Positions 1 to 64,000 of a DNA stretch of 64,000 nt are shown one piece after another. A program made the translations under genes and the position numbers. The DNA is from Pelomyxa schiedti (lineage: Eukaryota; Protista; Evosea). The notes below the pieces were generated by a model, which had not been told where the DNA came from, did not search any database, and worked only from the letters and a program-made list of their open reading frames with translations. Location: NCBI GenBank assembly GCA_020536535.1, contig JAHLWZ010000004.1, positions 372,001 through 436,000 of the forward strand, given 5' to 3'. Within the stretch, counting starts at the first letter, position 1. Each line of letters begins with the position of its first letter.

Positions 1-954
1 ACCCAAGAACGAGCCACATTGACTGGCGCTATATGATACAGCAACTAGTTTTGTGCGTTGGCACTCTTACAGTTGAGTTGTGACTCTCTTCATTTTCTTG
101 CTCACATTCACGAAGGTACTGTATGTGCTGACAACCGAAGTGATTGCGCCAGTGCTCGAACAAGCAATTGTAAGTCCTCCTTTGGAGAGTGTGATGAAAT
201 TGTTGATTCCATTCCTTCTTGGGTACTTGCTGATGTGGTTCATGGTTTTTGACATTATTTTAACTGGTATGCTTGAAGCCTTTTCTTGTTCTTTCCCACA
301 AGTCACAGGGTTTGCTGAAATTTCCCGATTCAAACCAAGAGAGTTCTATCTCGATTGGTGGAATAGCACTACCTTCTCAGAGTATAATCGCAGATGGAAC
401 AAGCCAGTCCACGAATGGCTCACCAAATACGTCTACATTGAAGTAAGTTGACGCATGCCTGTAAAAACCCATCTTAATCCATCTCTCAGGTACAAAACAG
501 TTGGGGTTGCTCCAAAATTGTGGCTGGGCTGTGCACTTTCTTTGTATCTGCTATTGCACATGAATTGTTCTTCATTGTCACTTTTCGTATTGTGAGAATG
601 TACTGGTTGACTGTAAGCGTTTCAGCTAAAGTGTGAATTGTCTTATTTCCCAAAGCTTATGATGCTGCAAATGCCACTGTATATTCTGGGAGAAGGCCTC
701 CGGGACACAAAGCTTGGGAACTTTGTATGTTGCTTTTCTCCAAGAATGCTTCCGACTCAACAATATTGCAGATTTTCTGGCAAGGCATTGTGATAGGTAT
801 TCCCATGCAAGTCGTTATGTACGCCCGTGAAGCATTTGGCGGCTATTCCATGTTTTGGACTCTTCAATTCCCATGCATTTGCATTGCTAGTTCAGCCGCT
901 TTACTGGGAGGAGTTTTGATGCTGTTCTCAAACAACCACAAAAAACGAGTGTAA
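1..954 (+). CDS. MBOAT-family sterol/diacylglycerol O-acyltransferase (ACAT/DGAT1-like), 5' truncated, multi-exon
   Basis: Spliced translation contains [27 protein letters not shown] and FFVSAIAHE (catalytic His), both hallmark ACAT/DGAT1 motifs. Stop TAA ends at 954. Confidence 0.85.
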
Positions 955-1164
955 GCAAATAGTAAAAGAATTCAAAAAAAAAAAAACTCAAAATTTTTGT
1001 TTCCAAATATTTGTATCGAGGTCTGTCTCTTTTTGTCCAGGGGATTGGCCTCACAATCATGTCTCACTCTCCACCATAAACCACCCATTTGATTGGACCC
1101 ACAGTAATTCCTTTGAACTGCAAAGAAAGGAGATGACTGACAGGTACAAGGTAAATGGGGGTAT

Positions 1165-1244
1165 CTCTGCCTATCTGATACATCAGCCACAACGCGAACT
1201 GCTAAAGTGCATTTATAGCGCCGTGCGTCACACAGAAAGCAGAG
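1165..1244 (-). promoter_or_regulatory. Eukaryotic SECIS element (type II) in the SPS2 3'UTR
   Basis: Minus strand reads CUCUGCUUUCUG-UG-UGAC-GCACGGCGC-UAUAAA-UGC-ACUUUA-GCA-GUUC-GCGUUGUGGC-UGAU-GUAU-CAGAUAGGCAGAG. This gives about 12 bp helix I, a UGAC/UGAU non-Watson-Crick core, about 9 bp helix II, unpaired AAA and a 3-bp apical mini-stem. It lies 67 nt downstream of the SPS2 stop. Confidence 0.8.
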
Positions 1245-1311
1245 TACAGTCGATAGTGACCCAATCATGCTTGGCAAAGGCTGTGACTATGGAGACAGCT
1301 TGATTCTACCA

Positions 1312-2880
1312 TTAGGACACTTCAACAATGGTAACATTTGTCCTGATTGTTGCGCGAGGGACAGCGGAGGAAACGACCTGTTGGAGAGAAAGTGAGTACT
1401 TGAGGGACAATCACTGAACCATCTAGTACCTCTCCGACAATCCAGGCAGGATAGCCATCTATTGCCTGTAACTCCGAGCACATGGCTTGCGCTGCTGCAA
1501 GCGACGGTAGGCAAACGAGAAGTCCTCCAGAGGTCTCTGCTGATACTCCAACAAGGAGCCCAAAGTCGTAGGCATCATTTACGCGAGCCATGCCAGCTAT
1601 CACAGGTAGCGTGTGGATTTCAATGGAACAGGGAGTGGTCTGCTCCTTAGCCTTCCATTTTGTTAGTTTTTAGTTGGTATGGAGGAGGAAGCACACGAGA
1701 TTTTGAGAATGGCCAAGTATGCCAAACCCTGTCACATCTGTTGCTGCATGAGCTCCTGAAATTCGTTAGATGCAGCAATTGGTGGTGTCCCTACCATATT
1801 TGTGCATTAGCTCTGCGCCTGTCTTATTCAATCTAGACATGTTGGCTGCAGCAAGATTGTAAGCTCGTGTCACCTCTTCGGGAGTGATGATCCCTTTGAT
1901 CTCGTCCCACATTCCAGGAGTATTTGGCTTCTGTGCACACATCCATTGATGTGCGTTAACTGCTAACTGCGTACCCAGAGGTTTTGTGAGAATAACGATG
2001 TCCCCAGCAACAGCATGTATTGGTCTATTATGAAGTCAGAGAGTCCCAATTCAAAAGAAGATACCGTATTATTCCACTATCTGGCTGAACGGACATTGCA
2101 ACACCACCAATGATGGGCCTTTTGTTGGTTGAAAGGTTATTTTGTGAGTATATGAGTTATATACCAGGGATTTCGGACGCTTTGTCCTCCAGTTACCATG
2201 GTCCCTGCCTTTCGAGCAAGGTCTTGAGAAAATCAATTCACTGGAAGAAGATAATATCGGGAAAACCTGTGAAACCCTTCATCATCTGTGTTGTAACTAT
2301 TCTTCGGTGAGCAGGAGAAGGAATTTCCTCGGAGGATGCAAGTAGCATTAACATAGTATCACATCGAGTAATGCCCATACTGTACAAGTCCGACAACACA
2401 TTGGCACACCCAATCATGCCCTGAAAGGAAAAGTTAGGTGCCCACCTCCAATTCCAGAAAAAAAATAGGGTATCAGACTTGAACATAGGGATCATCAATT
2501 ACAGGATAGAAAAACTGCAAGGAGGTCAAAGGGCTCAAAAAAAAAAAAAAAAAAAAAAAAGCTCAAACAACTCACATCGGTAGTTGAAACCAAAAAGGTC
2601 CCGGGGGTAAATGTCTCCACAACAGAGCAATCTGATATCAAGGCAGCCTCGCACGCGGAAGGGGTCGTCGTCTCACTCGTGAACACAGTTTCTTTGAGCA
2701 ACTGATGCAGTTCTGACTGGGGTATCTTACACCCTGTTCCCACGGTCATTCACCCGTCCCATAACGAATACGCGGGGAAAAAACAGCGAGCGAGTCACCT
2801 CATCCTTTAAGCCTCGTGTAGTCCGTCAACTTAAACGTATCCGGCAGCCCGTAGGCAGACGGCGGCTGAATCTGTGCCAT
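1312..2880 (-). CDS. SEPHS2: Selenophosphate synthetase 2 (selenoprotein; in-frame UGA = Sec at 2802-2800), multi-exon
   Basis: Exon 1 MAQIQPPSAYGLPDTFKLTDYTRLKG-TGA-G, intron 2798-2734, then GCKIPQ gives the LKGUGCK motif. Further SPS motifs: GCANVLSDLYSMG, VTGGQS, LTKPLGTQ, AATDVTGFGILGH, SAETSGGLL. C-terminus ...VVSSAVPRATIRTNVTIVEVS*. Confidence 0.95.
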
Positions 2881-3149
2881 TACAACAAAAGCACCGAAAC
2901 TTTTTACTACTTTTGAAATTTCGCTTCTTCAACTTCTTGTATCTCAGAATCAGCAGTACGGTACTTCCATACAGTTTGTTGGTCACCCTAACTGCTACTA
3001 TCCATAGGTTGTGCTACTCAACCCTTATAACGCTCTCTCATACCCGCCAAGCAAAGAAGTGACACCTGTGTGGACATCAGAGAACCCCAGCCCGCACGAC
3101 CTGTCGTTGGGTGGCACCCAATGCAGTAGCTAGCTGACCCCTCAGCTAA

Positions 3150-3660
3150 AGAGAAAGAAACCACCTGTGATGGCCACAATTCACATTCACATTCACACAA
3201 GCCCAAGCAAGATTCAATATGTGAATTGTTGTATATCTGCATCTCAGAGAGGGGCCACACTAAAGTCACCACCACGAATTGGCTATGCAAATCACCCAAC
3301 AACAGAATCAACAGGTCTGGTTAGCACTCCCCACCAGGTGTATCTTGCTTTAGTGCTCATCAATATCACTCAAATGCAAAATGAATAGTAACAATAATGA
3401 CAATGCTGGCAACCAGAAATGAAATTGGTGTGGCAACAAGCATTTCACATGTCCATGATTAATAAACAAAGCATGCTTGGCACCCAATTGAGTCTCAAAA
3501 GCTTTCTCCCACTGTGACCATCATCACACAGCACCACCAAACAGCCAGACACCACACTAGCACCCCAACACCCTTGCTTTCAACAACTAATAGTAACTTA
3601 AGGATGCCAAAAGCAACAACACAAAAAAAAACCAAGACACAATAACAAGAACACATGTGT
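3150..3660 (+). pseudogene. Decayed low-complexity coding remnant (CpG-eroded)
   Basis: One frame reads HNSHSHSHKPKQDS... with several stops, consistent with RNSRSRSRKPKRDS after CpG->CpA changes. I count only 1 CpG in 3181-3660. Confidence 0.3.
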
Positions 3661-3889
3661 TGTAGTGTACTTCAAAATCGAATCAGTGTCGACGTGGAAA
3701 AGCAACTGTGATCTATCTATATTGACTAGCTCCCCTCCGCATTCTGCTGTCTCCGCTAGTGCTACGACTTGGTTGGTTTTCTGCCTGGGTGTGTGGTGGG
3801 CTGTGATGTGATGATTATGGGAGCTATTAGGGCTTTCTATTTTATGCGGCTATTCTTATGGTAATGATAATATGCTTTCAATTTAATCA

Positions 3890-6061
3890 ATTAATGCTCA
3901 TTAACTACTCCAGATGTTAGTGGGTCTATGTGTGTTACGAGTGAGGTTCCAACAACGAGAAGAGGGAAGTCAAAGTATGTTTCAAGGCTGGAGTGCGGGC
4001 AGCAAGCAGTTACTTCACAATTGGTTGCACTGGCTTCCGCTAATAAAAACTGCAGGGTCGAGCTAGGTATACCTCCTTGCCACCATAAATACCACTTAAG
4101 ATCCATCCGCACTTGACAAGTGCAGTCACTTTTAGTGATGACGTGAGCATTTTTGGTGATGGAACAAATACCTGTGTTACTGTTGCTGGGGATAAGCTTA
4201 ATGACTGGGATCAGAAAGTAATAAAATCCCCACTGTCTTAGTTCCAATCGTAGAAATCTGGGTTCACAGTCAGCCTCCTCATAGCATCATCCTCCTCTTT
4301 TTGTTTTTGTAGTATAAATGCAAATTAAATGTGTTGCCAAACAACTAGGGAAAACTTTGTAACTATCAATTGTTAGCTGCCCCCATACTAGTTGCCTCTC
4401 TGATATAATAGCCCGCTGGTGATCTCACTCAAAATTAGATACCACTTTATTGAACACAACCACACATTGAAGTGGCAACAAACAGTTTTACTGTGTACTG
4501 TTGGGTTGAATTTGCTTATTTACTATCAAGACACACAGCCCAGTCTCAGAGTTGTCGTCAAATAGCACTTGCCTCAAAATGGTGCCGCTACAAAGCTAAC
4601 CAGCAACAACACTCCAACTTGGTGCTGGACTGTCATGGCACTCTAATTGCACCCAAGGAATTATGGTTGAACTTCTAGAATAACATTCATTAGGTAAGAG
4701 CCTTAACCAACCTCTGGCCACACTGTCAGCATACCCTTCTAATTGTTTGTAAAAAGAAGAATCAAGACGCAGTTTAACGCCATGTGCATTGGCAATATTT
4801 TGGGTCATCCTGCGGTCTTGAATCTGTTAAATATTAATTATTTAAATACAAGCAAATGATTCTGAGACGCATACAGTCTTAAGATTAGCCTCAGTGGTAA
4901 ACAGAGCCAGAGCTTTTTCTTTAGTGAACTGGTTTTTGCCACTTGATGGAAACCCAGGTCCTTGGCATATTTTCTGTTAAACCAGTGGAAAAGAGAAGTC
5001 CATAGCATAGTTTCCAAGTTGGAGAGGTGCTGGAGGTGGAATCTCTAAGAACCGGTTCATTCTTTCGTGGGAGACATTGTCTACTCCTCCAGTAGGAGCT
5101 TCCAGTGGACTGTACCGGTTGGGGGCACACTCTTACGCCTTGTAGGCAGGGCTTCCGGTCTTTCCCACTCACCCTTGAGTGTGTATACACTTCTCCCTGT
5201 GCTGAATCCACAATGCTTGTTTCTTCTTCAAGTTCTTCGTCGGGTTGTTCTTTGAGTTCTTCTTCGAGTTCTTGGAACTCTTTGTGCTCTCTGATTTCGT
5301 CTTCAAGATCTTCTTGGAAATTTGCTTTTGGTTGGTGTAATATAGATCGGTGTTCGGCGGGCAAAGTCTGCTCTTTGTTTCCAGTCTGTCTTTCTGAAGT
5401 GTAAGTGGTTTCATCCTCACCCAGTTGGTTTGCCTTGGTCTGATGTTCGACAAGGGGATGGACTGAACACCACTTTTGGTTTTTTCTTTTGTTGGCTGGA
5501 TGGGGACTGATGTTTTTTGCAGCTTTCTTTCTCTGTTTTGTGGAGAAGTGGAGATAGGTCCGTGGTTCTTGCGGCACTGAACTTCGGAGGTTTTCTTGGT
5601 TCTTCCAGTTCAGATTTCCTAAGGCGTTTACTGGGAGATACCTCCTGCGCCGAATTATCAGCAGTACTAGGCTTGCTGGAACTAGTACTAGTAGTTGTAT
5701 ATGTTGTGGTAGTAGAAGATGATGGCGAGGACTTTGGCACTGAGGAAGCAGAGTTTTGGTGACCAGCAAGTGGCAGGTTCACTCCAATGGATTCAATTGA
5801 GTCAGTAGGGCTCCTCCTTCATGGCACAGTTGGCTCCGCCACCCAATAATTATCTCTTGCATCATAAGTATCATCGGCGCCATCTTGATCCGCAGCAGTA
5901 CTCACTTCTTTCCTCATCCCAGCTGCTGCTGGAAAGTGCCCCGATTGTGCTGGCATTGATACACGCGGAAGCGGCGCGAATGGCGACGATAGCTTGGCCC
6001 TTTTCTCCAGTATTAGCAAAGCGTGAGGGCGACGATGGTGCTTATCGTTTTTGGTCGTCAT
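3890..6061 (-). pseudogene. Multi-exon gene of unknown function with low-complexity S/K-rich and acidic segments; interrupted by in-frame stops (probable pseudogene)
   Basis: ORFs 5819..6061 and 5417..5782 are in the same frame, separated by a single TGA. An acidic segment (QEDLEDEIREHKEFQELEEELKEQ) and exon-like blocks (PLEAPTGGVDNVSHERMNRFLEIPP; IQDRRMTQNIANAHGVKLRLD) follow with plausible GT-AG introns. The 3' end is uncertain. Confidence 0.3.
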
Positions 6062-6176
6062 TCGCGTCCCTGTAGTTCCTGACCACCATTCACGGGGTTG
6101 TTCTTCTGATTTGAGTATCCAGGGAAACGGAGGATTCTCGGAAATACCAACTTAAGTTTATTGTAATCTGAACCAC

Positions 6177-7868
6177 ATGGGTATTGATACCGGTGTTGTG
6201 GTTGCTGAGGAGGAAATCGAGGGTGTGCTCAAAACGATGACCGACGAGCAGTTAACAGGTTAGGTCCGGCTGCCGTTTTTGCCAGCGACATCGTGGGTGC
6301 TTCGGGATTCCCACACGACGTTTTAGGGTTTCTCCGTGAGGCTTCTTCCAAGTTGGGTCGCATGGTCACAATTTTGTCGTCGTGGCATCCAGATATACCT
6401 CTCCCTGTCAAGCCAATGAAGCGACCAAGGGTTGTGTTTTCTGATTCTTTTTCGCTTTATTCCTCTCTTGCCAATTGGATTGTGGGTGGACTAATTCGGT
6501 CTCGAAATAGTGTTGTTCTGCTCTTGAAGTTTTATGGCAGTATTTGCACAGTGAAACTAGGCTTGTGAAAGGAAATCTGTTTTGGACGATCCACATGGCA
6601 AAAACTACAGTTCACGTTGTGCCAGGCCAAACATCTTACATTTTATTTACTGGCATTCAAAAAACTAGATTTCCTCTGGCAAAGATACTGGCAAAAAAGA
6701 CAAAAACAAGCCTGTCACGTTTGAAAGTGCCGCTGAAGCAACAAGCTTCATGCATGAGCAAATATCTAAACAAAAATCCCTTGGATTTGGTGTCCCACCT
6801 GCAGTTCAAATCGTCGATCGGCTCATAGCAACAAAATATGGCCCTGATTTTCGACCTCCACCAAAAGATACAAATGAAGAGGAGGAGAGTTGCTTTGAGG
6901 AAGTCGAGGATGATGAGGATGATGAAGAGGAAGAAGAAGACGATGATGACGAGGCTGCAGAAGAGGCAACTACCAAGAATGGTACAAGTGACAATGAGGT
7001 GTCAAGTTCCCCAAAACCCAAAGACCCCCCTTCTAAGAGAGCAAGAACAGTTGTAATTGAGAGCAACTCTGGCAGTATTGAGAGTCACAACGGTATATCT
7101 GAACTGCTTGTACTCAACCTCACCAATTTTAGATGCACAACTTCACGTACCCCTTGAAGGAATAATGAAACTACCTCCAAATTTTGTGGTGCAGGTCTTT
7201 TCCTACTTGAGCCCAAAGGACCTATGCTCTTCGAGTTCGGTTTGTCACTATTGGCATCAGCTGTGCTCCGCTGATATCATATGGAACCAGTGTTACCTCA
7301 GAACCTGGCCTGATGCAGATCCCACAAGAATTAAAAAGGTACCGTGACATCAACTTTGTGGGGGAGGTGTAACGGGCTACAGATTTGGAAATTTTTCGCC
7401 AAGGGTAAAACTACCTGGAAAAGAGCCGTACTTGCACAGTACAACTGGGATTTATATTCTTCCTATTGTTCCTATTGTAACTTTGATGTTGCCGGTGCTG
7501 CAGCCGAGTACATTGTTGCCAGAGCCAACAGGAAACACAAAGGCTGTGATTCTGACAGCCCTCTGGATCACCTATTGCATAGCAAATCCTATGGTGAAGA
7601 AGTATTCTATGGTCCGGTGTACATGTACAACTCCAGTGCAGTTGCACACCTTAATGAGCTGCTTGGGGCAATATCCAATTTCACCAGTGCAGAAGAATTC
7701 TGGACACCTGAGGAAAAAGGCTGGCCCAGAACACTTGGGGGAATCTGCCCCTCCTGTGATACTCAGTCAGAGGATGCCCTTCTTGTTGCCCACCACGTTA
7801 CCAGTTTAAAGATGATTGCGCAAGCAGCAGGGACCCGCCACTGTGCCCTCCTGAAGTACCTGGACTGA
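6177..7868 (+). CDS. F-box protein with acidic N-terminal linker, multi-exon
   Basis: F-box motif LPPNFVVQVFSYLSPKDLCSSSSVCHYWHQLCSADIIW. Poly-E/D tract at about 6880-6965. Proposed first exon MGIDTGVVVAEEEIEG from 6177. Last exon ends CALLKYLD* at 7868. Confidence 0.75.
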
Positions 7869-8396
7869 ATGGGTACCGTTTCTTTCAACAATGTAAGGAA
7901 TAGGAACAAGAAAGCAATTTTGGTTGCAGATGAAGAGTTTCAACTACGAATATATTCGAAGCTATCCCAACAGTAAGATAAAGGATCAGCCCACTTGGTC
8001 GTGGGCCAGTGCTCCCTCGGTTAACCGTACCAAGTTAAAACCCAGTTAACAGTTAACCAGGAACCCAGTTAAGCAAACCCTTAACAAAAATTTTCTGAGA
8101 AATATCAATCACTTCGGTGTTTGTGTTAGTAGTACTGGTAGCATGTCAAAACGAGGACCTGCTGCAACGTCTCAAGTCAAGCAATAAAAATAGTTACCAC
8201 TTGGAAAGAGCACATAAATTTGTCAAAAAGTCCCAACAACCAACACCAACAGCAACCAACACCAACAGCAACAAACAATCGACAAGTATGTCCAAGCAGT
8301 TCTTGCTGACAGGATACCCGGACTTAGCAAAAATCAACTTGTTTTCCCTTTTCCCACCAACATCCTTATTCAGCACAGGTAGCTTTAGCATTTGCC

Positions 8397-8815
8397 ATGC
8401 CTGGACTTCCCTTTTCCATGCTCTCTTCCCCTTATTTCCGTCGTATCCTGAGCCCTGAGAAGATTTATGGGGCATCACCTGAAAAGGTTAGTAAATACTA
8501 ATATCATGTATGGAGGATGTTAAAATCGAAAAGATTCATGCTTGGATTAATCTACTGTATTAATGGCTTCGGAAAGGCCTCACTGAGTTTGTGGCAGCTC
8601 ATGAAGCTGTGGATTAGTTGCAGAGAAGTACCCCCAATGGATGAAGCGTGGTCTGCTACCAGTATCTAGCAAGGTACCTCGTGCTGAACTTACATCTCAG
8701 CTATTGGCACAGCTATCCAAACATGTGTCCAAGACTGATCCAATACAACTTGGGTGTGCAAAGACTTGTCTCACTTGCTCAAACTACTGGCTGGCATCTT
8801 TGGCTATTTCTCCAC
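8397..8815 (+). mobile_element. Possible highly degenerate hAT-like transposase remnant
   Basis: Stop-riddled peptides GLPFSMLSSPYFRRIL, DEAWS and WVCKDLSHLLKLL loosely resemble hAT LPF..VE...F, D.W and C..H.L.L motifs. The region is CpG-poor and I found no terminal inverted repeats. Weak call. Confidence 0.2.
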
Positions 8816-8817
8816 TT

Positions 8818-9060
8818 GTTGACAAAGATATCCGCACCCGCTTCAACAGAGACCTCACGGGCGACCTGAGGGCCCTCGCTTTGCTCCGCAGGGCCTGCGA
8901 CAAGACCTAAGTCAATGTTGAAGGGTTGTTCGATGGCATCCACAACATCCGCTGTAACTCGCTCAACTTTTGAAGAGCTCACCAAGGAACTCTTCAGAAG
9001 AGCCTTGGAACCAATAGGCAAAGTACTAGAAGACCCCAAGCTGAAGAAGAAGAGAAATGC
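8818..9060 (+). pseudogene. Hsp70 nucleotide-binding-domain gene fragment
   Basis: DIRTRFNRDLTGDLRALALLRRACDKT*VNVEGLFDGI /frameshift/ TRSTFEELTKELFRRALEPIGKVLED matches Hsp70 subdomain IIB/IIA. It contains a stop, a deletion and a frameshift. Confidence 0.8.
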
Positions 9061-9233
9061 AAGTGAAGAGCCTGTGAAAAAACGTACAAGGAAGTCCAGG
9101 AAGCAACCCAACCTGGCAGGTGGTCCTCATTGGAGCTCACCAAGGAACTCTTCAGAAGAGCCTTGGAACCAATAGGCAAAGTACTAGAAGACCCCAAGCT
9201 GAAGAAGAAGAGAAATGCAAGTGAAGAGCCTGT
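8975..9233. repeat. Exact 101-bp direct repeat (8975-9075 and 9133-9233)
   Basis: gagctcaccaaggaactc...aagtgaagagcctgt occurs twice with a 158-bp period. Confidence 0.95.
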
Positions 9234-9522
9234 ATTGTACCCCTTTATTTTGTTTTTCTTTTGTGGGAATTGGTGGGTATCGTGAGGGTATGTTGCTTCA
9301 ATTTCTGTATTGTAGTCTTCTTTTGCGTGCGTACGGAAAAGAGGACAATGAGAGTGGAACAGTTGCGATTTGATATCAATTAACTTCTTTATAAATCTTC
9401 GGCCGGAAGTTTTGGCAAAACGAAAAAAGTACCGCAAGTACGAAGCCAACAACGATCGGTATAGCAAACCCGAACCCCCCCTTTTTTCCGTTTCCCGTGC
9501 ACTGAGCCACTTCACAACAAAG

Positions 9523-11295
9523 ATGGATAAGTCACACAAGTCACTTCCACATGATGTGCTCTGGCGCTGCATGCTGACTGGAAGGGGTGCTGGGAGAACA
9601 CACCCGCGTGCCTTTGAGTGCCACTTCCGTGTTGGTCAGCGGGAACCAAGGGGAATTTCTCTCTTCCAGTCGATGGCCGAGGACCAGCACGATCCCAAAA
9701 TGCTCTGGATGCTTGGGGAGTTCTACCTGCGGGGGCAGGGAACAGACCCTGACCCAATCAAGGGCCTGCAGTACTTATACAAGGCCGCGGATGCCGGCAG
9801 TGTTCCTGCATTATGGGCCATATCCCAGTGCTACTTCACCGGCATGTACGGAATCGAGAAAGATTACGCCAAATCTGTTCCTTTTCTCCAGCGCGGAGCT
9901 GATGCCGGAGATCCGGATGCGCTGTATATTCTTGGAAACTGCTTCTTGGGCGGAATGGGAGTGGCTGAAGATCATAGCAAAGCGGCTGCTTTATTTCAGA
10001 AAGCTGCCGATCTTGGACTTCCTGAGGCATGCGTGGATCTTGGAAAACTTTACCTTCAGGGTAAAGGCGTTCCGGTTGATGAGAGAAAGGCCTTTCCTCT
10101 TTTGCAGAGGGTTGTAAATGATCCCAAGGTTGGATGGGAGGCTCAGCTCAATCTCTGTGACTTCTACTTGTATGGTATGGAAGGAGTGCAACGGGACGTG
10201 CAGAAAGGTCTGTTGTATTTGCAGAAAGCTGTTCAGAAAGGCGATCCAGAAGGTTTATTTCGCCTGGGCCAATGTTACAACGTTGGAGTTGGAGTCGAGA
10301 GAGATATCAAAAAGGCAGTAGAGCTTTTTCAGCGGTCTGTGGAAGGTGGTTGTGCTACCGCAATGTACAGCCTCAGCGAGCACTACCTGAAGGGTGATTG
10401 CGTTCCACGTGACCCAGTAAAAGCTATTTCACTTCTGCAGAATTCTGTTGAGATGAACGATCGACAAGGATTATGGCGCCTCGGCAGATGTTATGACACT
10501 GGAGAAGGAGTCACGAAAGATGTAAGAAAGGCAGTTGAACTTTACCAGAGGTCTGTGGGACGTGGTTGCGTATTAGCAATGTACAACCTCAGCAAGCACT
10601 ACATGAGCGGCGAAGGCGTTACATTTGACCCTGAACAAGCAGTCTCGCTTCTAGAGAGAGCTTCAGAACATGGATACACTCCGGCAATGTGTAAACTTGC
10701 TCACTATTACAAGGAGGGAAAGGGAGTTGATGTGGATATTGGGAGGGCAATTTCGCTCTTGAATAAGGCCGCTGACGCCGGATATATTAAAGCAATGAAC
10801 GAACTCAGTGTCAATTACAGCTTGGGACAAGGTATTCCCATTGACATGAATCGCGCCGCTTCGCTGATTCAAAGAGCATACGATATGGGGAGCAATGAGG
10901 CCGCAATCGCACTTGGATGGGGTCTGTTGATGGGTGCTTACGACATGACACGCAACGTCCAAAGAGCCATTCCAATCCTGAAGAAAGCATCTGAAGAGTC
11001 ATCTGATGCCAAAACCATGTTGGCAATGTGCTATGAATGTGGCGTGGGCGTGGCCAAAGACATGAACATGGCCAACTCCCTCTTCCAACAAGTCATTGAC
11101 AAGGGCTACACAGAGGCTATCTTCAAGGTTGGTGCATACTTAGAATCCGGTGCCTTGCATGGGCCAAAAGACATCGCCAGAGCGTTTCAACTTTACAGAA
11201 GGGCTGCTTGTGCTGGAGACCAAAGGGCACAGGCCAGGTTTTCTTCACTCTTGAGCTTGTGCTTGAACGTGTTTGAGGAGCTTTCGAGTACGTAG
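9523..11295 (+). CDS. Sel1-like repeat (SLR) protein, about 14 repeats, intronless
   Basis: Uninterrupted ORF with repeated A...LG.CY..G.GV..D..KA..L.QKA...G units. ATG at 9523 (MDKSHK) is taken as the likely start. Confidence 0.92.
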   Translation: MDKSHKSLPHDVLWRCMLTGRGAGRTHPRAFECHFRVGQREPRGISLFQSMAEDQHDPKMLWMLGEFYLRGQGTDPDPIKGLQYLYKAADAGSVPALWAISQCYFTGMYGIEKDYAKSVPFLQRGADAGDPDALYILGNCFLGGMGVAEDHSKAAALFQKAADLGLPEACVDLGKLYLQGKGVPVDERKAFPLLQRVVNDPKVGWEAQLNLCDFYLYGMEGVQRDVQKGLLYLQKAVQKGDPEGLFRLGQCYNVGVGVERDIKKAVELFQRSVEGGCATAMYSLSEHYLKGDCVPRDPVKAISLLQNSVEMNDRQGLWRLGRCYDTGEGVTKDVRKAVELYQRSVGRGCVLAMYNLSKHYMSGEGVTFDPEQAVSLLERASEHGYTPAMCKLAHYYKEGKGVDVDIGRAISLLNKAADAGYIKAMNELSVNYSLGQGIPIDMNRAASLIQRAYDMGSNEAAIALGWGLLMGAYDMTRNVQRAIPILKKASEESSDAKTMLAMCYECGVGVAKDMNMANSLFQQVIDKGYTEAIFKVGAYLESGALHGPKDIARAFQLYRRAACAGDQRAQARFSSLLSLCLNVFEELSST

Positions 11296-11495
11296 AAACA
11301 CAAAACGTCACTTAGTGACGCTGTGCACAAGAAAAATTTGGTGATGATTTATAGGAAGAGCCCTCTTTTTTTGGTCCGGGCCGTCTCCCAGAGGGAGTGG
11401 CAGATGTGTTTGTACTGAAGATTGGGACCAACGCTTTTAAGAGTCTCTTCGAGAGACATGAATACAAAGTTTTTCGTTTCTCAAACAAAAGGAGA

Positions 11496-13204
11496 TTACA
11501 CTGGCAGGTTGTTTCTGCGTGATGGCAAGACATCTGGTGGTGCCTCTGACGTCTGCTGATGATGATGGTTGGGACGACCAGAAGACACCTGCTCGGAATC
11601 ATGGCCAATAGCATGGCAGTCATAGTAATACCATCTAACGTTCTCACCAGCGGTCAGTGCAAATGTGTAGCACGCGGACGCCCTCTGGCGACCACTCAGT
11701 GTATCTCCACAGGTTGTTGTCGATGAGTATGCAATCAGAGTTGGTCCAATAGTATATCATTGACGGTCTGCCATGACAATCTGTGTTGGCAAACGTAGCA
11801 TCCCACGCCGGCCTGGGCATGTGATTAAAATAAATGAATAAATTAATCCTAACAACACCCAAATGACGAGAGATATACACATAGAGAAACAAACATACTC
11901 TTCCTTGAACCAGTCATTTATGAGGGCATCAAATTCGTCCACAGTGGCACAACCTTCGAGGAGGTTCCCAGATTCAGGGTAGCATACCGGTTCCGAAGGG
12001 CAGTCACAGACCCAATCGTTCTGATTTGTGCAGTACTTGGCTAATACCTCGAGGGCATCCCCAGTGCATGTGTTGTCAACAAACTCCGCGGTGTAGTACA
12101 CGAGGGTAAAGTCGCAGTCGCCGCCATCATATCCACAATCCTCATTGTTGCACCGATCGTCGCAGTGATTATTACCAATCATATCCTCGTTACACCACCA
12201 AATATCGCGATCAGTGTAACCATCCATCTGGCCGCAATAGCCATCTAAGTTGTGTGTTAGGCTCGTAAACTTGATTACGACACAGTTACAACACAGGTAA
12301 CACAGAACCAGAATCACACACAGTCAAGAGGGGGAGAGAGATATTTTCTCAATCTATAAGGGACAAACAAGCGTCGCAGTCGCCGCCGTCCCGATCGCAG
12401 TAATCGTTGTAGCACTCTCTGTCACAATTCCCGTCACCAACCTGGCTCCTTAGGCAATAGGGGTAATCGCAGTAGTCCCCGATGACGTTGTCACACTCAT
12501 CGCCGTCCCAGTTGCAGTCCTCCGTGTAGCAATCCATGTCCCCTCGTCGTTCGGAATGTAGCACGAGGGAGAGCACAAGCCCTCACAGTCAGTGAATCCG
12601 TCGCAGAAGCATTCCTCGGTCCAGCAATCTATGTCGCATTGTTCGTTGCCAATCAGCCAGGGATAGCAGTTAGGAGCACAACTGATGAGCACTGGGACAT
12701 AGGAAGTGAGGGAGTTAGAGAAACAGCAAAACCAAAGGTTGTAAAAACAAAAAAAGAAGCTGCTACTACTACAACTACACACTGCAGTCTCCGCCGTCCC
12801 ACGCACAGTCGACGTTGGCACACTCCCAATTACACACGCCATCTCCCCAGTCCTCAGCCGCGCAGTTCCAGTCGCCGCACGACTCCTCCGTCACAGCAGT
12901 CTCCGCCGTCGCAGTTGCATTCCTCTGTCATGCATCGCGGGTCACATCCGCAGTCACCGATTGGATTCTGGAAGATCCGGGGTTGCAGATGTCTGTTTGT
13001 TATTGTAAATGAGGCAATAAAGCAGCTTTAGGCGAAAAGGAGCGGGAGGGCACCTCTGCAGTGGCCCTTGTCGGAGGAGTTTTCTGTGCTGAAGCACTCT
13101 ATGTCGCATTTGCCATCACCGATTCGACCATGACAACTGTCTCCCCATCCTTTGGAAGCAAAGGCGACTGCGGACAGGGCAAACAAAGCAAGGATGCACC
13201 TCAT
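11496..13204 (-). pseudogene. Secreted LNR(Notch)-repeat protein with C-terminal C-type-lectin-like domain; at least 4 frameshifts
   Basis: Signal peptide MRCILALFALSAVAFA. LNR units such as WGDGVCNWECANVDCAWDGGDC, VGDGNCDRECYNDYCDRDGGDC and IGNNHCDDRCNNEDCGYDGGDC. C-terminal YYWTNSD...WRYTEWSPE...SACYTF...RWYYYDC. Successive repeats switch frame without GT-AG introns. Confidence 0.75.
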
Positions 13205-13315
13205 GTTGTTTGGGTGCGTGTCTTTTCGGTGTTTGTTCTCTGAGACGAGAGCCTTGGTTTCTTTGTTTTTCTTCACTGTTTTAGCAATGACGTAAAATGA
13301 AACTGTTGGCGGTGT

Positions 13316-16300
13316 TCACAGAACCGAGTCGTTGTCCTGAGCAGAGGAAAGCATCAAATTTGATTTCCATGACGGCCTCTGTTGTTGGTCTTGCTGTGCT
13401 GTTTTTGTTGAACTTGTGGTCTGAGTGGTGGTATCTGGTGGTTCTTGTGGTGTGAATGATGATGGAGCTGGTGCAAATGGTGTGAATGTGGGTGCAGAGT
13501 CCTCAGGGTTATCTAGCCCGCTGCTGTTTGGTTTTTCTTCTGCTGTGGATGCGGATGTTGCTTTTGTGTTGACTACCATCTTTGGTATGAGCATTGACTT
13601 GAATGTAGGAAGTGAGGGAGTGGATGCTGACAGGAGTGATGGTGCGGATGATGGAGCAGCGGCTCCAAGGGGTTTGACTTGGACAACCTTTTGTGTCAAG
13701 GGGTCAAGGTATCGGGAGCCCCTTTTTCTTGCCGGCTGTATTTGGGTGAATTAATTAGGCTGGTGGATAAGTGGAATACTGGGAGTATTTTACAAACCGG
13801 TAGGGAGGAGTTCTGCTGCGGCATGGAAGTGATAAGGAATTTCGATTTTAGTAGAACGGATGCCGCTCCTGTTGCCTTTGACTGCTCCGGAAGCGGTGGT
13901 GACAGTGATGACAATAGTACATTTGTTGGTAAAGGGTTTGTGGGTAATGGTGATGAGAGACACCTTGGAGGTTGCGTTTTGAGAGGTGTGAGGAGTGAAG
14001 GTGCGGGTGTCTCTGACTGGAATGTTGGTGTAGTTTGTGTGGTGGTGTCTGGCTCAGTGAGTGGTTCAGCCCGTTTCTTCGGCACCTCTTGTGATTCCAT
14101 GAGCTGTTGACCTTCGACGGGCTTATTTTCTGTTGTTGCATTTGGTGCAAATTTCGCAGACTCCGTTTGATGACCTTCCAACAATGAACCTGTGAAACTT
14201 GGTGTTTGCACTTCTTCAGATGGCTCTTGCTTGGTTGTGTCAACTTTCCCTTCCGCCGCTTTAGCAGTAGCAAGTAATTGCTCCATAAGTAGTGACGGCT
14301 CTGTGTCTTCCTTTTTCCCACTCTAAAAACCGTTAACGAGGATAATGGCTTGAGGTGTTGAAGCATTGCACCTTGGATACCCAGCGATGTGACTGTTCAT
14401 CCCAGACCAGATCCTCAGATTCATGGGTGTCCTCAGGAAGTAACATCTTTGGAGGACTTTTGAACAAACCAAACGACGGGATCGACATCCAACCCTTTTT
14501 CTTTTGTTAGGACCCTTTTAGGAAATGGAACTTGTACCTTTTTAGATGAGGACCCTGATGAAGATTGCGATTTTCTTTTGGAGGTCTCGGCGTCTTTTGA
14601 TGGGGGACGAGAATGAAGCGGTGTCCCTGGTTGAGAGGTTGTCGGAACTTTGGTGGGTTCTCTTTGTTCTGCGTTCTGTGACTGATTTCGCTCAGTTGCA
14701 AAACGTGTAGATTGGTTTTCATTCGTTTCGCCTACTTTCTCTTCCCAATCATTTTGCTTTTTTTGGGTGAAGATACTCGTAGGGGAAATAGTACTTTCTT
14801 CAACAGAGGGTGTTGGGCCACCGAATGAAGAAGGTTTTGGTGTTTCAGGCTCTTGTGGTGTAGTTTCTGTTTGAACAGAAGTATCTTCTTCTCCGGTACT
14901 GTTTTCCTCAGAGGTTTCATTTTCCGCGTTTGGCTCATCAGTGTATTGGTGGGCGACTGTCTCTGAAGTTAATTCAGGCCCTTTATCGAATTTTACACTT
15001 GTTGCAGGTGGTATTTGAGAGTCGGCGTTGCTGAAATACCCCAGACCAGGGATGTATTTGATAAATGAAAACACCTTCTTCCAGGCACTGCTATTGCTAG
15101 TGATTGTAACTATGATGAAGACTAATTTCAAAAAATTGCCTGTCTGAAGTTGTGTGAGCTTTCAGACGTTCAGAGAAAACACCAAGATAGTGGGAAAATA
15201 TTGAATTTGGCCGGTTATGTGGCATCTGTGATAGTTTCACAGATGTTACAGTGCGCACATACCTAGTGGATGTAAGGTTAATTTATTTGGCACACCTAAG
15301 GAACTTGGTAGCAAGATCAACCAAGCCCAAATCCGCGAGCCATTGCGCATATATAAATTTAAATACCTTTCACATTTTTAAAAAATCAATTAAGTCTTTG
15401 TGAGGCACACATGTAAAGAGGGAAGATTGAACTGGGGATTGCCTAGCAGCTTGGAGTACTCATAAACCTCTGTAGCTTGAATAGCTTGAGGAGTAATCCA
15501 CTGAGATTTGCGCTTGTGATCGGCACCTTCGAGGAGGTAAGTAAGAAAAGTGGTGTGTTATGTACCAAGAAGCACAAGGCGGGTATTGGGATTGTCACAA
15601 AAACCGAAAGCATAATCTGCAATACAGTAGCTAATTTATTTAAATTTAGGTGACACACTATGCAATAAAGATACCAAAAGTGTGCAGACACCACATTGCC
15701 TCGTACAGTCCACAACCGGTCTCCCAGTTCTCCAATCACTCCCCTGTCTGTGTTCATCTTATTGTTTGCTAAAACAACCGCTAAGTTTTCTCGCCAGCGG
15801 TCCAACAGGGGGATAGGGGATGTGTCATAACCGTTTGGAACAGCACTGAAGATCTCTGGGACAAATGCTGAGGGAAAAAAATCCAGAAAAAATAGAAAAT
15901 ATACCAGTAGGTAGAGCAGCTAATAATAAATAGAGGGTGCGTATGGGATCACCAGGGGGAAGAGCTCTCTGGGCATACTGCTTTATGGCTTCCATCTGCA
16001 TATTTGCTGGAAATTGATGACTTAATATAAGTGCATGTTCCCAGAGTTGCTCATTGATGGCATATTTGTAGGCCTACTCTGTATTAGCATTTACTTGGCG
16101 GAAAAAAGGGGGTGAAAAAAAATTTGTAGCACACCTCTGTTTTTTTGCCTTCAAGCAGTAGACTTTGGAAATGGGCAAATGCAGAAGGATCTATATTAGG
16201 CCGAACAGAAACGGGTTTCTACAGATAGTCAACAAAAAACTTCATTAAGTTTTCCGCACGGGTGTTGTTATATGCTTGGACAACGAGGATAAAAGAAGTT

Positions 16301-19300
16301 GTTGTATTTCTTGTGTGCAAGTTGGTCCTTTATTGTTTGTCTCATAAGCAATATTCCCTACAGAGAGTTATCGATTTCTCGCGCTATCAACAAGAAACCG
16401 TAGTGGCGAATGAGTATCTGCAGCAAACTCCAGAGAATGTCAACTCTATCTTGGGGTTGTGTCTCAAATTCGCATATTGGTGTTGCTTCTTGATGCTTCA
16501 AGGCTAAGAATTTTAATACAACGTCCTATGCTGCAGTTAAACTAAACTTGAGGAGAAATTAGCTAAAACCTGAGATATACTGCGATTCAGAGGACCAGGG
16601 AAGTCAGTGAATTCTCTCGTCTCTGAGGTGAGAGCTGTTTTCAAATTTACAACATGAACAGAATATGGAGGCTCCTAGAGAAGAAATCAGTTGTAACTTA
16701 ACTTTCACACTACATTTTGTGGATGGGAGTAAGCTGTTGCAAGAAGGCCACCAAATCCGAATCGTGCTACACACTTTCGGGAATGCATGTACTGAATTGG
16801 GTCAAAGGTTTTCCTTTTTTTCGTTACCCCAGGCTGCACACCAGTCTCTGCAATGAGATTACTTGTTCCTGGGATCGGTAATGGATTAGGCAGTTGATTT
16901 ATTTGGGGTGGGTTGACAGGGACTGATGTGACAGGACAGAGTTTGAGTGGTGCACTTGTCACAGAGATTCCAGGAAGGGCAACAGGCGGCATTGGAATTG
17001 CTTGTATCTCGGTATCAGGTTTAGAAACTTGGTGAACTTCCAAGTTTCTTGTTTCTGAAGATGTCTCGTGGGAACGGGTATTTGGCTTGAGAGTGGTAAT
17101 AGGTGATAAAACTAGTACATCAGACGCGGGTGTAGGCTTGCTGTTAGATAGTACACATTGGTCAGTGGTGGATGGGACAGGAATAAATGTGGGTGCTACG
17201 GGTACGACATCTGCCTGTGTGTTATCGTTGGTGGAGATCTCAGGATTATTGGTATTGATAGGGAGAATATTATGCAATGAGGCAGGGTCTGCACTATAGG
17301 TAAATGAGGGAGTTAGATTCGTAGGATTGGTTAAGGGGTGTGGAAGAAGGGATGCTTTGGGAAGTGGCACTATGTTTCCTTTTGGAAGTGGGACTGGTGT
17401 TGTGGTTGGCAATTGCACCCTTGTAGGTTGCAGACTAAGTACTTTTGCAGCTGGAATTACTGTGGGTAATGGGAGAGTAGGAAGTGGGGTAGTGGTAGTG
17501 GGAAGAGGGACGACTGGAAGTTGGACAGCGGGAAGTGTAGCACCGGGTGAAACTAATGTGGGCAAAGAGGTAGACGGAAGGGGTACCGTTGGAAGAGGGG
17601 CAGTGGGAAGAGGCGTGGCGGGAAGGACTGCTGATGTCTGTGATGCAGCCGAAACCTGCAGGATAGGCACTGGGGAAGATTTTACCAGAAAGGTTGACTT
17701 TGGTGTTGAAACTGTTGGTAGAACAGCGGGAAGTATAGGAATGTTAATTGGACGGGGTCTTGGGGCAATTTCAGAAGTTGTATTTTGGTTGATGGGTGAT
17801 AGTGTCGTTGGCAGAACAGGTAAGCCTGTTGGAGTTGAACTTGGTATTGGTAAAGTACTGACTACCACAGATTGTGAAGCAGGGAGTAGACTTGGTTGCT
17901 GTGCGGTAGAAGGAGTAGGAGATGGAACAAGTACCTTCATTGTTTGTGTGGAATTTGGTTTTGGTTGCACTATACTCTGGTTACTGTTATCCCCCAGATT
18001 TTTAAGTGGGGGGGATGGAATTAATGTCGCTACTCGGTTGGCAGAAGTAGGTGGTGGGACCAGCACTTTTGGAGTGGTGGACGGCACAGAAGAAATGGAA
18101 GAGCCAGATAAAAGTTGTGGTGACTGAAAAGTAGACGAGGGAATTGGAAGATTTACTGGTTTTTGTATGTTGGACCCTTGAGTTGCTGATGGTAACTGTA
18201 GGGAAAGTAAAGGTTGCGGGGGAGCTGTCAACAACTGTGGTTTCACAGGGACAGCTGTGGGAAGTGGAGTTGGTTTTGGTACAAGTAGTTGGCCAGATTG
18301 TGAAGAGGTGGTAAGAGGCAGTAGTTGAGTATTTGTTGTCCTTTGTGATGAAGCGGGTGCTTGGTTAGGCACCTGTGGTTGTGTGACTACAGGGGAAAGA
18401 ATTTTTGGAGGCAGTACTGTTTGTGGAAGTGGTTTGGTGGTGATAGGGCTGAATGGGTCACTGGGGAAAACTGGGGAATTTCGCGGAGCCGAGGTTGGAT
18501 TGGTTTGTGCTACAGGGACAGTGCTTTGGTGAGTTGACAGAGCATCAAAAAAATTGTCCTTCTCCTCACCAAACGGTATGGATTGCTCCTGAATTGCTGA
18601 AAAGGGGTCAGGAACCTTGTCTTTAGCTGGGATTGCTCTTGTTCCCACTGTTTGCTTGTTCCCCGTTGATGTTTGTGTTTGTGTTTGCGTTGGTGTTGGT
18701 GTTGGTGTTGGTGTTAGTACAGACATGGCCGGGCTGTTCCCATAATTCCCAAACGGGTCATCACCCCCCAGACCTGAAGAGGAAGGTTCTCCAAAAAACG
18801 GTATGCTCCCTCCTTCTTCAGCCCCCTCCTCGCCCTCGCCTTCCCCGTCGCCGTCGTCCTGGTCATCCCTGCCGGGTCCTCCCCATAATGACGGCGGCGG
18901 TGCGGCTGCAAACGAGAATGGTTTCGCAGGCGACGTAACTTGGGAGGGTGATGCCGGCGGTTTTGTGTTTCTCGCACTCGCACTCGCACTCGCGCTCATG
19001 CCTGAATTTGTTATCGCAGGTGAGAAAACAGAGCTCCCCGACGTTGATGTCGACGTGGGCGCGAGTGTCGAGACTGGCTTGGGCTGCTGCTGCTGTTGGT
19101 GCTTGGGGGTTAGTATCGACGCCGTGGGCTGTGGTTTTGCCCACAGTGACTCGTTGTGTTGCACGACCAACGGCGGTTGTTGTTGCTGTTGTTTGTGCTG
19201 CTGCAGCACTTGGATGGTGCTGCTGGTAGTAGCTGTCGTCGTGCCTACTGCCTTTGTGGTGTTGGTGGCGACTGCGGTCGATGGCCTTGCTGCTGCTGGT

Positions 19301-19440
19301 GCCGGCGCCGCGGGTGGCGCCGAGAGGAACGGCAAGGGGCCATCATCCTCGGCCTCGCCGTCGTCCGCATCCCCGCTCCCGAGTGAGCTGAAGAAGTCCT
19401 CGCCGTCGGCGCCGCTGCCAAAGGGTATGTTGTTCATCAT
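13316..19440 (-). CDS. SEC16: COPII scaffold Sec16 homolog, multi-exon
   Basis: Long P/S/T-rich N-terminus. Central ACE1-domain motifs ARFGFGGLL, WRENLAVVLANN...IGELGDRLW...SAHFWYL, GADHKR...TPQAIQATEVYEY and FKFIYAQWLADLG. C-terminal RKRGSRYLDP. Start taken as MMNNIPFG at 19440. Confidence 0.85.
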
Positions 19441-19594
19441 CAATTCCGATGAGAGGGGAAAGAAATCAGAAAATTTTTTTTTTGTTCTGGTGCTTGTGAG
19501 GTGAATCATTCTGCGTTCTGGTCTTGTCTTGAACTTTGTTTTATTTTTTTTTACATGCGGCTGGAATGAATTCGGAGGAATCGGTGTGGTCACA

Positions 19595-22327
19595 TTACTC
19601 ACTATCGCTGCTGTTTTTGTGGCTCCTGCCACTTCTGTTGGACGAGGTTTCCGATACCGAGGCTTGCTCTGAGGCTTGGGAAGTGTGCTCATCGGCTATG
19701 TCCTTGAGTCCCACGTTGGCGGATGAGTGCCGTTTCTTTGTGTGTAGTAGGTGTTTGCTGTGGTGGTGGTTTCCGCTGTTGTGATGATGGTGCTCACCCT
19801 TGCCGTTGCTGCCCCTATCCTCATCTTTGTCGGATGAGGACTCGAGCGTTTTCCGGGTCTCCCCGTTGCTGGTATCATCTGGTGAATTGCTTGCTGGAGT
19901 GTCCCCTTCTTCCAAGTTTCTGACGGGCCGAATTGTGTCGGGGCGGCAGTTCTTCTTGGAAGGCAGGCGACCTAAGCAAGAGAGGTCCTTATGTTGAGGC
20001 GCAGGCTTAACCGGCTCTGCTTCCACATTGGCCTTGGGTTCAACCAGTGGTTCTACAAGGGGTTCGGCAAGAGGGAGCTGGAACTCGGGAGTGCGTGGGG
20101 CTTCAGGCGAAGGCACAACTTGAGGAGTGCTGCTTTGGGGTGTGCAACTTTGAGGGGTGCCATCTGGTTGTGTTGACACGGTAGAGATGGGAACTGCGAG
20201 AGGCAAGTCTTGGTTAGGTTGAGGTGGAAATGCGCCATTTACCGGGAACATTTGTTGGGGTGGAGGCCTCATTGGTTGATTTTGGGGAGGTGGCGACCCA
20301 TACCCCATGTGCATTGTGGCATATGGGGGATACTGCGGAATTGGTTGCCCTGGTGCCATAGGCATTCCTGACCCCGGGGGGTACGCAAAAGAGTCCCTGG
20401 GTTGAGGCATTTGCTCGTAATAATAAACAGGTTGCCTGGAAGTTTGAAATTAAAGCCATGTCAAGTACTCTTCTCTTCTTTTATTGTGTACCCCGGTGGA
20501 AATCCTCCCGGCATTTGCGGTTGTCTCATTCTTTCCGCCATTTCACGTTTACTTTCCGATTCCGCAAGAAGAGTTTGGCATCGCTTAAGCTCCTGGTTTT
20601 ATTGTAACAGCAGAAATGAAACAGGTGCAAAAAAACCTGTGTGATAAGCTCGATGGGTGATATTTCTTTTGGTGGGACGGGAATTAATCCCTGGTCCAGA
20701 GCTTGTTTGTAAATATCTGGCCTGGCCCTCAGCAATATTGGGTTTTCAAATAGATTGCTCTCCAAGAAGGTGTGAGGTGCTGTAAAGTGTTTACTTGGTA
20801 TATCCAAACCAGCCTTTAAAGACTCAGTCAGATTTAGAGACTCGTTAAGCGTACCTGTTTCAAACACTTTGCACACATCTCAGCAGAGAACAATTCACTG
20901 TAACTGTTCTAGGGGTGTGATTATTATTGTTTATAAAAATTTGTGCTTCACAACCTTGTATCTAGCCTCTACTTCACAGTATTCCATATATTGAAGCTGG
21001 GAAATAAAGAGTGAATAATATTATTGCGATTTGAAAACCGTACATGAGAAGGTGTCCAGTCAATCGCCCGGAAATCAATAAGGACATGCCTGGGATCTTT
21101 ATCAACACATTTCAATTTGGCTTTGGTAGAGGTTAAGGTTTTTAATTTCGTAATTCAACAAACCATCAGAATGCGCATTGAGGACCCACTCAATCATCCT
21201 GGATATATTGGCTGCCGCAAGAGGTGCCTTAAGAGGACACCACCAAATCTCGGTTCCTATTAACATGAACTTGTGGTATCACCTTAATGTAGATGTAGAA
21301 CCGTAAAATCCATGGAGACGTTCATAAAATCTATAAATTGCAGGAAGGTGAGCTGTTGGTTTTTCGTGGTAGGCATCAACAAATCTTTCCTATTGTTGGG
21401 GGAGGGTCGTTGGTTCGGTTATTTCCACTGTTTAAGTGTTTGGGCACAGTAAACATAAGGAATAAGAGGGAGGCATACCGTGTTCCGGGTCAGCTCAAAT
21501 AAGTAAAGCTCTGGTTCTCTTGTCCATTTATTTGGAAGAGAAACAATAAGACCCACATGAGAGAAAGGCATTCCGCTGATCATTCTGTGGGGAGAGTGAT
21601 TAACTTTCATAGGGCTGGGGAGGGATACTTGGCTAATGTAGGAACTGGACCAGCTCCGGAAAACAAAATTATATCTCCAGGTTTAAACTTTGATTTGAAC
21701 ATAGGGTACGAGAACTGGAAAGAATCAGCCTTCCATTTTGTAGGCTTGTCCGCCATATCCGACAGGTAACATATGACGTACAACTCACCCATTGAGGTGA
21801 CGGTGGTCTCTTTCTTCTTTGCCACTGGTACCATTGCCAAATGCCTAAGCAAATAGAATTTAAGAATTGGTTGTTTTGCCAAAGTTAGTAGTGGATTTGT
21901 AGAAGAGAAACAGAGGAGAGCGAAAAGGGAAAGAAAGTGTCAGGCAGGAACCCCAAGAAGGGCAATGGCACAGCACACAGTACATTTTATGGACGGTGTC
22001 TCTTGGGATGTCCTGCAGGCTCACACTGAGTTTGCTCAGGGTCTCGTCAATCAGACCCGAAGAGTCCACGAGCTTGAATCTCAAGCACTCACCAGTTGGG
22101 CAGCAGGAACCGCCGCTCATCCCGATGCCAAGCCCCACGTTGGCAACGGGCCCGCCGCCCACAACGAACCCGCAAACGTGGTTCCACTTCGGGTCGTGGA
22201 GTTTCCTCGCCGACGGCGTGCGGTTTGTATCGCGGCCCATGATCACGCGGCAGTAAAGCGACCGCGACTCGCCTCCACTACGTGCCGGCACTCCGGTGGC
22301 TTCTACTACGTGCACTGTGAGTAACAT
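19595..22327 (-). CDS. C2 domain + permuted papain-like (YiiX/NlpC-P60-type) domain + Pro-rich tail, multi-exon
   Basis: C2: MLLTVHVVEATGVP...YCRVIMG...LHDPKWN...LRFKLVDS. Permuted papain core: KPGDIILFSG, FSHVGLIV, YLFE, and later ELFSAEMCAKCL. Confidence 0.7.
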
Positions 22328-22501
22328 TTCTCGCTGTGTGTTGCTGATCGTCGTTACAACGAGATAGATCTCCACGTTGTGGTGGTTTGTTGTGTTTTCT
22401 TTTCTTTTTCTTTTGTGATCGTTTCTCGTTGATTTTTTTTGGCCGGTCTTCTTACAGGTTAGCAGGGGAATTACTTGCAAAACGGGGGGTGAGCTCGAGC
22501 C

Positions 22502-25500
22502 TCAAGACGAAGAGTCGGAAGCAGATGAAATCACGCTAGAGCCGCTGTCCTCCTCGTCGGATTCATGGAAATCAGAGTCATCATCATGGTGTTCACTTGG
22601 TTGGTCATCCAGTTCAGAGGAGCTGCTGGATAAGTCCACAATTGGTGGCGGTGATGATGACGATGACGATGCCGTTGCATTATTCTGGGTGCTGGTGGTG
22701 TTGGTTGTGGAGCTTCGCCGGGGTTTGGTTGTTGTTGTTGTTGTTGCCTCTGCCGCGGAGGAGGTGTATTTCTTGCTGCGGCGCTTGGGAGCTGCCGCGG
22801 TCCGAGGTCTCTTGGGGTTCCTTGCGGGCCGGCCTTTCTTCTTTGCTTGGGCTGCTGCTCCCTTTCCCTTGCGTTTTCGGCCGGCAAGCTTCTCGTCGTC
22901 GCCTGCGCCAGTGGCTGCCTTGGGCTTTGTGGCCTTTTTCGAGGACTTGCTGGCGGCCCTCTTCCGTGTTGTGCTGGATGGGAGGAAGGCCATGTCACTC
23001 TCAAAAACTCCCGCTTTCACCTTTCTTGCTGCCTCACCGGCTATGATGTAGACGTTGATCGAGTACGATGTTTGCACGAAATCCTCTTTCAGAATGTTCC
23101 TTACCAGTAGTGCAAGCTGAAATGCAAAGTGGGATGTTGGTTTTACATGGTGGAGATGAGTACATACAAGTAAATATACACACTGCTCTTTGTTGAGTGC
23201 TGGCTTCGGAATGTCCATTGCCACAGTCTTTTTACCTGTCCCTCTCCAAATATCCACTAGTTGCAAAAGAGTGACTCTGTCACGACCTGTGCTTTGACAC
23301 GTGAATGAAAACTATAGAGGTTCTGCCTTTCACTTCAATTATGGGGGGGGGGGGGGGGGCGGCCAAGTCTGATTAAGTGATGCGTTGGTTGTGCTTCTAA
23401 CCTGACGTTTTCCAAAATTTCCAGTACTGTCACTGCATGTGCTGAAATGGGCTCTTGAAAGTAACTGCTATCATCCTTCCTGGAGCACACATCGCAGAGG
23501 GAATGACACTCGCTGGGGTGCATTACTTCTCCAAAGTGTTTTGCAAGCTGAACTCTCCGGCATTCAGACTGGTTGAGGCAGTAGTTTACCATGCGATAGA
23601 AGTTCTTCAGCCCACCCACTTCATATGCAACCTAAAATTGGGGGGAAAAAAGTTTGGTTAAACAGGAAGGCGATGAAATTTCGCCAAACTCCTTACCATG
23701 GAGCTTTGCCTGGCCACATCGCTTGGAGAAAATAAGAGAAGGCAGTGAGCAGGATTCCCATCACGTCCTGAAAACGCGGTCAGAGCGATTCGTGTTTGGC
23801 TAACTTGTTTAAGGGGACCTGCTCTTCCACTTTCTTGATAGTAGGATTCCACAGATTTTGACATAGTGTGGTGGATTACGAACCTCACAGTGAGTTTGTT
23901 GATTCCCAATCCAAAGGCAACTGTGGCAACAACCACCTTTCATAAATAGTTATCAACGGGGGAAACAAAGAGGGAAGCCATACTTGGATGGAATCATTCA
24001 TCCAAGCACGGTGTATTTCTTCTCTTTGGTAAGCTTCCATATTTCCGTGATAGCAGCGAGCCTTACGATGCATTAGATATGCTTGTATGCAGCAGCTTAC
24101 CTTAATCCCCTTGGAGCTAAGCTGCTCTGCAACAGTTTCAGAGTCTTTCCTAGATAAGCAATATACAATCCCAGAGTCTTTCTTGTGCTCACCGAAAATG
24201 AATTCACAAATTTGGTCGATGGTATCAGTACGCTTGGGTCTTATTTCATACATCAGGTTGGGTCTTCGATAAAATGAGTTTGTACTGAGTTGAGAGTGAG
24301 GAAAACCTATTAAATGAAGTACGAAAGAGATGACAAGTCTGGATGTCCAAAATTCGGCATACATCCTCCTAGACAGAGGGTTTTCCTATCTTAAGAAAAA
24401 AAGAGGGGTATACTTGAACTTGAGGTGTAGCGGTTGCTGTTAAAGCAATTAAGGGAACATTTGGGAATAGTCTCTTAAAAATGTTCAACCTGGAAAGGTT
24501 TAGTTCGGGAACTGGAATCCGCACAACAAACTTTGTGTAGTCAGGACGGAAGTCATGACCCCATTGGCTGCAGCAATGGGCTTCATCTATGACAATTAAC
24601 GAGAGCTTCCCTTTGTGATAAACTTTCTCCAACTGACTTACAAAGCCTTTATTTTTTGCCACCTGAGAAAGTGGGAGTTACATTCTAGGCTTGTGAAGGA
24701 AAAACCTTTTCAGGAGTGACATAGACAAGTTTGGTACTAAATTCATTGTTTGCCCACTCCCTGTTTTAGGTTTGAGTATTATAGCTATAATTTCTTGTTT
24801 TGTTTCATTGGTAACGCAACGTGAAAAGAGTTTTCCCAACTTCTTTGTGTGTTGTTGAGTTGAGCATTACAGACATCACTCCAAGTTTGGCGAGTAAGTC
24901 AACCTGGTCTTGCATGAGGGAGAGCAGCGGGGATATTACGAGGGTCACACCTGGCCAATGTTTAAACAGATTTCTAAGTATTGATATGTGGCAAAGTGGC
25001 AAGCCTACCAGGTAGCAATGTCGCGGGAAGTTGAAAGGTAAGGGACTTGCCTCCTCCAGTTGGCATCTGCGATGTTGGAATTACCAAATAGGAAGAATAG
25101 GAATGCCGAAGCCCTACTATGACAAAGCAGTTCTTCCCTGCCATGACACAATTGATGATTTCTCGTTGATTTGGTCGGAAGACCGTAATTCCAAAATTAG
25201 ACATTGCCTTGTTGACTTGTTCTGTCCAGGGGTACCGGTTGCTCCAGTTATACTATTAGCTCTTAGTATAACTACTTTGAGGCTGTGAACTCACTTGTGA
25301 CTGTTCCAATGAGCTTTTCAGTGAATTTATTACTCGCATTAAATCTGATTTGCTTGTTTCGAGCTTGTTCTGCTCTACCATAAGCTGCGCCATTTGCTTC
25401 TGCAAAGCAGAGAGTTTTTTTTTGACATCATCAAGCTCCTGCACAATGTTTACATCATTTCAAAGACGTTTGAATGGCACTTTTTGTTTGGCACGTAGCT

Positions 25501-26317
25501 GTGCTTCATCCCTGCGTTTGTTCGCCTCTTTCGCCTCATCGGCAGCCGATAAAGGCTTGGCGACCCCCGAAGCTGAAGACTTGCTTGCTGCTGATGAATT
25601 GGCATAATCCGCTGAATTTGAACTTATGGGATCAGAGAGCCCAGTGGAAACGAGTTCACCAGAGTTCGACGCAGCACCACTGACACACAGACCGTCAGAA
25701 GCAGCGGAAGTCGTCCGACGATCGCCGTCGGAACCAAGCGAGTACCGCACAGCGTCGCCGTCGCCAGTGGGCACGGGCGACAGCGGGCCCGCGATGACGT
25801 CATCGTCTACGACGACCACGCAATTGCCGTCGGTCCCACCGGTGGCCACACTCTCGCCCTGCTTCCACTCAAAGTCATCCTCAGGAAACAGCAGCGACGT
25901 CAGCGAGGACGCCGACGACGACGCCGCCGTGTCGTCGCAATTCACAATGTTCACCGCGTCGTCTCCGTGCCCGCCGCCGCCGTTCTTAAGATGCTTTCCA
26001 GAATGCGAATGGTGGTGCTTCTTGCTCTCCTTCTTCAGCTTCTTCTTGTTCTTGTCAGGGGAGGGCTCTTCGGTCTTGGCAGTGGTGGTCGTGCTTGTTG
26101 TTGCGGTTGTGGTCGCGGGGGGCACGGGGGCGGAGGGGGGGTCCACCACGAAGCCCAGCAGGGAGGACGGGGAGTCCCAGCCGAAGAGGACGCTGCCGTC
26201 GAGGCCCGAGTCGTCCGCGCCCCCGTATGTGTGCCCCACCACGGCGTCGTCGCTGCCGCCGCGCAGCGGGGACGATGTGTCTCCGCCGGTGAGATCGCAC
26301 ACACCATCGTCCGTCAT
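22502..26317 (-). CDS. RECQL: RecQ1-like ATP-dependent DNA helicase, multi-exon
   Basis: [83 protein letters not shown], and RQC zinc motif CRR...CHSLCDVC. Confidence 0.95.
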
Positions 26318-26874
26318 TCTAACTAAATGAAATCTGTACGGCGCAAAGGGAAAGTACAGCGACCACACAAGCACCAACACAAATACCCACCACAAAACAA
26401 AAACCCAGAAGAAGGGAGAGGAGGTCACAGGGGCACCCATAATGATGTTTCAGGTAGGATTCCTCTCTGCTTAAGGAAGGAAAAATGACCCACCACTGGG
26501 TGATGCTATGAAGGTGTGTTACATCGAATCGTACCAAAAAAAAACCCCAAAAACAACAAAAAAAGTAAAAAACCCAAAACCAAAAAACCGAAAATAAACA
26601 AATGTACTAAAAGAAAAACTTTCAAAAAAAATCCTTCGAATCCTTTGCCTTCCCTGTAACTCTGGGCCCCTCTTCCTCTTGGAAGACTGTTTCTAAGACC
26701 GAAGAAGGGAAAAGTTGTGTACAGAAAGGGCGAGTTTCCGTCCGCCCACCCACAAAAAAAGTGTCGTTATTTCGACCGTTGGATCGGGCAATACGCGCCT
26801 CCCAATCATCACCCATCTTTTTGTTTTTCTGGTAACTATACTGGCAATCAAGCTGGCGAGGTGGCGGTTGGGAG

Positions 26875-29800
26875 ATGATCAGGATAGAGTTGACGAAGCC
26901 CAAGTTCTTTGTTGGGGAACAAATTGTGGGAACTGCTGCCATTGAATTCACCCAGGACACCACTGTATAGTGCAGTGTTTTTCTCCCCTTTTGTGCCTCA
27001 CAACAACTCCAAGGTGAAGCATATTAGTGTTACGTTTTTTGGAATTGTCAAGACAAACTCCAATTCCACAAATGAGAATGGTCACTCCTTTTCTATTCTT
27101 TTTTATAGCCATGCTTGGTGTTTAAATTACCTTACCAGACGTTGACAGTTTTTTCTCTGAGAGGTCAAAAACTTTGGTCAATGTACCTCTGACATGTTGG
27201 ACACCACCCAATGGTTTAAAAGAGGTTTGCACCAAAAGGATTGGTTTGGAACCAACACCTGGATAGGATGTCTTGCATGGCCAACATGTATACAACTTCA
27301 ATTTTGCAACTGCAGAGCAGAATTTCCCACCGTCATTTTCTGGAAAACATGGATACATAAGATACTCAATCATTGTGACAGTGGAGCGTAATTGGAGACC
27401 TAACATCACTGTATTTTTCAAGCTCCTTTTTATACTGCACTTTTATTTGGAAACTAACTTTGTAAATTCTCTCTACTGCCCAGACTTCACGAGTTTTCAC
27501 ACTCTTTCCCCTTGTAGATGTTAGGTTCAGAGAACCTGAACCGATTACAGCCTCTTTTAATCATCAAGTTGGTGTACTGTCTTCTGGGTGCATTTCCATT
27601 ACTTGGACTGTCTCTAGGGGGTGCTTTTGCCCACAGGAAACTATTCCTTTAAGTTTGAGGATTGCCAACAACTCTACGTACCCTCTCTTCCCCTCTAATT
27701 TATCTAACCATTGTAGCAAAGAAATAACGAAACTGGAAGTTTCCTTACTACAAAAAACTCATTACTGGTGTAAGTACGAAGAAACAAAAGAAAAATTTGT
27801 GGATCTTTGTTCTAGAAAAATTGACTATCCTGTACCAGAAAATGCCACCCGTGACTACACGGTGAGATTCTAAATCCTGCTTGATTCCTCAATGATATTA
27901 GATTGGTTTAGAGGTGCCCGTGTGCCCCCCAGTCGTTGGTGTAAGTGGAGTACTGATCACCATCTTGTATTTTATCAGAGTATCTGTAGCACTAAAATGG
28001 TCAAATGACTTCTATTTTGACCATGAAATTGACATTGGGACAACAAGTAATCTCAGAGATTGCATACTGTGTATTGAACTTTTCAGATGGCACACAAGAA
28101 CTTGAAGCACCGTCCCCTGTTCCAGCATTCAGTAGCCTGATAGTACCTCCACTTTCCGCCAAGCAACCCACGCTTACCTCTGAAATCCCGCCACCAGTCT
28201 ACACACAGTCTTCCGAAATACAGAATCCACCGTCTCCCGTTCCAGCAGTAGCACATGTCCTTCCAGAATCACTGAGTTCTGCGGCAATCACTACCTCTTC
28301 ATTTGGGATTACTCCCCCATTACCTCTTCAATCAAATGCATTAGACATAACCCCTCCAGATTATTCCCAATTACAGCAGTATTTTACTATATATCCTGAG
28401 TATGTGTCAAGTACCTCAACATATTATCCAGAGTTAAATGCACCTTCTTGCAGAATCACGGACGAACTTCATATACAATTAACAAAAAGTACCTACTTTC
28501 TTGGAGACCCAATAATAGGCCGTGTATTCCTTAATTTTCCAAAAACTATTATTGTATGACCTAACATTAATGCCGATCACCTCTAACAAAAAACAGTCAA
28601 CTGGTTTGCATATTAACTTCAAAGGAGAGGCATGTGCCTATAGTTTATCGGCTATCGGAAGTGCCTTGACAGGGGATACCAAACGAGACCCATTTTCAGG
28701 AAAAACAAAATGCCTGTGCAATATGACGGTGAACTGTTGGTCTCCACCCAGCGGGTCCAAAGAAGTAAAACCCAAACCTAAATCACACTGATGTACATTA
28801 CTCAATTTAACAGGCACCTCTGCCTGGAAATGACCAAGTATTCTACTTTAAGTTTGAGACGTCGGGGCTAGATTTACCTGCATCATTTGAGGGGGAGTTG
28901 TGCTCCGTAACATACACAATCAATGCAGTTGTGAAACGAAATTGGACAACTGATATCAAAGTAATCTTAACTGCTTCAGTAAGCAGTTGAGTTGCTCAAA
29001 ACACACAGGCAAACGAAGGTTTTAAACTACTTCCTATTATGAACGTGAGAGGTTCCATTCCCCTCACCTTGACCAGTGCCAAAAAATTGGGTGTAATCTC
29101 CACTGGGATTTTTAGTCTTGAATGGAGTTCACCAAGAAGTAAATTTTGTCCAGGAGAAATAATTCATCTTCACATAAAGGGGGACAACAGGACGAGGTAT
29201 GTACCCAGAGACTTGTAAAGTTTCTTTTCCTTAACAACAATGAAGTAAAACTGCCACGAGTCTAACAGTCAAATTTACTCAGCATGTAATGGGTCACTCA
29301 CTAGGGGCTGCTTGTGCGCGCCGGAATGACCTAGGCATACGTCGCATTAAAGATAGTATCCCAGAAATGTCTGAGAAGGAGTTTCATGTGTGATAACTAC
29401 AACAAGCCACTTGCAATAAAAGAAATCTGTCTCAGCTCTACTAGGTGGATATTCCAATTCATGACACCTGCCCTCCGACAATATTCTGTGAACAAATTGT
29501 GGAGGTGACTTATTGGATCACCGTTTTGGTGCATTTCAAGTGGGATGATGATATAGTTTCCACCCAATCTATCACAATCGGAACAAGTGTGCACTTGCTC
29601 TAAATTCAACACGTTCTAAAGAAAAATAACCAAACCAATTTCTAGTTGGAGGCGGTTCTGAAGAGGTTCCCCCCTCGAAGCAAAGCAACAAAGAAACAAC
29701 ACTCCCACTGCCTCCGGATTCATACCCTCCCCCACCATTGCCCTTGCAACATATTCCACTTGAACCCTCAGCACCCCCCTTACCTCCTCCTGAATACCCC

Positions 29801-29995
29801 TTTGACTACCCCCCAAATCCTTACTTGTTCACCCCAATTCCACAGCACACATTTCCTCAGACCAATACAACGACATCCAGTTCATCTGGTACCAACACAG
29901 ACATTGGGCCCGAATCCATTACTACAACCACCACATCCAATACCACAACTTCCGCCTCTGTCCATGTCAAGGGCGTAGAATTCACTCTATTGTAA
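26875..29995 (+). CDS. Alpha-arrestin with two tandem arrestin N+C modules and PPxY motifs, multi-exon
   Basis: Module 1: IRIELTKPKFFVGEQIVG...GQHVYNFNF...FPPSFSGKHGYIRYSI...FCPQETIPL...ITILYFIRV. Module 2: LHIQLTKSTYFLGDPIIGRV...LPASFEGELCSVTYTI...FCPGEIIHL...VEVTYWITV. PPVY, PPDY and PPEY motifs present. Confidence 0.8.
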
Positions 29996-30096
29996 CACCA
30001 TTTGCATTATGTTTTGCCAAAGTAAAACGAAGGAAAAATCGTTGTTGAAATTTCTTTCTTTTTGTTTGTTTGTTCTTAACTCAAATGGCGGGGCTT

Positions 30097-31910
30097 TCAG
30101 TGCATGGCAGCGAGGACTTCGGCAGCGGCATTGAGGAACATTGCGGCGTGCTTGGGTGTGAATACGAGGGTTGGGCGCATACGGACGCTCTGTTCACCGC
30201 AGCCACCACAGTTGATGCCTGAGAATTGTCAGGTTGTAAAGGGGTTGAGTGATTAAGTACCCTTAAGCTTCATTGCGGCAACAAAGGCATTGCGGTGCTC
30301 GACGGTGTCGAGATCAAATGCGCAGATGGTGCCTTGGCCCCTGGCTGCTGACATAATAGGGAACAACTTCTGGAGGAGTTTCAGACCGTTGAGCAGGTAT
30401 TCACCGGTGATCTTAATATTCTGAAGGACCTCTGGGGGCTGAGCCATTTCTACGAGTCGACCCAAGACAACAGTCCTGTTCACTGTGAATCAAGGGAAAT
30501 ACACATAAGGCAAAAAAATTACCTGATTGGGTCACCCATCCATGTGTTGAAGTTGCGGTAGGCGTGGGATGGAAGAAGAGCCTTGCTGTAGAAGAAACCT
30601 GCAGCTTGGCACTTCTTAGAGAAGGTAACCATGTCTGGTGGGCAATCCAAGTTCCATGCCAAGTGAGCCCAGATGTGACCAGATGTGTAGAACCCAGTCT
30701 GAACTTCATCAACAATAAAGAGTACATCGTATTTCCTAACCAGAGTGAGGAATTCTGAAACAAGGGGAATGTCTGAATAAGAACACACTTGGTAAGGGTT
30801 CGAATTCCCTGGAAGAAAGCGGGGGAAGCATGTCGGTCACCACCCTCACCCTGGATGGGTTCGATAATCACTGCTGCGATTTTGTGATTGGATGCCAAAG
30901 TTTCCTCCAAAACATGAAGGCAGCGGGCCTCCTCAGCAGCGTTTTCAGCAGCATGGCTCTCAAGTGGGTACTTCAGCTGTGAATAATTATTAGCTTTGGT
31001 CGTTGACAGGAAGGTGGGCATGCCTTGGGGAAAGGAGAAGTGGGCCAGGCGAAAGCGGGGATATCGAGTTTGTGGATAGCCTTGGATCGTGTTGTACTCA
31101 GGCAACCAAATGTGCGTCCGTGGAAGGCACCCTCGAATGAAAGGATGGAGAAGTCAGGTGAGCCAGGGGGAACGTTTTTCATGCATGAAGCCATATCCTC
31201 AGGGGAGAATGGATTTTCGGTTGGGTTGGTGATGTTTCCTCCACAGCGGATCTTCTGAGCCTTGTACATGCAGGCAGTCTTGAATGCGAATTCGTTGGCA
31301 TCAGACCCAGAGAGGGAGGTAAAAACACAGCAAAGTGATGGGTGAGGGAAAATCTGAAAGATATAAGATGTTTCGAAGAGAAGAAAGAAAGAAAATACAT
31401 GAGAGAAGGCGCTCTGAAGCATATCTGGCCACTGAACTGTTGGCATTACACCAATAGCTGGGCGCTGCAACAAGTGCTTGCGGAAGCCGGGAGAGTCCAG
31501 GAAGGTTGCCAACTCAGGGTTGTTGTAACCTGAAAACGTGATTCAGTGACGGAACTGCAACACATTTGGGTTTCTTACCGAAGGGGAGGGATGAAATGTG
31601 GCAATAAACATCCAACAGTTGGTTGCCGTCGGCATCGACGATCTAGATAATATCGTAAATTATCACCCCGAGCGACCCCACGTTTTATTTAAAAAAAAAA
31701 AAAAAAACCGCATACGTAGTTGCCAATGGACCTATCAGCATCCTGGAAAACGATAACGTGCCTAGCATCCTGGTACTGAGCCATTCTCTCAGTAAGAGCC
31801 TTGGACTTGGGGCCGGGGATGGCGGTAGCAACGTGTGGTGCTGTTGGCTCCATGGCCAACACAGCGGGGTTGTATGGTGTAGCCGGCAAGGTAGCGGTGT
31901 AGGCCTGCAT
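30097..31910 (-). CDS. ABAT: 4-aminobutyrate aminotransferase (eukaryote-type GABA-T), multi-exon
   Basis: SIGNYIVDADGNQLLDVY, SGSDANEFAFK, FEGAFHGRTFGCLSTTRSKAIHKLDIPAF, IIEPIQGEGGD, IVDEVQTG, TFSKK (PLP lysine), NFNTWMGDP. Confidence 0.95.
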
Positions 31911-32236
31911 CTTTGTTGACTCTTAGATCCTGGGTTTTTTTAAAAAAATGAACAACAACCAAAAAGCGCGCTTAAATATCGCCGCGAGGTAATTCAACGA
32001 AAATCATGTCTTCTCGAAGGACACCCATCACCTGGAGACAACACTCAGGGGTCACATTGGTTCCGGAAATCTCCCAGGGATTCGCCTCCGGACTGCTCCC
32101 GATGTGCTCTGCGAATAACATCAAGATCTGGGAGTCTGCACCTCCTAGGAACCCGACGATCGCAATCTGTCATTTGATCAAAGAAAAGTAAGTTGGGCTC
32201 TCTGTCCTGTCGGGTGTTGGGTGTCAGTCGTCGACG

Positions 32237-33967
32237 ATGAGCAAGCAACGTAGCGACCACGACAGCGGAGATCCAGCCAACAGGGGGGTAATGGACACCA
32301 TTGGGGTGGCGTCGCCGTCATCGTCGGCTGCAAACGACGAGATCTCGATACTCATGCCTCCGGAGGAATCTACGCCCCTTAGCACGACATCGCCATCACC
32401 GTCGCCGTCAGTTTCCGGTGACCCTGAGTGCAGTTTTTGGGGAGCCGTCGCTTTGAGTCACAAGCATAGAAAGATGCTAATCAAACTGGAGAGAGGTTTG
32501 TTTAGTGCTTAGATTCTCTTTTTTTCTTCGTTACTGGCGATGTTACGCTAACGTAAAACTCTCCCAACTGCAGACTGGTTTGTTACGAGCTACATAAGCG
32601 ATTACATTTTAACGGCAGTAATCTTTATCATTGGCGGGTATGACTTTTTCTAGATTTTTTTTTTTTGTTTGTTTGTTTGTTTGTTTGTTTGTTTGTTTGT
32701 TTGTTTGTTTGTTTGTTTGTTTGTTTGTTTGTTTGTTTGTTTGTTTGTTTGTTTGTTTGTTTGTTTGTTTGTTTGTTTGTTTGNNNNNNNNNNNNNNNNN
32801 NNNNNNNNNNNNNNNNNNNNNNNNNNNNNNNNNNNNNNNNNNNNNNNNNNNNNNNNNNNNNNNNNNNNNNNNNNNNNNNNNNNGTTTGTTTGTTTGTTTG
32901 TTTGTTTGTTTGTTTGTTTGTTTGTTTGTTTGTTTGTTTGTTTGTTTGTTTGTTTGTTTGTTTGTTTGTTTGTTTGTTTGTTTGTTTGTTTGTTTGTTTG
33001 TTTGTTTGTTTGTTTGTTTGTTTGTTTGTTTGTTTGTTTGGGTAAACCATTCACATAGAATTATTGAGAAAGCTGTATCTCCTTACAACATGGAGATTCC
33101 TGGTGGGGCCGACAACTACAATTTGCAGTACACCTATATGAAGGAAAGTGTCCCCACATGGCTGCTTTGCATTCTTGCTTTTGTGTACGCAAAAAATACT
33201 TCCAGTGTGGAATCTTATGCCTTGGTAGCGTCCCGACATTGGCTGTGATATGTATTAATTTAGCTCTGTACGCCCTCCGCTGCCGAAGGTCCGGATATAC
33301 TGCGTTCGCACATGACACTCACAACTTCATCCTTGGAATTGTGGAGTTTTTTGCTCTGGCTATTTTATTTGCATCAATAGGGAAGGTTCGAGGTCTCCTC
33401 TTGTTCCTCATTGTAATCACTTGCACAGGTTGTAGCTGGCAGATACAGGTAACTCCTCGAAACGCATCCTCCTCCAACATCTTTCAGCTTTATTTATATC
33501 CCTAAGACCCAATTACTTTAACATGCCCGATGATGTGCGTGAATCACAAGGCAGGAAGAGCTTCCCTAGTGGTCACTCCACAATCGCATTTGGAGGATTC
33601 ACCTTCTTGAGCCTCTATCTTGCAGGCAAACTGAAGTATGAAACCCATAGGTAGCACTCTCTTAAGTTGCAAACAGAGCTTTTGTAGACACGTCGGGTCA
33701 ACTCTGGAAACTCATCTTGGTTCTTCTACCTGAGATTCCAGCCCTCTTAATAGCTCTGAGGTAAAGCAATAAGCATTTGTAATCTCATAGTTACGCAGCC
33801 GGACCCGTGATTACTACCATGACTTCTCAGACATTGTTGCCGGTGCCGGTCTAGGGATCGCTATAGCCTTTGTCTGCTACAACTCACTCTACTACCCTCT
33901 CAACCACCCCAATTGCAATGAACCAAAGAGGAGGACCCCTATAGTATCTCTCCCTCTACGGAGATAG
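32237..33967 (+). CDS. PAP2-family lipid phosphate phosphatase (LPP/DPP1-like), multi-exon
   Basis: Catalytic motifs K..AGRYRPNY, SFPSGHS and [12 protein letters not shown], with hydrophobic TM segments. Stop TAG at 33965-33967. Confidence 0.9.
32664..33040. repeat. (TTTG)n microsatellite in an intron, containing a 100-N assembly gap (32784-32883)
   Basis: Directly visible. It explains the spurious FVCL/QTNK ORFs. Confidence 0.98.
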
Positions 33968-34075
33968 TGCACACTATGGCCTTATTCTACTTTACAACAA
34001 TAAAGAAGAACAGAATCCCAAATATGGAAAATTTCCCTTTTTTTTTTTTAATCCGAGGATAGGTCATTCATTTCC

Positions 34076-35109
34076 TTAAGACTTCTTTTTCCCTTTGCCT
34101 CTTCCTGCTCCTTTTCCTGTCGAGGCTTTCGCTCCCGGTTTTGCACTTGGATTGGGTGCTGTGGTCTCTGCCGACGGTGGTACCGACGCCGATTGCTGTT
34201 GTTGCTGGTGCTGCTGATGTTGTAAATGCTTCTGGCGCAGTTTTTCAGCGGCGGCCTGGCTGCTGTGCTGTGCCGCGGGGTGGTGTGCCTGGGCTGGAGC
34301 AGCGGCGGGCTCGGCTGGGGTTACTTTGGCCACTGGGAGCTCGGTTTGCTTGGGGAAAGGGCACCGCATGGCAAAGGCATCTTCTTGATCGGCATAATAA
34401 TGCTCCTCAACATCATGAACCCTTTTGAGGGAAAAAAAAAGTTAAACGAAGGGTAACATTTAACGAAAACTGGTACGCACTTGTAGCCTAGAGTGTCCTT
34501 GTATAAAGCCAAAGCAGCACGGTTGCCTCTCCTAACATGAAGGGACACATAGTGCGCTCCAAAAGAGTCTATCATGCATTGATCTGGAAAAGCCATTGGT
34601 AAGGTGGTTTTGTGGGTAAGTCAAGATACGGGATTGTCTTAGCAATTTGGTTGCTATTCCGAGCTTTCTGTATGACCTCAAAACTGATATGGACGTAATG
34701 TGCCCGTGTGGTTCTTCAGCTTCCTCCTCCCTAAAAACGAAATAGGTTAAACAAAACAAGTTTTAGGGCATATTGTTAAGAGGGTTTTAACTTATTAAGT
34801 GGTTATTGTCGTTTTGCTTGTTTTGTATGGTTTTAAAGCGGAACGGATCAATACATTTTTGCAAGTACGTAACCCACGATGCGACCGTGGTCGTTTACGG
34901 CCACGAACGACAATTGCGGCCAAGACATAAGATGGTAGTAGTAATACTTCATCTGGTAGTTCTCGGGCAAACACGTCAAGTTGCAGTTCTGCATCCCGGG
35001 CAGATCGTCCACCTACGAGGTATGAGATTTATGAGCGATTCATTGCGACTGTTGTTGTTGTCGCAGATTATGATTCCCGGCGCACCGTGGCTCGTCTAAT
35101 CGACACCAT
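34076..35109 (-). CDS. NAA10: N-alpha-acetyltransferase 10 (NatA catalytic subunit)
   Basis: MVSIRRAT|[68 protein letters not shown]. Confidence 0.95.
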
Positions 35110-35251
35110 TTCCCGTTGATTTCGTCGGATATTTTTTTTTTTTGTTTAATTTTTCCCTTTTTTTTTTTCAAATCTGCTGAGCACTTGCTCTCTTGCCAAG
35201 GGCTTTGTTTGTAACCTCAAAGGAGCGAAACTATGTTGGTGTCCATCATGA

Positions 35252-38200
35252 TCACGACAGTAGGAAGCACCCGGGGAGATACGAGAGGCCTGTAGGGGGA
35301 AGCTTCTCTGTGGGAGCACCCGAGACGGAGGCCAGCCACCACAGAGTGTGCTGAAGAACCGGGTGCAGAATCCCGGCAGAGTTCAGCCTGCCCACGCACT
35401 CCTGTACAACCACAAGTAGCGGCGCGGAGTCCTCCGGGCCCGCGCACTTGAGCAGCACCGGCGCCGTGAGCACGCTGTAGACTGCGCCGAACACCTCCTG
35501 CTCGAACGTGAGCCACTGCGGCCATATGCTGGTGGTGATTGTAGTCTGCAGCCACGCGGTCATGGTTGTGAGCCGCTCTATGACCTTGGCTAGGTGCGGA
35601 GTGACGAGGGTCTTGAGCTCTTGCTTGATTGCGTTGTGCTGCTGCTGCTGTTGTTGCTGCTCTGGTGTAAATTGGGTGATGGTGAGAAGAGACTGCAGAG
35701 AAAGCTGAACGAGTAGAGCTTCCTCGGAGAAGAAGTTGTCTGGTTCTACCTCGAACAGCCGTTGTGCGTTGTTGTATGGGCTGTCGAACAGCGGTGTGTT
35801 TGATGCTGAGAGGCAGATGTTGTTCACAAGGTACGCCAGCCACTGGTGCTGCGCACTTGATGGATTTTCTGGTGAAGTGGGCGGTACGTTCAGGCACCAG
35901 TTTGTTAACGCACTGAAAAGTTTTTCAGTGGCAACTGGGGGACAAAGAGGAGTGTGCCCAAGGGAACTGGCTATAATTCTGGCCATGTGGGATCTTACTT
36001 CATAGTCATCATCTTGGAGAAGTGTTATGGCTACTTGTGCCAGTGACATTATGGTGCAAGGATCTGTTTCCAATATGAATCACTCAAAAGCAAAAGAAAT
36101 GTCATACCACTATGGTCGAAATGGCATAAAGCACTGGGTACAAAAATAGTTTCAAGTGCAGAAACTATACTACTTCTACGCGGGATGGGGCAAGCGGGTT
36201 GCGAGTCAGATTGAACCAGCTCCAAAAAGAAGGTGAGATTTTCATTTTCAGACACGCCTACACAAAAGGTAAGTACTTTTGAATAATAAATACAAAACCT
36301 ACTGTGATGACATCCTAGAAAGCCTTTTACAACGTGTCCCATCAATACGACAATAGACGGCCTTAAAGCCTGCTCCTTTAAAGCCAAAGCCTTCAAGAAA
36401 GAAAACAGATCATTTCTATTCACCACATCTGTCTTGACGATACTTCCGAGAGCATACATTACTCTTTTCAAGCATTTCAAATGTGGCTCCTTTCAATGGT
36501 GAGAAGACGCAGCAAATAAAAATCTTACATGGAAAACCATCGAATACAACAGTCGAGCAACTTCCAGGTCCTTGGGTGTACTCAAGCTGGGCCAGTAATG
36601 ATGCTTACAAATGAAATTCAGACACACAGCTCGGACATCGTAGCTTGTGTGTTGTAGGAAATACAATAGCATATCAACAAGAGTTTTTCCAGATGTAGAA
36701 ATGTCTATTAAGAAATATAAATTGCTTGCAAGGTAAACTGTGGAAGAAAACCTGGCCAGTCAGAAGTGATGTGCAGTGAGAAAGTGGTGGCAGCCTTTTG
36801 ATGTGAACAAAGCATCACAGACGAACCAACATATTTTGAATTTGGCTGAATTGTGGCGGCAGAGTATGCTATTTCTGCTGCAAAGACCAGGAAATCATGT
36901 AGTCCACCATTCAAGGGAGAGATTTTTTTAAGGTGACAGCAAATCATGTCAGTCAACCTCAGCATTGCTGTGCTGATAGGGAAACAATAATGTGAGTCGG
37001 AGTTTCCTCCACATCTGGCAAGCCACATTTTTGGTGTCAGTAAACCGAGAACTTGGCTCAAAAATTCCTAATTTAAAGATTAAATCTATAGTAGTATAAC
37101 AGGCGCCACTCACTTGGTTGGAAGCCTGGTCAAGGGAATGTTGCAGTAATGCATGTATTTGAAGAATTACTCCGTGAGTGCAGTTATGAGAGTGGCCAGA
37201 TGCTATCTCATCGGGCAGACACTGTATCAGTTGGGTCAGCATGGAGGGTAGTGACACAGGGTTCACGAGTGGAACAATGGCGGCACTTGCAACTTCTCTC
37301 ACTCTGGAAGGAAAGAAACTCAGGTTGAATAAAAAAAAGGATGAACTCCTTACTTCATGTAAGGGTGTGCTGAACACTTCAAAACCATCTGAATGAATGG
37401 CAGTGGATCTTTGGTTGTTACTGTGGTGTCATAGGGCTGCAACTTGGATAGAAGAAGTAAGAGAGAGAACATGCTGGGCTGCAGAAGTTCTGAAGAAACA
37501 CCATCCGACAACTTATGGATAAAACCAAGGAAATAGTCATATCTGACAAAACATTAGTGAGTTGGTTGGACGAGGAAAGTAAAGTACAGCAATGGATAAA
37601 GCGAGAAAATTTCATTGAAGGACACAACTCCAACGCCTCGGTTCAAGGCAGACTCAAACAGCATTGTGACTGAGTTACGAATGGCCCAGTTGGGTGACGC
37701 AAAGCATTCAAAAATGATTATAAAGATCCTGTCCAAGAATGAACTGACATCTGTGCATTTCCTTTAAAAAAAGAAAGTGGACCCTTGTTGCACACAATCA
37801 GAAACGGATTTTACACGCAGTAAGAATGTAAGCATGTTGATAGCGTGAACTTGAGCAGTCTGAACGCTTTCAGAGGTTTCACTGGGATTTGCTAGCTGCA
37901 ACACTTCCGGAAAGTAACATAACTGGAGTCAAGTTTTTGTTTGTATGGAGAAAAGGTGTACATTGTTCAATAGTCATATTCAATAGGTAATTAACAGCAC
38001 CCTTTTCTGCTGCCTCAGCTTGAAGTACTCCTGCAATACAGAACGGCATCCCAGCACTACGCCTGGTTATGTGTTGCGTCTGCGGTGAACCCAGAGATGT
38101 GAGTACGTTCCTAATCCAACTTTCTGGAAGTAGACGTAGTTCTGGTGAGGTGCTGTGAAGTAACTTATCACACAAGATTTTGTATCCTTCAGCCGTTTTT

Positions 38201-41200
38201 TCAATTGCCCCCTTGTGACGAGTTGATAAAAGAACATCTGCACAAGAAAAGAATTGTATTAGTGCTTAGAAGAATCAGTGTGTAAAGTGACAATACTGAG
38301 AAGAAGTTCGCCCAGTTGCTTCACCTGACTTACTGTGAGAAGTTCCTCAGATGTTTTACACGTTATGAGGGACACCAAAGCACCAACGAGAAGGCTGGTC
38401 TCCTTGACACATAACCAGCAACAGACTGTAACGAGTTGACCCTCCTCACTTCTTAAATCTGGCGAGTGCTCGTGATTTTCGGTACTTAATACATCGGGGT
38501 CATATCCCTCAGGTGCTAGATCTGCAACCACAGGCAATACTATTGCGGAAACCTTGTGTATGCATTCGCACAGATCAGACAGCAACGTCCGCAAAAGTGC
38601 ACGTTCCTGGCTCGTGGAAGGAGCGTAAAAATGCGTGGTATCAACAATGTGGCGAAGAGCAGCCAGAAGGCCATGCATCGGAGCCTGACGAGCAGCAGCT
38701 ATCAGGTTGCTAGAGGCAAGTGCCATTTGTGATTTCAATGCTTTAATAAGTTGGCTGGAGAAAGCTACTGCACTGATTGGAAGGGCCTGGGGGGCTGTCA
38801 AACTGGTGACAGAAATATGCCACTGTGAGTTCTCATCCACAGTAAGCTGAACGTCCCAGCTGCTCCCTTTGTTTATGTCACTTACTAATAAGAGGAAAAA
38901 ACGGCGAAAAAAAACCTGATATCAATTTGGTAAGAACAATGCAGAGGAGGCGGGCACCAGTGTCAGCCTGGAACATTCGAGGACTGCGAATAAGGTGGAC
39001 AGCCCACTGAAGCATAAGTTTAACTCCTTCAATGGATCCAAAACCGGGAAGTGGCTGAGGGAAAGATTGCAGAATACCAAAAATCGCCAATCTGCATCTT
39101 TCCACTGGCGTACACAGAGCTCCCAATAGTAATGTGGCTTTTGCGGGTGTGTAAAGCTTTGGGTTTTGAGTAATTTTTATCTATACAGTCAAGGTAACCT
39201 CAAAGAACTTGTTTTTGAAATCAGGTGGGAATGATTTCACAAGAATAGATAGTGACACTAAAGCAAATAGCATCCTTTCACGGCAAGCATTTGGATACAA
39301 GGTTGCAACAGAGGCATCAGCAAGCCAATTGGAAAATGCTCTGACCTGAGAATAAATTTGTTACAATATTGCCTGGGGGGAAAGAAGCAACCTGCTGCTC
39401 AACAGGAGACAGGGTATTTGTGGCTGCACGCACCCTATTTATGAATTTAGGAAGCAACCCAGCTATTTTTTGCCTCGAGTTTTGTGTTGTATGAGCAGAG
39501 CCAAGAAGCATGAAAGTGCGCATTAGTTGAAGCTGCATTCCAACAGTAATGTGAGTTTTTCGTTGATACGAAGGCTAAAACCTCAGCTACTGTCGGTGCT
39601 TCCAGTGATTTAGTGGATACTGTGATGAGCTCAAGCGCAGATAAACTGACAGCCTCCTCAGTGTGAGACAGACATTCACTTAAAAGAGAATCAAATGAGA
39701 AGGGGGTTTGAGCTTGCACTAAAGTCTACAATTGAGGAAGGGTGAACGAAATTGTGATGCAAGGTGCAGGCATACCTGTAATGAAGCAGAGTCTACCAAA
39801 TCACTACTGCGTGCATATGTAAGGACAGAAATCAGGGTTTGAACAATTGCTTCATGGGGAGCTCCAGAAATGGAAATAGCGTGAACAATGTTTGGGATAG
39901 ACTGGGGCATATGACGCAGAATTACAGGAAGGCTGTGTTCGGCCACGCGTGTAAAAGATTCATCCCCTTTGCCTGCTAAGCTTAAGAGTGTACTCACAAG
40001 AGGTGAAATTATTTGGCCTTCACAGAACTGTCTATCATGCATCTTTTTAAGGAGTTAAATTGCATTGAATGGTATTGTGGTATTGATGATGAACCTTGGC
40101 CATTTTCTCCATGAAACTATCCAAAAAAAGGGAAGCTTGGAGACGGACTGTGAATACTCCCAGGGAAACAAGGGTTGTTTTTACTATGTGAGGGCACATT
40201 TGTAGCATTTGTGTTGGCGTGATGTCACTCAACAAAGTTCTCTGCATTCCAGTTAAAAAAAAAACGGAAAAAATATGGCAAACCAGAGGTGAGTATTTGG
40301 CTCGGTGCTCTCCAGAGAGATTCAGAATCTTCTGTACTAAGGACAGGACAAACTGGGGAACACCTTGTGCGTGAGGGAATATAGTACGATGCAGGTCCAT
40401 GAGTATTGTGAAGTTCTGCTGGGACTGCTGAAGCACATTGGCAGCGGGGGTGTTCCAATGACGCCAAAGAATGTCTTTAGGGGAGTAAATTTGGAACACA
40501 ATTGTGGAAGCCTGTACCAAGGGTGTCAACAAAAACAGTTTTGAAGAAAGCATCCCAGGAGACAAGAAATTTATTTCCTATTTCCTGGATAGAGATAAGC
40601 TGCTTAACTTCGAGAAAAATAGATACAGATAGGTCTGAGATTCCCGATATAACTTTCTGTAATCTGACAAGACATGCTTGTAGTGTCATAAGTGCAAAAA
40701 ATGCATGAAACTGCACAGACACAGATTTACAGACACGTAGAGCAACAGGAAGAACCTAATATTATGGTGAAATATTTGTGGTAAAAAGTGTGTTACTTAC
40801 GTAATCATACAGGAGAGTGCCAGATCTCCTTTCTCCTTCAAGGAGAGGAATTTGCAAAGTGAGATAATCCTCAGTCACGGGGGGAACAAGCACAACACCA
40901 CGAATGATACTCATAAGTGGTAAGACACCAGCAGGTGAATGTAAAACAGTAATAGACTCAGTAGAAACAACCGGCAAACAGCTGACTCCCGCAGTGCCTG
41001 CTGATTGCTCCATCGAGGTTATTTTTACTGGTGTAAGAACCCGCTGAATCAGCATTGCCACACTTTTTGCACTTCCGCATAGGCACAATATTTGTGCAAT
41101 AGCCATCCCTGATGAGGAGAGACATGATTTAGAACACCACTTTTGCAGGCATATTTGTATTAAAGCTTGCAAAAGCTCCTTAGGGCCTTTTTTGTCATCT

Positions 41201-42096
41201 AGAGATTTTGTAGTATTTGAACCATTGAAAACACTGCTAAAAAAATTGCCCACTGCAGAAGGAAGTCGCGAGCATGTCAGAACAAATGTCTTGATAACCA
41301 AATCACACTCGTTGACAGCAATTTCAGTAACTACTTCATTAATGTGCTCAAGCTGCTGCAGTTTACTCAAATGAAGCGCCAGAGTTGTCGCAAATGCTGA
41401 AGTGATAAGCTCGACCATCGAGGGATGAGAAAGGTGGGGAATTGCCACAGTTGCATCTAGCAACTGCGAAATCAGAGTTAGCACAGCAGAGCAGTGCTCA
41501 ACGCGAGCCTCTGCGCCACTGCAAATCCCGGCCAGCTCACTCTTAAACCACGCGAACAGCCTTTCAGCCTGCCGCGAAGCCACCTGAGTGCTCACGGCAT
41601 TGAACAGGGAAGCGCACCCCGCTCTCAACTGCGTGTGCTGCTCACCCGAGTGCATCAGATACTCACAAGCAACATCGCACGCGAGCTCGGCGCTCTGACA
41701 GACCTCGAAATTGGCACTTTCGAGAGCGGCTGCGCTCGCCGCGTCTTTTCCGGCGTCGCTCAGCGCCGACGCCATCTTGCTCAGGGCCACAAACTGCGCC
41801 TTTCCATTACCGCCGGATGCGATCAACTGCGCCAGCAACGCGCCCACGTCTACTGGCCTTTTCTTGCCTTTGGTTTGCTGTTGCGACTGCGGATCTTGCG
41901 TGTCCGGTACTTGAGCGGCTGCGGCGGCGGTGTCGCAGTTAGATCTGTGGGCGAGTACGACGCGCTTGTATTCTTCGAAAGCGGACGTGAGCCTGGCGAT
42001 GACGTCACGGGGCAGATCTAGTGGCAAATCGCCCTTCTTGGTGTCGCGAACCCTCTGTTGTTGTTTGTGCTGGTCGCGGTCCGCTCGGTACGCCAT
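35252..42096 (-). CDS. THADA: THADA/Trm732 (tRNA position-32 2'-O-methylation cofactor; ARM-repeat), multi-exon
   Basis: DUF2428-type motifs DLAPEGY, VCCWLCVKETSLL, ITRRSAGMP, VHAINML, FASPNWAIRNS, RVREVASAA and HNCTHGVILQI. Confidence 0.88.
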
Positions 42097-42171
42097 GGTG
42101 AAAAAAAAAAGAGTCGGTGATGGTTCACGGAAAACGGGCACCCGTTTCTTTTTTTTTGAAACGCATCACAC

Positions 42172-44224
42172 TCAGTCAATAATGATGGTTGCTTGTGGAA
42201 TACGCTGTTGTGGTGTTTGAGGTGGTTGAGGGTGAGGCGCAGGAGCCGGGAGGGCGCCGCGCGCAACGTCAGGCATCTCGGGAATGCGGTTTGCTTCCTC
42301 CTCCGCCTTATTCTTTTTCAGCAAGGCTTCAAAGCAGTGAAAAAGCTGAGCTTCCCTTTCTTCAATCTTCTCCTTTGGCGCCTTTGGATTGCTGGTGAGC
42401 CAGGTGAGTATTTCGTCACACGTTTGCTTAGTCTGGATACAAGTTAGGGAAAACTAAACAAAAGTGGATGCTCACCTGGTGCACGTTTTCCTCAAGACGG
42501 GCCTGTGCCCTATGGCGCCTTTTTTCCGCTTCCCTTCTGAGGTGGTATGCTTCCTGTTTCATGGCCGCAATTTGCTCTCGTGTGAGTCCAATCCTCAAGT
42601 CATTCAGGGCGACCTTTCTGCTCGTATCACTCTCCGCAGTTACATCCACCATACCATATCTGTCACAATTGAAGGTCACAAGCACCAGCTTTTCCCCATC
42701 TCTATTTGTGGGCAGCAGAGGCAGTTTAAACTCACCCAGACAGATACCCCTGCCTTGAATCACCCTGATTGTTACACTCGCACTCCTGTTGCTGGTGTAG
42801 ATATGACCCACAATCCTGAATGGAAACCCCTTGTTCTTTGGCACAATGACTTTCACTTTGGTGTCTGGTTTCTCGACACCAAGGCTGTGAGGAGTTACGT
42901 CAAGCAGCAGAATATCGTTAAGACAAGGGCTGGACTTGGCGGCGCCGGAGAGAATAGCAGCCTGCACAGCTGCACCATGTGCCGCGGCCTCCTCCCAATT
43001 ACGGATATTGTTCGGCTGTAATCTGTGATCGAAAAGCTCTGAGACCAACTTCTGTATCATGGGGATCTGGGCGGATCCGCCAACCATGATGACCTCACAA
43101 ATGCTTATCTTAGAAACCGGTGGATCTTGAGATTGCAGTACTTGATCAATTAGGCCCACAGTTGATCTGAAAAACTGCTTGTTGACTTGCTCAAAAAAAG
43201 AGCGAGTAATCTTGCCCAAGTAGTTGATGCCAGCCAATAAGTCATTAATTTCCACAATGGCCTCTTCTTTCTCAGAAAGTGTTATCTTGGCCCGCTCACA
43301 GGCAGTGCGAAGCATTCCCAGAGCTCTAGAATCACAATGCAGGTCCTTGTTGAATGTGGTCCTGAAGTCAGTTGCAAAGTGCTCCACCAAATTATGGTCG
43401 AGCTCCTCTCCACCAAGATGTGTGTTTCCAGCAGTCGCCAAGACATGAAGTACTCCTCCATTCGCAAGAAGTAGAGTGACATTCACTGTACCACCTCCAA
43501 TATCGAAAACAACGATGTGGCCATCTTTTCGGTATCCCATAGCCACTGCAGTCGATTCATCTATGAGCCTAACTGGATGGAGACCTGCGATTACCGCCGC
43601 GTCCCGAGTGGCTTTTCTCTGTACTTCGTTGAAATCCGCTGGGCACCTGTTGGGAGATATGCGGGATGAGAAGGATAAAGAGAAGCACAGGGACACAAAC
43701 GTGATAACTGCCTGGTTGAACGACTTTCCCAAGTAGGATTCGGCAATATCCTTCATCTTTGCAAGGACCAGTGACAAAATTTCTTCTGGCGTGATCAACT
43801 TGATAATACCACAGTCTCTCACTTGAATAAGTGGGAGCCCAGAGTTGTCAACGATCTTGAACGGCCAGTTCCTCATGTCAGCCTGAAGGTTAGCATCCCC
43901 TGTCTTCCTCCCAATGATCCTCTTGATATCAAAAATGGTGCACTCTCGATTTCGCTCAATCTGCGCCACTGCCGCCTCCCCAACGAGCGGCCCTCGGTCT
44001 GTGAACGCCACGCAAGTTGGAGTGGAGATGTTCCCCAGCTCGTTTGGCAGTACCTTCACCACACCACCCCTCCACACTGCGACGCGACAATACGTAGTAC
44101 CAAAGTCTATTCCAACACCGATGGGCTCCTCTGCAGCAGATGTTACCGGTAACGCCACGAACGAGGAACCTGTGGTTGTTCCCGCAGATCCCAATGCAGA
44201 TGGAGGTACTGATGTCGCCGACAT
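42172..44224 (-). CDS. Divergent Hsp70 (2 introns), atypical substrate-binding domain
   Basis: GIDFGTT, TPTCVAF, DIKRIIGR, FDIGGGT, GNTHLGGE, MVGGSAQIP and linker DILLLDVTP. Last exon TKQTCDEILTWL...IPQATIIID*. Confidence 0.92.
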
Positions 44225-44772
44225 GTTATTGTGCTTGTTGTTGGATCTCGCCCTGAGCGTTTGTGTTGTTATTTTTTTTGTGGTTATGAAATTATCCAGG
44301 TGATGAAGCCAAAAAAAGATCGACGCCTGTGGCACCCAGAATCATTTTGGTGGGCCATAGACGCCGTAGAAAGATGAAAGAAAAGAGGAATTGGGATTTT
44401 AGGTGCTTAGTTTTCAGACACGATTTAATTAACGTCAATACGCCACATAGATCTTGGGAAAAAGGGGTTTTCAGGAATGGACGCAGGGGATATGTCAAAG
44501 GGCTGACGTAATGACAGGTGTGACAAACGGGCTTAGATTTTCTATCCAAATATTTTTAGCTCGCCACAATTGGGTCAATTTGAAAAAAAAAACTGGAGGA
44601 AACAACAAACGGGAAACGGTTCCCGTTTTCTTGTTTTTTGGGATTTTTTTCTTTTTTGTTTGCCAGTTGAGTGTGTTTAGAATACTGCAAAACTGATTGT
44701 CATATGTAGTTTACATGGGCTCCACCATATTTATCGTAATGTATAGTTGTACAGTTGTCATAATCCCCCAGT

Positions 44773-45553
44773 TCAGAGAAGGATGCAGCATCCTCCCTCT
44801 TTCTTGTTATCTTTGGAAAATCGTCTCATCGTTCGGACAACCGTCTGAAAGCTGGCCTCAATGTTGACGCTCAGTTTGGCGGATGTCTGTTTGTACATTA
44901 AGAACATACATATGAACAAAGCTTTTCATACCTCAAGATAAGGGGATTCTCCACAGGTCTTTGCCAAGGATTTCCCTTCTTCTTCAGTAACTACTCGAGT
45001 TGTCGGATCCATGTCTATTTTGTTCCCGCAAAACACCACGGGAACTTTTGTAGCCTCCTTCAGAATGAGGATCCTCTGGTACATTTCCTGCGCAATCTGA
45101 AATGTAAGCCGATCCACGACGCTCCACACCACAAGGAACCCTTGCCCTTGTCTAAAATATGCCTCCCTCTAAAGAAGTGTTAGTAAGACAGTACACTCCC
45201 TCAAGTAGTACAGTATAAATTTCATCACATATTTATATTTCTTCACGAAGCTCTCAGGTGTGGTTGGTTGTACATAATTCGTAATAACTTATCAATACAT
45301 GAAAGAAAGTGAAAAAAGAACCCACAATTGCGGCATAGTCGTCCTGACCAGCGGTGTCCAGAATCTCGAGCATGCACACTGTGTCGTCGACGCTGATTGG
45401 TTTCCGATAAGCAGTTTCGAGAGTGGGGTCGTAGTCCGTCACGAATACGTTCTGTACGAGGGCCAGCGTCATCGCGCTCTTGCCGACGCCACCCGCTCCC
45501 ACAAGTACAACTCTGAAGCTATCCCCTGTCCCGGTTGTCTTGGTCTTTCCCAT
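44773..45553 (-). CDS. Ras-family small GTPase
   Basis: GAGGVGKS, YDPTLE, DTAGQ, NKID, ETSAK, CaaX CILL*. Confidence 0.93.
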
Positions 45554-46073
45554 TATTGTTGTGGTTGTTGTTGTTGTAGCAATCGCTATCTTATCTTAGG
45601 TGGTTTTCGGTTCTGTTGAACGGAAGAGGGTGTTGACGGTTTTTTTTTTTTTTTGAATGTGATGTTCAAGCTGGTGATGAATAGCGAGTACTGAGGCTGG
45701 GTGTAGTACTAGGCTTTAAATTAGTTTGCTGACGGTACGCTGTTGTATGCGTTTGTTGGTTTCTGGTTTTAAGGTCTTCCGTTCCGTTAAGATAAGTCTT
45801 AATTCGTTTTCGGTAGATTTGATATTACCATTTTGATACAGATCCGCGTACCTTGCCCTTGGTCTTGAAATTCATGATGGCTTATGAGAAAACCTAATTG
45901 GTTGGATCTTGCCGTGATTGGGGCCAAGTGCTAAACGCGTACGGTGATATTCCACAATCAACGCATCGTAATAGGTACAAAATCTCGTGGGATGGGACTG
46001 AGAAAGTACTTTTGATTGAGGCAGCAAACTCACTTTGCGGAATGTGTTAAATTCCATCAGACTACACAGCTTT

Positions 46074-47132
46074 TCACAGAGTCACATTGTCAAAGATGAA
46101 AGAGTAGTGCTCAGAGTGATCAGGAGGGTTGTCAATGACGAGAAGCTGGTTTGTTGAGGGGATCCACGAGGTCATAATCACTGACCTGCCATATGAGGGG
46201 AGTGTGTTTCTGTAAGTGTCATCATACACCCCATGTGGTGTCAAACACCCCGGTAATCTCCCGACTCGTGTGTGCCTTTCCAAAGTAGAACTTCCCACAC
46301 ACAACAAACGCAAAGCCAGTCTGCCTCTTGACACGAGGGACAGTCCACGTCTGCAGGATTGCGAGGGAGTCAGGTTCCACCCTCGTGATGTGTATGTTGC
46401 CATTGTTGGGTGAGTGCACAACATACACCACACGCCCAGCATCAACATACCAGCACATGTCTGTGAACCCACCCCAGTCCCATTCCGATTGCCCCGTGTG
46501 ACCAGCTTCTGGTAGTGTTGCTGTTGCCACAGTTGATCCATCACTCACACGCACCTTGGTCATGGTGGCTGCATTGTATGGGCTGCAGTACACGTGGCCG
46601 TTGTGTGCTGCCTGGTATGTCCCACCAGGGTAGGGAGCTACGTCCTTGAGTGTGAATTGCCTTGGGTTGGTGTTGCTGATGAAGCTGGTCATGTTTTCAA
46701 ACTCAATAAGTGGCTGATGATTGTAGGTGATGTCCCAATACACCTTCCCTGTAGAGTTGTCAATACACATCCTGACTGCCCGACGAGGTGCGACGGATGG
46801 CACCATGCTGCCAAGTTGTTTGAGCGTCCGAGCAGCGGATGGACTGTCGATCACCTGTGGTTCTTGGGTACATTGAGTACAAGTGAGAAATTCGCCACTG
46901 GAGAATCCACTGGGGACCGTTGCCTGTGTTACGTTTCATTGCAGTTAGGACTTCTCTGACTGGCAGGTACGCACCAGTGGATGGCCCGGTGGTGAAGCCG
47001 GTGTGGCGTCATCCAGCGGGAGGCTCCCTGAGCATTTGGTCACACAGTCGTGGCATAAACAGTGGGACGGTAGCCTACTACTCATCACATGATTACAGAG
47101 AGAGCGGTAAGGTGATTGAAACGAAAGTCGGT

Positions 47133-47164
<32 letters not shown>

Positions 47165-47246
47165 GGGGGGCGCCTCGGCACCTCGGTTCACTCACGCTCG
47201 ACGTCGTCGTCTTTGATGGCGGTGCCACTGCTGCTGAATTGTACAT
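46074..47246 (-). CDS. Olfactomedin-like beta-propeller protein with N-terminal Cys/His cluster; one apparent frameshift near 46225
   Basis: HNGHVY, LPEAG...WDWGGFTD, NNGNIHITRVEPDSLAILQTW, GFAFVVCGKFY, GVFDT and MTSWIPSTNQLLVIDN parallel the OLF consensus. The two 5' exons and the start at 47246 are inferred. Confidence 0.65.
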
Positions 47247-47425
47247 TTCCGAGCCGAGACGGAAAAAAGTCTGTTGCCAAGTTGCTGCTCTCTCAAATCA
47301 ATGTTTGTGTTCTTTGGCGGTACGTGGGTGGGTGGGTGGGTGCTGTCTTTTTTACACAGCACAATGACAGTTTGCATAAAGGTGCCCTCACACACCCCCC
47401 ATCCCTTATCAGTTCCCAGTTCCAG

Positions 47426-47859
47426 TCACTCGTCAAAAGGACCCTTCCTGCGGTCTGCAATGCTCTGGGAACGAGAAGCTATGCTGCCAGGGGGAACATT
47501 GCCAGAACCATCATTCATCCTAGTGTCATGTGCAGCGAGTGACTGTAGGGTACTAGCTTCCTGTACAAAGCGAAATGTAATGAATGTAAGTAATAGCCAA
47601 AGCAAAAAGAAAAGAAATAATAACAGGCCAAAAAAGGTTACTGTATCGTGCGTGCCTCTTGGCTGATTGATGCAGAGCGAACTTCCTCGTCAGTTGGCTT
47701 CTCTGGGCTGATAAACTCAGCGGCGCTTCGCTTGCCACATATAGCCTCTGACGCCAGACACGTGTCATCTATTATGGGCCTAGCGGGCTGCTGTTGGAGC
47801 TGCTCTGGCCCCGTCGTCTTCTCGTCCTTCGTTTGTTGCTCGTCCGATTTTCCACTCAT
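47426..47859 (-). CDS. Short hypothetical protein or gene remnant
   Basis: MSGKSDEQQTKDEK... exon-like ORF followed by an AT-rich intron-like stretch. The splice phase to the next exon does not fit cleanly. Confidence 0.25.
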
Positions 47860-48147
47860 CCACGCGAGGACTGCGGCGAAAAAGTAACTTGTGGGCTGGA
47901 CATTTGTCAATGGCACCAAGGGACTTGTGGTGTTCGTGAGTAACGTCGACTTTTTGCATCACTAAAAAAAGAGTATTCGGTTCAAGAGACTCTGGTAAGG
48001 GGTGTTTTTTAAAATTACCTGGAAATCTGTCCCCCTCTGCCGGAGTTATAACGTTCAAATAAAAATCAAGAAACAAAAGAAAAATTAAATCCCCTGTGCG
48101 CACACGCGCAGTACAACGACAAACAGGAAAGACCCGACGAACACAAC

Positions 48148-49271
48148 ATGGCATCAGATCAGTATGCGCATTCGCAAAACAACCAAGTGAAGTGGCGAGA
48201 TGGGCGGAATGAATAGCGACAATTAACGTGCGCTTACTTTGCAGCGATTATTTCTTCAAGATCCTGCTCATTGGCGATTCGGGTGTAGGCAAAAGTTGCT
48301 TGTTGATCAGATTTGCGGTAGGTCATCTATTGGGGTTTGGGGTCTTCTTCCCAGGCTCAGTCCGTTATTTATAGGATGACGCGTGGACCGACACGCATAT
48401 TGCTACAATTGGTGTTGATTTTGTATGCTTTCTCCGTGCATATTTCTCTCTCAAAATGCACAGAAAATAAAAACACTGAACTGTGATGGAAAAGTAATCA
48501 AGCTCCAAATTGTATGCAGTTAAGTTTTGCAGCCACTCTTCTTAACCTGTTTTTCTTCCCCTGTGCTAGTGGGACACTGCAGGCCAAGAGAGGTAAATTA
48601 CCCAACAAAAAACAAAATTCCACATCTCAATTCCTTTAGATTCCGAACCATTACTAGTGAGCATCCCTTTTTTCCCCCAATTTCTGTAAACACAATTTTG
48701 TTTTCAGGCTCTTATTACCGTGGTGCGCAAGGAATTATCTTGGTGTTTGATTGCACAGGTTTGTCTCACATATTTATGTTTCTGGGTGACAGTTATGGCA
48801 GACATGGAGACTTACACCAATGTCAAGCAATGGCTTGGTGAGATAGAACGGTACGCCTGTGAGAATGTCAATAAAGTACTGCTCCCACCTTGTTGTCTAA
48901 TTACGTTAACACTTATTAGCTTCTTGTGGGTAATAAAACGGATCTTGTTGACCAGCGAGTTGTACAGACAAGTCTTGCAAAGGTTTGTTAGTACCAAACC
49001 TTTTTGGTTTGCTCTTAAATAAGGAAGGAATTTGCTGAGAGTATGGATATTCCATACATAGAGGCCTCCGCAAAAGCAAATATTAATGTGGAGGAGACTT
49101 TCATGAAAATGGCCAGAGCAATAAAAGACAGGTCTTTACCCACTTTCAATACCAAGCCGATGTTAATATCTACTTAGACTGTCAAATTCTACAGTTGAAG
49201 CCACACCGGCACCAAAACCTTTGAAACCTGCAAAACCACTGGGTAGTGGCGGTTTCAAATGTTCTATTTGA
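48148..49271 (+). CDS. RAB1: Rab1-like GTPase (divergent paralog), about 11 exons
   Basis: [74 protein letters not shown]. Ends GGFKCSI*. Confidence 0.93.
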
Positions 49272-49417
49272 GACAGCAAGACTCCTTTTTTGGCCCTCCC
49301 TTTGACTACCCTTCCCCCCTGCCATCCTAGACACATCACCCCTTCCCCCCCAAAAAAGCTTGTAAAAATGAAAGACTTCTATTACATTCGATTTGAAACT
49401 CGGCATTTTTTTTTGGA

Positions 49418-50387
49418 TCATGGATACCAGTCCAAATCAACTCCTGTGTTGCACAATGTGGTTGTTCCTTGGTATTGTTTGATGCTTGGCTACAAACGTT
49501 GTGATTCAAAGTGGAATATCTGCAAGTAAGATAAAACACATACACTAGTCCAGCCTCCAAAAGCTACAAAGTCACTAAAACTTGGATTGTCGTCATAGTG
49601 AGCGTACCACAGGCCATAACCCGCTCCGCCAGTGTATGAACTAATTTAGGATAAGGGATGTAGGGAAGAGGGGAAAAAAAAAAGGTCAACCTCCCCATAA
49701 TAAGGGTCCACATATTTTTGTTTGTATACACTCCAATGGTCACACCCTGACCCTTGGCCGCACCAACAAGAGAGGTGAAGAACTGCTGGTTTTCTTGACG
49801 TTGGTTAATGCCTAGTACAATTACCACGGTAAAGTACCTGTCAGGCTTGTGCTCCAATACTGTCCGAGAACTCCATTTGGCTCCTCAACATCCAGCCATA
49901 GCATTCCATATTCAACACCATTTGAAGTAAGATTTCCAATAGCTTGTTGCATTTGTGTCCTAACATTTATCATGAGAGCCAATCTTAAAAAAAAAAAAAA
50001 ACTCACGAGGCAGTCGACGACGTGCAACTTGGGTGGTTACCACCATAGCATGGGAAGAAATATACATCAAAGTGCTTCATTCCTGCATTGCTGTTTAGTT
50101 TCTTCCAGGTGTATTTGCCATCCATCCACAAAAAACCCCAAAACGGGTGATGACTACGAACCGGCATTCCACGAAGATGTAGACGACTCCACACACGCCG
50201 AGTCAAACGAGCCCGAGGACTTCCAGCACCTCGCGATGGCGTACGACTTGGACGACGACACCATGCACGACGCCGCGTCGGGCGTGATCGTTGTGCTGAC
50301 GTCGACGCCGTTGGTGGCCCGCGCCACCCCGGACATCGCAGAAATTGCCACCACCGCCCATAATAGCACAGTGCGTAGTCCGTGCAT
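49418..50387 (-). CDS. Secreted GH25-like lysozyme (Entamoeba/Dictyostelium/nematode LYS type)
   Basis: Signal peptide, then GVDVS, DVYFFPC, MLWLDVE, IGVYTN..W, LWYAHYD..PSFSDF..FGGW and QY.GTT..C..GVDLDWY. Confidence 0.9.
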
Positions 50388-50557
50388 CGCCTTGGAGTTG
50401 ACCCACTCACGTCGAAAAACTTCCCCCTTGGCAACGAACGTTCTTTGAATTTGTGATCAGGTGCCAAGAGAAATTCGTTTTTTTATTGTTTCAGAAACCG
50501 AAAAAAAACCGATAGAGGGGGCAGAGGCTGCCTCTGGGTGTATTAAACTTAGATCTT

Positions 50558-53500
50558 ATGCCATCACGAATAAAGCCGCAACAACCGCGGCTGGTGAAGC
50601 GTATACAACATGTCGCTGGTGGTGCTTTGAGATCTCACCTTGTTGGATTGTCGCACTCATCGGTGGACGCTGTTGTAAAGTCTTACGTGGTGCCTTCGTC
50701 GCCACCGGAAGAGCAGCTGGAAAAAGTGGTTTTGGATCCACCTAAACTCGAATCCCCTGTGAGTGTGATGCCGGCTTTGATTGATGTGGCGAATGCAACT
50801 TTGCCAGGAGCCTCTTTACCGCCTGTTGACATAGGAAGAGATGAGTTTACTTCCGACGACACACACGGAACATGGGCACATAGAGTGGCGAAGGTGACAT
50901 TTTATTCTTTTTTCAAAAAGAAAACATGGGTCACTAACGTGAGAGAACTTTTTAACCTTAACAAGGTCTATGACCCCTCTTCTATGGAAAAGCTACCCTA
51001 TTTCCCAGAGGCATATTTTGTTGCCAGGCGAGACGTTCTTTCCCGGTCTTATGTGCAGAGGTCATCTATTATCGTAATTGAACTTCATATTGGAGGTTTC
51101 TACGTAAGACAAATACATGCTCTTACCTACACTCTTAGTTGATGCCTTGAGTAAGTATTACTTTCGGGTTCTAGTTATTCGTGGTTCCAGAGAGAAAATT
51201 GATACTGGAAATGCCACCAAGGGAATAATGTACGCGAGCACACTTAGTGATGCACAAGCCATCTATGGGTCTCTTGTGCGAGAGAAGGTCGTAATTAATG
51301 ATACAAATACAATCTTAAAGAAAATAGACCTCAAACATGAACAAGTATAAAAAGATCATTTTGTCATTTGCAAATATGGGAACAAGCACAAGTACCCTTT
51401 CTCTCATTGAAGAAATTACCTTACACATGCTGCTAAGTTACACCAGTTTCTGCTTTATCAAAAGACGTTCGAGATCTTCTCCTTCATTTATACAAGGAGT
51501 GTGCTCTACAGCTTTCTAATAAACAAATCAACTTCGATAAAGTTTCTCCTCCTCAAATTGAAAAAGCCCTTGTTGTTCTATACAAAATGCGAGAAGTATG
51601 ATATCACACTGGATGCCAGTCATTTTTTTAAAACAAAAAATAAGGAGCTGAAATCCAATGATGTCATAGAGGCTACAAAAGCGTCTGCCCTTTCTTCCGA
51701 ATTTTTTTCTCTTGTTCCAGTTGGGCAATCTAGGCAAAAAGTTTTTCCACTCCTTCTACTCCACTTTTACACTGTTTCTAGTTGATTAGCACAATGGAAC
51801 AAGTCTTGGAGTGGCTAGATTTATTACAGTCGATGAAAGATCTTACAAATCTTGGAGAGGCCTCCTTTGATATGAGTGGAAATTTAAATGATGTTGACAT
51901 GCTGTCTGCAGCACTAATTTCCCATTTTATATGACTCTAAACAAAATGAAGATACTACTCTTTAGGTTGCGATATTGACCTGGTCAGTCCGTCGTCATCA
52001 GAATATGCAAATATTGTTGAGATTATAGGTCAACGCAGGCAGCGTAACGGAGGAGGGCCTCTTACAATAGGAAAGATCTTCAAAGCACATAGACATATGG
52101 ATTTATCATCATTTACTAATGGAATATCCAATCATCAATTGTTATTCCATGGAACTGCAATAGGTCTCACTTTCACTCTCTTCTCGTCCACTCACTTAAA
52201 GCAAGGGAATTGGCTTGGTATATTGTCAAGAGGCATGCTTCTGCCCCAAGTGGTCGTTAAGCTAGGAGTTAAACGTACCAATGCTGGAAATATGGGGGCT
52301 GGCCTTTACTTCGCCGATGATCCTATGACAGCCTTGAAGTATTCCGCTACTGGTGCCATGGGTGCTATGGGTACTAAGTATGTTTGCATTCTTTCAACCT
52401 TTGTTTAACCCATTCTAAGATACCTATTGCTATCCAATGTAGCTCTTGGAACAGTTAAAGATTTGTATAAATTTGACTCGAGCCTTAGCTCACCACCCCC
52501 TGGATTTGATAGTTGTCACGGCGTAAAAAGAACAGCAACATCACCAAGTGATTTTGATGATGATGAGTAATATCTCCCAAAGCTTGACATCTCAAGAGCT
52601 GACCTTCCAATAGATTTATTATTTACAATACATCGCAACAACACGTGCAATACTTGATTGAAGTTGACAGCCCCGGTGTGACAACAATCTCAAGCACTCC
52701 TCTCTTGTCCCCTCCAAAAAAGCCTAGACCAATTGGGCAACTATCAACATCTATTCCAGAAGCTCTCCCCGACCTTCCTCCAGTAACAATATCCTAGTAC
52801 CTCACATACAACTCATGTCTTTCCATGTTTTCCCAGTCAAATGAAAAGGCTGGTCTTATGTCTAGCTCAGGGACTCCCGTACCTTTGGAGGCCGTAAGCA
52901 TTCACGCAAAACTCATTGGTACCTTGGCAGCAAAATTCTCATTATTTATCTTTCCGGATAGATCTTGTGGCGGAAGTGGTGATGTTACAAGAATTCAACA
53001 ATGTTGGGGATGAACCCATAGAAGCTAAATATGTTTTCCCGCTTGACGAAAAATCTGCTGTTGTTGGCTTCGAGGCATTTATCAATCGTACTTTACAAAG
53101 AAAAGAACCCTACTAACTGTGAATAGACAAACACATTGTTGGTGTTGTTAAGGAGAAGGAACAGGCACATAAGGAGTACAAGGCAGCTATAGAACGAGGT
53201 GATGGTGCCTATCTCCTGGATGAAGCTAAGTCAAGTGTTTTTACTGTATCTGTTGGAAATCTACCTCCAAAAACCAAAGTGGTGATCAAAATTTCATGTA
53301 AGCACCTCATCTCTAAGCCGCACACGTAATTACTTGACATTGTCAGATATTACGGAACTTGCTATTGAAGGAAATGCACGTAAATTTGTTTGTCCAATGA
53401 ATCTTGTTGGTCAACAAAAGCACAGTGCCCTAGCACAAGTTTCTCAATCTACCACAAAAACTGTAAATACAGTACAACCTCAGGTGAAAATAATTCATCT

Positions 53501-56500
53501 ATCTTCTTTTTTTAAGTACATTAGGGTACGTTCTATATGGAGATTTCCATTAATATGCCCCACGTCATTCACGCTATTGAGAGCCCCTCCCACTCCATTC
53601 GTTACAAATCAACACCAAAGAAAGCAACACTGTTCTGGCTTGATCCCAGTTTGCTTTTTTTTTTTTAAATCAAATCGAACTAACATTCATGCAGATCCCC
53701 CCACAACCGATTTCATTCTTCTTGTCCGGCTGTGTGATGTCCGTACTCCGTTCATGTGGGTAGAACGAACACCCACAGATATATCCGTTCCTGAAGTGGA
53801 GGAACATGTAGCTATGGTTGCATTGTACCCTTCTCTTTCCGAAAATCTTCTATCCAACTCAGAGTGTTCGTCTTACCTCCCATCTTTTTGTGCTGATATT
53901 TTAATAAAGACACCCTTCTTATTGATCAATCTGCCAGTATGATTCCTTCTCTCTCAGTGTGCAAACAAGTGGCCCATCACCTTGGTATGAACTACTGTGC
54001 TTCCTACGAAATATATTCATAAAACAAGTCCGAGGAATTCCGCTGATGGCTTCTTTTAATATTATAACATTTGGCTCTGTGTTTGAACCACTGTTCCTTT
54101 CGCCAATTTTAAAAACTACCAGTTCTGCTGATCAAAGTGCTCTCTCACATATTTCTGTACTTCACAAAAAGTACTATTCATAGTGATAACATCATCAGAA
54201 ACTCCAAGGTGACTGGGGAGCCAGTATTCTTTGGCCAGCGCTAAAATCCACACTCTTACAAATCGAAATCAGAGACAAGATGCCAAAATCCAGCACTGAT
54301 TCATTGATTTCCAATCTTTTCATTATTACCGATGGTGATTTTTCTCATGATTCCCAAGTTTTCGATGTGTGTTTAAAAAACCAAACATTAACTTAACACC
54401 AACACTTCAAGCTCATCCGTGATCACTGCCAAAGGCCTGGAAATAAGACACGTATATTTTCTTTTGGGATTGGGACAGAAGTACATAGGCACAACATTTT
54501 CACACTTGCCCGCCTTGGAGGTGGCGCTGCCGAATTTGTTGCCTCCAATAACCCACTTCGACGGCAGGTTCTAAATCTTCATTCAATAGTAAAAACGTGC
54601 TAATCTGTATCCTCAAATAGGTGTCAAGGCAACTGGAGCGGGCACAACAACCTTGCTTAAAAGATATTTCTGTAGAGTGGGGTGCACGTCATAGTGTTGC
54701 AGGTCCTGTGAAGCAAGCGCCACATAAGCTCATGTCCCTATTCAGTGGAGAACGCGTAATCATTTTTGCTTTTATTCCTCAAGATTGCCACCAGGTATGT
54801 GCATCAGTGTCTTGCACAAAACCTGAAGGAATGAAAGGTTACCCTCCAAGCAGGCAGAAGTGATTCAGAAGAGAAATTTCAAATAACTGTGACGTCCAAC
54901 CTTGCTGAAACTGTTACGGGGCTAATGTTGCATAGACTTTGTGCTCGATCTGTGGTGAGGTATAAAACAAGCACCTCAACTATTTTCCTCATTAAATGAA
55001 GAGACTGGGAAGATCAGTGCATCGCAGAGGACAGTGTATCAAGTGAGCTGGCAAGAGTTCAAGTGAGATCTTTTGAAGGCATATCTCTTTCTAAGAAATG
55101 TGTAGAGAAAAGGGGAGATAATAGAATTGGGAATTCGGTACTCTCTTGCCACCACCTTAACCTCCTTTATCGCTGTAGAGGTACTTCCTTTCACGTTTCC
55201 TTTTCTATTTTAAGTTCCAGTAGGAAAGAAGTGAAGAAGAGAAAAAAGGGTATCTTTTACAATACTGCACTAAATTGAAATAAAAGTATCACAGTTTAGT
55301 GAAATTAAAACCCACACCTCCGATAACTGAGCTGGCAAAGAGCGAAAAAGTTGACGAACTTCCGTTTTGTACAAATTGGAAGGAGGCAAAGAAAGAATTG
55401 TTTCAGTTAAACAGCATTCCTTTTAGGTACTCCTCGCTTCATATTAGTCAGTCATCTTCTAATTTACCTGAAAAAGTGAGAGGAAGAACTATGGAAGGGC
55501 GTACCACTCTACTGTGTATGATTTTTGGGCTCGGGCACCAGCAGAGACGCCTTTACCACCCTTAAACACAAATAATCCCTGTAACTGCAAAATTTAACCA
55601 CAAGTAGTATATTAATAGCTTTTCCCTATGATAGATTGGACCCTAACATTCCCTGAGCAAGTTCCTGTGCGGCACGATCTCTTTGGCTTCATGCAGGATC
55701 AAAATGTCTCAGTAGAACTATTGTGTAAAAAGAAAAGCAGAATGCCAGGCATCCTAGCTCGCCGCAAGAGGGAAACGTTCTCCAATGCACTTTTCTGTGA
55801 AGATTCAGAGCTTAGTATAGCGCCCTGTTGTTCTAGTTCATCATCCAGGGGACTTATGTATTCCCCACTATCTCCCCCATGCATGGAGGCGGAGGAGGAT
55901 TCCTTTTGTGCAGAAGAAGAAATGTACGCACCTCCCATGCGACTCGCTTCACCAGCAGCGTCAGCCGCCGCCGCACCACCACCACCACCACCACAAGCAG
56001 CAGCAGCACCATCTAAGGCTCTGCCACCCCCAACTACTACGCCGTCGCCTCCTTCTGCAAAACCCCAAAGCGCCAAGGCAGCAGCACCGCGGGCACAAGA
56101 GGACAAGAGGAAGGCCGATAGAAGAGCACGGTGTGAAGAAGAGGTGGAGAATGTAAAGAAGGTAATGAGGGAAAATATTGAGCACGTGTTGGAACGAGGA
56201 GAGAGGATTGAGTGCCTTCAAGACAAGTCAGCTGATTTGGCATACGCTGGTGCAAGGTTCAAATCACTGTCCTCTCAGAGGTTACCCCAATTTTTGTAGG
56301 CACGTTGTCTAACTGAATAAAGGTATTGCTGTTCGGCCCCTTCGTATGCGCCGATTTCACTGGCCTGCGATTCTTCTTATTCTAGGAAAAAAGCTGGCTG
56401 TTTTATAGCCACTGCTGCATTTGGTACTCCGATGGATACCAGGATAAATGTTTTGCGTTGCTTCAGGTTCGTTGCCCCAAGCAGGAGAACGAACACTCCT

Positions 56501-56789
56501 CACCCTTTGTAGAGACACAACTCTGCACAGCCATTGGCTAGGGCGGTCCTTCACTGCCCTTTATTATACACTTTCCCCGCCAGTTGCCACGTGGCTGACA
56601 AAGCACCCTCTAGCCTGCGCACTCACCAGGACGGCTTTCCTTGTACCAGTAGTCCTGTTACTTGAACACTGTGGATACTCCAAATGTACGGATGTGGATC
56701 ACAACAAAGCCGCCAAGCAGACACTCCTCTGGGCTTTGGCGATTTTGTTGGTGCCCTTCCTTCTCATCCTCTCCGTACTCGTTCTGTGA
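50558..56789 (+). CDS. PARP4-like poly(ADP-ribose) polymerase: PARP catalytic + VIT + vWA + R-SNARE motif + CFI-box-CTERM + C-terminal TM, multi-exon
   Basis: PARP: LLFHGT..N.LGILSRG.LLP, GAGLYFAD...ALKYS, VALG, SCHGV, DDE|FIIY (H-Y-E triad). VIT: PVPLEAVSIHAKL, EAKYVFPLDEKSAVVGFEA, FTVSVGNLPP. vWA: LIDQSASM, FNIITFGS, IFIITDG, IFSFGIG. PARP4-specific TSFIAVE...PPITELAKSEKVDELPF. An in-phase splice path continues to the stop at 56789. Confidence 0.9.
56135..56280 (+). other. Synaptobrevin/VAMP-type R-SNARE coiled-coil motif inside the PARP4-like CDS
   Basis: EEEVENVKKVMRENIEHVLERGERIECLQDKSADLAYAGARFK, with the zero-layer Arg in LERGE. Confidence 0.88.
56396..56660 (+). other. CFI-box-CTERM-type domain split by a 46-nt intron (56467-56512)
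   Basis: Spliced: GCFIATAAFGTPMDTRINVLRCFR|DTTLHSHWLGRSFTALYYTLSPPVATWLTKHPLACALTRTAFLVPVV. Confidence 0.85.
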
Positions 56790-56906
56790 CAGTAATTGTA
56801 TCAAAAGAAAAAAAAAATGCGAATAAGCGAAGGAAATAAGAAAAAACAGGATTTTCTATTAACCTTGCAGTTGCACATAATTAATTAAAACCCCTGCAGA
56901 TCAGAC

Positions 56907-59900
56907 ATGAGCAGCGCCGGGACAACGGGCAGCAGCAAGACACACACAACCACTAAAAAACCACAAGCACTCAAGTCGAAGACACGCAGAAAGAGTGGTG
57001 GGCGTGTGGCGAGCGTAAAACGGAATGCAAAGACCAGAAAGGGCGCATCGAAGAAAATGCTGTCAGGCAAGTCCAAAGCGCGGTCGAAACGAACAGCGTT
57101 GAAGAGCGCCCCGGTTCCTCTCGTGGGGAAAGCTGCACTTCAAAAGCGTTTGGATGAGGTGTGCACCACGGTCTTCTTGCCATTCAATAAGTAAATGTAA
57201 CTGTTCTATTTAAGCTCTTGGAGCCTTTCACCCGCAAAAACCGTAAAAGCCGCTCTGCTGACTGGCCGACAGCTTCCAAGGAAGTTGTAAAACTTCTGGA
57301 TACCTACAAAACTCCTCAAGGTGGCAATGTCAACGAAAAAAACCAAAAATAACCCTACAACAAGCACTTGAAAAAACCGTTGATATGATTATCAAGCAAA
57401 TGGCCACTCAGAGTACAGTCCTTGTTGGTCTCTCTACTTTACTGCAGGAGGTCGAACTCACTCTCTCCTATTTTCCCTCACTTTTGACCTAAGGTTATGA
57501 AAAGATTCCCTCAAATCACACTGACATCTCTGATTACCCGAATGGATTCCCATTTTCCTCTCAAAGCTCCTGCAAAGGTACACAAGCTCCCTTTGGGAGG
57601 AAAAACCCAATTTGGGTTATTTTTTCTGATTTTACTGACTTTCATAAAAGGAAGAAGGCTCTGACACCTGCATACAATATTCAAATGCATTGTCTTCCCT
57701 TCTCACTGCGTCACTTCCTGTTGTGAGTGAACCTGAAAAAGTGACTGTCTGTATGCAGTTGTTACGAAAACTCGTTCCAAGGTGGGTTTCAGGGGAGCCT
57801 TTTGGGCGAATATCAATGAACTTGATCCAGAAGGTAGCCAAAACAGTAATGCGTGTGTGTGACATGTTGCAGATACCAGAAGCAGACCTACGTACAATAA
57901 TTGCGGAACTTGTTCCCTTATTAGTCGTTTCCCAACAATGGTCTATTTATAACCTCCACTTGATGTTAACTCTTGAGCCTTCCTTCAAGGTTATTGTTTA
58001 TGTAATTCAATGTCTTTCGTAATAGGATATATTAGGCTGAAGTGCTCAAGTTAAATCCTAGAATTAAATTTATACAAATCAGTGCCCCAGTTGTACCAAG
58101 GCTTCTTTCTTTCTTAAAGGTTGGAAACAAAATGATGATAAATGCTTAACAAAAAACTTAGACAAAAGTTGGACTTGAAGCAATAGGCAATCCTCACCTG
58201 TGGCAGGCAGTTGTGCGCAGTGCAACTCGGCAAAAAAATTCTCTTGATGTTTTGCACCTTCTCTGGAAAACGTTTGTTGAAGGCATTCTCTAAGAGTTTG
58301 TTCTGGACACTTATGCGAGTCACAGAAAAGCCATTCATCAATGAAAATCGTATCACTCAGGTGCGTCTGACCTTGTCAGCAGCCGTTTTTTGTTGCTGTT
58401 CTCGAGAAATCCTTATCAAATTCCTTGCTGACGGAAAAGTGAAGCTGATCTGTTCCCTTCTTGGGATGCGTGGTTTGCCCCTAAAGTATTCTTGGTCATG
58501 GGTATGCGCTCGAACATACCCCACAATCATCAACACATCAAAAAGTCCCATCAAATGAAAGCATCTCCTGATGCATGTTGCTTATTTCTCCAAAATTTTT
58601 TGGGATTTGCCCTCAAACCAGAGGGGTATGTTGACCATATGGTTGTTAATCTAATTCAGCTATTTCTAGGGGTACTTCCCTCCCGAATGCATTATGTGTG
58701 AAGGAGCTACTTAAACAGACTCCTAATCAATTTGTTAAGGATTATGTTACTAGTTTAATGAGAACTGTTCTCAGTTCCAGGTGAGTGGCGTGAAAAGTAT
58801 TTTCTTTCTCAAATAGTTTACAGAGATAAGAGCCTCACATCCTGGCTCCTTGTTCTTATTGTATCAGGAATAAAAATTCTTGTAAAAAGAGCTTGTATTG
58901 ATGAAGACTCGTTATCGTCATACTTGGTTTCCTTTTTTTCCGTGGCACATATTCAGAAACCACTACGTTGTGTTCTACACTTCTCCCTCATACACTCACA
59001 CTTTTTAGCCTCAATTTTGTCTCGGTTATCTGGCAAAGCTGAGTGGCTATTTTCTCATAGTGTTACCGAAACTGCCGCCTTTGGTAGTACTTTAACGGAT
59101 CTAATAAGCATGCTTGTCAAGTGCAAGCCTCTTACAGAAGGTACAACCCAAATGCAAATGAGAGTGGCTCTCAATCTTCACCGTAGGGCAGGTGATGTGG
59201 AAAGCTGGCATAAACACACTTTACAACTTCATACTGAAATGCAGTTGTATGTCACTCTCCCGGTTGAAGAGGTGGTTACTCACAACTTTTTCTAGTGAAC
59301 AAAGACATTTGGGCTCATGTTCACCTAAAGGAGCGAAGCAAAACCCAATTATGTGAATTGCTTTCTTCTCTCACTGGTCTGTGGACTGAGGTGGATTATT
59401 CCATTGCACTTTGGATGGTTCTAAGAAATTAACAGGCGGAAAATACCACAAATGGTGTCGTTCCAGCGCACTTAGGCTCACTTTTTCTTTTGTGCAAGTC
59501 TCTAATAGTTTATACCTTCAGTAATAGTGCCGCACTAGAACCTCTTCAGGTTGAGATTACCTCTTTACACACCTGAACCAAAAGATCCTCGACAGTCAAC
59601 TCTAATAACTCATTTTCAGAAACTAATAGATTCACTAAGCCGCCTACAACCGTTGTTATGTAAAGCAGCACTTCCCAAACTTCACACTTATAGTCCTGGT
59701 ATGTAAGTAAGTTACCTCAGACCATTGTACCCAAATATTCCTAGAAGAAAACGAGAGCTTTTCTTCTTTAACAACGGCTTTCTTACATATACTGAAACTG
59801 AAAAAACCGTGGATCTTGACTCCATCTTTTAAAAGTTTTGAGTAATTGCCCCCCTTTTCTTGAAGCTTTCTGATCAGTACATCCAGATCAATTTCTCCCT

Positions 59901-61871
59901 TTATCCCCACATCTAGCGCGGTGTCCCTTATAAATTTTGTTACTGGCGTTGGTGGGTATATTGTTACATAGCTCCTTGTTTACTCTACCAATAGAAACTG
60001 AGGATGCCGACCGATTAAGAAGTGATAGTGATAGTGATGACGATACAGATTTTGGAAGTGACCTGGAAGGGGAGAGTGGCAGCGAGGAAGCAGATAATGA
60101 GGAAATGAGCTTCAACGATTATCGAGCTGTTTGTTTCCCCCCTCTTATGTTTCTCTAATCGACCACAGGCTGCAGATGTAGAATTTGATGATGACACAAT
60201 GTTGGGGCTTGATAAATATTACTCTTCTGTTGTTAAAGGGGGTAAGCCAGAAGGCGAAGAGGACCAACTTGCAGTGGATGAGGGTACACCTCCCAACACT
60301 CGTTTTGTACTCACTTTTTTATTACCTTAGAATGGGAAAGACGCAGAGCCACAAAATACTTAGATTTTCTTCTTCCAGCTAACATGACAAACCCAATGCT
60401 CCTCCAATTGGCGTCCGATTTGGGTGACATGGCCCTACAAAGTCAGAAGATGGAAAAAAGTTCCTTGAAGATACTCCATAATATCTCCAATTTACTCCTT
60501 GGATTCACGCAGTACGCTATTTAAATGACCACAGTCGTCATTAACTGTAGTAAAAGGTTCCCTGTTCTTGAGGACAAAGAAATGGTGACGGCTGTCAAAG
60601 AGGCAGTTGTGGGATTAACGAAGGCATGTTTACGGGTAGCAAGAGACAACCTCTCCACTCCTGTCCTGGTCACATTTCAGTTTGCCAGCTACATTTCACG
60701 TGTGGTGATGCATTCGGTAAAAAAAGGGGGAGCTGCTGAACCGTTGCTGTCACCTGAAGAAGTGACTGATCTGGAGGAAAAGCTGGCTCAGCCTATTTTT
60801 TCCTATCTATCAAGAGAGCCCAGCAGCTTTGCCCTTTTAAAGACAGTAATCCTCGCGTCGGACATGGGGAGAACCCTCCTAGAACTTTGCTCACGTGAAC
60901 TTTTTGCTGACAAAGAAGCTGACACTCCAAGGTTTTTTTCCTTTAGTTAGTTCCACTACCTCAACCACATATTCAGCACTCACTTTAAAACACTGGATCT
61001 CTTATGCAAATTACTGGCCACACAAACAGTTTGTATCCAACCTCATTTAATCGCCTTTTGATTTGAATTTTAGTGTACCAATGCACTTAGTTTGGTGTCT
61101 GAAGCAGGTATAATTTCTCTTTGAATGCCGACCAATAAGCTGTTTGCAGCCGCCTATGTGCTTGCTTACTGTAAACGTCTTAAACGCAATGATGTGACAC
61201 CTGTTGTGGCTACTCAAATATTTCACTTACTGAAGTGCTTTCACGCACTTCTTTCAACTTCGTTGGAAACACACTCAAGGGAAAAGGTTCAATATCCTTT
61301 ACCAGTTTACCACGGCATTGCATTTTTTGTGTTGCATACCATAAAAACACTCTTCTAATTTCTATGTTAGGTCGTTGAACTCCTCCCAGAAAACTTGTTA
61401 TCTGAACTACAAACTGTCAGTAAGAAAATTGCCAAACAAAAAATTGTTCAGATGTGCCGGGTTCTGACCGAGCTCATAACTGGGTACTTACCCTTACAGG
61501 TGACATTAACTTGACTATCTCCTAGAGAAAAACAGCAGAAGACTGAGAAAGTGCGTAGTAAGAAGCCAAAAGACGGGGGTAGTGGAAAGGAAGCTCCCAA
61601 CAAAAAGAAACAAGCTCCCACCAAAACTACCAACTCTGCAGAACCTACAACAACAACTACAACAACAACAACAACAACAACAACTACGAGTACCACAGCC
61701 GGATCCAAACGACCACCCCCATCACCAACAGCAAACACCACAAAGTCGTCCCCCAAAAAGGCCGACCTGACAGTTAAATCAGCCAAAAAAGCCACCAAGC
61801 CATCACCACCAAAGCCCAAACGGACAAAGACCACAACTCAAGCAAACAACAAAGTAAATAAGAAAGTTTAA
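56907..61871 (+). CDS. Large helical nucleolar protein, MYBBP1A/Pol5-like, multi-exon
   Basis: Basic N- and C-terminal tails. ALEKTVDMIIKQ...GLSTLLQE..FPQITLTSLI resembles the Pol5/MYBBP1A N-terminus. An acidic tract followed by DDDTMLGLDKY and RATKYLDFLLPANMTNPMLLQL parallels DEAMMALDQS...RVLDLVEVLVTKQPENALVLEL. Exons are not fully resolved. Confidence 0.55.
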
Positions 61872-61998
61872 CTAGATTCCAACCAAAAAAAAGAAACCAA
61901 GTCTTTTGGGGGAAAAAATCTGTTTTTACACTTTCTCCAGTACAGTGGGGAAAAAGAAAAAAAAGAGAACAAGGTATGCAGGATTGGATGGGAAGGGA

Positions 61999-62835
61999 TT
62001 ACAACAAGGCACATTTGCCCTTCTTCCTGCCACCACCGCCTCCTGTTGCATTCCTGGCATTGTGTACTATGTCAATTGCACTCTCAAACAACTCATTTAC
62101 ACCCTGCCTCAGTCTCGCACAGGCCTCGGCGTAATTCACAGCACCACAGCTCCTTCCCAACTCCGCACCTTGTTCTGTTGATATTGTTTCTACTTTTCCT
62201 GACAACTGGTCGGCAACGGGGTTTTCACGTAAGTCAGTCTTGAGACCAACAAGTATAACCGGGATGTCTAGGTGCCAGGGTAAGGGGGAAAAAAAAGAGT
62301 ATTACGGCTTGGATGTACCAGGGCAGTAATGGCGGACTTCGGGAAACCATCTATCCTAGCATAATGTGATTCTCCAGAATGTGATGGAAAGGGGATTACC
62401 TTGACATTGTCATACGATCTTTTGCTAACAACACTAAAGCATATGAGAGCAATCTGGGTGTCGGGATATCTACCATTGAGAGTATCAAAAAAGAAGCGCT
62501 ATTAGATTTGATTTGTTGATGGAGTGGGTGACTAACGATAAAGGACGGAGTCGATCAAAGTCTTCCTGCCCTGCAGTATCCCACAATTCAAGACATATTG
62601 GGGCCGACTGAAGTCCAGTTAAAAATACATTCCTATCACAGAGGGGATACGCACGTTTGGTTTATTCACCACTTTCACGTAGTTCTCAAAGACCTTGATC
62701 TCGGTTACTGGCTACGTAGTGAGAAAAAGCAACTACACACAGTGGGGCAATACTTCTCAGGGAACTCATCACGAGCATAGACGATCAACAAGCAAGTCTG
62801 GGAGAAAAAAAAAGGGTGGTGTGAGGAAAAATGAC

Positions 62836-62914
<79 letters not shown>

Positions 62915-63009
62915 AAAAATGAAGGGAGTGAGAGCGTAGATCTTAGTTGGACCTTGCCGACAGCACCATCACCGACAACGACCAGTTTGATCCTCTCCTC
63001 TGTAGCCAT
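61999..63009 (-). CDS. Rho-family GTPase
   Basis: KLVVVGDGAVGKTCLL, YCPT|VFENY, LWDTAGQEDFDRLRPLSYP, WFPEVRHYCP, GLKTDLR, CaaX CALL*. Confidence 0.95.
62838..62912. repeat. 75-nt poly(A) tract (poly-T in intron 1 of the Rho gene)
   Basis: Directly visible. Confidence 0.95.
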
Positions 63010-63430
63010 TTTTTTTTTCTTGAAACCCTCTAAATTTTTTATCCCTTTTCCTTTGAAAAGCGAAAAGTTTTCTGGTTCGAACTGAGGGTTGATCTCAAGA
63101 GAAAAAAAATTCCCTTGTTGCCTGGTCTACAGCCTCCAATTGGTGAGAAACACAATTAGTCTCAATTTTTGCAGTGTGATTGTTTGTAGTTCTCCATTAG
63201 GTACGCCAAAGTGTGTAGGTACGTGCCTGTTGTCTGGGGTGTTTTTACAAGGGATACTGATACTGAAACTGAGTTTCAATTTGGGGCTGAAAAATCAGGA
63301 AAACCCTTGGTGGAAACACAAAGAGTGATACCCTATATCTTGTGTAATGTGTTCTAAGCTTCCGGTTAATCAATGAATATCCACTCACAAAATTGTTACA
63401 GGAAATGCAATGTGAGCAACACTAGAACCA

Positions 63431-64000
63431 TCAAAATAGTTCATTACTTCCATTTCTATTCAGTGGATTGGCACAACAATATATACACCGATGTGCTGCA
63501 GGGGGGGAAAAAAATTACTCCAAGCACATGACAGTAGTGAAACACACCGCATGCAAATTCTTTATCATAGCTGCCAATTTCCATGGATTTACTGCAATGA
63601 CAGGCGTCTCTGCATTTGGTTGGGTAATGGGTAGAGATTAAGAGGGGAACCTCCTCCAGGGGTCATGATCTGTGTGTGTAAGAAGAGGAAGTCCGCGTGC
63701 TTTCAAAACTGCATTGACCTGGTTTCCATCCACACAGCTGGGGAATTTCAGTGTTTGAAGTTCAAAGGATGAAAAACCTTCCAGGGGTCAAACCACTGTG
63801 CCCAAGAACCTCTGGCATGCGACATGGGTGAAGAGTGAGCTGAATAACTGTTAAAATAACCAAGTAAGAGAAGTCATACTCCGTGTGTGGCAGCAATTCC
63901 AATTAGGTTATCGAGGATTCTTTCTTTTTCTATTAGGGGTGGATCAATGAGTTCTATTCCTGCTTGTGCCATCTGTTTTTTTGGTTAGTGTGATCTTATA
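63431..64000 (-). CDS. DUF1848-like (radical-SAM-related) protein, C-terminal part; 5' end outside the window
   Basis: Spliced: ...IAATHG|LTLHPCRMPEVLGHSGLTPGS|CVDGNQVNAVL...HDPWRR|DACHCSKSMEIGSYDKEFAC|AHRCIYCCANP. This matches the DUF1848 C-terminal pattern C.E...CID...R..C.C..S.DIG.Y..C.H.C.YCYAN. Confidence 0.75.

Follow-up and report, generated by a model that had tools for sequence, protein, structure and literature searches.

A PARP4-like gene of Pelomyxa schiedti with an R-SNARE motif and a prokaryote-type CFI-box module in its predicted tail

The window analysed in this study is a 64,000-nt stretch of contig JAHLWZ010000004.1 from the amoeba Pelomyxa schiedti. It contains a gene for a 1617-aa protein deposited as "PARP4" (KAH3768093.1, hereafter P0001), whose coding sequence corresponds exactly to positions 50558-56789 of the forward strand, on which all P0001 features described below are located. 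The protein could be mapped onto the window base for base; it is encoded by 31 exons, and the 30 introns between them are all GT-AG and measure 39-72 nt. Models of the locus built from the path with the fewest introns and from a codon-usage Viterbi procedure were poor, and the deposited-protein mapping was used instead. A preliminary description of this DNA had followed one in-phase splice path from a PARP domain to a terminal hydrophobic helix, and the range given for this path is exactly that of the deposited coding sequence. It had also placed two introns at the junction between enzyme and tail; the one at 55581-55634 was exact, whereas the other lies at 55427-55476 and not at 55417-55466. 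The deposited gene models are Augustus predictions refined by PASA/EVM (PMC8887013), and the genome was obtained from whole-genome-amplified single cells. Genes are tightly packed here: 170 nt separate the P0001 start codon from an opposite-strand gene upstream, and the downstream neighbour starts 117 nt past the P0001 stop codon.

P. schiedti has four paralogues of this type (P0001, P0069, P0070, and P0071), which are located on four contigs and form a clade of their own with support of 100/100; all four models come from one and the same annotation pipeline. P0001, P0069, and P0070 end in a CFI-box module with a transmembrane helix (TM), and in P0071 this tail is replaced by a hydrophobic patch rich in Cys together with a Rab-like GTPase piece.

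Domain searches with the stop-free pieces of the locus matched PARP (2.3e-10), VIT (5e-9 and 5e-18), and Synaptobrevin (3.5e-12), and the CFI-box was split over two pieces whose matches join up in the profile, with an intron between them. When the spliced protein was searched, PARP, VIT, VWA, Synaptobrevin, and CFI-box-CTERM were all matched. The core begins with the helical PARP_reg domain (PF02877, aa 250-334, 51506-51850, Pfam 4e-9) and the catalytic ADP-ribosyltransferase (ART) domain (PF00644, aa 367-547, 51995-52668, 9.5e-26). The H-Y-E residues, reported as intact in the preliminary description, are H418, Y457, and E529, and none of them varies among the primate, sponge, and amoebozoan PARP4 sequences aligned with P0001. 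The VIT domain (PF08487, aa 602-712, 52885-53348, 2e-34, full profile 1-111) and the vWA domain (VWA_3, PF13768, aa 858-1021, 53915-54537, 2.5e-11) follow, the latter with its metal-binding DxSxS motif likewise intact (MIDAS DQSAS at aa 861). P0001 thus has the helical domain and the H-Y-E ART domain, directly followed by VIT and vWA, of PARP clade 5 (PARP4). The top database relatives of P0001 were all PARP4 or PARP4-like, and the only PDB sequence matched by the ART domain was human PARP4 (1.9e-15). The ITIH-like region closes with an exon ending in TSFIAVE (55106-55180), which is invariant in the four paralogues. This segment had been taken as specific to PARP4, a claim that did not hold because bacterial VIT-vWA proteins carry TSFIAIEE.

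Two regions of animal PARP4 could not be found in P0001. The BRCT domain, which the preliminary description had also failed to see, gave no Pfam match in aa 1-250 of any of the four paralogues even at E=10, and just the 170 nt noted above lie upstream of the start codon. Pfam searches for BRCT and WGR, together with a comparison of aa 1-365 with PDB sequences, found nothing. The precomputed Pfam list of an Acanthamoeba PARP4 member likewise contains no BRCT. A stretch at aa 140-205 looks WGR-like by eye. As for the vault-docking (MVP-interacting) domain, the lowest E values that BLASTP returned for the tail were 0.25 against the C-terminus of primate PARP4 and 0.86 against the C-terminal domain of the Acanthamoeba member, and PF26156 and PF26166, which are listed for vertebrate PARP4, did not appear among the P0001 matches. 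A literature search on MVP in Archamoebae returned nothing relevant.

The core is connected to the tail by a series of short exons. A micro-exon of 26 nt (55224-55249, ERSEEEKK-) in the deposited model has 26-nt equivalents in P0070 and P0069. The linker exons 27 and 28 (55295-55580, KPTPP...VDELPFCTNWKE...HSTVYDFW...NNP) are conserved, with the motifs PFCTNWK and D.W invariant in the four paralogues; they are split by intron 27 (55427-55476), and a single exon spans the equivalent position in P0070. After intron 28 (55581-55634), the first part of exon 29 (55635-56080, aa 1263-1411, open frame 55619-56296) encodes W-T-L-T followed by a variable linker and a Pro/Ala-rich region. The order that had been described for the remainder, namely a Pro/Ala-rich exon, a SNARE motif, an RYCC spacer, a CFI-box, and a terminal helix, was recovered in full.

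The R-SNARE motif (aa 1412-1477, 56081-56278) was recognized by profile, Pfam, layer pattern, and AF2 model. A profile made from 67 R-SNAREs, P0001 excluded, matched it with 76.8 bits, and Pfam Synaptobrevin matched it with E values of 3e-11 (aa 1424-1475) and 8e-13. Layers -5 to +6 are canonical and VAMP-type (V V M N V R I L S L G F), with Arg1450 (56195-56197) at the zero layer. The outer layers are non-canonical, with R at -7, C at -6, S at +7, and R at +8. In the AF2 model the motif is helical (pLDDT 81-96), and aa 1457-1501 are predicted to be disordered. The motif is followed by a Cys-rich spacer (RYCC...LAC...KKAG, aa 1478-1503, 56279-56398), which is interrupted by intron 29 (56281-56322) in the deposited model and is predicted to be disordered with pLDDT below 50. 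The R-SNARE profile match stops short of the juxtamembrane part, and the TM comes only about 115 residues after the motif, a distance made up of about 40 disordered residues, the 66-residue CFI-box, and a loop. SNARE-driven fusion requires a short stiff linker, and P0001 does not have the fusogenic arrangement, in which all 16 layers are complete and a short linker leads to the C-terminal TM. The spacing and the residues at +7/+8 speak against fusogenic activity and make an addressing or regulatory role likelier than fusion as judged from the sequence.

The CFI-box (NCBIfam NF041770, aa 1504-1569, 56399-56642) scored 78.3 bits, where the cutoff is 40, and covered positions 1-66 of the 69-position profile. 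It has the CFIATAA[YF]G signature, shares 14 invariant columns with 61 prokaryotic modules, and over 70-80 residues shows 45-54% identity to the modules of bacteria and archaea, bearing out its earlier designation as a prokaryote-type domain. Intron 30 (56467-56512) lies inside it, at a junction that is uninterrupted in P0070. The AF2 model shows the CFI-box as a helical bundle (pLDDT 81-93), and Foldseek found no match of the tail model in the PDB (best E 5.3). At the C-terminus lies a hydrophobic helix (aa 1592-1617; 56709-56789 including the stop codon) that contains the hydropathy maximum of the whole protein (Kyte-Doolittle 19-residue mean 2.9). A weaker hydrophobic window (aa 1558-1577, 1.95) falls inside the CFI helical bundle. 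The first 60 aa reach a hydropathy maximum of 0.92, and no N-terminal signal was seen in them. P0001 thus resembles tail-anchored proteins in having no signal peptide and a single strong TM, predicted from hydropathy, at the C-terminus.

This helix had been described as a separate tail anchor. However, prokaryotic CFI-box-CTERM proteins of the long form (about 100-112 aa) already end in a TM helix, and the P0001 tail measures 114 aa from the Cys of the signature. By this agreement in length the terminal helix appears to be part of the long-form module, rather than a separate addition. The earlier proposal that the vault-binding tail had been replaced by a membrane-anchoring SNARE module therefore stands in that the vault-docking domain is undetectable and a SNARE motif with a CFI-box and TM is present, but not in treating the anchor as something added on its own. 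Unlike the prokaryotic long form, P0001 has no basic cluster after the TM and ends in ...SVLVL. The Pelomyxa modules also differ from the prokaryotic ones in having spliceosomal introns.

The CFI modules of the three Pelomyxa paralogues formed one clade (97/95) among bacterial sequences, so by this phylogeny the CFI-box in Pelomyxa is the product of one acquisition. The nearest branch was Bdellovibrionota/Myxococcota (94/87); the tree has 79 columns, too short to name a donor lineage, and this placement should not be over-read. The prokaryotic carriers have secreted-type N-termini and include secreted-type enzymes (subtilases, papain-like proteases, and GDSL lipases) and fn3 proteins. The prokaryotic CFI-box is presumably extracellular, and therefore a cytosolic CFI-box in P0001 would represent a change of compartment. 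A literature search for the CFI-box or CFIATAA returned nothing relevant. We regard the tail as a clear case of a eukaryote that captured a prokaryotic C-terminal sorting or anchoring module, which then gained introns and spread by duplication.

The SNARE motif is confined to P0001 among the four paralogues. Profile searches of P0069, P0070, and P0071 were negative, and the one Pfam SNARE match had an E value of 0.097 over 13 residues. Since the sister paralogue P0069 has no SNARE motif, the motif is not needed for the basic role of the family. The same domain order had been expected to be worth seeking in other amoebozoans, and no orthologue with a P0001-type tail was found in the relatives searched outside P. 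schiedti, so that conservation of the tail is established within one genome. A metagenome scan with the alignment of the paralogue tails retrieved bacterial VIT-vWA proteins along with a single short exon of a eukaryote, and the tail was absent from all of these.

Taken together, we assign a probability of roughly 0.6 to the reading that P0001 is a PARP4-clade enzyme in which vault docking was exchanged for a disordered linker, an R-SNARE motif, and a CFI-box membrane anchor, with the SNARE motif acting as a non-fusogenic address or regulator. The putative ADP-ribosyltransferase would have shed both the BRCT at its N-terminus and the vault-docking domain at its C-terminus, and would have gained in their place a disordered linker of about 240 residues, the R-SNARE motif, the Cys-rich spacer, and a prokaryote-derived CFI-box-CTERM whose last helix serves as the anchor. 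Because P0001 has no signal peptide and its only strong hydrophobic helix is at the extreme C-terminus, it should be inserted like a tail-anchored protein; about 1590 residues, with the SNARE motif and the predicted enzyme among them, would then remain cytosolic. The SNARE motif would then be unable to pass zippering force to the membrane, and most likely is an addressing or regulatory element that could pair with Q-SNAREs. Modification or titration of SNARE complexes on phagosomes, as put forward in the preliminary description, would be a putative function of the protein. The CFI-box anchor is common to three paralogues, while a hydrophobic patch with a Rab-like piece is found in the fourth, suggesting that the Pelomyxa family may place PARP4-type enzyme and scaffold modules on endomembranes rather than on vaults.

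Several known systems resemble P0001 in part. Animal PARP4 (vPARP, clade 5) has the same helical, H-Y-E ART, VIT, and vWA domains followed by a long disordered linker, and it docks inside vaults (PMC10450202; bioRxiv 10.64898/2026.05.01.722283). In contrast, P0001 has no BRCT, no WGR by sequence, and no MVP-interacting domain, and ends in the SNARE motif and the predicted membrane anchor. PARP16 is an ADP-ribosyltransferase too, and a C-terminal TM keeps it on an endomembrane while its enzyme lies in the cytosol (PMC4245714), but it is a small clade 6 protein without VIT, vWA, or SNARE motif and has an ordinary TM instead of a CFI-box module. Synaptobrevin/VAMP shares layers -5 to +6 and a Pro/Ala-rich region before the motif, whereas P0001 has no juxtamembrane basic/aromatic linker, has a TM that does not adjoin the motif, and is about 10 times larger. 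Tomosyn and amisyn are large proteins with a C-terminal R-SNARE motif that form non-fusogenic complexes with Q-SNAREs. They resemble P0001 in combining a big non-SNARE N-terminus with an R-SNARE motif that is not directly coupled to a TM; unlike P0001, they are soluble, have WD40 or PH N-termini, and possess neither an enzyme nor a membrane anchor.

The function of PARP4 and of vaults is still an open question (PMC13100048; bioRxiv 10.64898/2026.05.01.722283). The Pelomyxa family may be viewed as an experiment of nature that released the enzyme/ITIH-like unit of PARP4 from docking in vaults and, inside a single genome, tied it to membranes in four ways, of which one uses a SNARE motif; it suggests what the conserved core is capable of alone. 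The general impact is moderate because the family is lineage-specific, belongs to a non-model anaerobic amoeba, and is known from predicted models alone.

The preliminary description knew of no protein with this architecture. The SNARE/CFI-box tail on PARP4 is indeed undescribed in the literature searched, and a search on PARP4 with synaptobrevin returned nothing relevant. However, the protein was already public in GenBank with a precomputed Synaptobrevin match, and mosaic tails have precedents, since PARP4-like proteins with appended foreign domains have been known since 2014 (Perina et al., PMC4245714). Amoebozoan and invertebrate PARP4-like proteins likewise combine the PARP4 core with lineage-specific foreign tail modules, with strong but often partial matches to 14-3-3 (1e-27), ubiquitin (1e-26), the ribosomal P-stalk C-terminal peptide, WH2, and actin, the last restricted to the first ~60 residues. 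A PARP4-like model of the sponge Dysidea avara (P0082) contains ubiquitin, an actin piece, and an R-SNARE motif (61.8 bits) with the full 16 layers and no TM. These tails end in a soluble helical domain and, unlike P0001, none has a CFI-box or TM.

Such partial host-protein domains could be explained if PARP4-like sensors carried pieces of host proteins that pathogen effectors attack, so that the SNARE motif of P0001 and the Rab-like piece of P0071 would be baits. The composition of the sponge tail and the missing P-loop at the normal place in the Rab-like domain fit this explanation, as does the rapid evolution of primate PARP4 in its disordered linker (PMC10450202). However, the pattern is the sole basis for this explanation, the partial domains may reflect gene-model errors, a bait would have no need of a membrane anchor, and Perina et al. 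interpret the same kind of appended domains as functional ties to signalling and the cytoskeleton (PMC4245714). We therefore consider it unlikely.

Pelomyxa cells are packed with prokaryotic endosymbionts. A broader and more speculative version, which we regard as rather doubtful, is that PARP4-clade proteins are old guard enzymes whose variable tails display host pieces attacked by intracellular microbes, that a bacterial CFI-box anchor shifted the Pelomyxa family from vaults to endomembranes, and that the SNARE-bearing paralogue there monitors or regulates symbiont- or phagosome-associated SNARE traffic through ADP-ribosylation. The displayed pieces would be the SNARE motif, the Rab-like GTPase, ubiquitin, the actin N-terminus, 14-3-3, and the ribosomal P-stalk peptide.

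It is also improbable that the SNARE segment is a functionless leftover of the exon that brought the tail. No SNARE motif could be detected at the corresponding site of P0069 or P0070, and the end layers of P0001 are already non-canonical, as expected if the segment were decaying here as in the paralogues. However, an unbroken run of 12 canonical layers and a score of 77 bits with an independently built profile are unlike decay on a branch of 0.4 substitutions per site.

The junction at intron 28 was considered separately, as two genes might have been merged in annotation: a soluble PARP4-like gene ending with TAA at 55595, and a SNARE/CFI-box membrane protein starting from the ATG at 55628. 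Retention of this phase 1 intron (54 nt, GTAAC...AG|ATTGG) would indeed stop the upstream frame at 55595, and the ATG at 55628 is in frame with the tail, which from its Pro/Ala-rich N-terminus to the SNARE motif looks like a brevin-type R-SNARE. The P0001 model is moreover a prediction in a tightly packed region. On the other hand, the intergenic space would be just ~30 nt, and the in-intron ATG is absent from all three paralogues. The position, phase, and acceptor context of intron 28 are common to the four paralogues, and a P|xW-x-L-T motif spans its site in all four genes. W-x-L-T is kept even in P0071 with its different, GTPase-type tail. In P0070 the copy of intron 28 is 45 nt long, in frame, and without a stop, W-x-L-T and the exon on the PARP4 side share an open frame, and the linker, CFI-box, and TM form a single 956-nt exon. 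A word-indexed search of the protein collection for relatives of the SNARE exon of 124-395 aa found none. Junction-crossing transcript-derived fragments were sought in sequence collections with no hit; the P0001 cluster has one member from one contig, and an exhaustive search of representatives recovered P0001 alone at high identity. Because two of the paralogues share the CFI-box/TM tail, P0070 has single exons, and the motif crosses the intron in 4/4 genes, the comparison supports the fusion and indicates that P0001 is a single real gene; we judge a merger of two genes to be very unlikely. A misassembly, named in advance as a possible source of error, or an amplification chimera was rejected since the same arrangement is found on three other contigs and the sole N run of the window lies at 32784-32883, far from the junction.

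Least probable of all is that P0001 is a working v-SNARE driving fusion as VAMP does, with the PARP4 module as an N-terminal extension comparable to the longin of VAMP7, because the canonical central layers with Arg at layer 0 and the C-terminal TM seen by hydropathy are accompanied by Ser and Arg at +7/+8, a profile match that ends before the juxtamembrane region, and a long, partly disordered (40 residues) connection to the membrane.

With the SNARE exon as query, exhaustive HMMER searching recovered a single protein at 100% identity, P0001 (KAH3768093.1, 1617 aa), which is deposited in GenBank as "protein mono-ADP-ribosyltransferase PARP4" and contains this exon as residues 1264-1478. Mapping the protein base for base onto Pelomyxa schiedti contig JAHLWZ010000004.1 (assembly GCA_020536535.1) yielded 31 exons and 30 GT-AG introns of 39-72 nt each. 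The gene spans exactly window 50558-56789, the range of the preliminary description. Of the two junction introns proposed there, the second (55581-55634) was exact, the first lies at 55427-55476, and a 26-nt micro-exon (55224-55249) was added. The gene model was produced by Augustus and refined by PASA/EVM and single-cell RNA-seq (PMC8887013), and is therefore a prediction.

Stop-free pieces of the window alone already matched PARP, VIT, Synaptobrevin, and CFI-box, and spliced P0001 matched, besides Synaptobrevin and CFI_box_CTERM, a PARP4 core of PARP_reg (aa 250-334), PARP (aa 367-547), VIT (aa 602-712, 2e-34), and VWA_3 (aa 858-1021). The catalytic exon matched only human PARP4 in the PDB. 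Residues H418, Y457, and E529 were invariant in the alignment with primate, sponge, and amoebozoan PARP4, so that the H-Y-E triad is intact as first read, and the MIDAS motif is DQSAS. Neither BRCT nor WGR was detected in P0001 by Pfam, the former in agreement with the sequence-only reading. By eye, aa 140-205 (window 51047-51287; ...IIVIELHIG / YYFRVLVIRGSREK...SDAQAIYGSLVREK) resembles a diverged WGR domain that went undetected in Pfam and PDB sequence searches. A WGR domain is predicted for human PARP4 (PMC10450202), with which this stretch, if WGR, would fit.

Human PARP4 is docked to the wall of the vault by its C-terminal domain (PMC10450202; bioRxiv 10.64898/2026.05.01.722283). Compared with the primate PARP4 C-terminus and the Acanthamoeba C-terminal domain, the P0001 tail showed similarity to neither, consistent with the proposed loss of the vault-binding end. 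Instead, the tail carries a Synaptobrevin match (aa 1424-1475); against an R-SNARE profile of 67 other proteins, from which P0001 was left out, the motif scored 76.8 bits. Its zero layer is Arg1450. The canonical stretch runs from layer -5 to layer +6, and layers -7, -6, +7, and +8 hold R, C, S, and R, respectively. In an AlphaFold2 model of the tail, resting on 64 aligned sequences, the SNARE helix (1413-1464) and the CFI-box, which is helical throughout (pLDDT 81-93), are both confident; the Cys-rich spacer between them (about 1457-1501) is disordered, and a terminal helix follows the CFI-box. Foldseek found no solved structural analogue of this model. Hydropathy indicated a strong TM segment only at 1592-1617 and no signal peptide.

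Three further P. schiedti PARP4-like genes (encoding P0069, P0070, and P0071) lie on other contigs. The C-termini of P0069 and P0070 have the same CFI-box, helix, and terminal TM as P0001. In P0070, one exon covers the site of P0001 intron 27, and the linker, CFI-box, and TM lie together on one 956-nt exon, which confirms P0001 junctions 29 and 30. Intron 28 has the same position, phase, and acceptor context (AG|ATTGG) in all four genes, and a P|xW-x-L-T motif spans it in each, the differently tailed P0071 included. Since intron 28 of P0070 (45 nt) is in frame and stop-free, the PARP4-side exon and W-E-L-T share one open frame; the W-T-L-T of P0001 is contiguous with the SNARE exon. The vicinity of the P0001 gene is free of assembly gaps. 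The one ATG from which a separate gene could start, at 55628 inside intron 28, is absent in the paralogues; this and the shared intron with its straddling motif make it quite improbable that the model has joined two genes. On this comparative sequence evidence, P0001 is very probably a single gene (probability about 0.9). Intron 28 equivalents occupy L002:7451-7495, L003:8144-8184, and L004:8087-8127 at the paralogue loci. With the intron retained, P0001 and P0071 would meet a stop a few codons later and yield a soluble form without the tail, and P0070 would stay in frame.

The CFI_box_CTERM match of P0001 (aa 1504-1569) scored 78.3 bits, the cutoff being 40. When prokaryotic genomes were scanned, relatives turned up at more than 590 loci, for the most part in anaerobic-sediment lineages, with 45-54% identity over 70-80 residues. 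The module is C-terminal at these loci and has a short form (~80 aa) and a long form (100-112 aa) closing with a TM helix and a basic cluster. Counted from Cys, the Pelomyxa tail has 114 aa and fits the long form minus the basic cluster; the "tail anchor" of the preliminary description thus belongs to the CFI-box module rather than being a separate element. Mid-sized relatives are secreted-type enzymes, prokaryotic and metagenomic; the closest, P0189 (73% identity across the first half), is encoded on a phage-like contig, so CFI-box modules are also carried by phage-like or mobile elements. Its locus (L085:2244-3191, JGI metagenome 3300031885) holds the closest non-Pelomyxa CFI-box; the 18-kb contig is densely packed with small genes and includes a phage integrase and an IS605 OrfB/Cas12f-like gene. 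The three Pelomyxa modules formed one clade (support 97/95) among bacterial sequences, and two of the genes have spliceosomal introns inside the module, the third having none. The single clade and these introns rule out contamination. The data point to a single acquisition with later duplication, and the P0001 anchor is a captured prokaryotic module.

The four Pelomyxa genes form one clade (100/100), with P0069 as sister of P0001, and P0001 alone has the SNARE motif. In its place, P0071 (L004:3001-9920, contig JAHLWZ010000184.1), the fourth paralogue, has a Cys-rich hydrophobic patch (aa 1227-1262), a WH2 motif, and a Rab-like GTPase piece. This C-terminal Ras/Rab-like domain (Pfam Ras, 5e-44) has the motif order G3, G4, G5, then G1, with the P-loop GGTNVGKS in the last exon after SAK, an order that reflects circular permutation, a partial tandem, or else an error in the gene model. 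That PARP4-like tails can carry foreign modules is already known: Perina et al. (PMC4245714) describe appended 14-3-3, actin, and ubiquitin together with an expansion in Amoebozoa, and strong matches confirmed all three appendages here. PARP16 is a known tail-anchored PARP (PMC4245714), and P0001 resembles it as a predicted membrane-anchored PARP. A sponge protein, the PARP4-like model P0082 (isoform X2) of Dysidea avara, has all 16 R-SNARE layers and no TM, and offers a second, independent instance of an R-SNARE motif in a PARP4 protein; its tail (aa 1356-1708) also holds a complete ubiquitin domain (1e-27) and an actin match over the first ~60 residues only (2e-11). The Balamuthia, Acanthamoeba, and Cavenderia tails (P0072, P0073, P0143) contain 14-3-3 domains (down to 8e-28), an appendage reported in 2014 (PMC4245714), and match the 60S acidic ribosomal (P-stalk) protein family over its final ~40 positions (e.g., ...GAMGFGLFD in Cavenderia), of which the consulted portion of that paper makes no mention.

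The domain observation for P0001 is therefore confirmed and its interpretation partly supported. Mosaic-tailed PARP4-like proteins and PARPs anchored in membranes were known before, and the protein was already deposited, but no description of its tail was found in the literature searched.

As to activity, topology, location, and partners, we infer that P0001 is most likely a tail-anchored PARP4-type enzyme facing the cytosol, which the CFI-box module most likely places on endomembranes. About 115 residues, partly disordered, separate the SNARE motif from the TM, and this spacing together with the non-canonical +7/+8 layers suggests that pairing with Q-SNAREs is possible and fusion is not. The motif may then act as an address or brake, as it does in tomosyn-type proteins, to which P0001 would be analogous in pairing without fusion. 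It is unlikely that the tail is a bait or decoy, and less likely still that the SNARE motif is a relic. A working v-SNARE is highly improbable given the same spacing and layers.

The 3' neighbour of the P0001 gene (56907-61871 (+)) starts 117 nt past its stop codon and encodes 1223 aa with a Lys/Ser/Thr-rich N-terminus; the 5' neighbour (49418-50387 (-), 231 aa) lies 170 nt from the ATG, and neither has a Pfam match. The sole gap in the window, a scaffold gap of 100 N at 32784-32883, is distant from the gene. No more than 12 kb from the PARP4-like gene are three small-GTPase genes, at 44773-45553 (-), 48148-49271 (+), and 61999-63009 (-), two of them of the Arf family and one of the Ras/Roc family.

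Follow-up and report, generated by a model that had tools for sequence, protein, structure and literature searches.

In all fusogenic v-SNAREs known to us, the R-SNARE motif adjoins a juxtamembrane linker and a transmembrane (TM) helix. R-SNARE motifs detached from an anchor have, to our knowledge, been described so far in only a handful of regulators, namely tomosyn (STXBP5) and amisyn (STXBP6). Lipid-anchored SNAREs (Ykt6, syntaxin-11 and -19, the SNAP-25 linker) have no TM of their own, and cysteines adjoin their SNARE motif. For PARP4, the vault poly/mono-ADP-ribosyltransferase, we know of neither membrane anchoring nor a SNARE motif. The coupling of motif to membrane has been probed in vitro. 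A basic/hydrophobic juxtamembrane motif directly adjoins the SNARE motif of v-SNAREs, and inserting at least seven helix-breaking linker residues cuts SM-protein-stimulated fusion to its basal level in reconstitution (PMC6990648). Tight coupling is required up to W89/W90 (PMC7815645).

Pelomyxa schiedti is an anaerobic amoeba. The paper on its genome makes no mention of SNARE, PARP or vault, and the literature on the species and SNAREs led to a study with a title and abstract on Preaxostyla flagellates (PMC10703272). In the window analysed here (the whole stretch of 64,000 nucleotides), one gene joins an R-SNARE motif to a PARP4-like body and to a membrane anchor that lies far downstream of the motif.

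An expressed PARP4-like gene

The gene product (P0001) is deposited in GenBank as protein mono-ADP-ribosyltransferase PARP4 of Pelomyxa schiedti, and its domains follow in the order PARP, VIT, vWA, R-SNARE, CFI-box-CTERM and terminal TM (Table 1). A PARP_reg domain (aa 250-334, Pfam PF02877, E 4e-9) precedes the catalytic domain, whose closest PDB match is the catalytic domain of human PARP4 (E 1e-42) and which conserves FHG, YF(A/S)D and DDEF, motifs that we take to be the H-Y-E positions. PARP_reg, PARP catalytic, VIT and vWA thus stand in the same order as in PARP4. The C-terminal part differs, being a variable cassette with a CFI box and a TM and not the vault (MVP) binding region. No BRCT domain, which PARP4 has at its N-terminus, was found by Pfam at E up to 0.01.

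The gene is expressed, and the motif is transcribed and spliced in frame. Every junction from 54792 to 56513 is crossed by independently assembled RNA contigs, from runs that all belong to one sample and one study. All joints are GT..AG with introns of 42-54 nt, and the reading frame stays open through 15 RNA-confirmed joints (818 codons). One transcript contig of 1767 nt links the exons downstream of vWA to the SNARE, CFI and TM exons. The cassette exon is the longest of the 31 (median 135 nt), and the R-SNARE motif forms its last 55 codons, so that the motif ends exactly at the exon border. The next intron lies directly 3' of the motif; a transcript that kept it would stop 6 aa past the motif and so have no anchor. 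The "RYCC" that a sequence-only reading of this DNA had placed after the motif does follow it, once these 42 nt are removed; in genomic DNA the two are not contiguous.

Table 1. Features of the PARP4-like gene (window coordinates)
Feature	Residues	Position	Strand	Evidence or remarks
Whole coding region	1617 aa (P0001)	50558..56789	+	31 exons; self-match 100%, mapped exon by exon
PARP catalytic domain	367-547	51995..52668	+	Pfam PF00644, E 9.5e-26
VIT domain	602-712	52885..53350	+	Pfam PF08487, E 2e-34
vWA domain	858-1021	53915..54537	+	Pfam PF13768, E 2.5e-11
Cassette exon, 646 nt	1263/4-1477/8	55635..56280	+	RNA joints 55580>55635, 56280>56323
R-SNARE motif	1424-1478	56117..56280	+	
Zero-layer Arg, codon CGA	R1450	56195..56197	+	
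Intron, 42 nt, GT..AG		56281..56322	+	in-frame TAG and TAA; spliced out in runs X1, X2, X3
Linker, 26 aa, predicted disordered	R1478-G1503	56323..56398	+	pLDDT <50, model residues 76-101
Cys pair	C1480-C1481	56327..56332	+	
CFI-box-CTERM	1504-1569	56399..56642	+	NCBIfam NF041770, 79.3 bits (cut-off 40)
Intron in CFI box, 46 nt		56467..56512	+	joint seen in four RNA runs
Terminal TM helix and stop codon	1597-1617	56724..56789	+	Kyte-Doolittle 2.9 over aa 1592-1617; helix in model

Profile and alignment evidence confirms that 56117-56280 encodes a genuine R-SNARE motif. The SNARE profile match, whose absence was to refute the sequence-only reading, is present: residues 164-215 of the exon's open reading frame cover positions 3-54 of the 89 in Pfam PF00957 (Synaptobrevin; E 3.4e-12, 46.4 bits for a gathering score of 26.4 bits), and the peptide quoted in that reading lies inside this match (frame 2, + strand, 56171-56239). 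The isolated 76-aa piece scores 49.5 bits and the domain scan of P0001 43.4 bits against PF00957, while a home-made R-SNARE profile gives 74 bits on P0001. In the AlphaFold2 model, aa 1413-1478 form a single helix. The zero layer is R1450, which matches the invariant Arg in all of the 53 nearest R-SNAREs of the alignment and pairs in PDB alignments with the Arg of the VAMP8 and VAMP4 chains (ARGE/ERGE), presumably their own zero layer. R1450, G1451, M1440, N1443, L1457 and L1464, that is, all invariant or near-invariant residues of the nearest relatives, are kept. From layer -7 to +8 the residues are R C V V M N V R I L S L G F S R. The heptads had been called near-canonical, which holds for layers -5 to +7 and for the zero layer; at layers -7 (R), -6 (C) and +8 (R) the residue is not hydrophobic.

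The best solved relatives in the PDB are VAMP8 (E 1.8e-8), VAMP4 (E 3.7e-7), Snc1, Nyv1 and VAMP7, and the core is 43-52% identical to VAMP7/brevin motifs. P0001 thus shares with the endosomal and exocytic R-SNAREs (VAMP7, VAMP8, VAMP4, Snc1) the zero-layer Arg and all invariant residues. It differs from them in having no longin domain, juxtamembrane linker or adjoining TM. The Pfam scan finds no longin domain (PF13774) in P0001, but does so in 11 of the 52 nearest relatives. A tomosyn-like, Sec22-like or Ykt6-like origin is ruled out by the order of PDB scores and by domain content.

A membrane anchor shared with paralogs that lack the motif

The CFI box lies between the motif and the TM, as the sequence-only reading had said, and matches positions 1-66 of the 69 in its profile. 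It was modelled by AlphaFold2 as four helices (pLDDT 82-94), from an alignment (A1) in which seven residues of the homologues' CFI motif are misplaced; a second alignment (A2), where the CFI box itself is misplaced, was left out. A Foldseek search of the tail model against the PDB returned nothing below E 5, and a literature search on the CFI-box found no paper. The only other hydrophobic stretch in P0001 is the CFI helix 1557-1579. With no signal peptide at the N-terminus in the hydrophobicity scan, the predicted terminal TM is a tail anchor; a signal-peptide/GPI type of helix is ruled out by the lack of a hydrophobic N-terminal stretch. As in prokaryotic CFI-box-CTERM proteins, the box stands near the C-terminus and is followed by a TM. 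P0001 differs from these in having neither a signal peptide nor an Arg cluster after the TM.

The anchor is far from the motif. In P0001 the zero layer is separated from the TM by 147 aa, 3-4 times the 31-44 aa (median 36) of 24 relatives. From the motif's end it is 119 aa to the TM, and these two distances bear out the earlier estimate of about 140 aa. The motif ends 139 aa before the C-terminus, and the first hydrophobic window after the zero layer comes 108 aa downstream. No VAMP juxtamembrane linker or TM follows the motif, as profile positions 55-89 are unmatched in Pfam; the motif is uncoupled from the anchor, as had been claimed. In the AlphaFold2 model, motif and TM helix are separated by 26 disordered residues and then by a confidently predicted helical domain; a short spacer lies between the CFI box and the TM. 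Since the CFI box and TM are also common to two paralogs without an R-SNARE, sequence comparison shows that the anchor of P0001 is not the SNARE's own.

A cassette that varies between paralogs

Four PARP4 paralogs were examined, and three of them are predicted to be membrane-anchored by a CFI box and TM. Elsewhere 40-87% identical, they fall to 10-16% over aa 1251-1500, where the cassette cannot be aligned. Two of the paralogs, on other contigs, share the cassette flanks. Where P0001 has its R-SNARE motif, P0056 carries an exact Ras switch-I loop (the Ras effector loop) on a 42-nt mini-exon, P0057 a whole Ras-family domain, and P0055 a coil with a weak likeness to Q-SNAREs (0.85 in a language-model atlas, below the level that counts). 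As a SNARE, this coil was negative with Pfam and the PDB, both at E up to 10, with the R-SNARE profile and with hhalign against the R-SNARE alignment. Around the motif of P0001 the cassette is Pro/Ala-rich and of low complexity, without relatives, and an atlas search with its first half gave no usable match. This hypervariability had not been caught by the sequence-only reading.

The fusion is so far unique, one gene in one species: searched exhaustively with HMMER, 1.84 billion representative proteins yielded neither another R-SNARE/PARP4 fusion nor an orthologue. A word-index search with the motif gave four candidates and no match, and is uninformative, as the exhaustive search did yield 53 R-SNAREs.

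One tentative reading, for which the chances seem to us on the low side, takes the paralogs as a PARP4-like scaffold family in which one exon-sized cassette is swapped, carrying pieces captured from the amoeba's own proteins. From trafficking would come the R-SNARE and possibly a Q-SNARE, from signalling the Ras effector loop and whole small GTPases. These might serve as baits that report interference with SNAREs and GTPases, or as adaptors, each directing the ADP-ribosyltransferase to partners of the protein it copies. In a sharper version, P0001 and P0055 would pair through the R-type helix of the one and the Q-like coil of the other.

What the detached motif may do

The reading we prefer, at roughly even odds (about 0.5), is that a VAMP7/brevin-type R-SNARE motif was captured, minus its own juxtamembrane linker and TM, into the cassette exon of a tail-anchored PARP4-like protein, and acts there as a non-fusogenic SNARE-binding handle. 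Given the C-terminal anchor, P0001 would face the cytosol. The helix could zipper as far as about layer +7 in bundles with Qa, Qb and Qc SNAREs, and the zippering force would not reach the bilayer, so that P0001 would dock its ADP-ribosyltransferase/VIT-vWA body at Q-SNARE complexes and could occupy them instead of a fusogenic VAMP. As the motif is probably too far from its anchor for fusion, a docking or decoy handle is its most likely role. Against this reading, layers -7, -6 and +8 are polar or charged, and there is no orthologue by which purifying selection on the motif could be shown. Lipid-anchored SNAREs such as Ykt6 and syntaxin-11 can still support fusion, which also counts against it, as a Cys pair follows the motif.

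The nearest precedents are tomosyn and amisyn, in which a large non-SNARE body likewise carries one R-SNARE motif without an adjoining TM, and by analogy P0001 would be expected to form non-fusogenic Q-SNARE bundles too. Theirs is a soluble protein with a WD40/Lgl or PH-type body and the motif at the extreme C-terminus, whereas P0001 has a PARP-VIT-vWA body, an internal motif and, 119 aa later, a foreign CFI box and TM. Its PDB matches (E up to 0.01) include no tomosyn chain, and the Pfam scan detects neither a WD40 nor a PH domain. The earlier proposal of a decoy or regulatory SNARE thus stands in so far as a true R-SNARE motif lacks its adjoining linker and TM; neither by sequence nor by architecture does P0001 resemble tomosyn or amisyn.

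What the paralogs carry at this position of the cassette are unrelated captured pieces, so the piece in P0001 could also be a bait or a relic and not a working SNARE partner. As a bait, or integrated decoy, it would mimic VAMP for factors that attack or bind SNAREs, for example from bacteria taken up or kept, and the PARP/VIT-vWA body would be the sensor or responder. Plant NLR integrated decoys are similarly built, with a conserved scaffold family and variable copies of captured host proteins at one position; the likeness is one of analogy only, as the scaffold is unrelated. The sharp drop in identity at a cassette that holds an R-SNARE, a Ras switch-I loop, a Ras-family domain or a weakly Q-SNARE-like coil would fit a bait. 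So would the fact that several prokaryotes live in P. schiedti as endosymbionts, in some cases within vacuoles (PMC10579272). However, a docking adaptor explains the same pattern, which comes from four genes, and an immune or surveillance role has no support. We also know of no precedent for PARP4 or VIT-vWA as decoy carriers, and regard the bait as doubtful. Nevertheless, a hypervariable cassette with other captured pieces makes a bait or a docking adaptor as plausible as a fusion inhibitor.

A relic is unlikely. The motif would then be a scrap of a VAMP gene, caught by chance in a fast-evolving low-complexity linker and serving at most as a helical spacer without a SNARE partner. The fusion's restriction to one gene of one species, its Pro/Ala-rich surroundings without relatives and the hydrophobic residues lost from three layers agree with such an origin. 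But the core is near-consensus, keeps every invariant position and is 43-52% identical to VAMP7/brevin motifs. Transcription and correct splicing of the gene, and a motif end that coincides with an exon border, also speak against a relic.

It is still less probable that P0001 is a working fusogenic R-SNARE, in which palmitoylation of C1480/C1481 would tie the end of the motif to the bilayer, as in lipid-anchored SNAREs. The sequence-only reading had suggested that this CC may be palmitoylated, and with such a modification the spacing between motif and TM would lose its importance. The Cys pair does stand two residues past the motif, with more Cys in the linker, and so resembles the Cys next to SNARE motifs that lack their own TM. 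It differs from these in comprising just two Cys, at an internal position, with no CAAX box, and neither P0055 nor P0056 conserves the pair. Long linkers are tolerated in basal liposome fusion by SNAREs alone (PMC6990648), but P0001 lacks layer +8 and the basic/aromatic juxtamembrane motif, and an N-terminal body of 1400 aa would have to fit between the fusing membranes. Finally, an artefact, whether a chimeric single-cell assembly or a gene model merging a PARP4 gene with a neighbouring VAMP-like gene, is hardly credible even for a genome from amplified single cells (PMC8887013) with RNA from a single sample and study, as the RNA contigs span all the junctions in an open frame and the cassette flanks recur in paralogs on other contigs.

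P0001 is a natural, expressed and near-consensus case of a detached R-SNARE, in one chain with an ADP-ribosyltransferase and a prokaryotic-type membrane anchor. Should the motif bind Q-SNAREs, ADP-ribosylation would be linked directly to the fusion machinery, and P0001 would be an experiment of nature on the distance that can separate a SNARE motif from its anchor. The context of the cassette may outweigh the motif itself, as its place is taken in sister genes by a Ras effector loop or a Ras-family domain. This pattern points to an undescribed way of building protein families from copies of the core machinery, in an amoeba that hosts intracellular prokaryotes.

The R-SNARE motif and its gene

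On the + strand an open frame runs unbroken from 55619 to 56296, and its last 55 codons match positions 3-54 of the 89-position Pfam Synaptobrevin profile (E 3.4e-12) at 46.4 bits, where the gathering score is 26.4; searched by itself, the 76-residue piece reaches 49.5 bits. The best matches among solved structures are VAMP8 (E 1.8e-8), VAMP4, yeast Snc1, Nyv1 and VAMP7, followed by synaptobrevin-2, Sec22b and Ykt6 at about 1e-3; the matches with E of 0.01 or better include no tomosyn chain. The structure-search alignments pair the Arg of "LERGER" (R1450) with the Arg of VAMP8 and VAMP4 (ARGE/ERGE), which we take to be their zero layer. With heptads counted from R1450, layers -7 to +8 read R C V V M N V R I L S L G F S R. 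The near-canonical heptads described in the sequence-only reading are canonical from layer -5 to +7, and layers -7, -6 and +8 are not. When the motif is aligned with its 52 nearest R-SNAREs, only R1450 and G1451 are invariant, and the near-invariant columns M1440, N1443, L1457 and L1464 are all retained. Together, the profile match, the structure matches, the layers and the retained columns indicate that the R-SNARE motif first recognized from the sequence alone is real and far beyond chance.

The window is eukaryotic and its introns are very short. One of these directly follows the motif, and the R-Y-C-C that had been read after the motif resumes in frame beyond it. A second divides the CFI box, whose two exon pieces match positions 1-23 and 18-66 of NCBIfam NF041770. 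Contigs from four single-cell RNA-seq runs, made on a single sample in one study and covering 52800-57400, show the joints of both introns and thirteen further upstream GT..AG joints of 42-54 nt. A single 1767-nt contig joins exons downstream of the vWA domain with the SNARE, CFI-box and TM exons, and the joined exons 53695-56789 form one open frame of 818 codons. Exons were joined for this frame check only; searches were run exon by exon until HMMER gave the full-length database protein. This protein, P0001 (1617 aa), is 100% identical to the motif-bearing exon over residues 1264-1477 in the exhaustive HMMER search, spans 31 exons of the window (50558-56789), and is named [quoted passage not shown] in GenBank.

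The 42-nt intron has a length divisible by three. If it were retained, P0001 would end six residues past the SNARE motif, without CFI box or TM, in a tomosyn-like layout; no intron-retaining contig was seen in the four RNA runs of the one sample. In the CFI-box exon, contigs of runs X1 and X3 carry three differences (56591, 56602 and 56672) from both the genome and run X2, two of them synonymous and one K1556R; the SNARE motif has none. Elsewhere in the window, a long tandem repeat (TNKQ or LFVC by frame) surrounds a run of N, an assembly gap, at 32628-33250, and long open frames lie at 9370-11295 and 42428-44335, by eye one Sel1-repeat-like (+ strand) and the other Hsp70-like (- strand).

Features of P0001, its gene, and the variable cassettes of its paralogs
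Feature	Position	Strand	Basis or remark
Intron, 42 nt, GT..AG, in-frame TAG (56297) and TAA (56318)	56281-56322	+	directly after R-SNARE motif
Intron, 46 nt, dividing CFI-box-CTERM domain	56467-56512	+	exon pieces match NF041770; RNA joint
Zero-layer Arg R1450, codon	56195-56197	+	alignment to VAMP8/VAMP4 Arg
P0001, PARP_reg	aa 250-334		Pfam
P0001, PARP catalytic	aa 367-547		Pfam
P0001, VIT	aa 602-712		Pfam
P0001, VWA_3	aa 858-1021		Pfam
P0001, Synaptobrevin	aa 1424-1475		Pfam
P0001, CFI box	aa 1504-1569		NCBIfam, 79.3 bits vs 40
P0001, terminal TM	aa 1597-1617		hydropathy 2.9
P0001 cassette			R-SNARE motif (Pfam)
P0056 cassette			exact Ras switch-I loop FCDEYDPTIEDSY, equal to residues 26-42 of Rap1/KRas (Rap1b, KRas)
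P0057 cassette, Ras-family domain	aa 1436-1575		whole Ras-family domain, E 4.5e-45; without CFI box
P0055 cassette, coil	aa 1295-1335 (locus L001, within 5568-6524)		weak Q-SNARE likeness only

Membrane anchor and spacing

The catalytic domain of P0001 is closest to that of human PARP4 (E 1e-42), and alignment of the two shows that FHG, YF(A/S)D and DDEF are kept; presumably these are the H-Y-E positions. A hydropathy scan of the whole protein found just two hydrophobic stretches, a moderate one inside the CFI box (1557-1579) and a strong one at the extreme C-terminus, and no N-terminal signal peptide. P0001 would therefore be tail-anchored, with all of its body on the cytosolic side. An AlphaFold2 model of residues 1405-1617 (mean pLDDT 79.8) has one helix at 1413-1478 whose end coincides with the exon border, 26 residues (1480-1505) with pLDDT below 50, four confident helices forming the CFI box, and a last long helix at 1587-1616.

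The zero-layer Arg is present in all 53 R-SNARE relatives from the exhaustive search. In the 24 of these 53 with a detectable hydrophobic window, it lies 31-44 residues before that window (median 36; a single outlier has 83). For P0001 the distance is 108 residues to the CFI helix and 147 to the terminal TM, which bears out the earlier remark that the motif is remote from the TM, with the CFI box in between. The linker and TM part of Pfam Synaptobrevin (positions 55-89) is unmatched, and the motif is followed by RYCCSAPSY, not by a basic/aromatic juxtamembrane motif. Inserting at least seven helix-breaking residues brings Munc18-stimulated fusion down to basal level (PMC6990648), and the helix must be continuous up to W89/W90 (PMC7815645). 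Given this spacing, the missing linker and TM part and these reconstitution studies, we read the motif as non-fusogenic; its uncoupling from the transmission of force is almost certain. Of the decoy or regulatory SNARE that had been proposed, the detachment from the membrane anchor is thereby supported (147 residues against 31-44).

When the C-terminal 518 residues were used in a word-index search, the matches were three Pelomyxa paralogs (P0055, P0056 and P0057), also named PARP4, and long prokaryotic surface proteins ending in a CFI box. P0055 and P0056 carry the box (94 and 90 bits) with a terminal TM aligned to that of P0001, and in neither of them does Pfam, or a profile made from the 53 relatives, detect an R-SNARE motif. 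The prokaryotic proteins have the order signal peptide, large extracellular domains, CFI box, TM and Arg cluster. Since paralogs without R-SNARE and prokaryotic proteins share CFI box and TM, the anchor belongs to the CFI-box module, and the SNARE piece, as judged from these comparisons, came into P0001 without an anchor of its own. Six of the prokaryotic proteins (P0058, P0062-P0066) have surface-type domains and a Gly-rich spacer before the box, a layout like that of a sorting signal. The amoeba proteins keep box and TM without signal peptide or Arg cluster, and have about 20 polar residues inserted ahead of the TM relative to the prokaryotic ones.

A hypervariable cassette

In a comparison that took in the four PARP4 paralogs only, identity is 40-87% over P0001 residues 100-1250, falls to 10-16% over 1251-1500 and recovers in the CFI box. 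The variable block extends from just past a conserved xPxW motif to the CFI box, and in P0001 it coincides exactly with a single exon (55635-56280, 646 nt), the longest of the 31 (median 135 nt). An intron before the W of xPxW has the same position and phase in P0001, P0055 and P0056; the intron inside the CFI box occurs in P0001 and P0056, not in P0055.

Each cassette has different contents (see table). Most of the switch-I loop of P0056 is carried by a 42-nt mini-exon just upstream of the CFI box (L002:6925-6966, aa 1511-1524). P0057 ends in its GTPase domain where CFI box and TM would be, and at about 1228-1260 has a Cys-rich hydrophobic stretch resembling a lipidation or membrane patch. 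The P0055 coil, which occupies the place that the R-SNARE has in the P0001 cassette, is placed among Q-SNARE clusters (SNARE / V-SNARE_C) by a language-model atlas (0.85), a weak likeness, and has no SNARE match in Pfam, the PDB or hhalign/profile comparisons; by eye it resembles the zero-to-+7 half of a Q-SNARE.

With the P0001 cassette exon as query against 1.84 billion representative proteins, HMMER scored only P0001 itself below 1e-10. The other 53 matches are short VAMP7-like or brevin-like proteins, the named ones from Diversispora, Guillardia (VAMP7A) and a coral, and one more is a 589-aa synaptobrevin-CorA protein. Among the 52 nearest relatives, 11 have a longin domain. For the first half of the cassette, neither this search nor the atlas search gave any relative.

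Possible roles of the motif

From the presence of the motif, through family knowledge and the spacing, we infer that P0001 would bind Q-SNAREs and would not fuse. The motif may then serve a tail-anchored ADP-ribosyltransferase/VIT-vWA scaffold as a handle that binds Q-SNAREs without being fusogenic, a reading to which we give a probability of about one half. Through such a handle the enzyme would dock at Q-SNARE complexes, where the handle could compete with fusogenic VAMPs, as a side effect or as its purpose. The cassette pattern of the paralogs suggests instead a displayed bait, the R-SNARE piece being shown as a lure, which we consider rather unlikely. Slightly less probable still is a relic, the neutral leftover of a captured VAMP fragment. 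A working SNARE anchored by lipid through its Cys pair, whose palmitoylation had been suggested, is improbable; the pair is not conserved in the paralogs. An artefact is hardly credible.

The sequence of P0001 is already public, and its R-SNARE feature is undescribed; the genome paper mentions neither SNARE nor PARP nor vault. P0001 would represent an R-SNARE motif employed outside a fusogenic SNARE, and the context of this motif is unusual, possibly of more weight than the motif itself.
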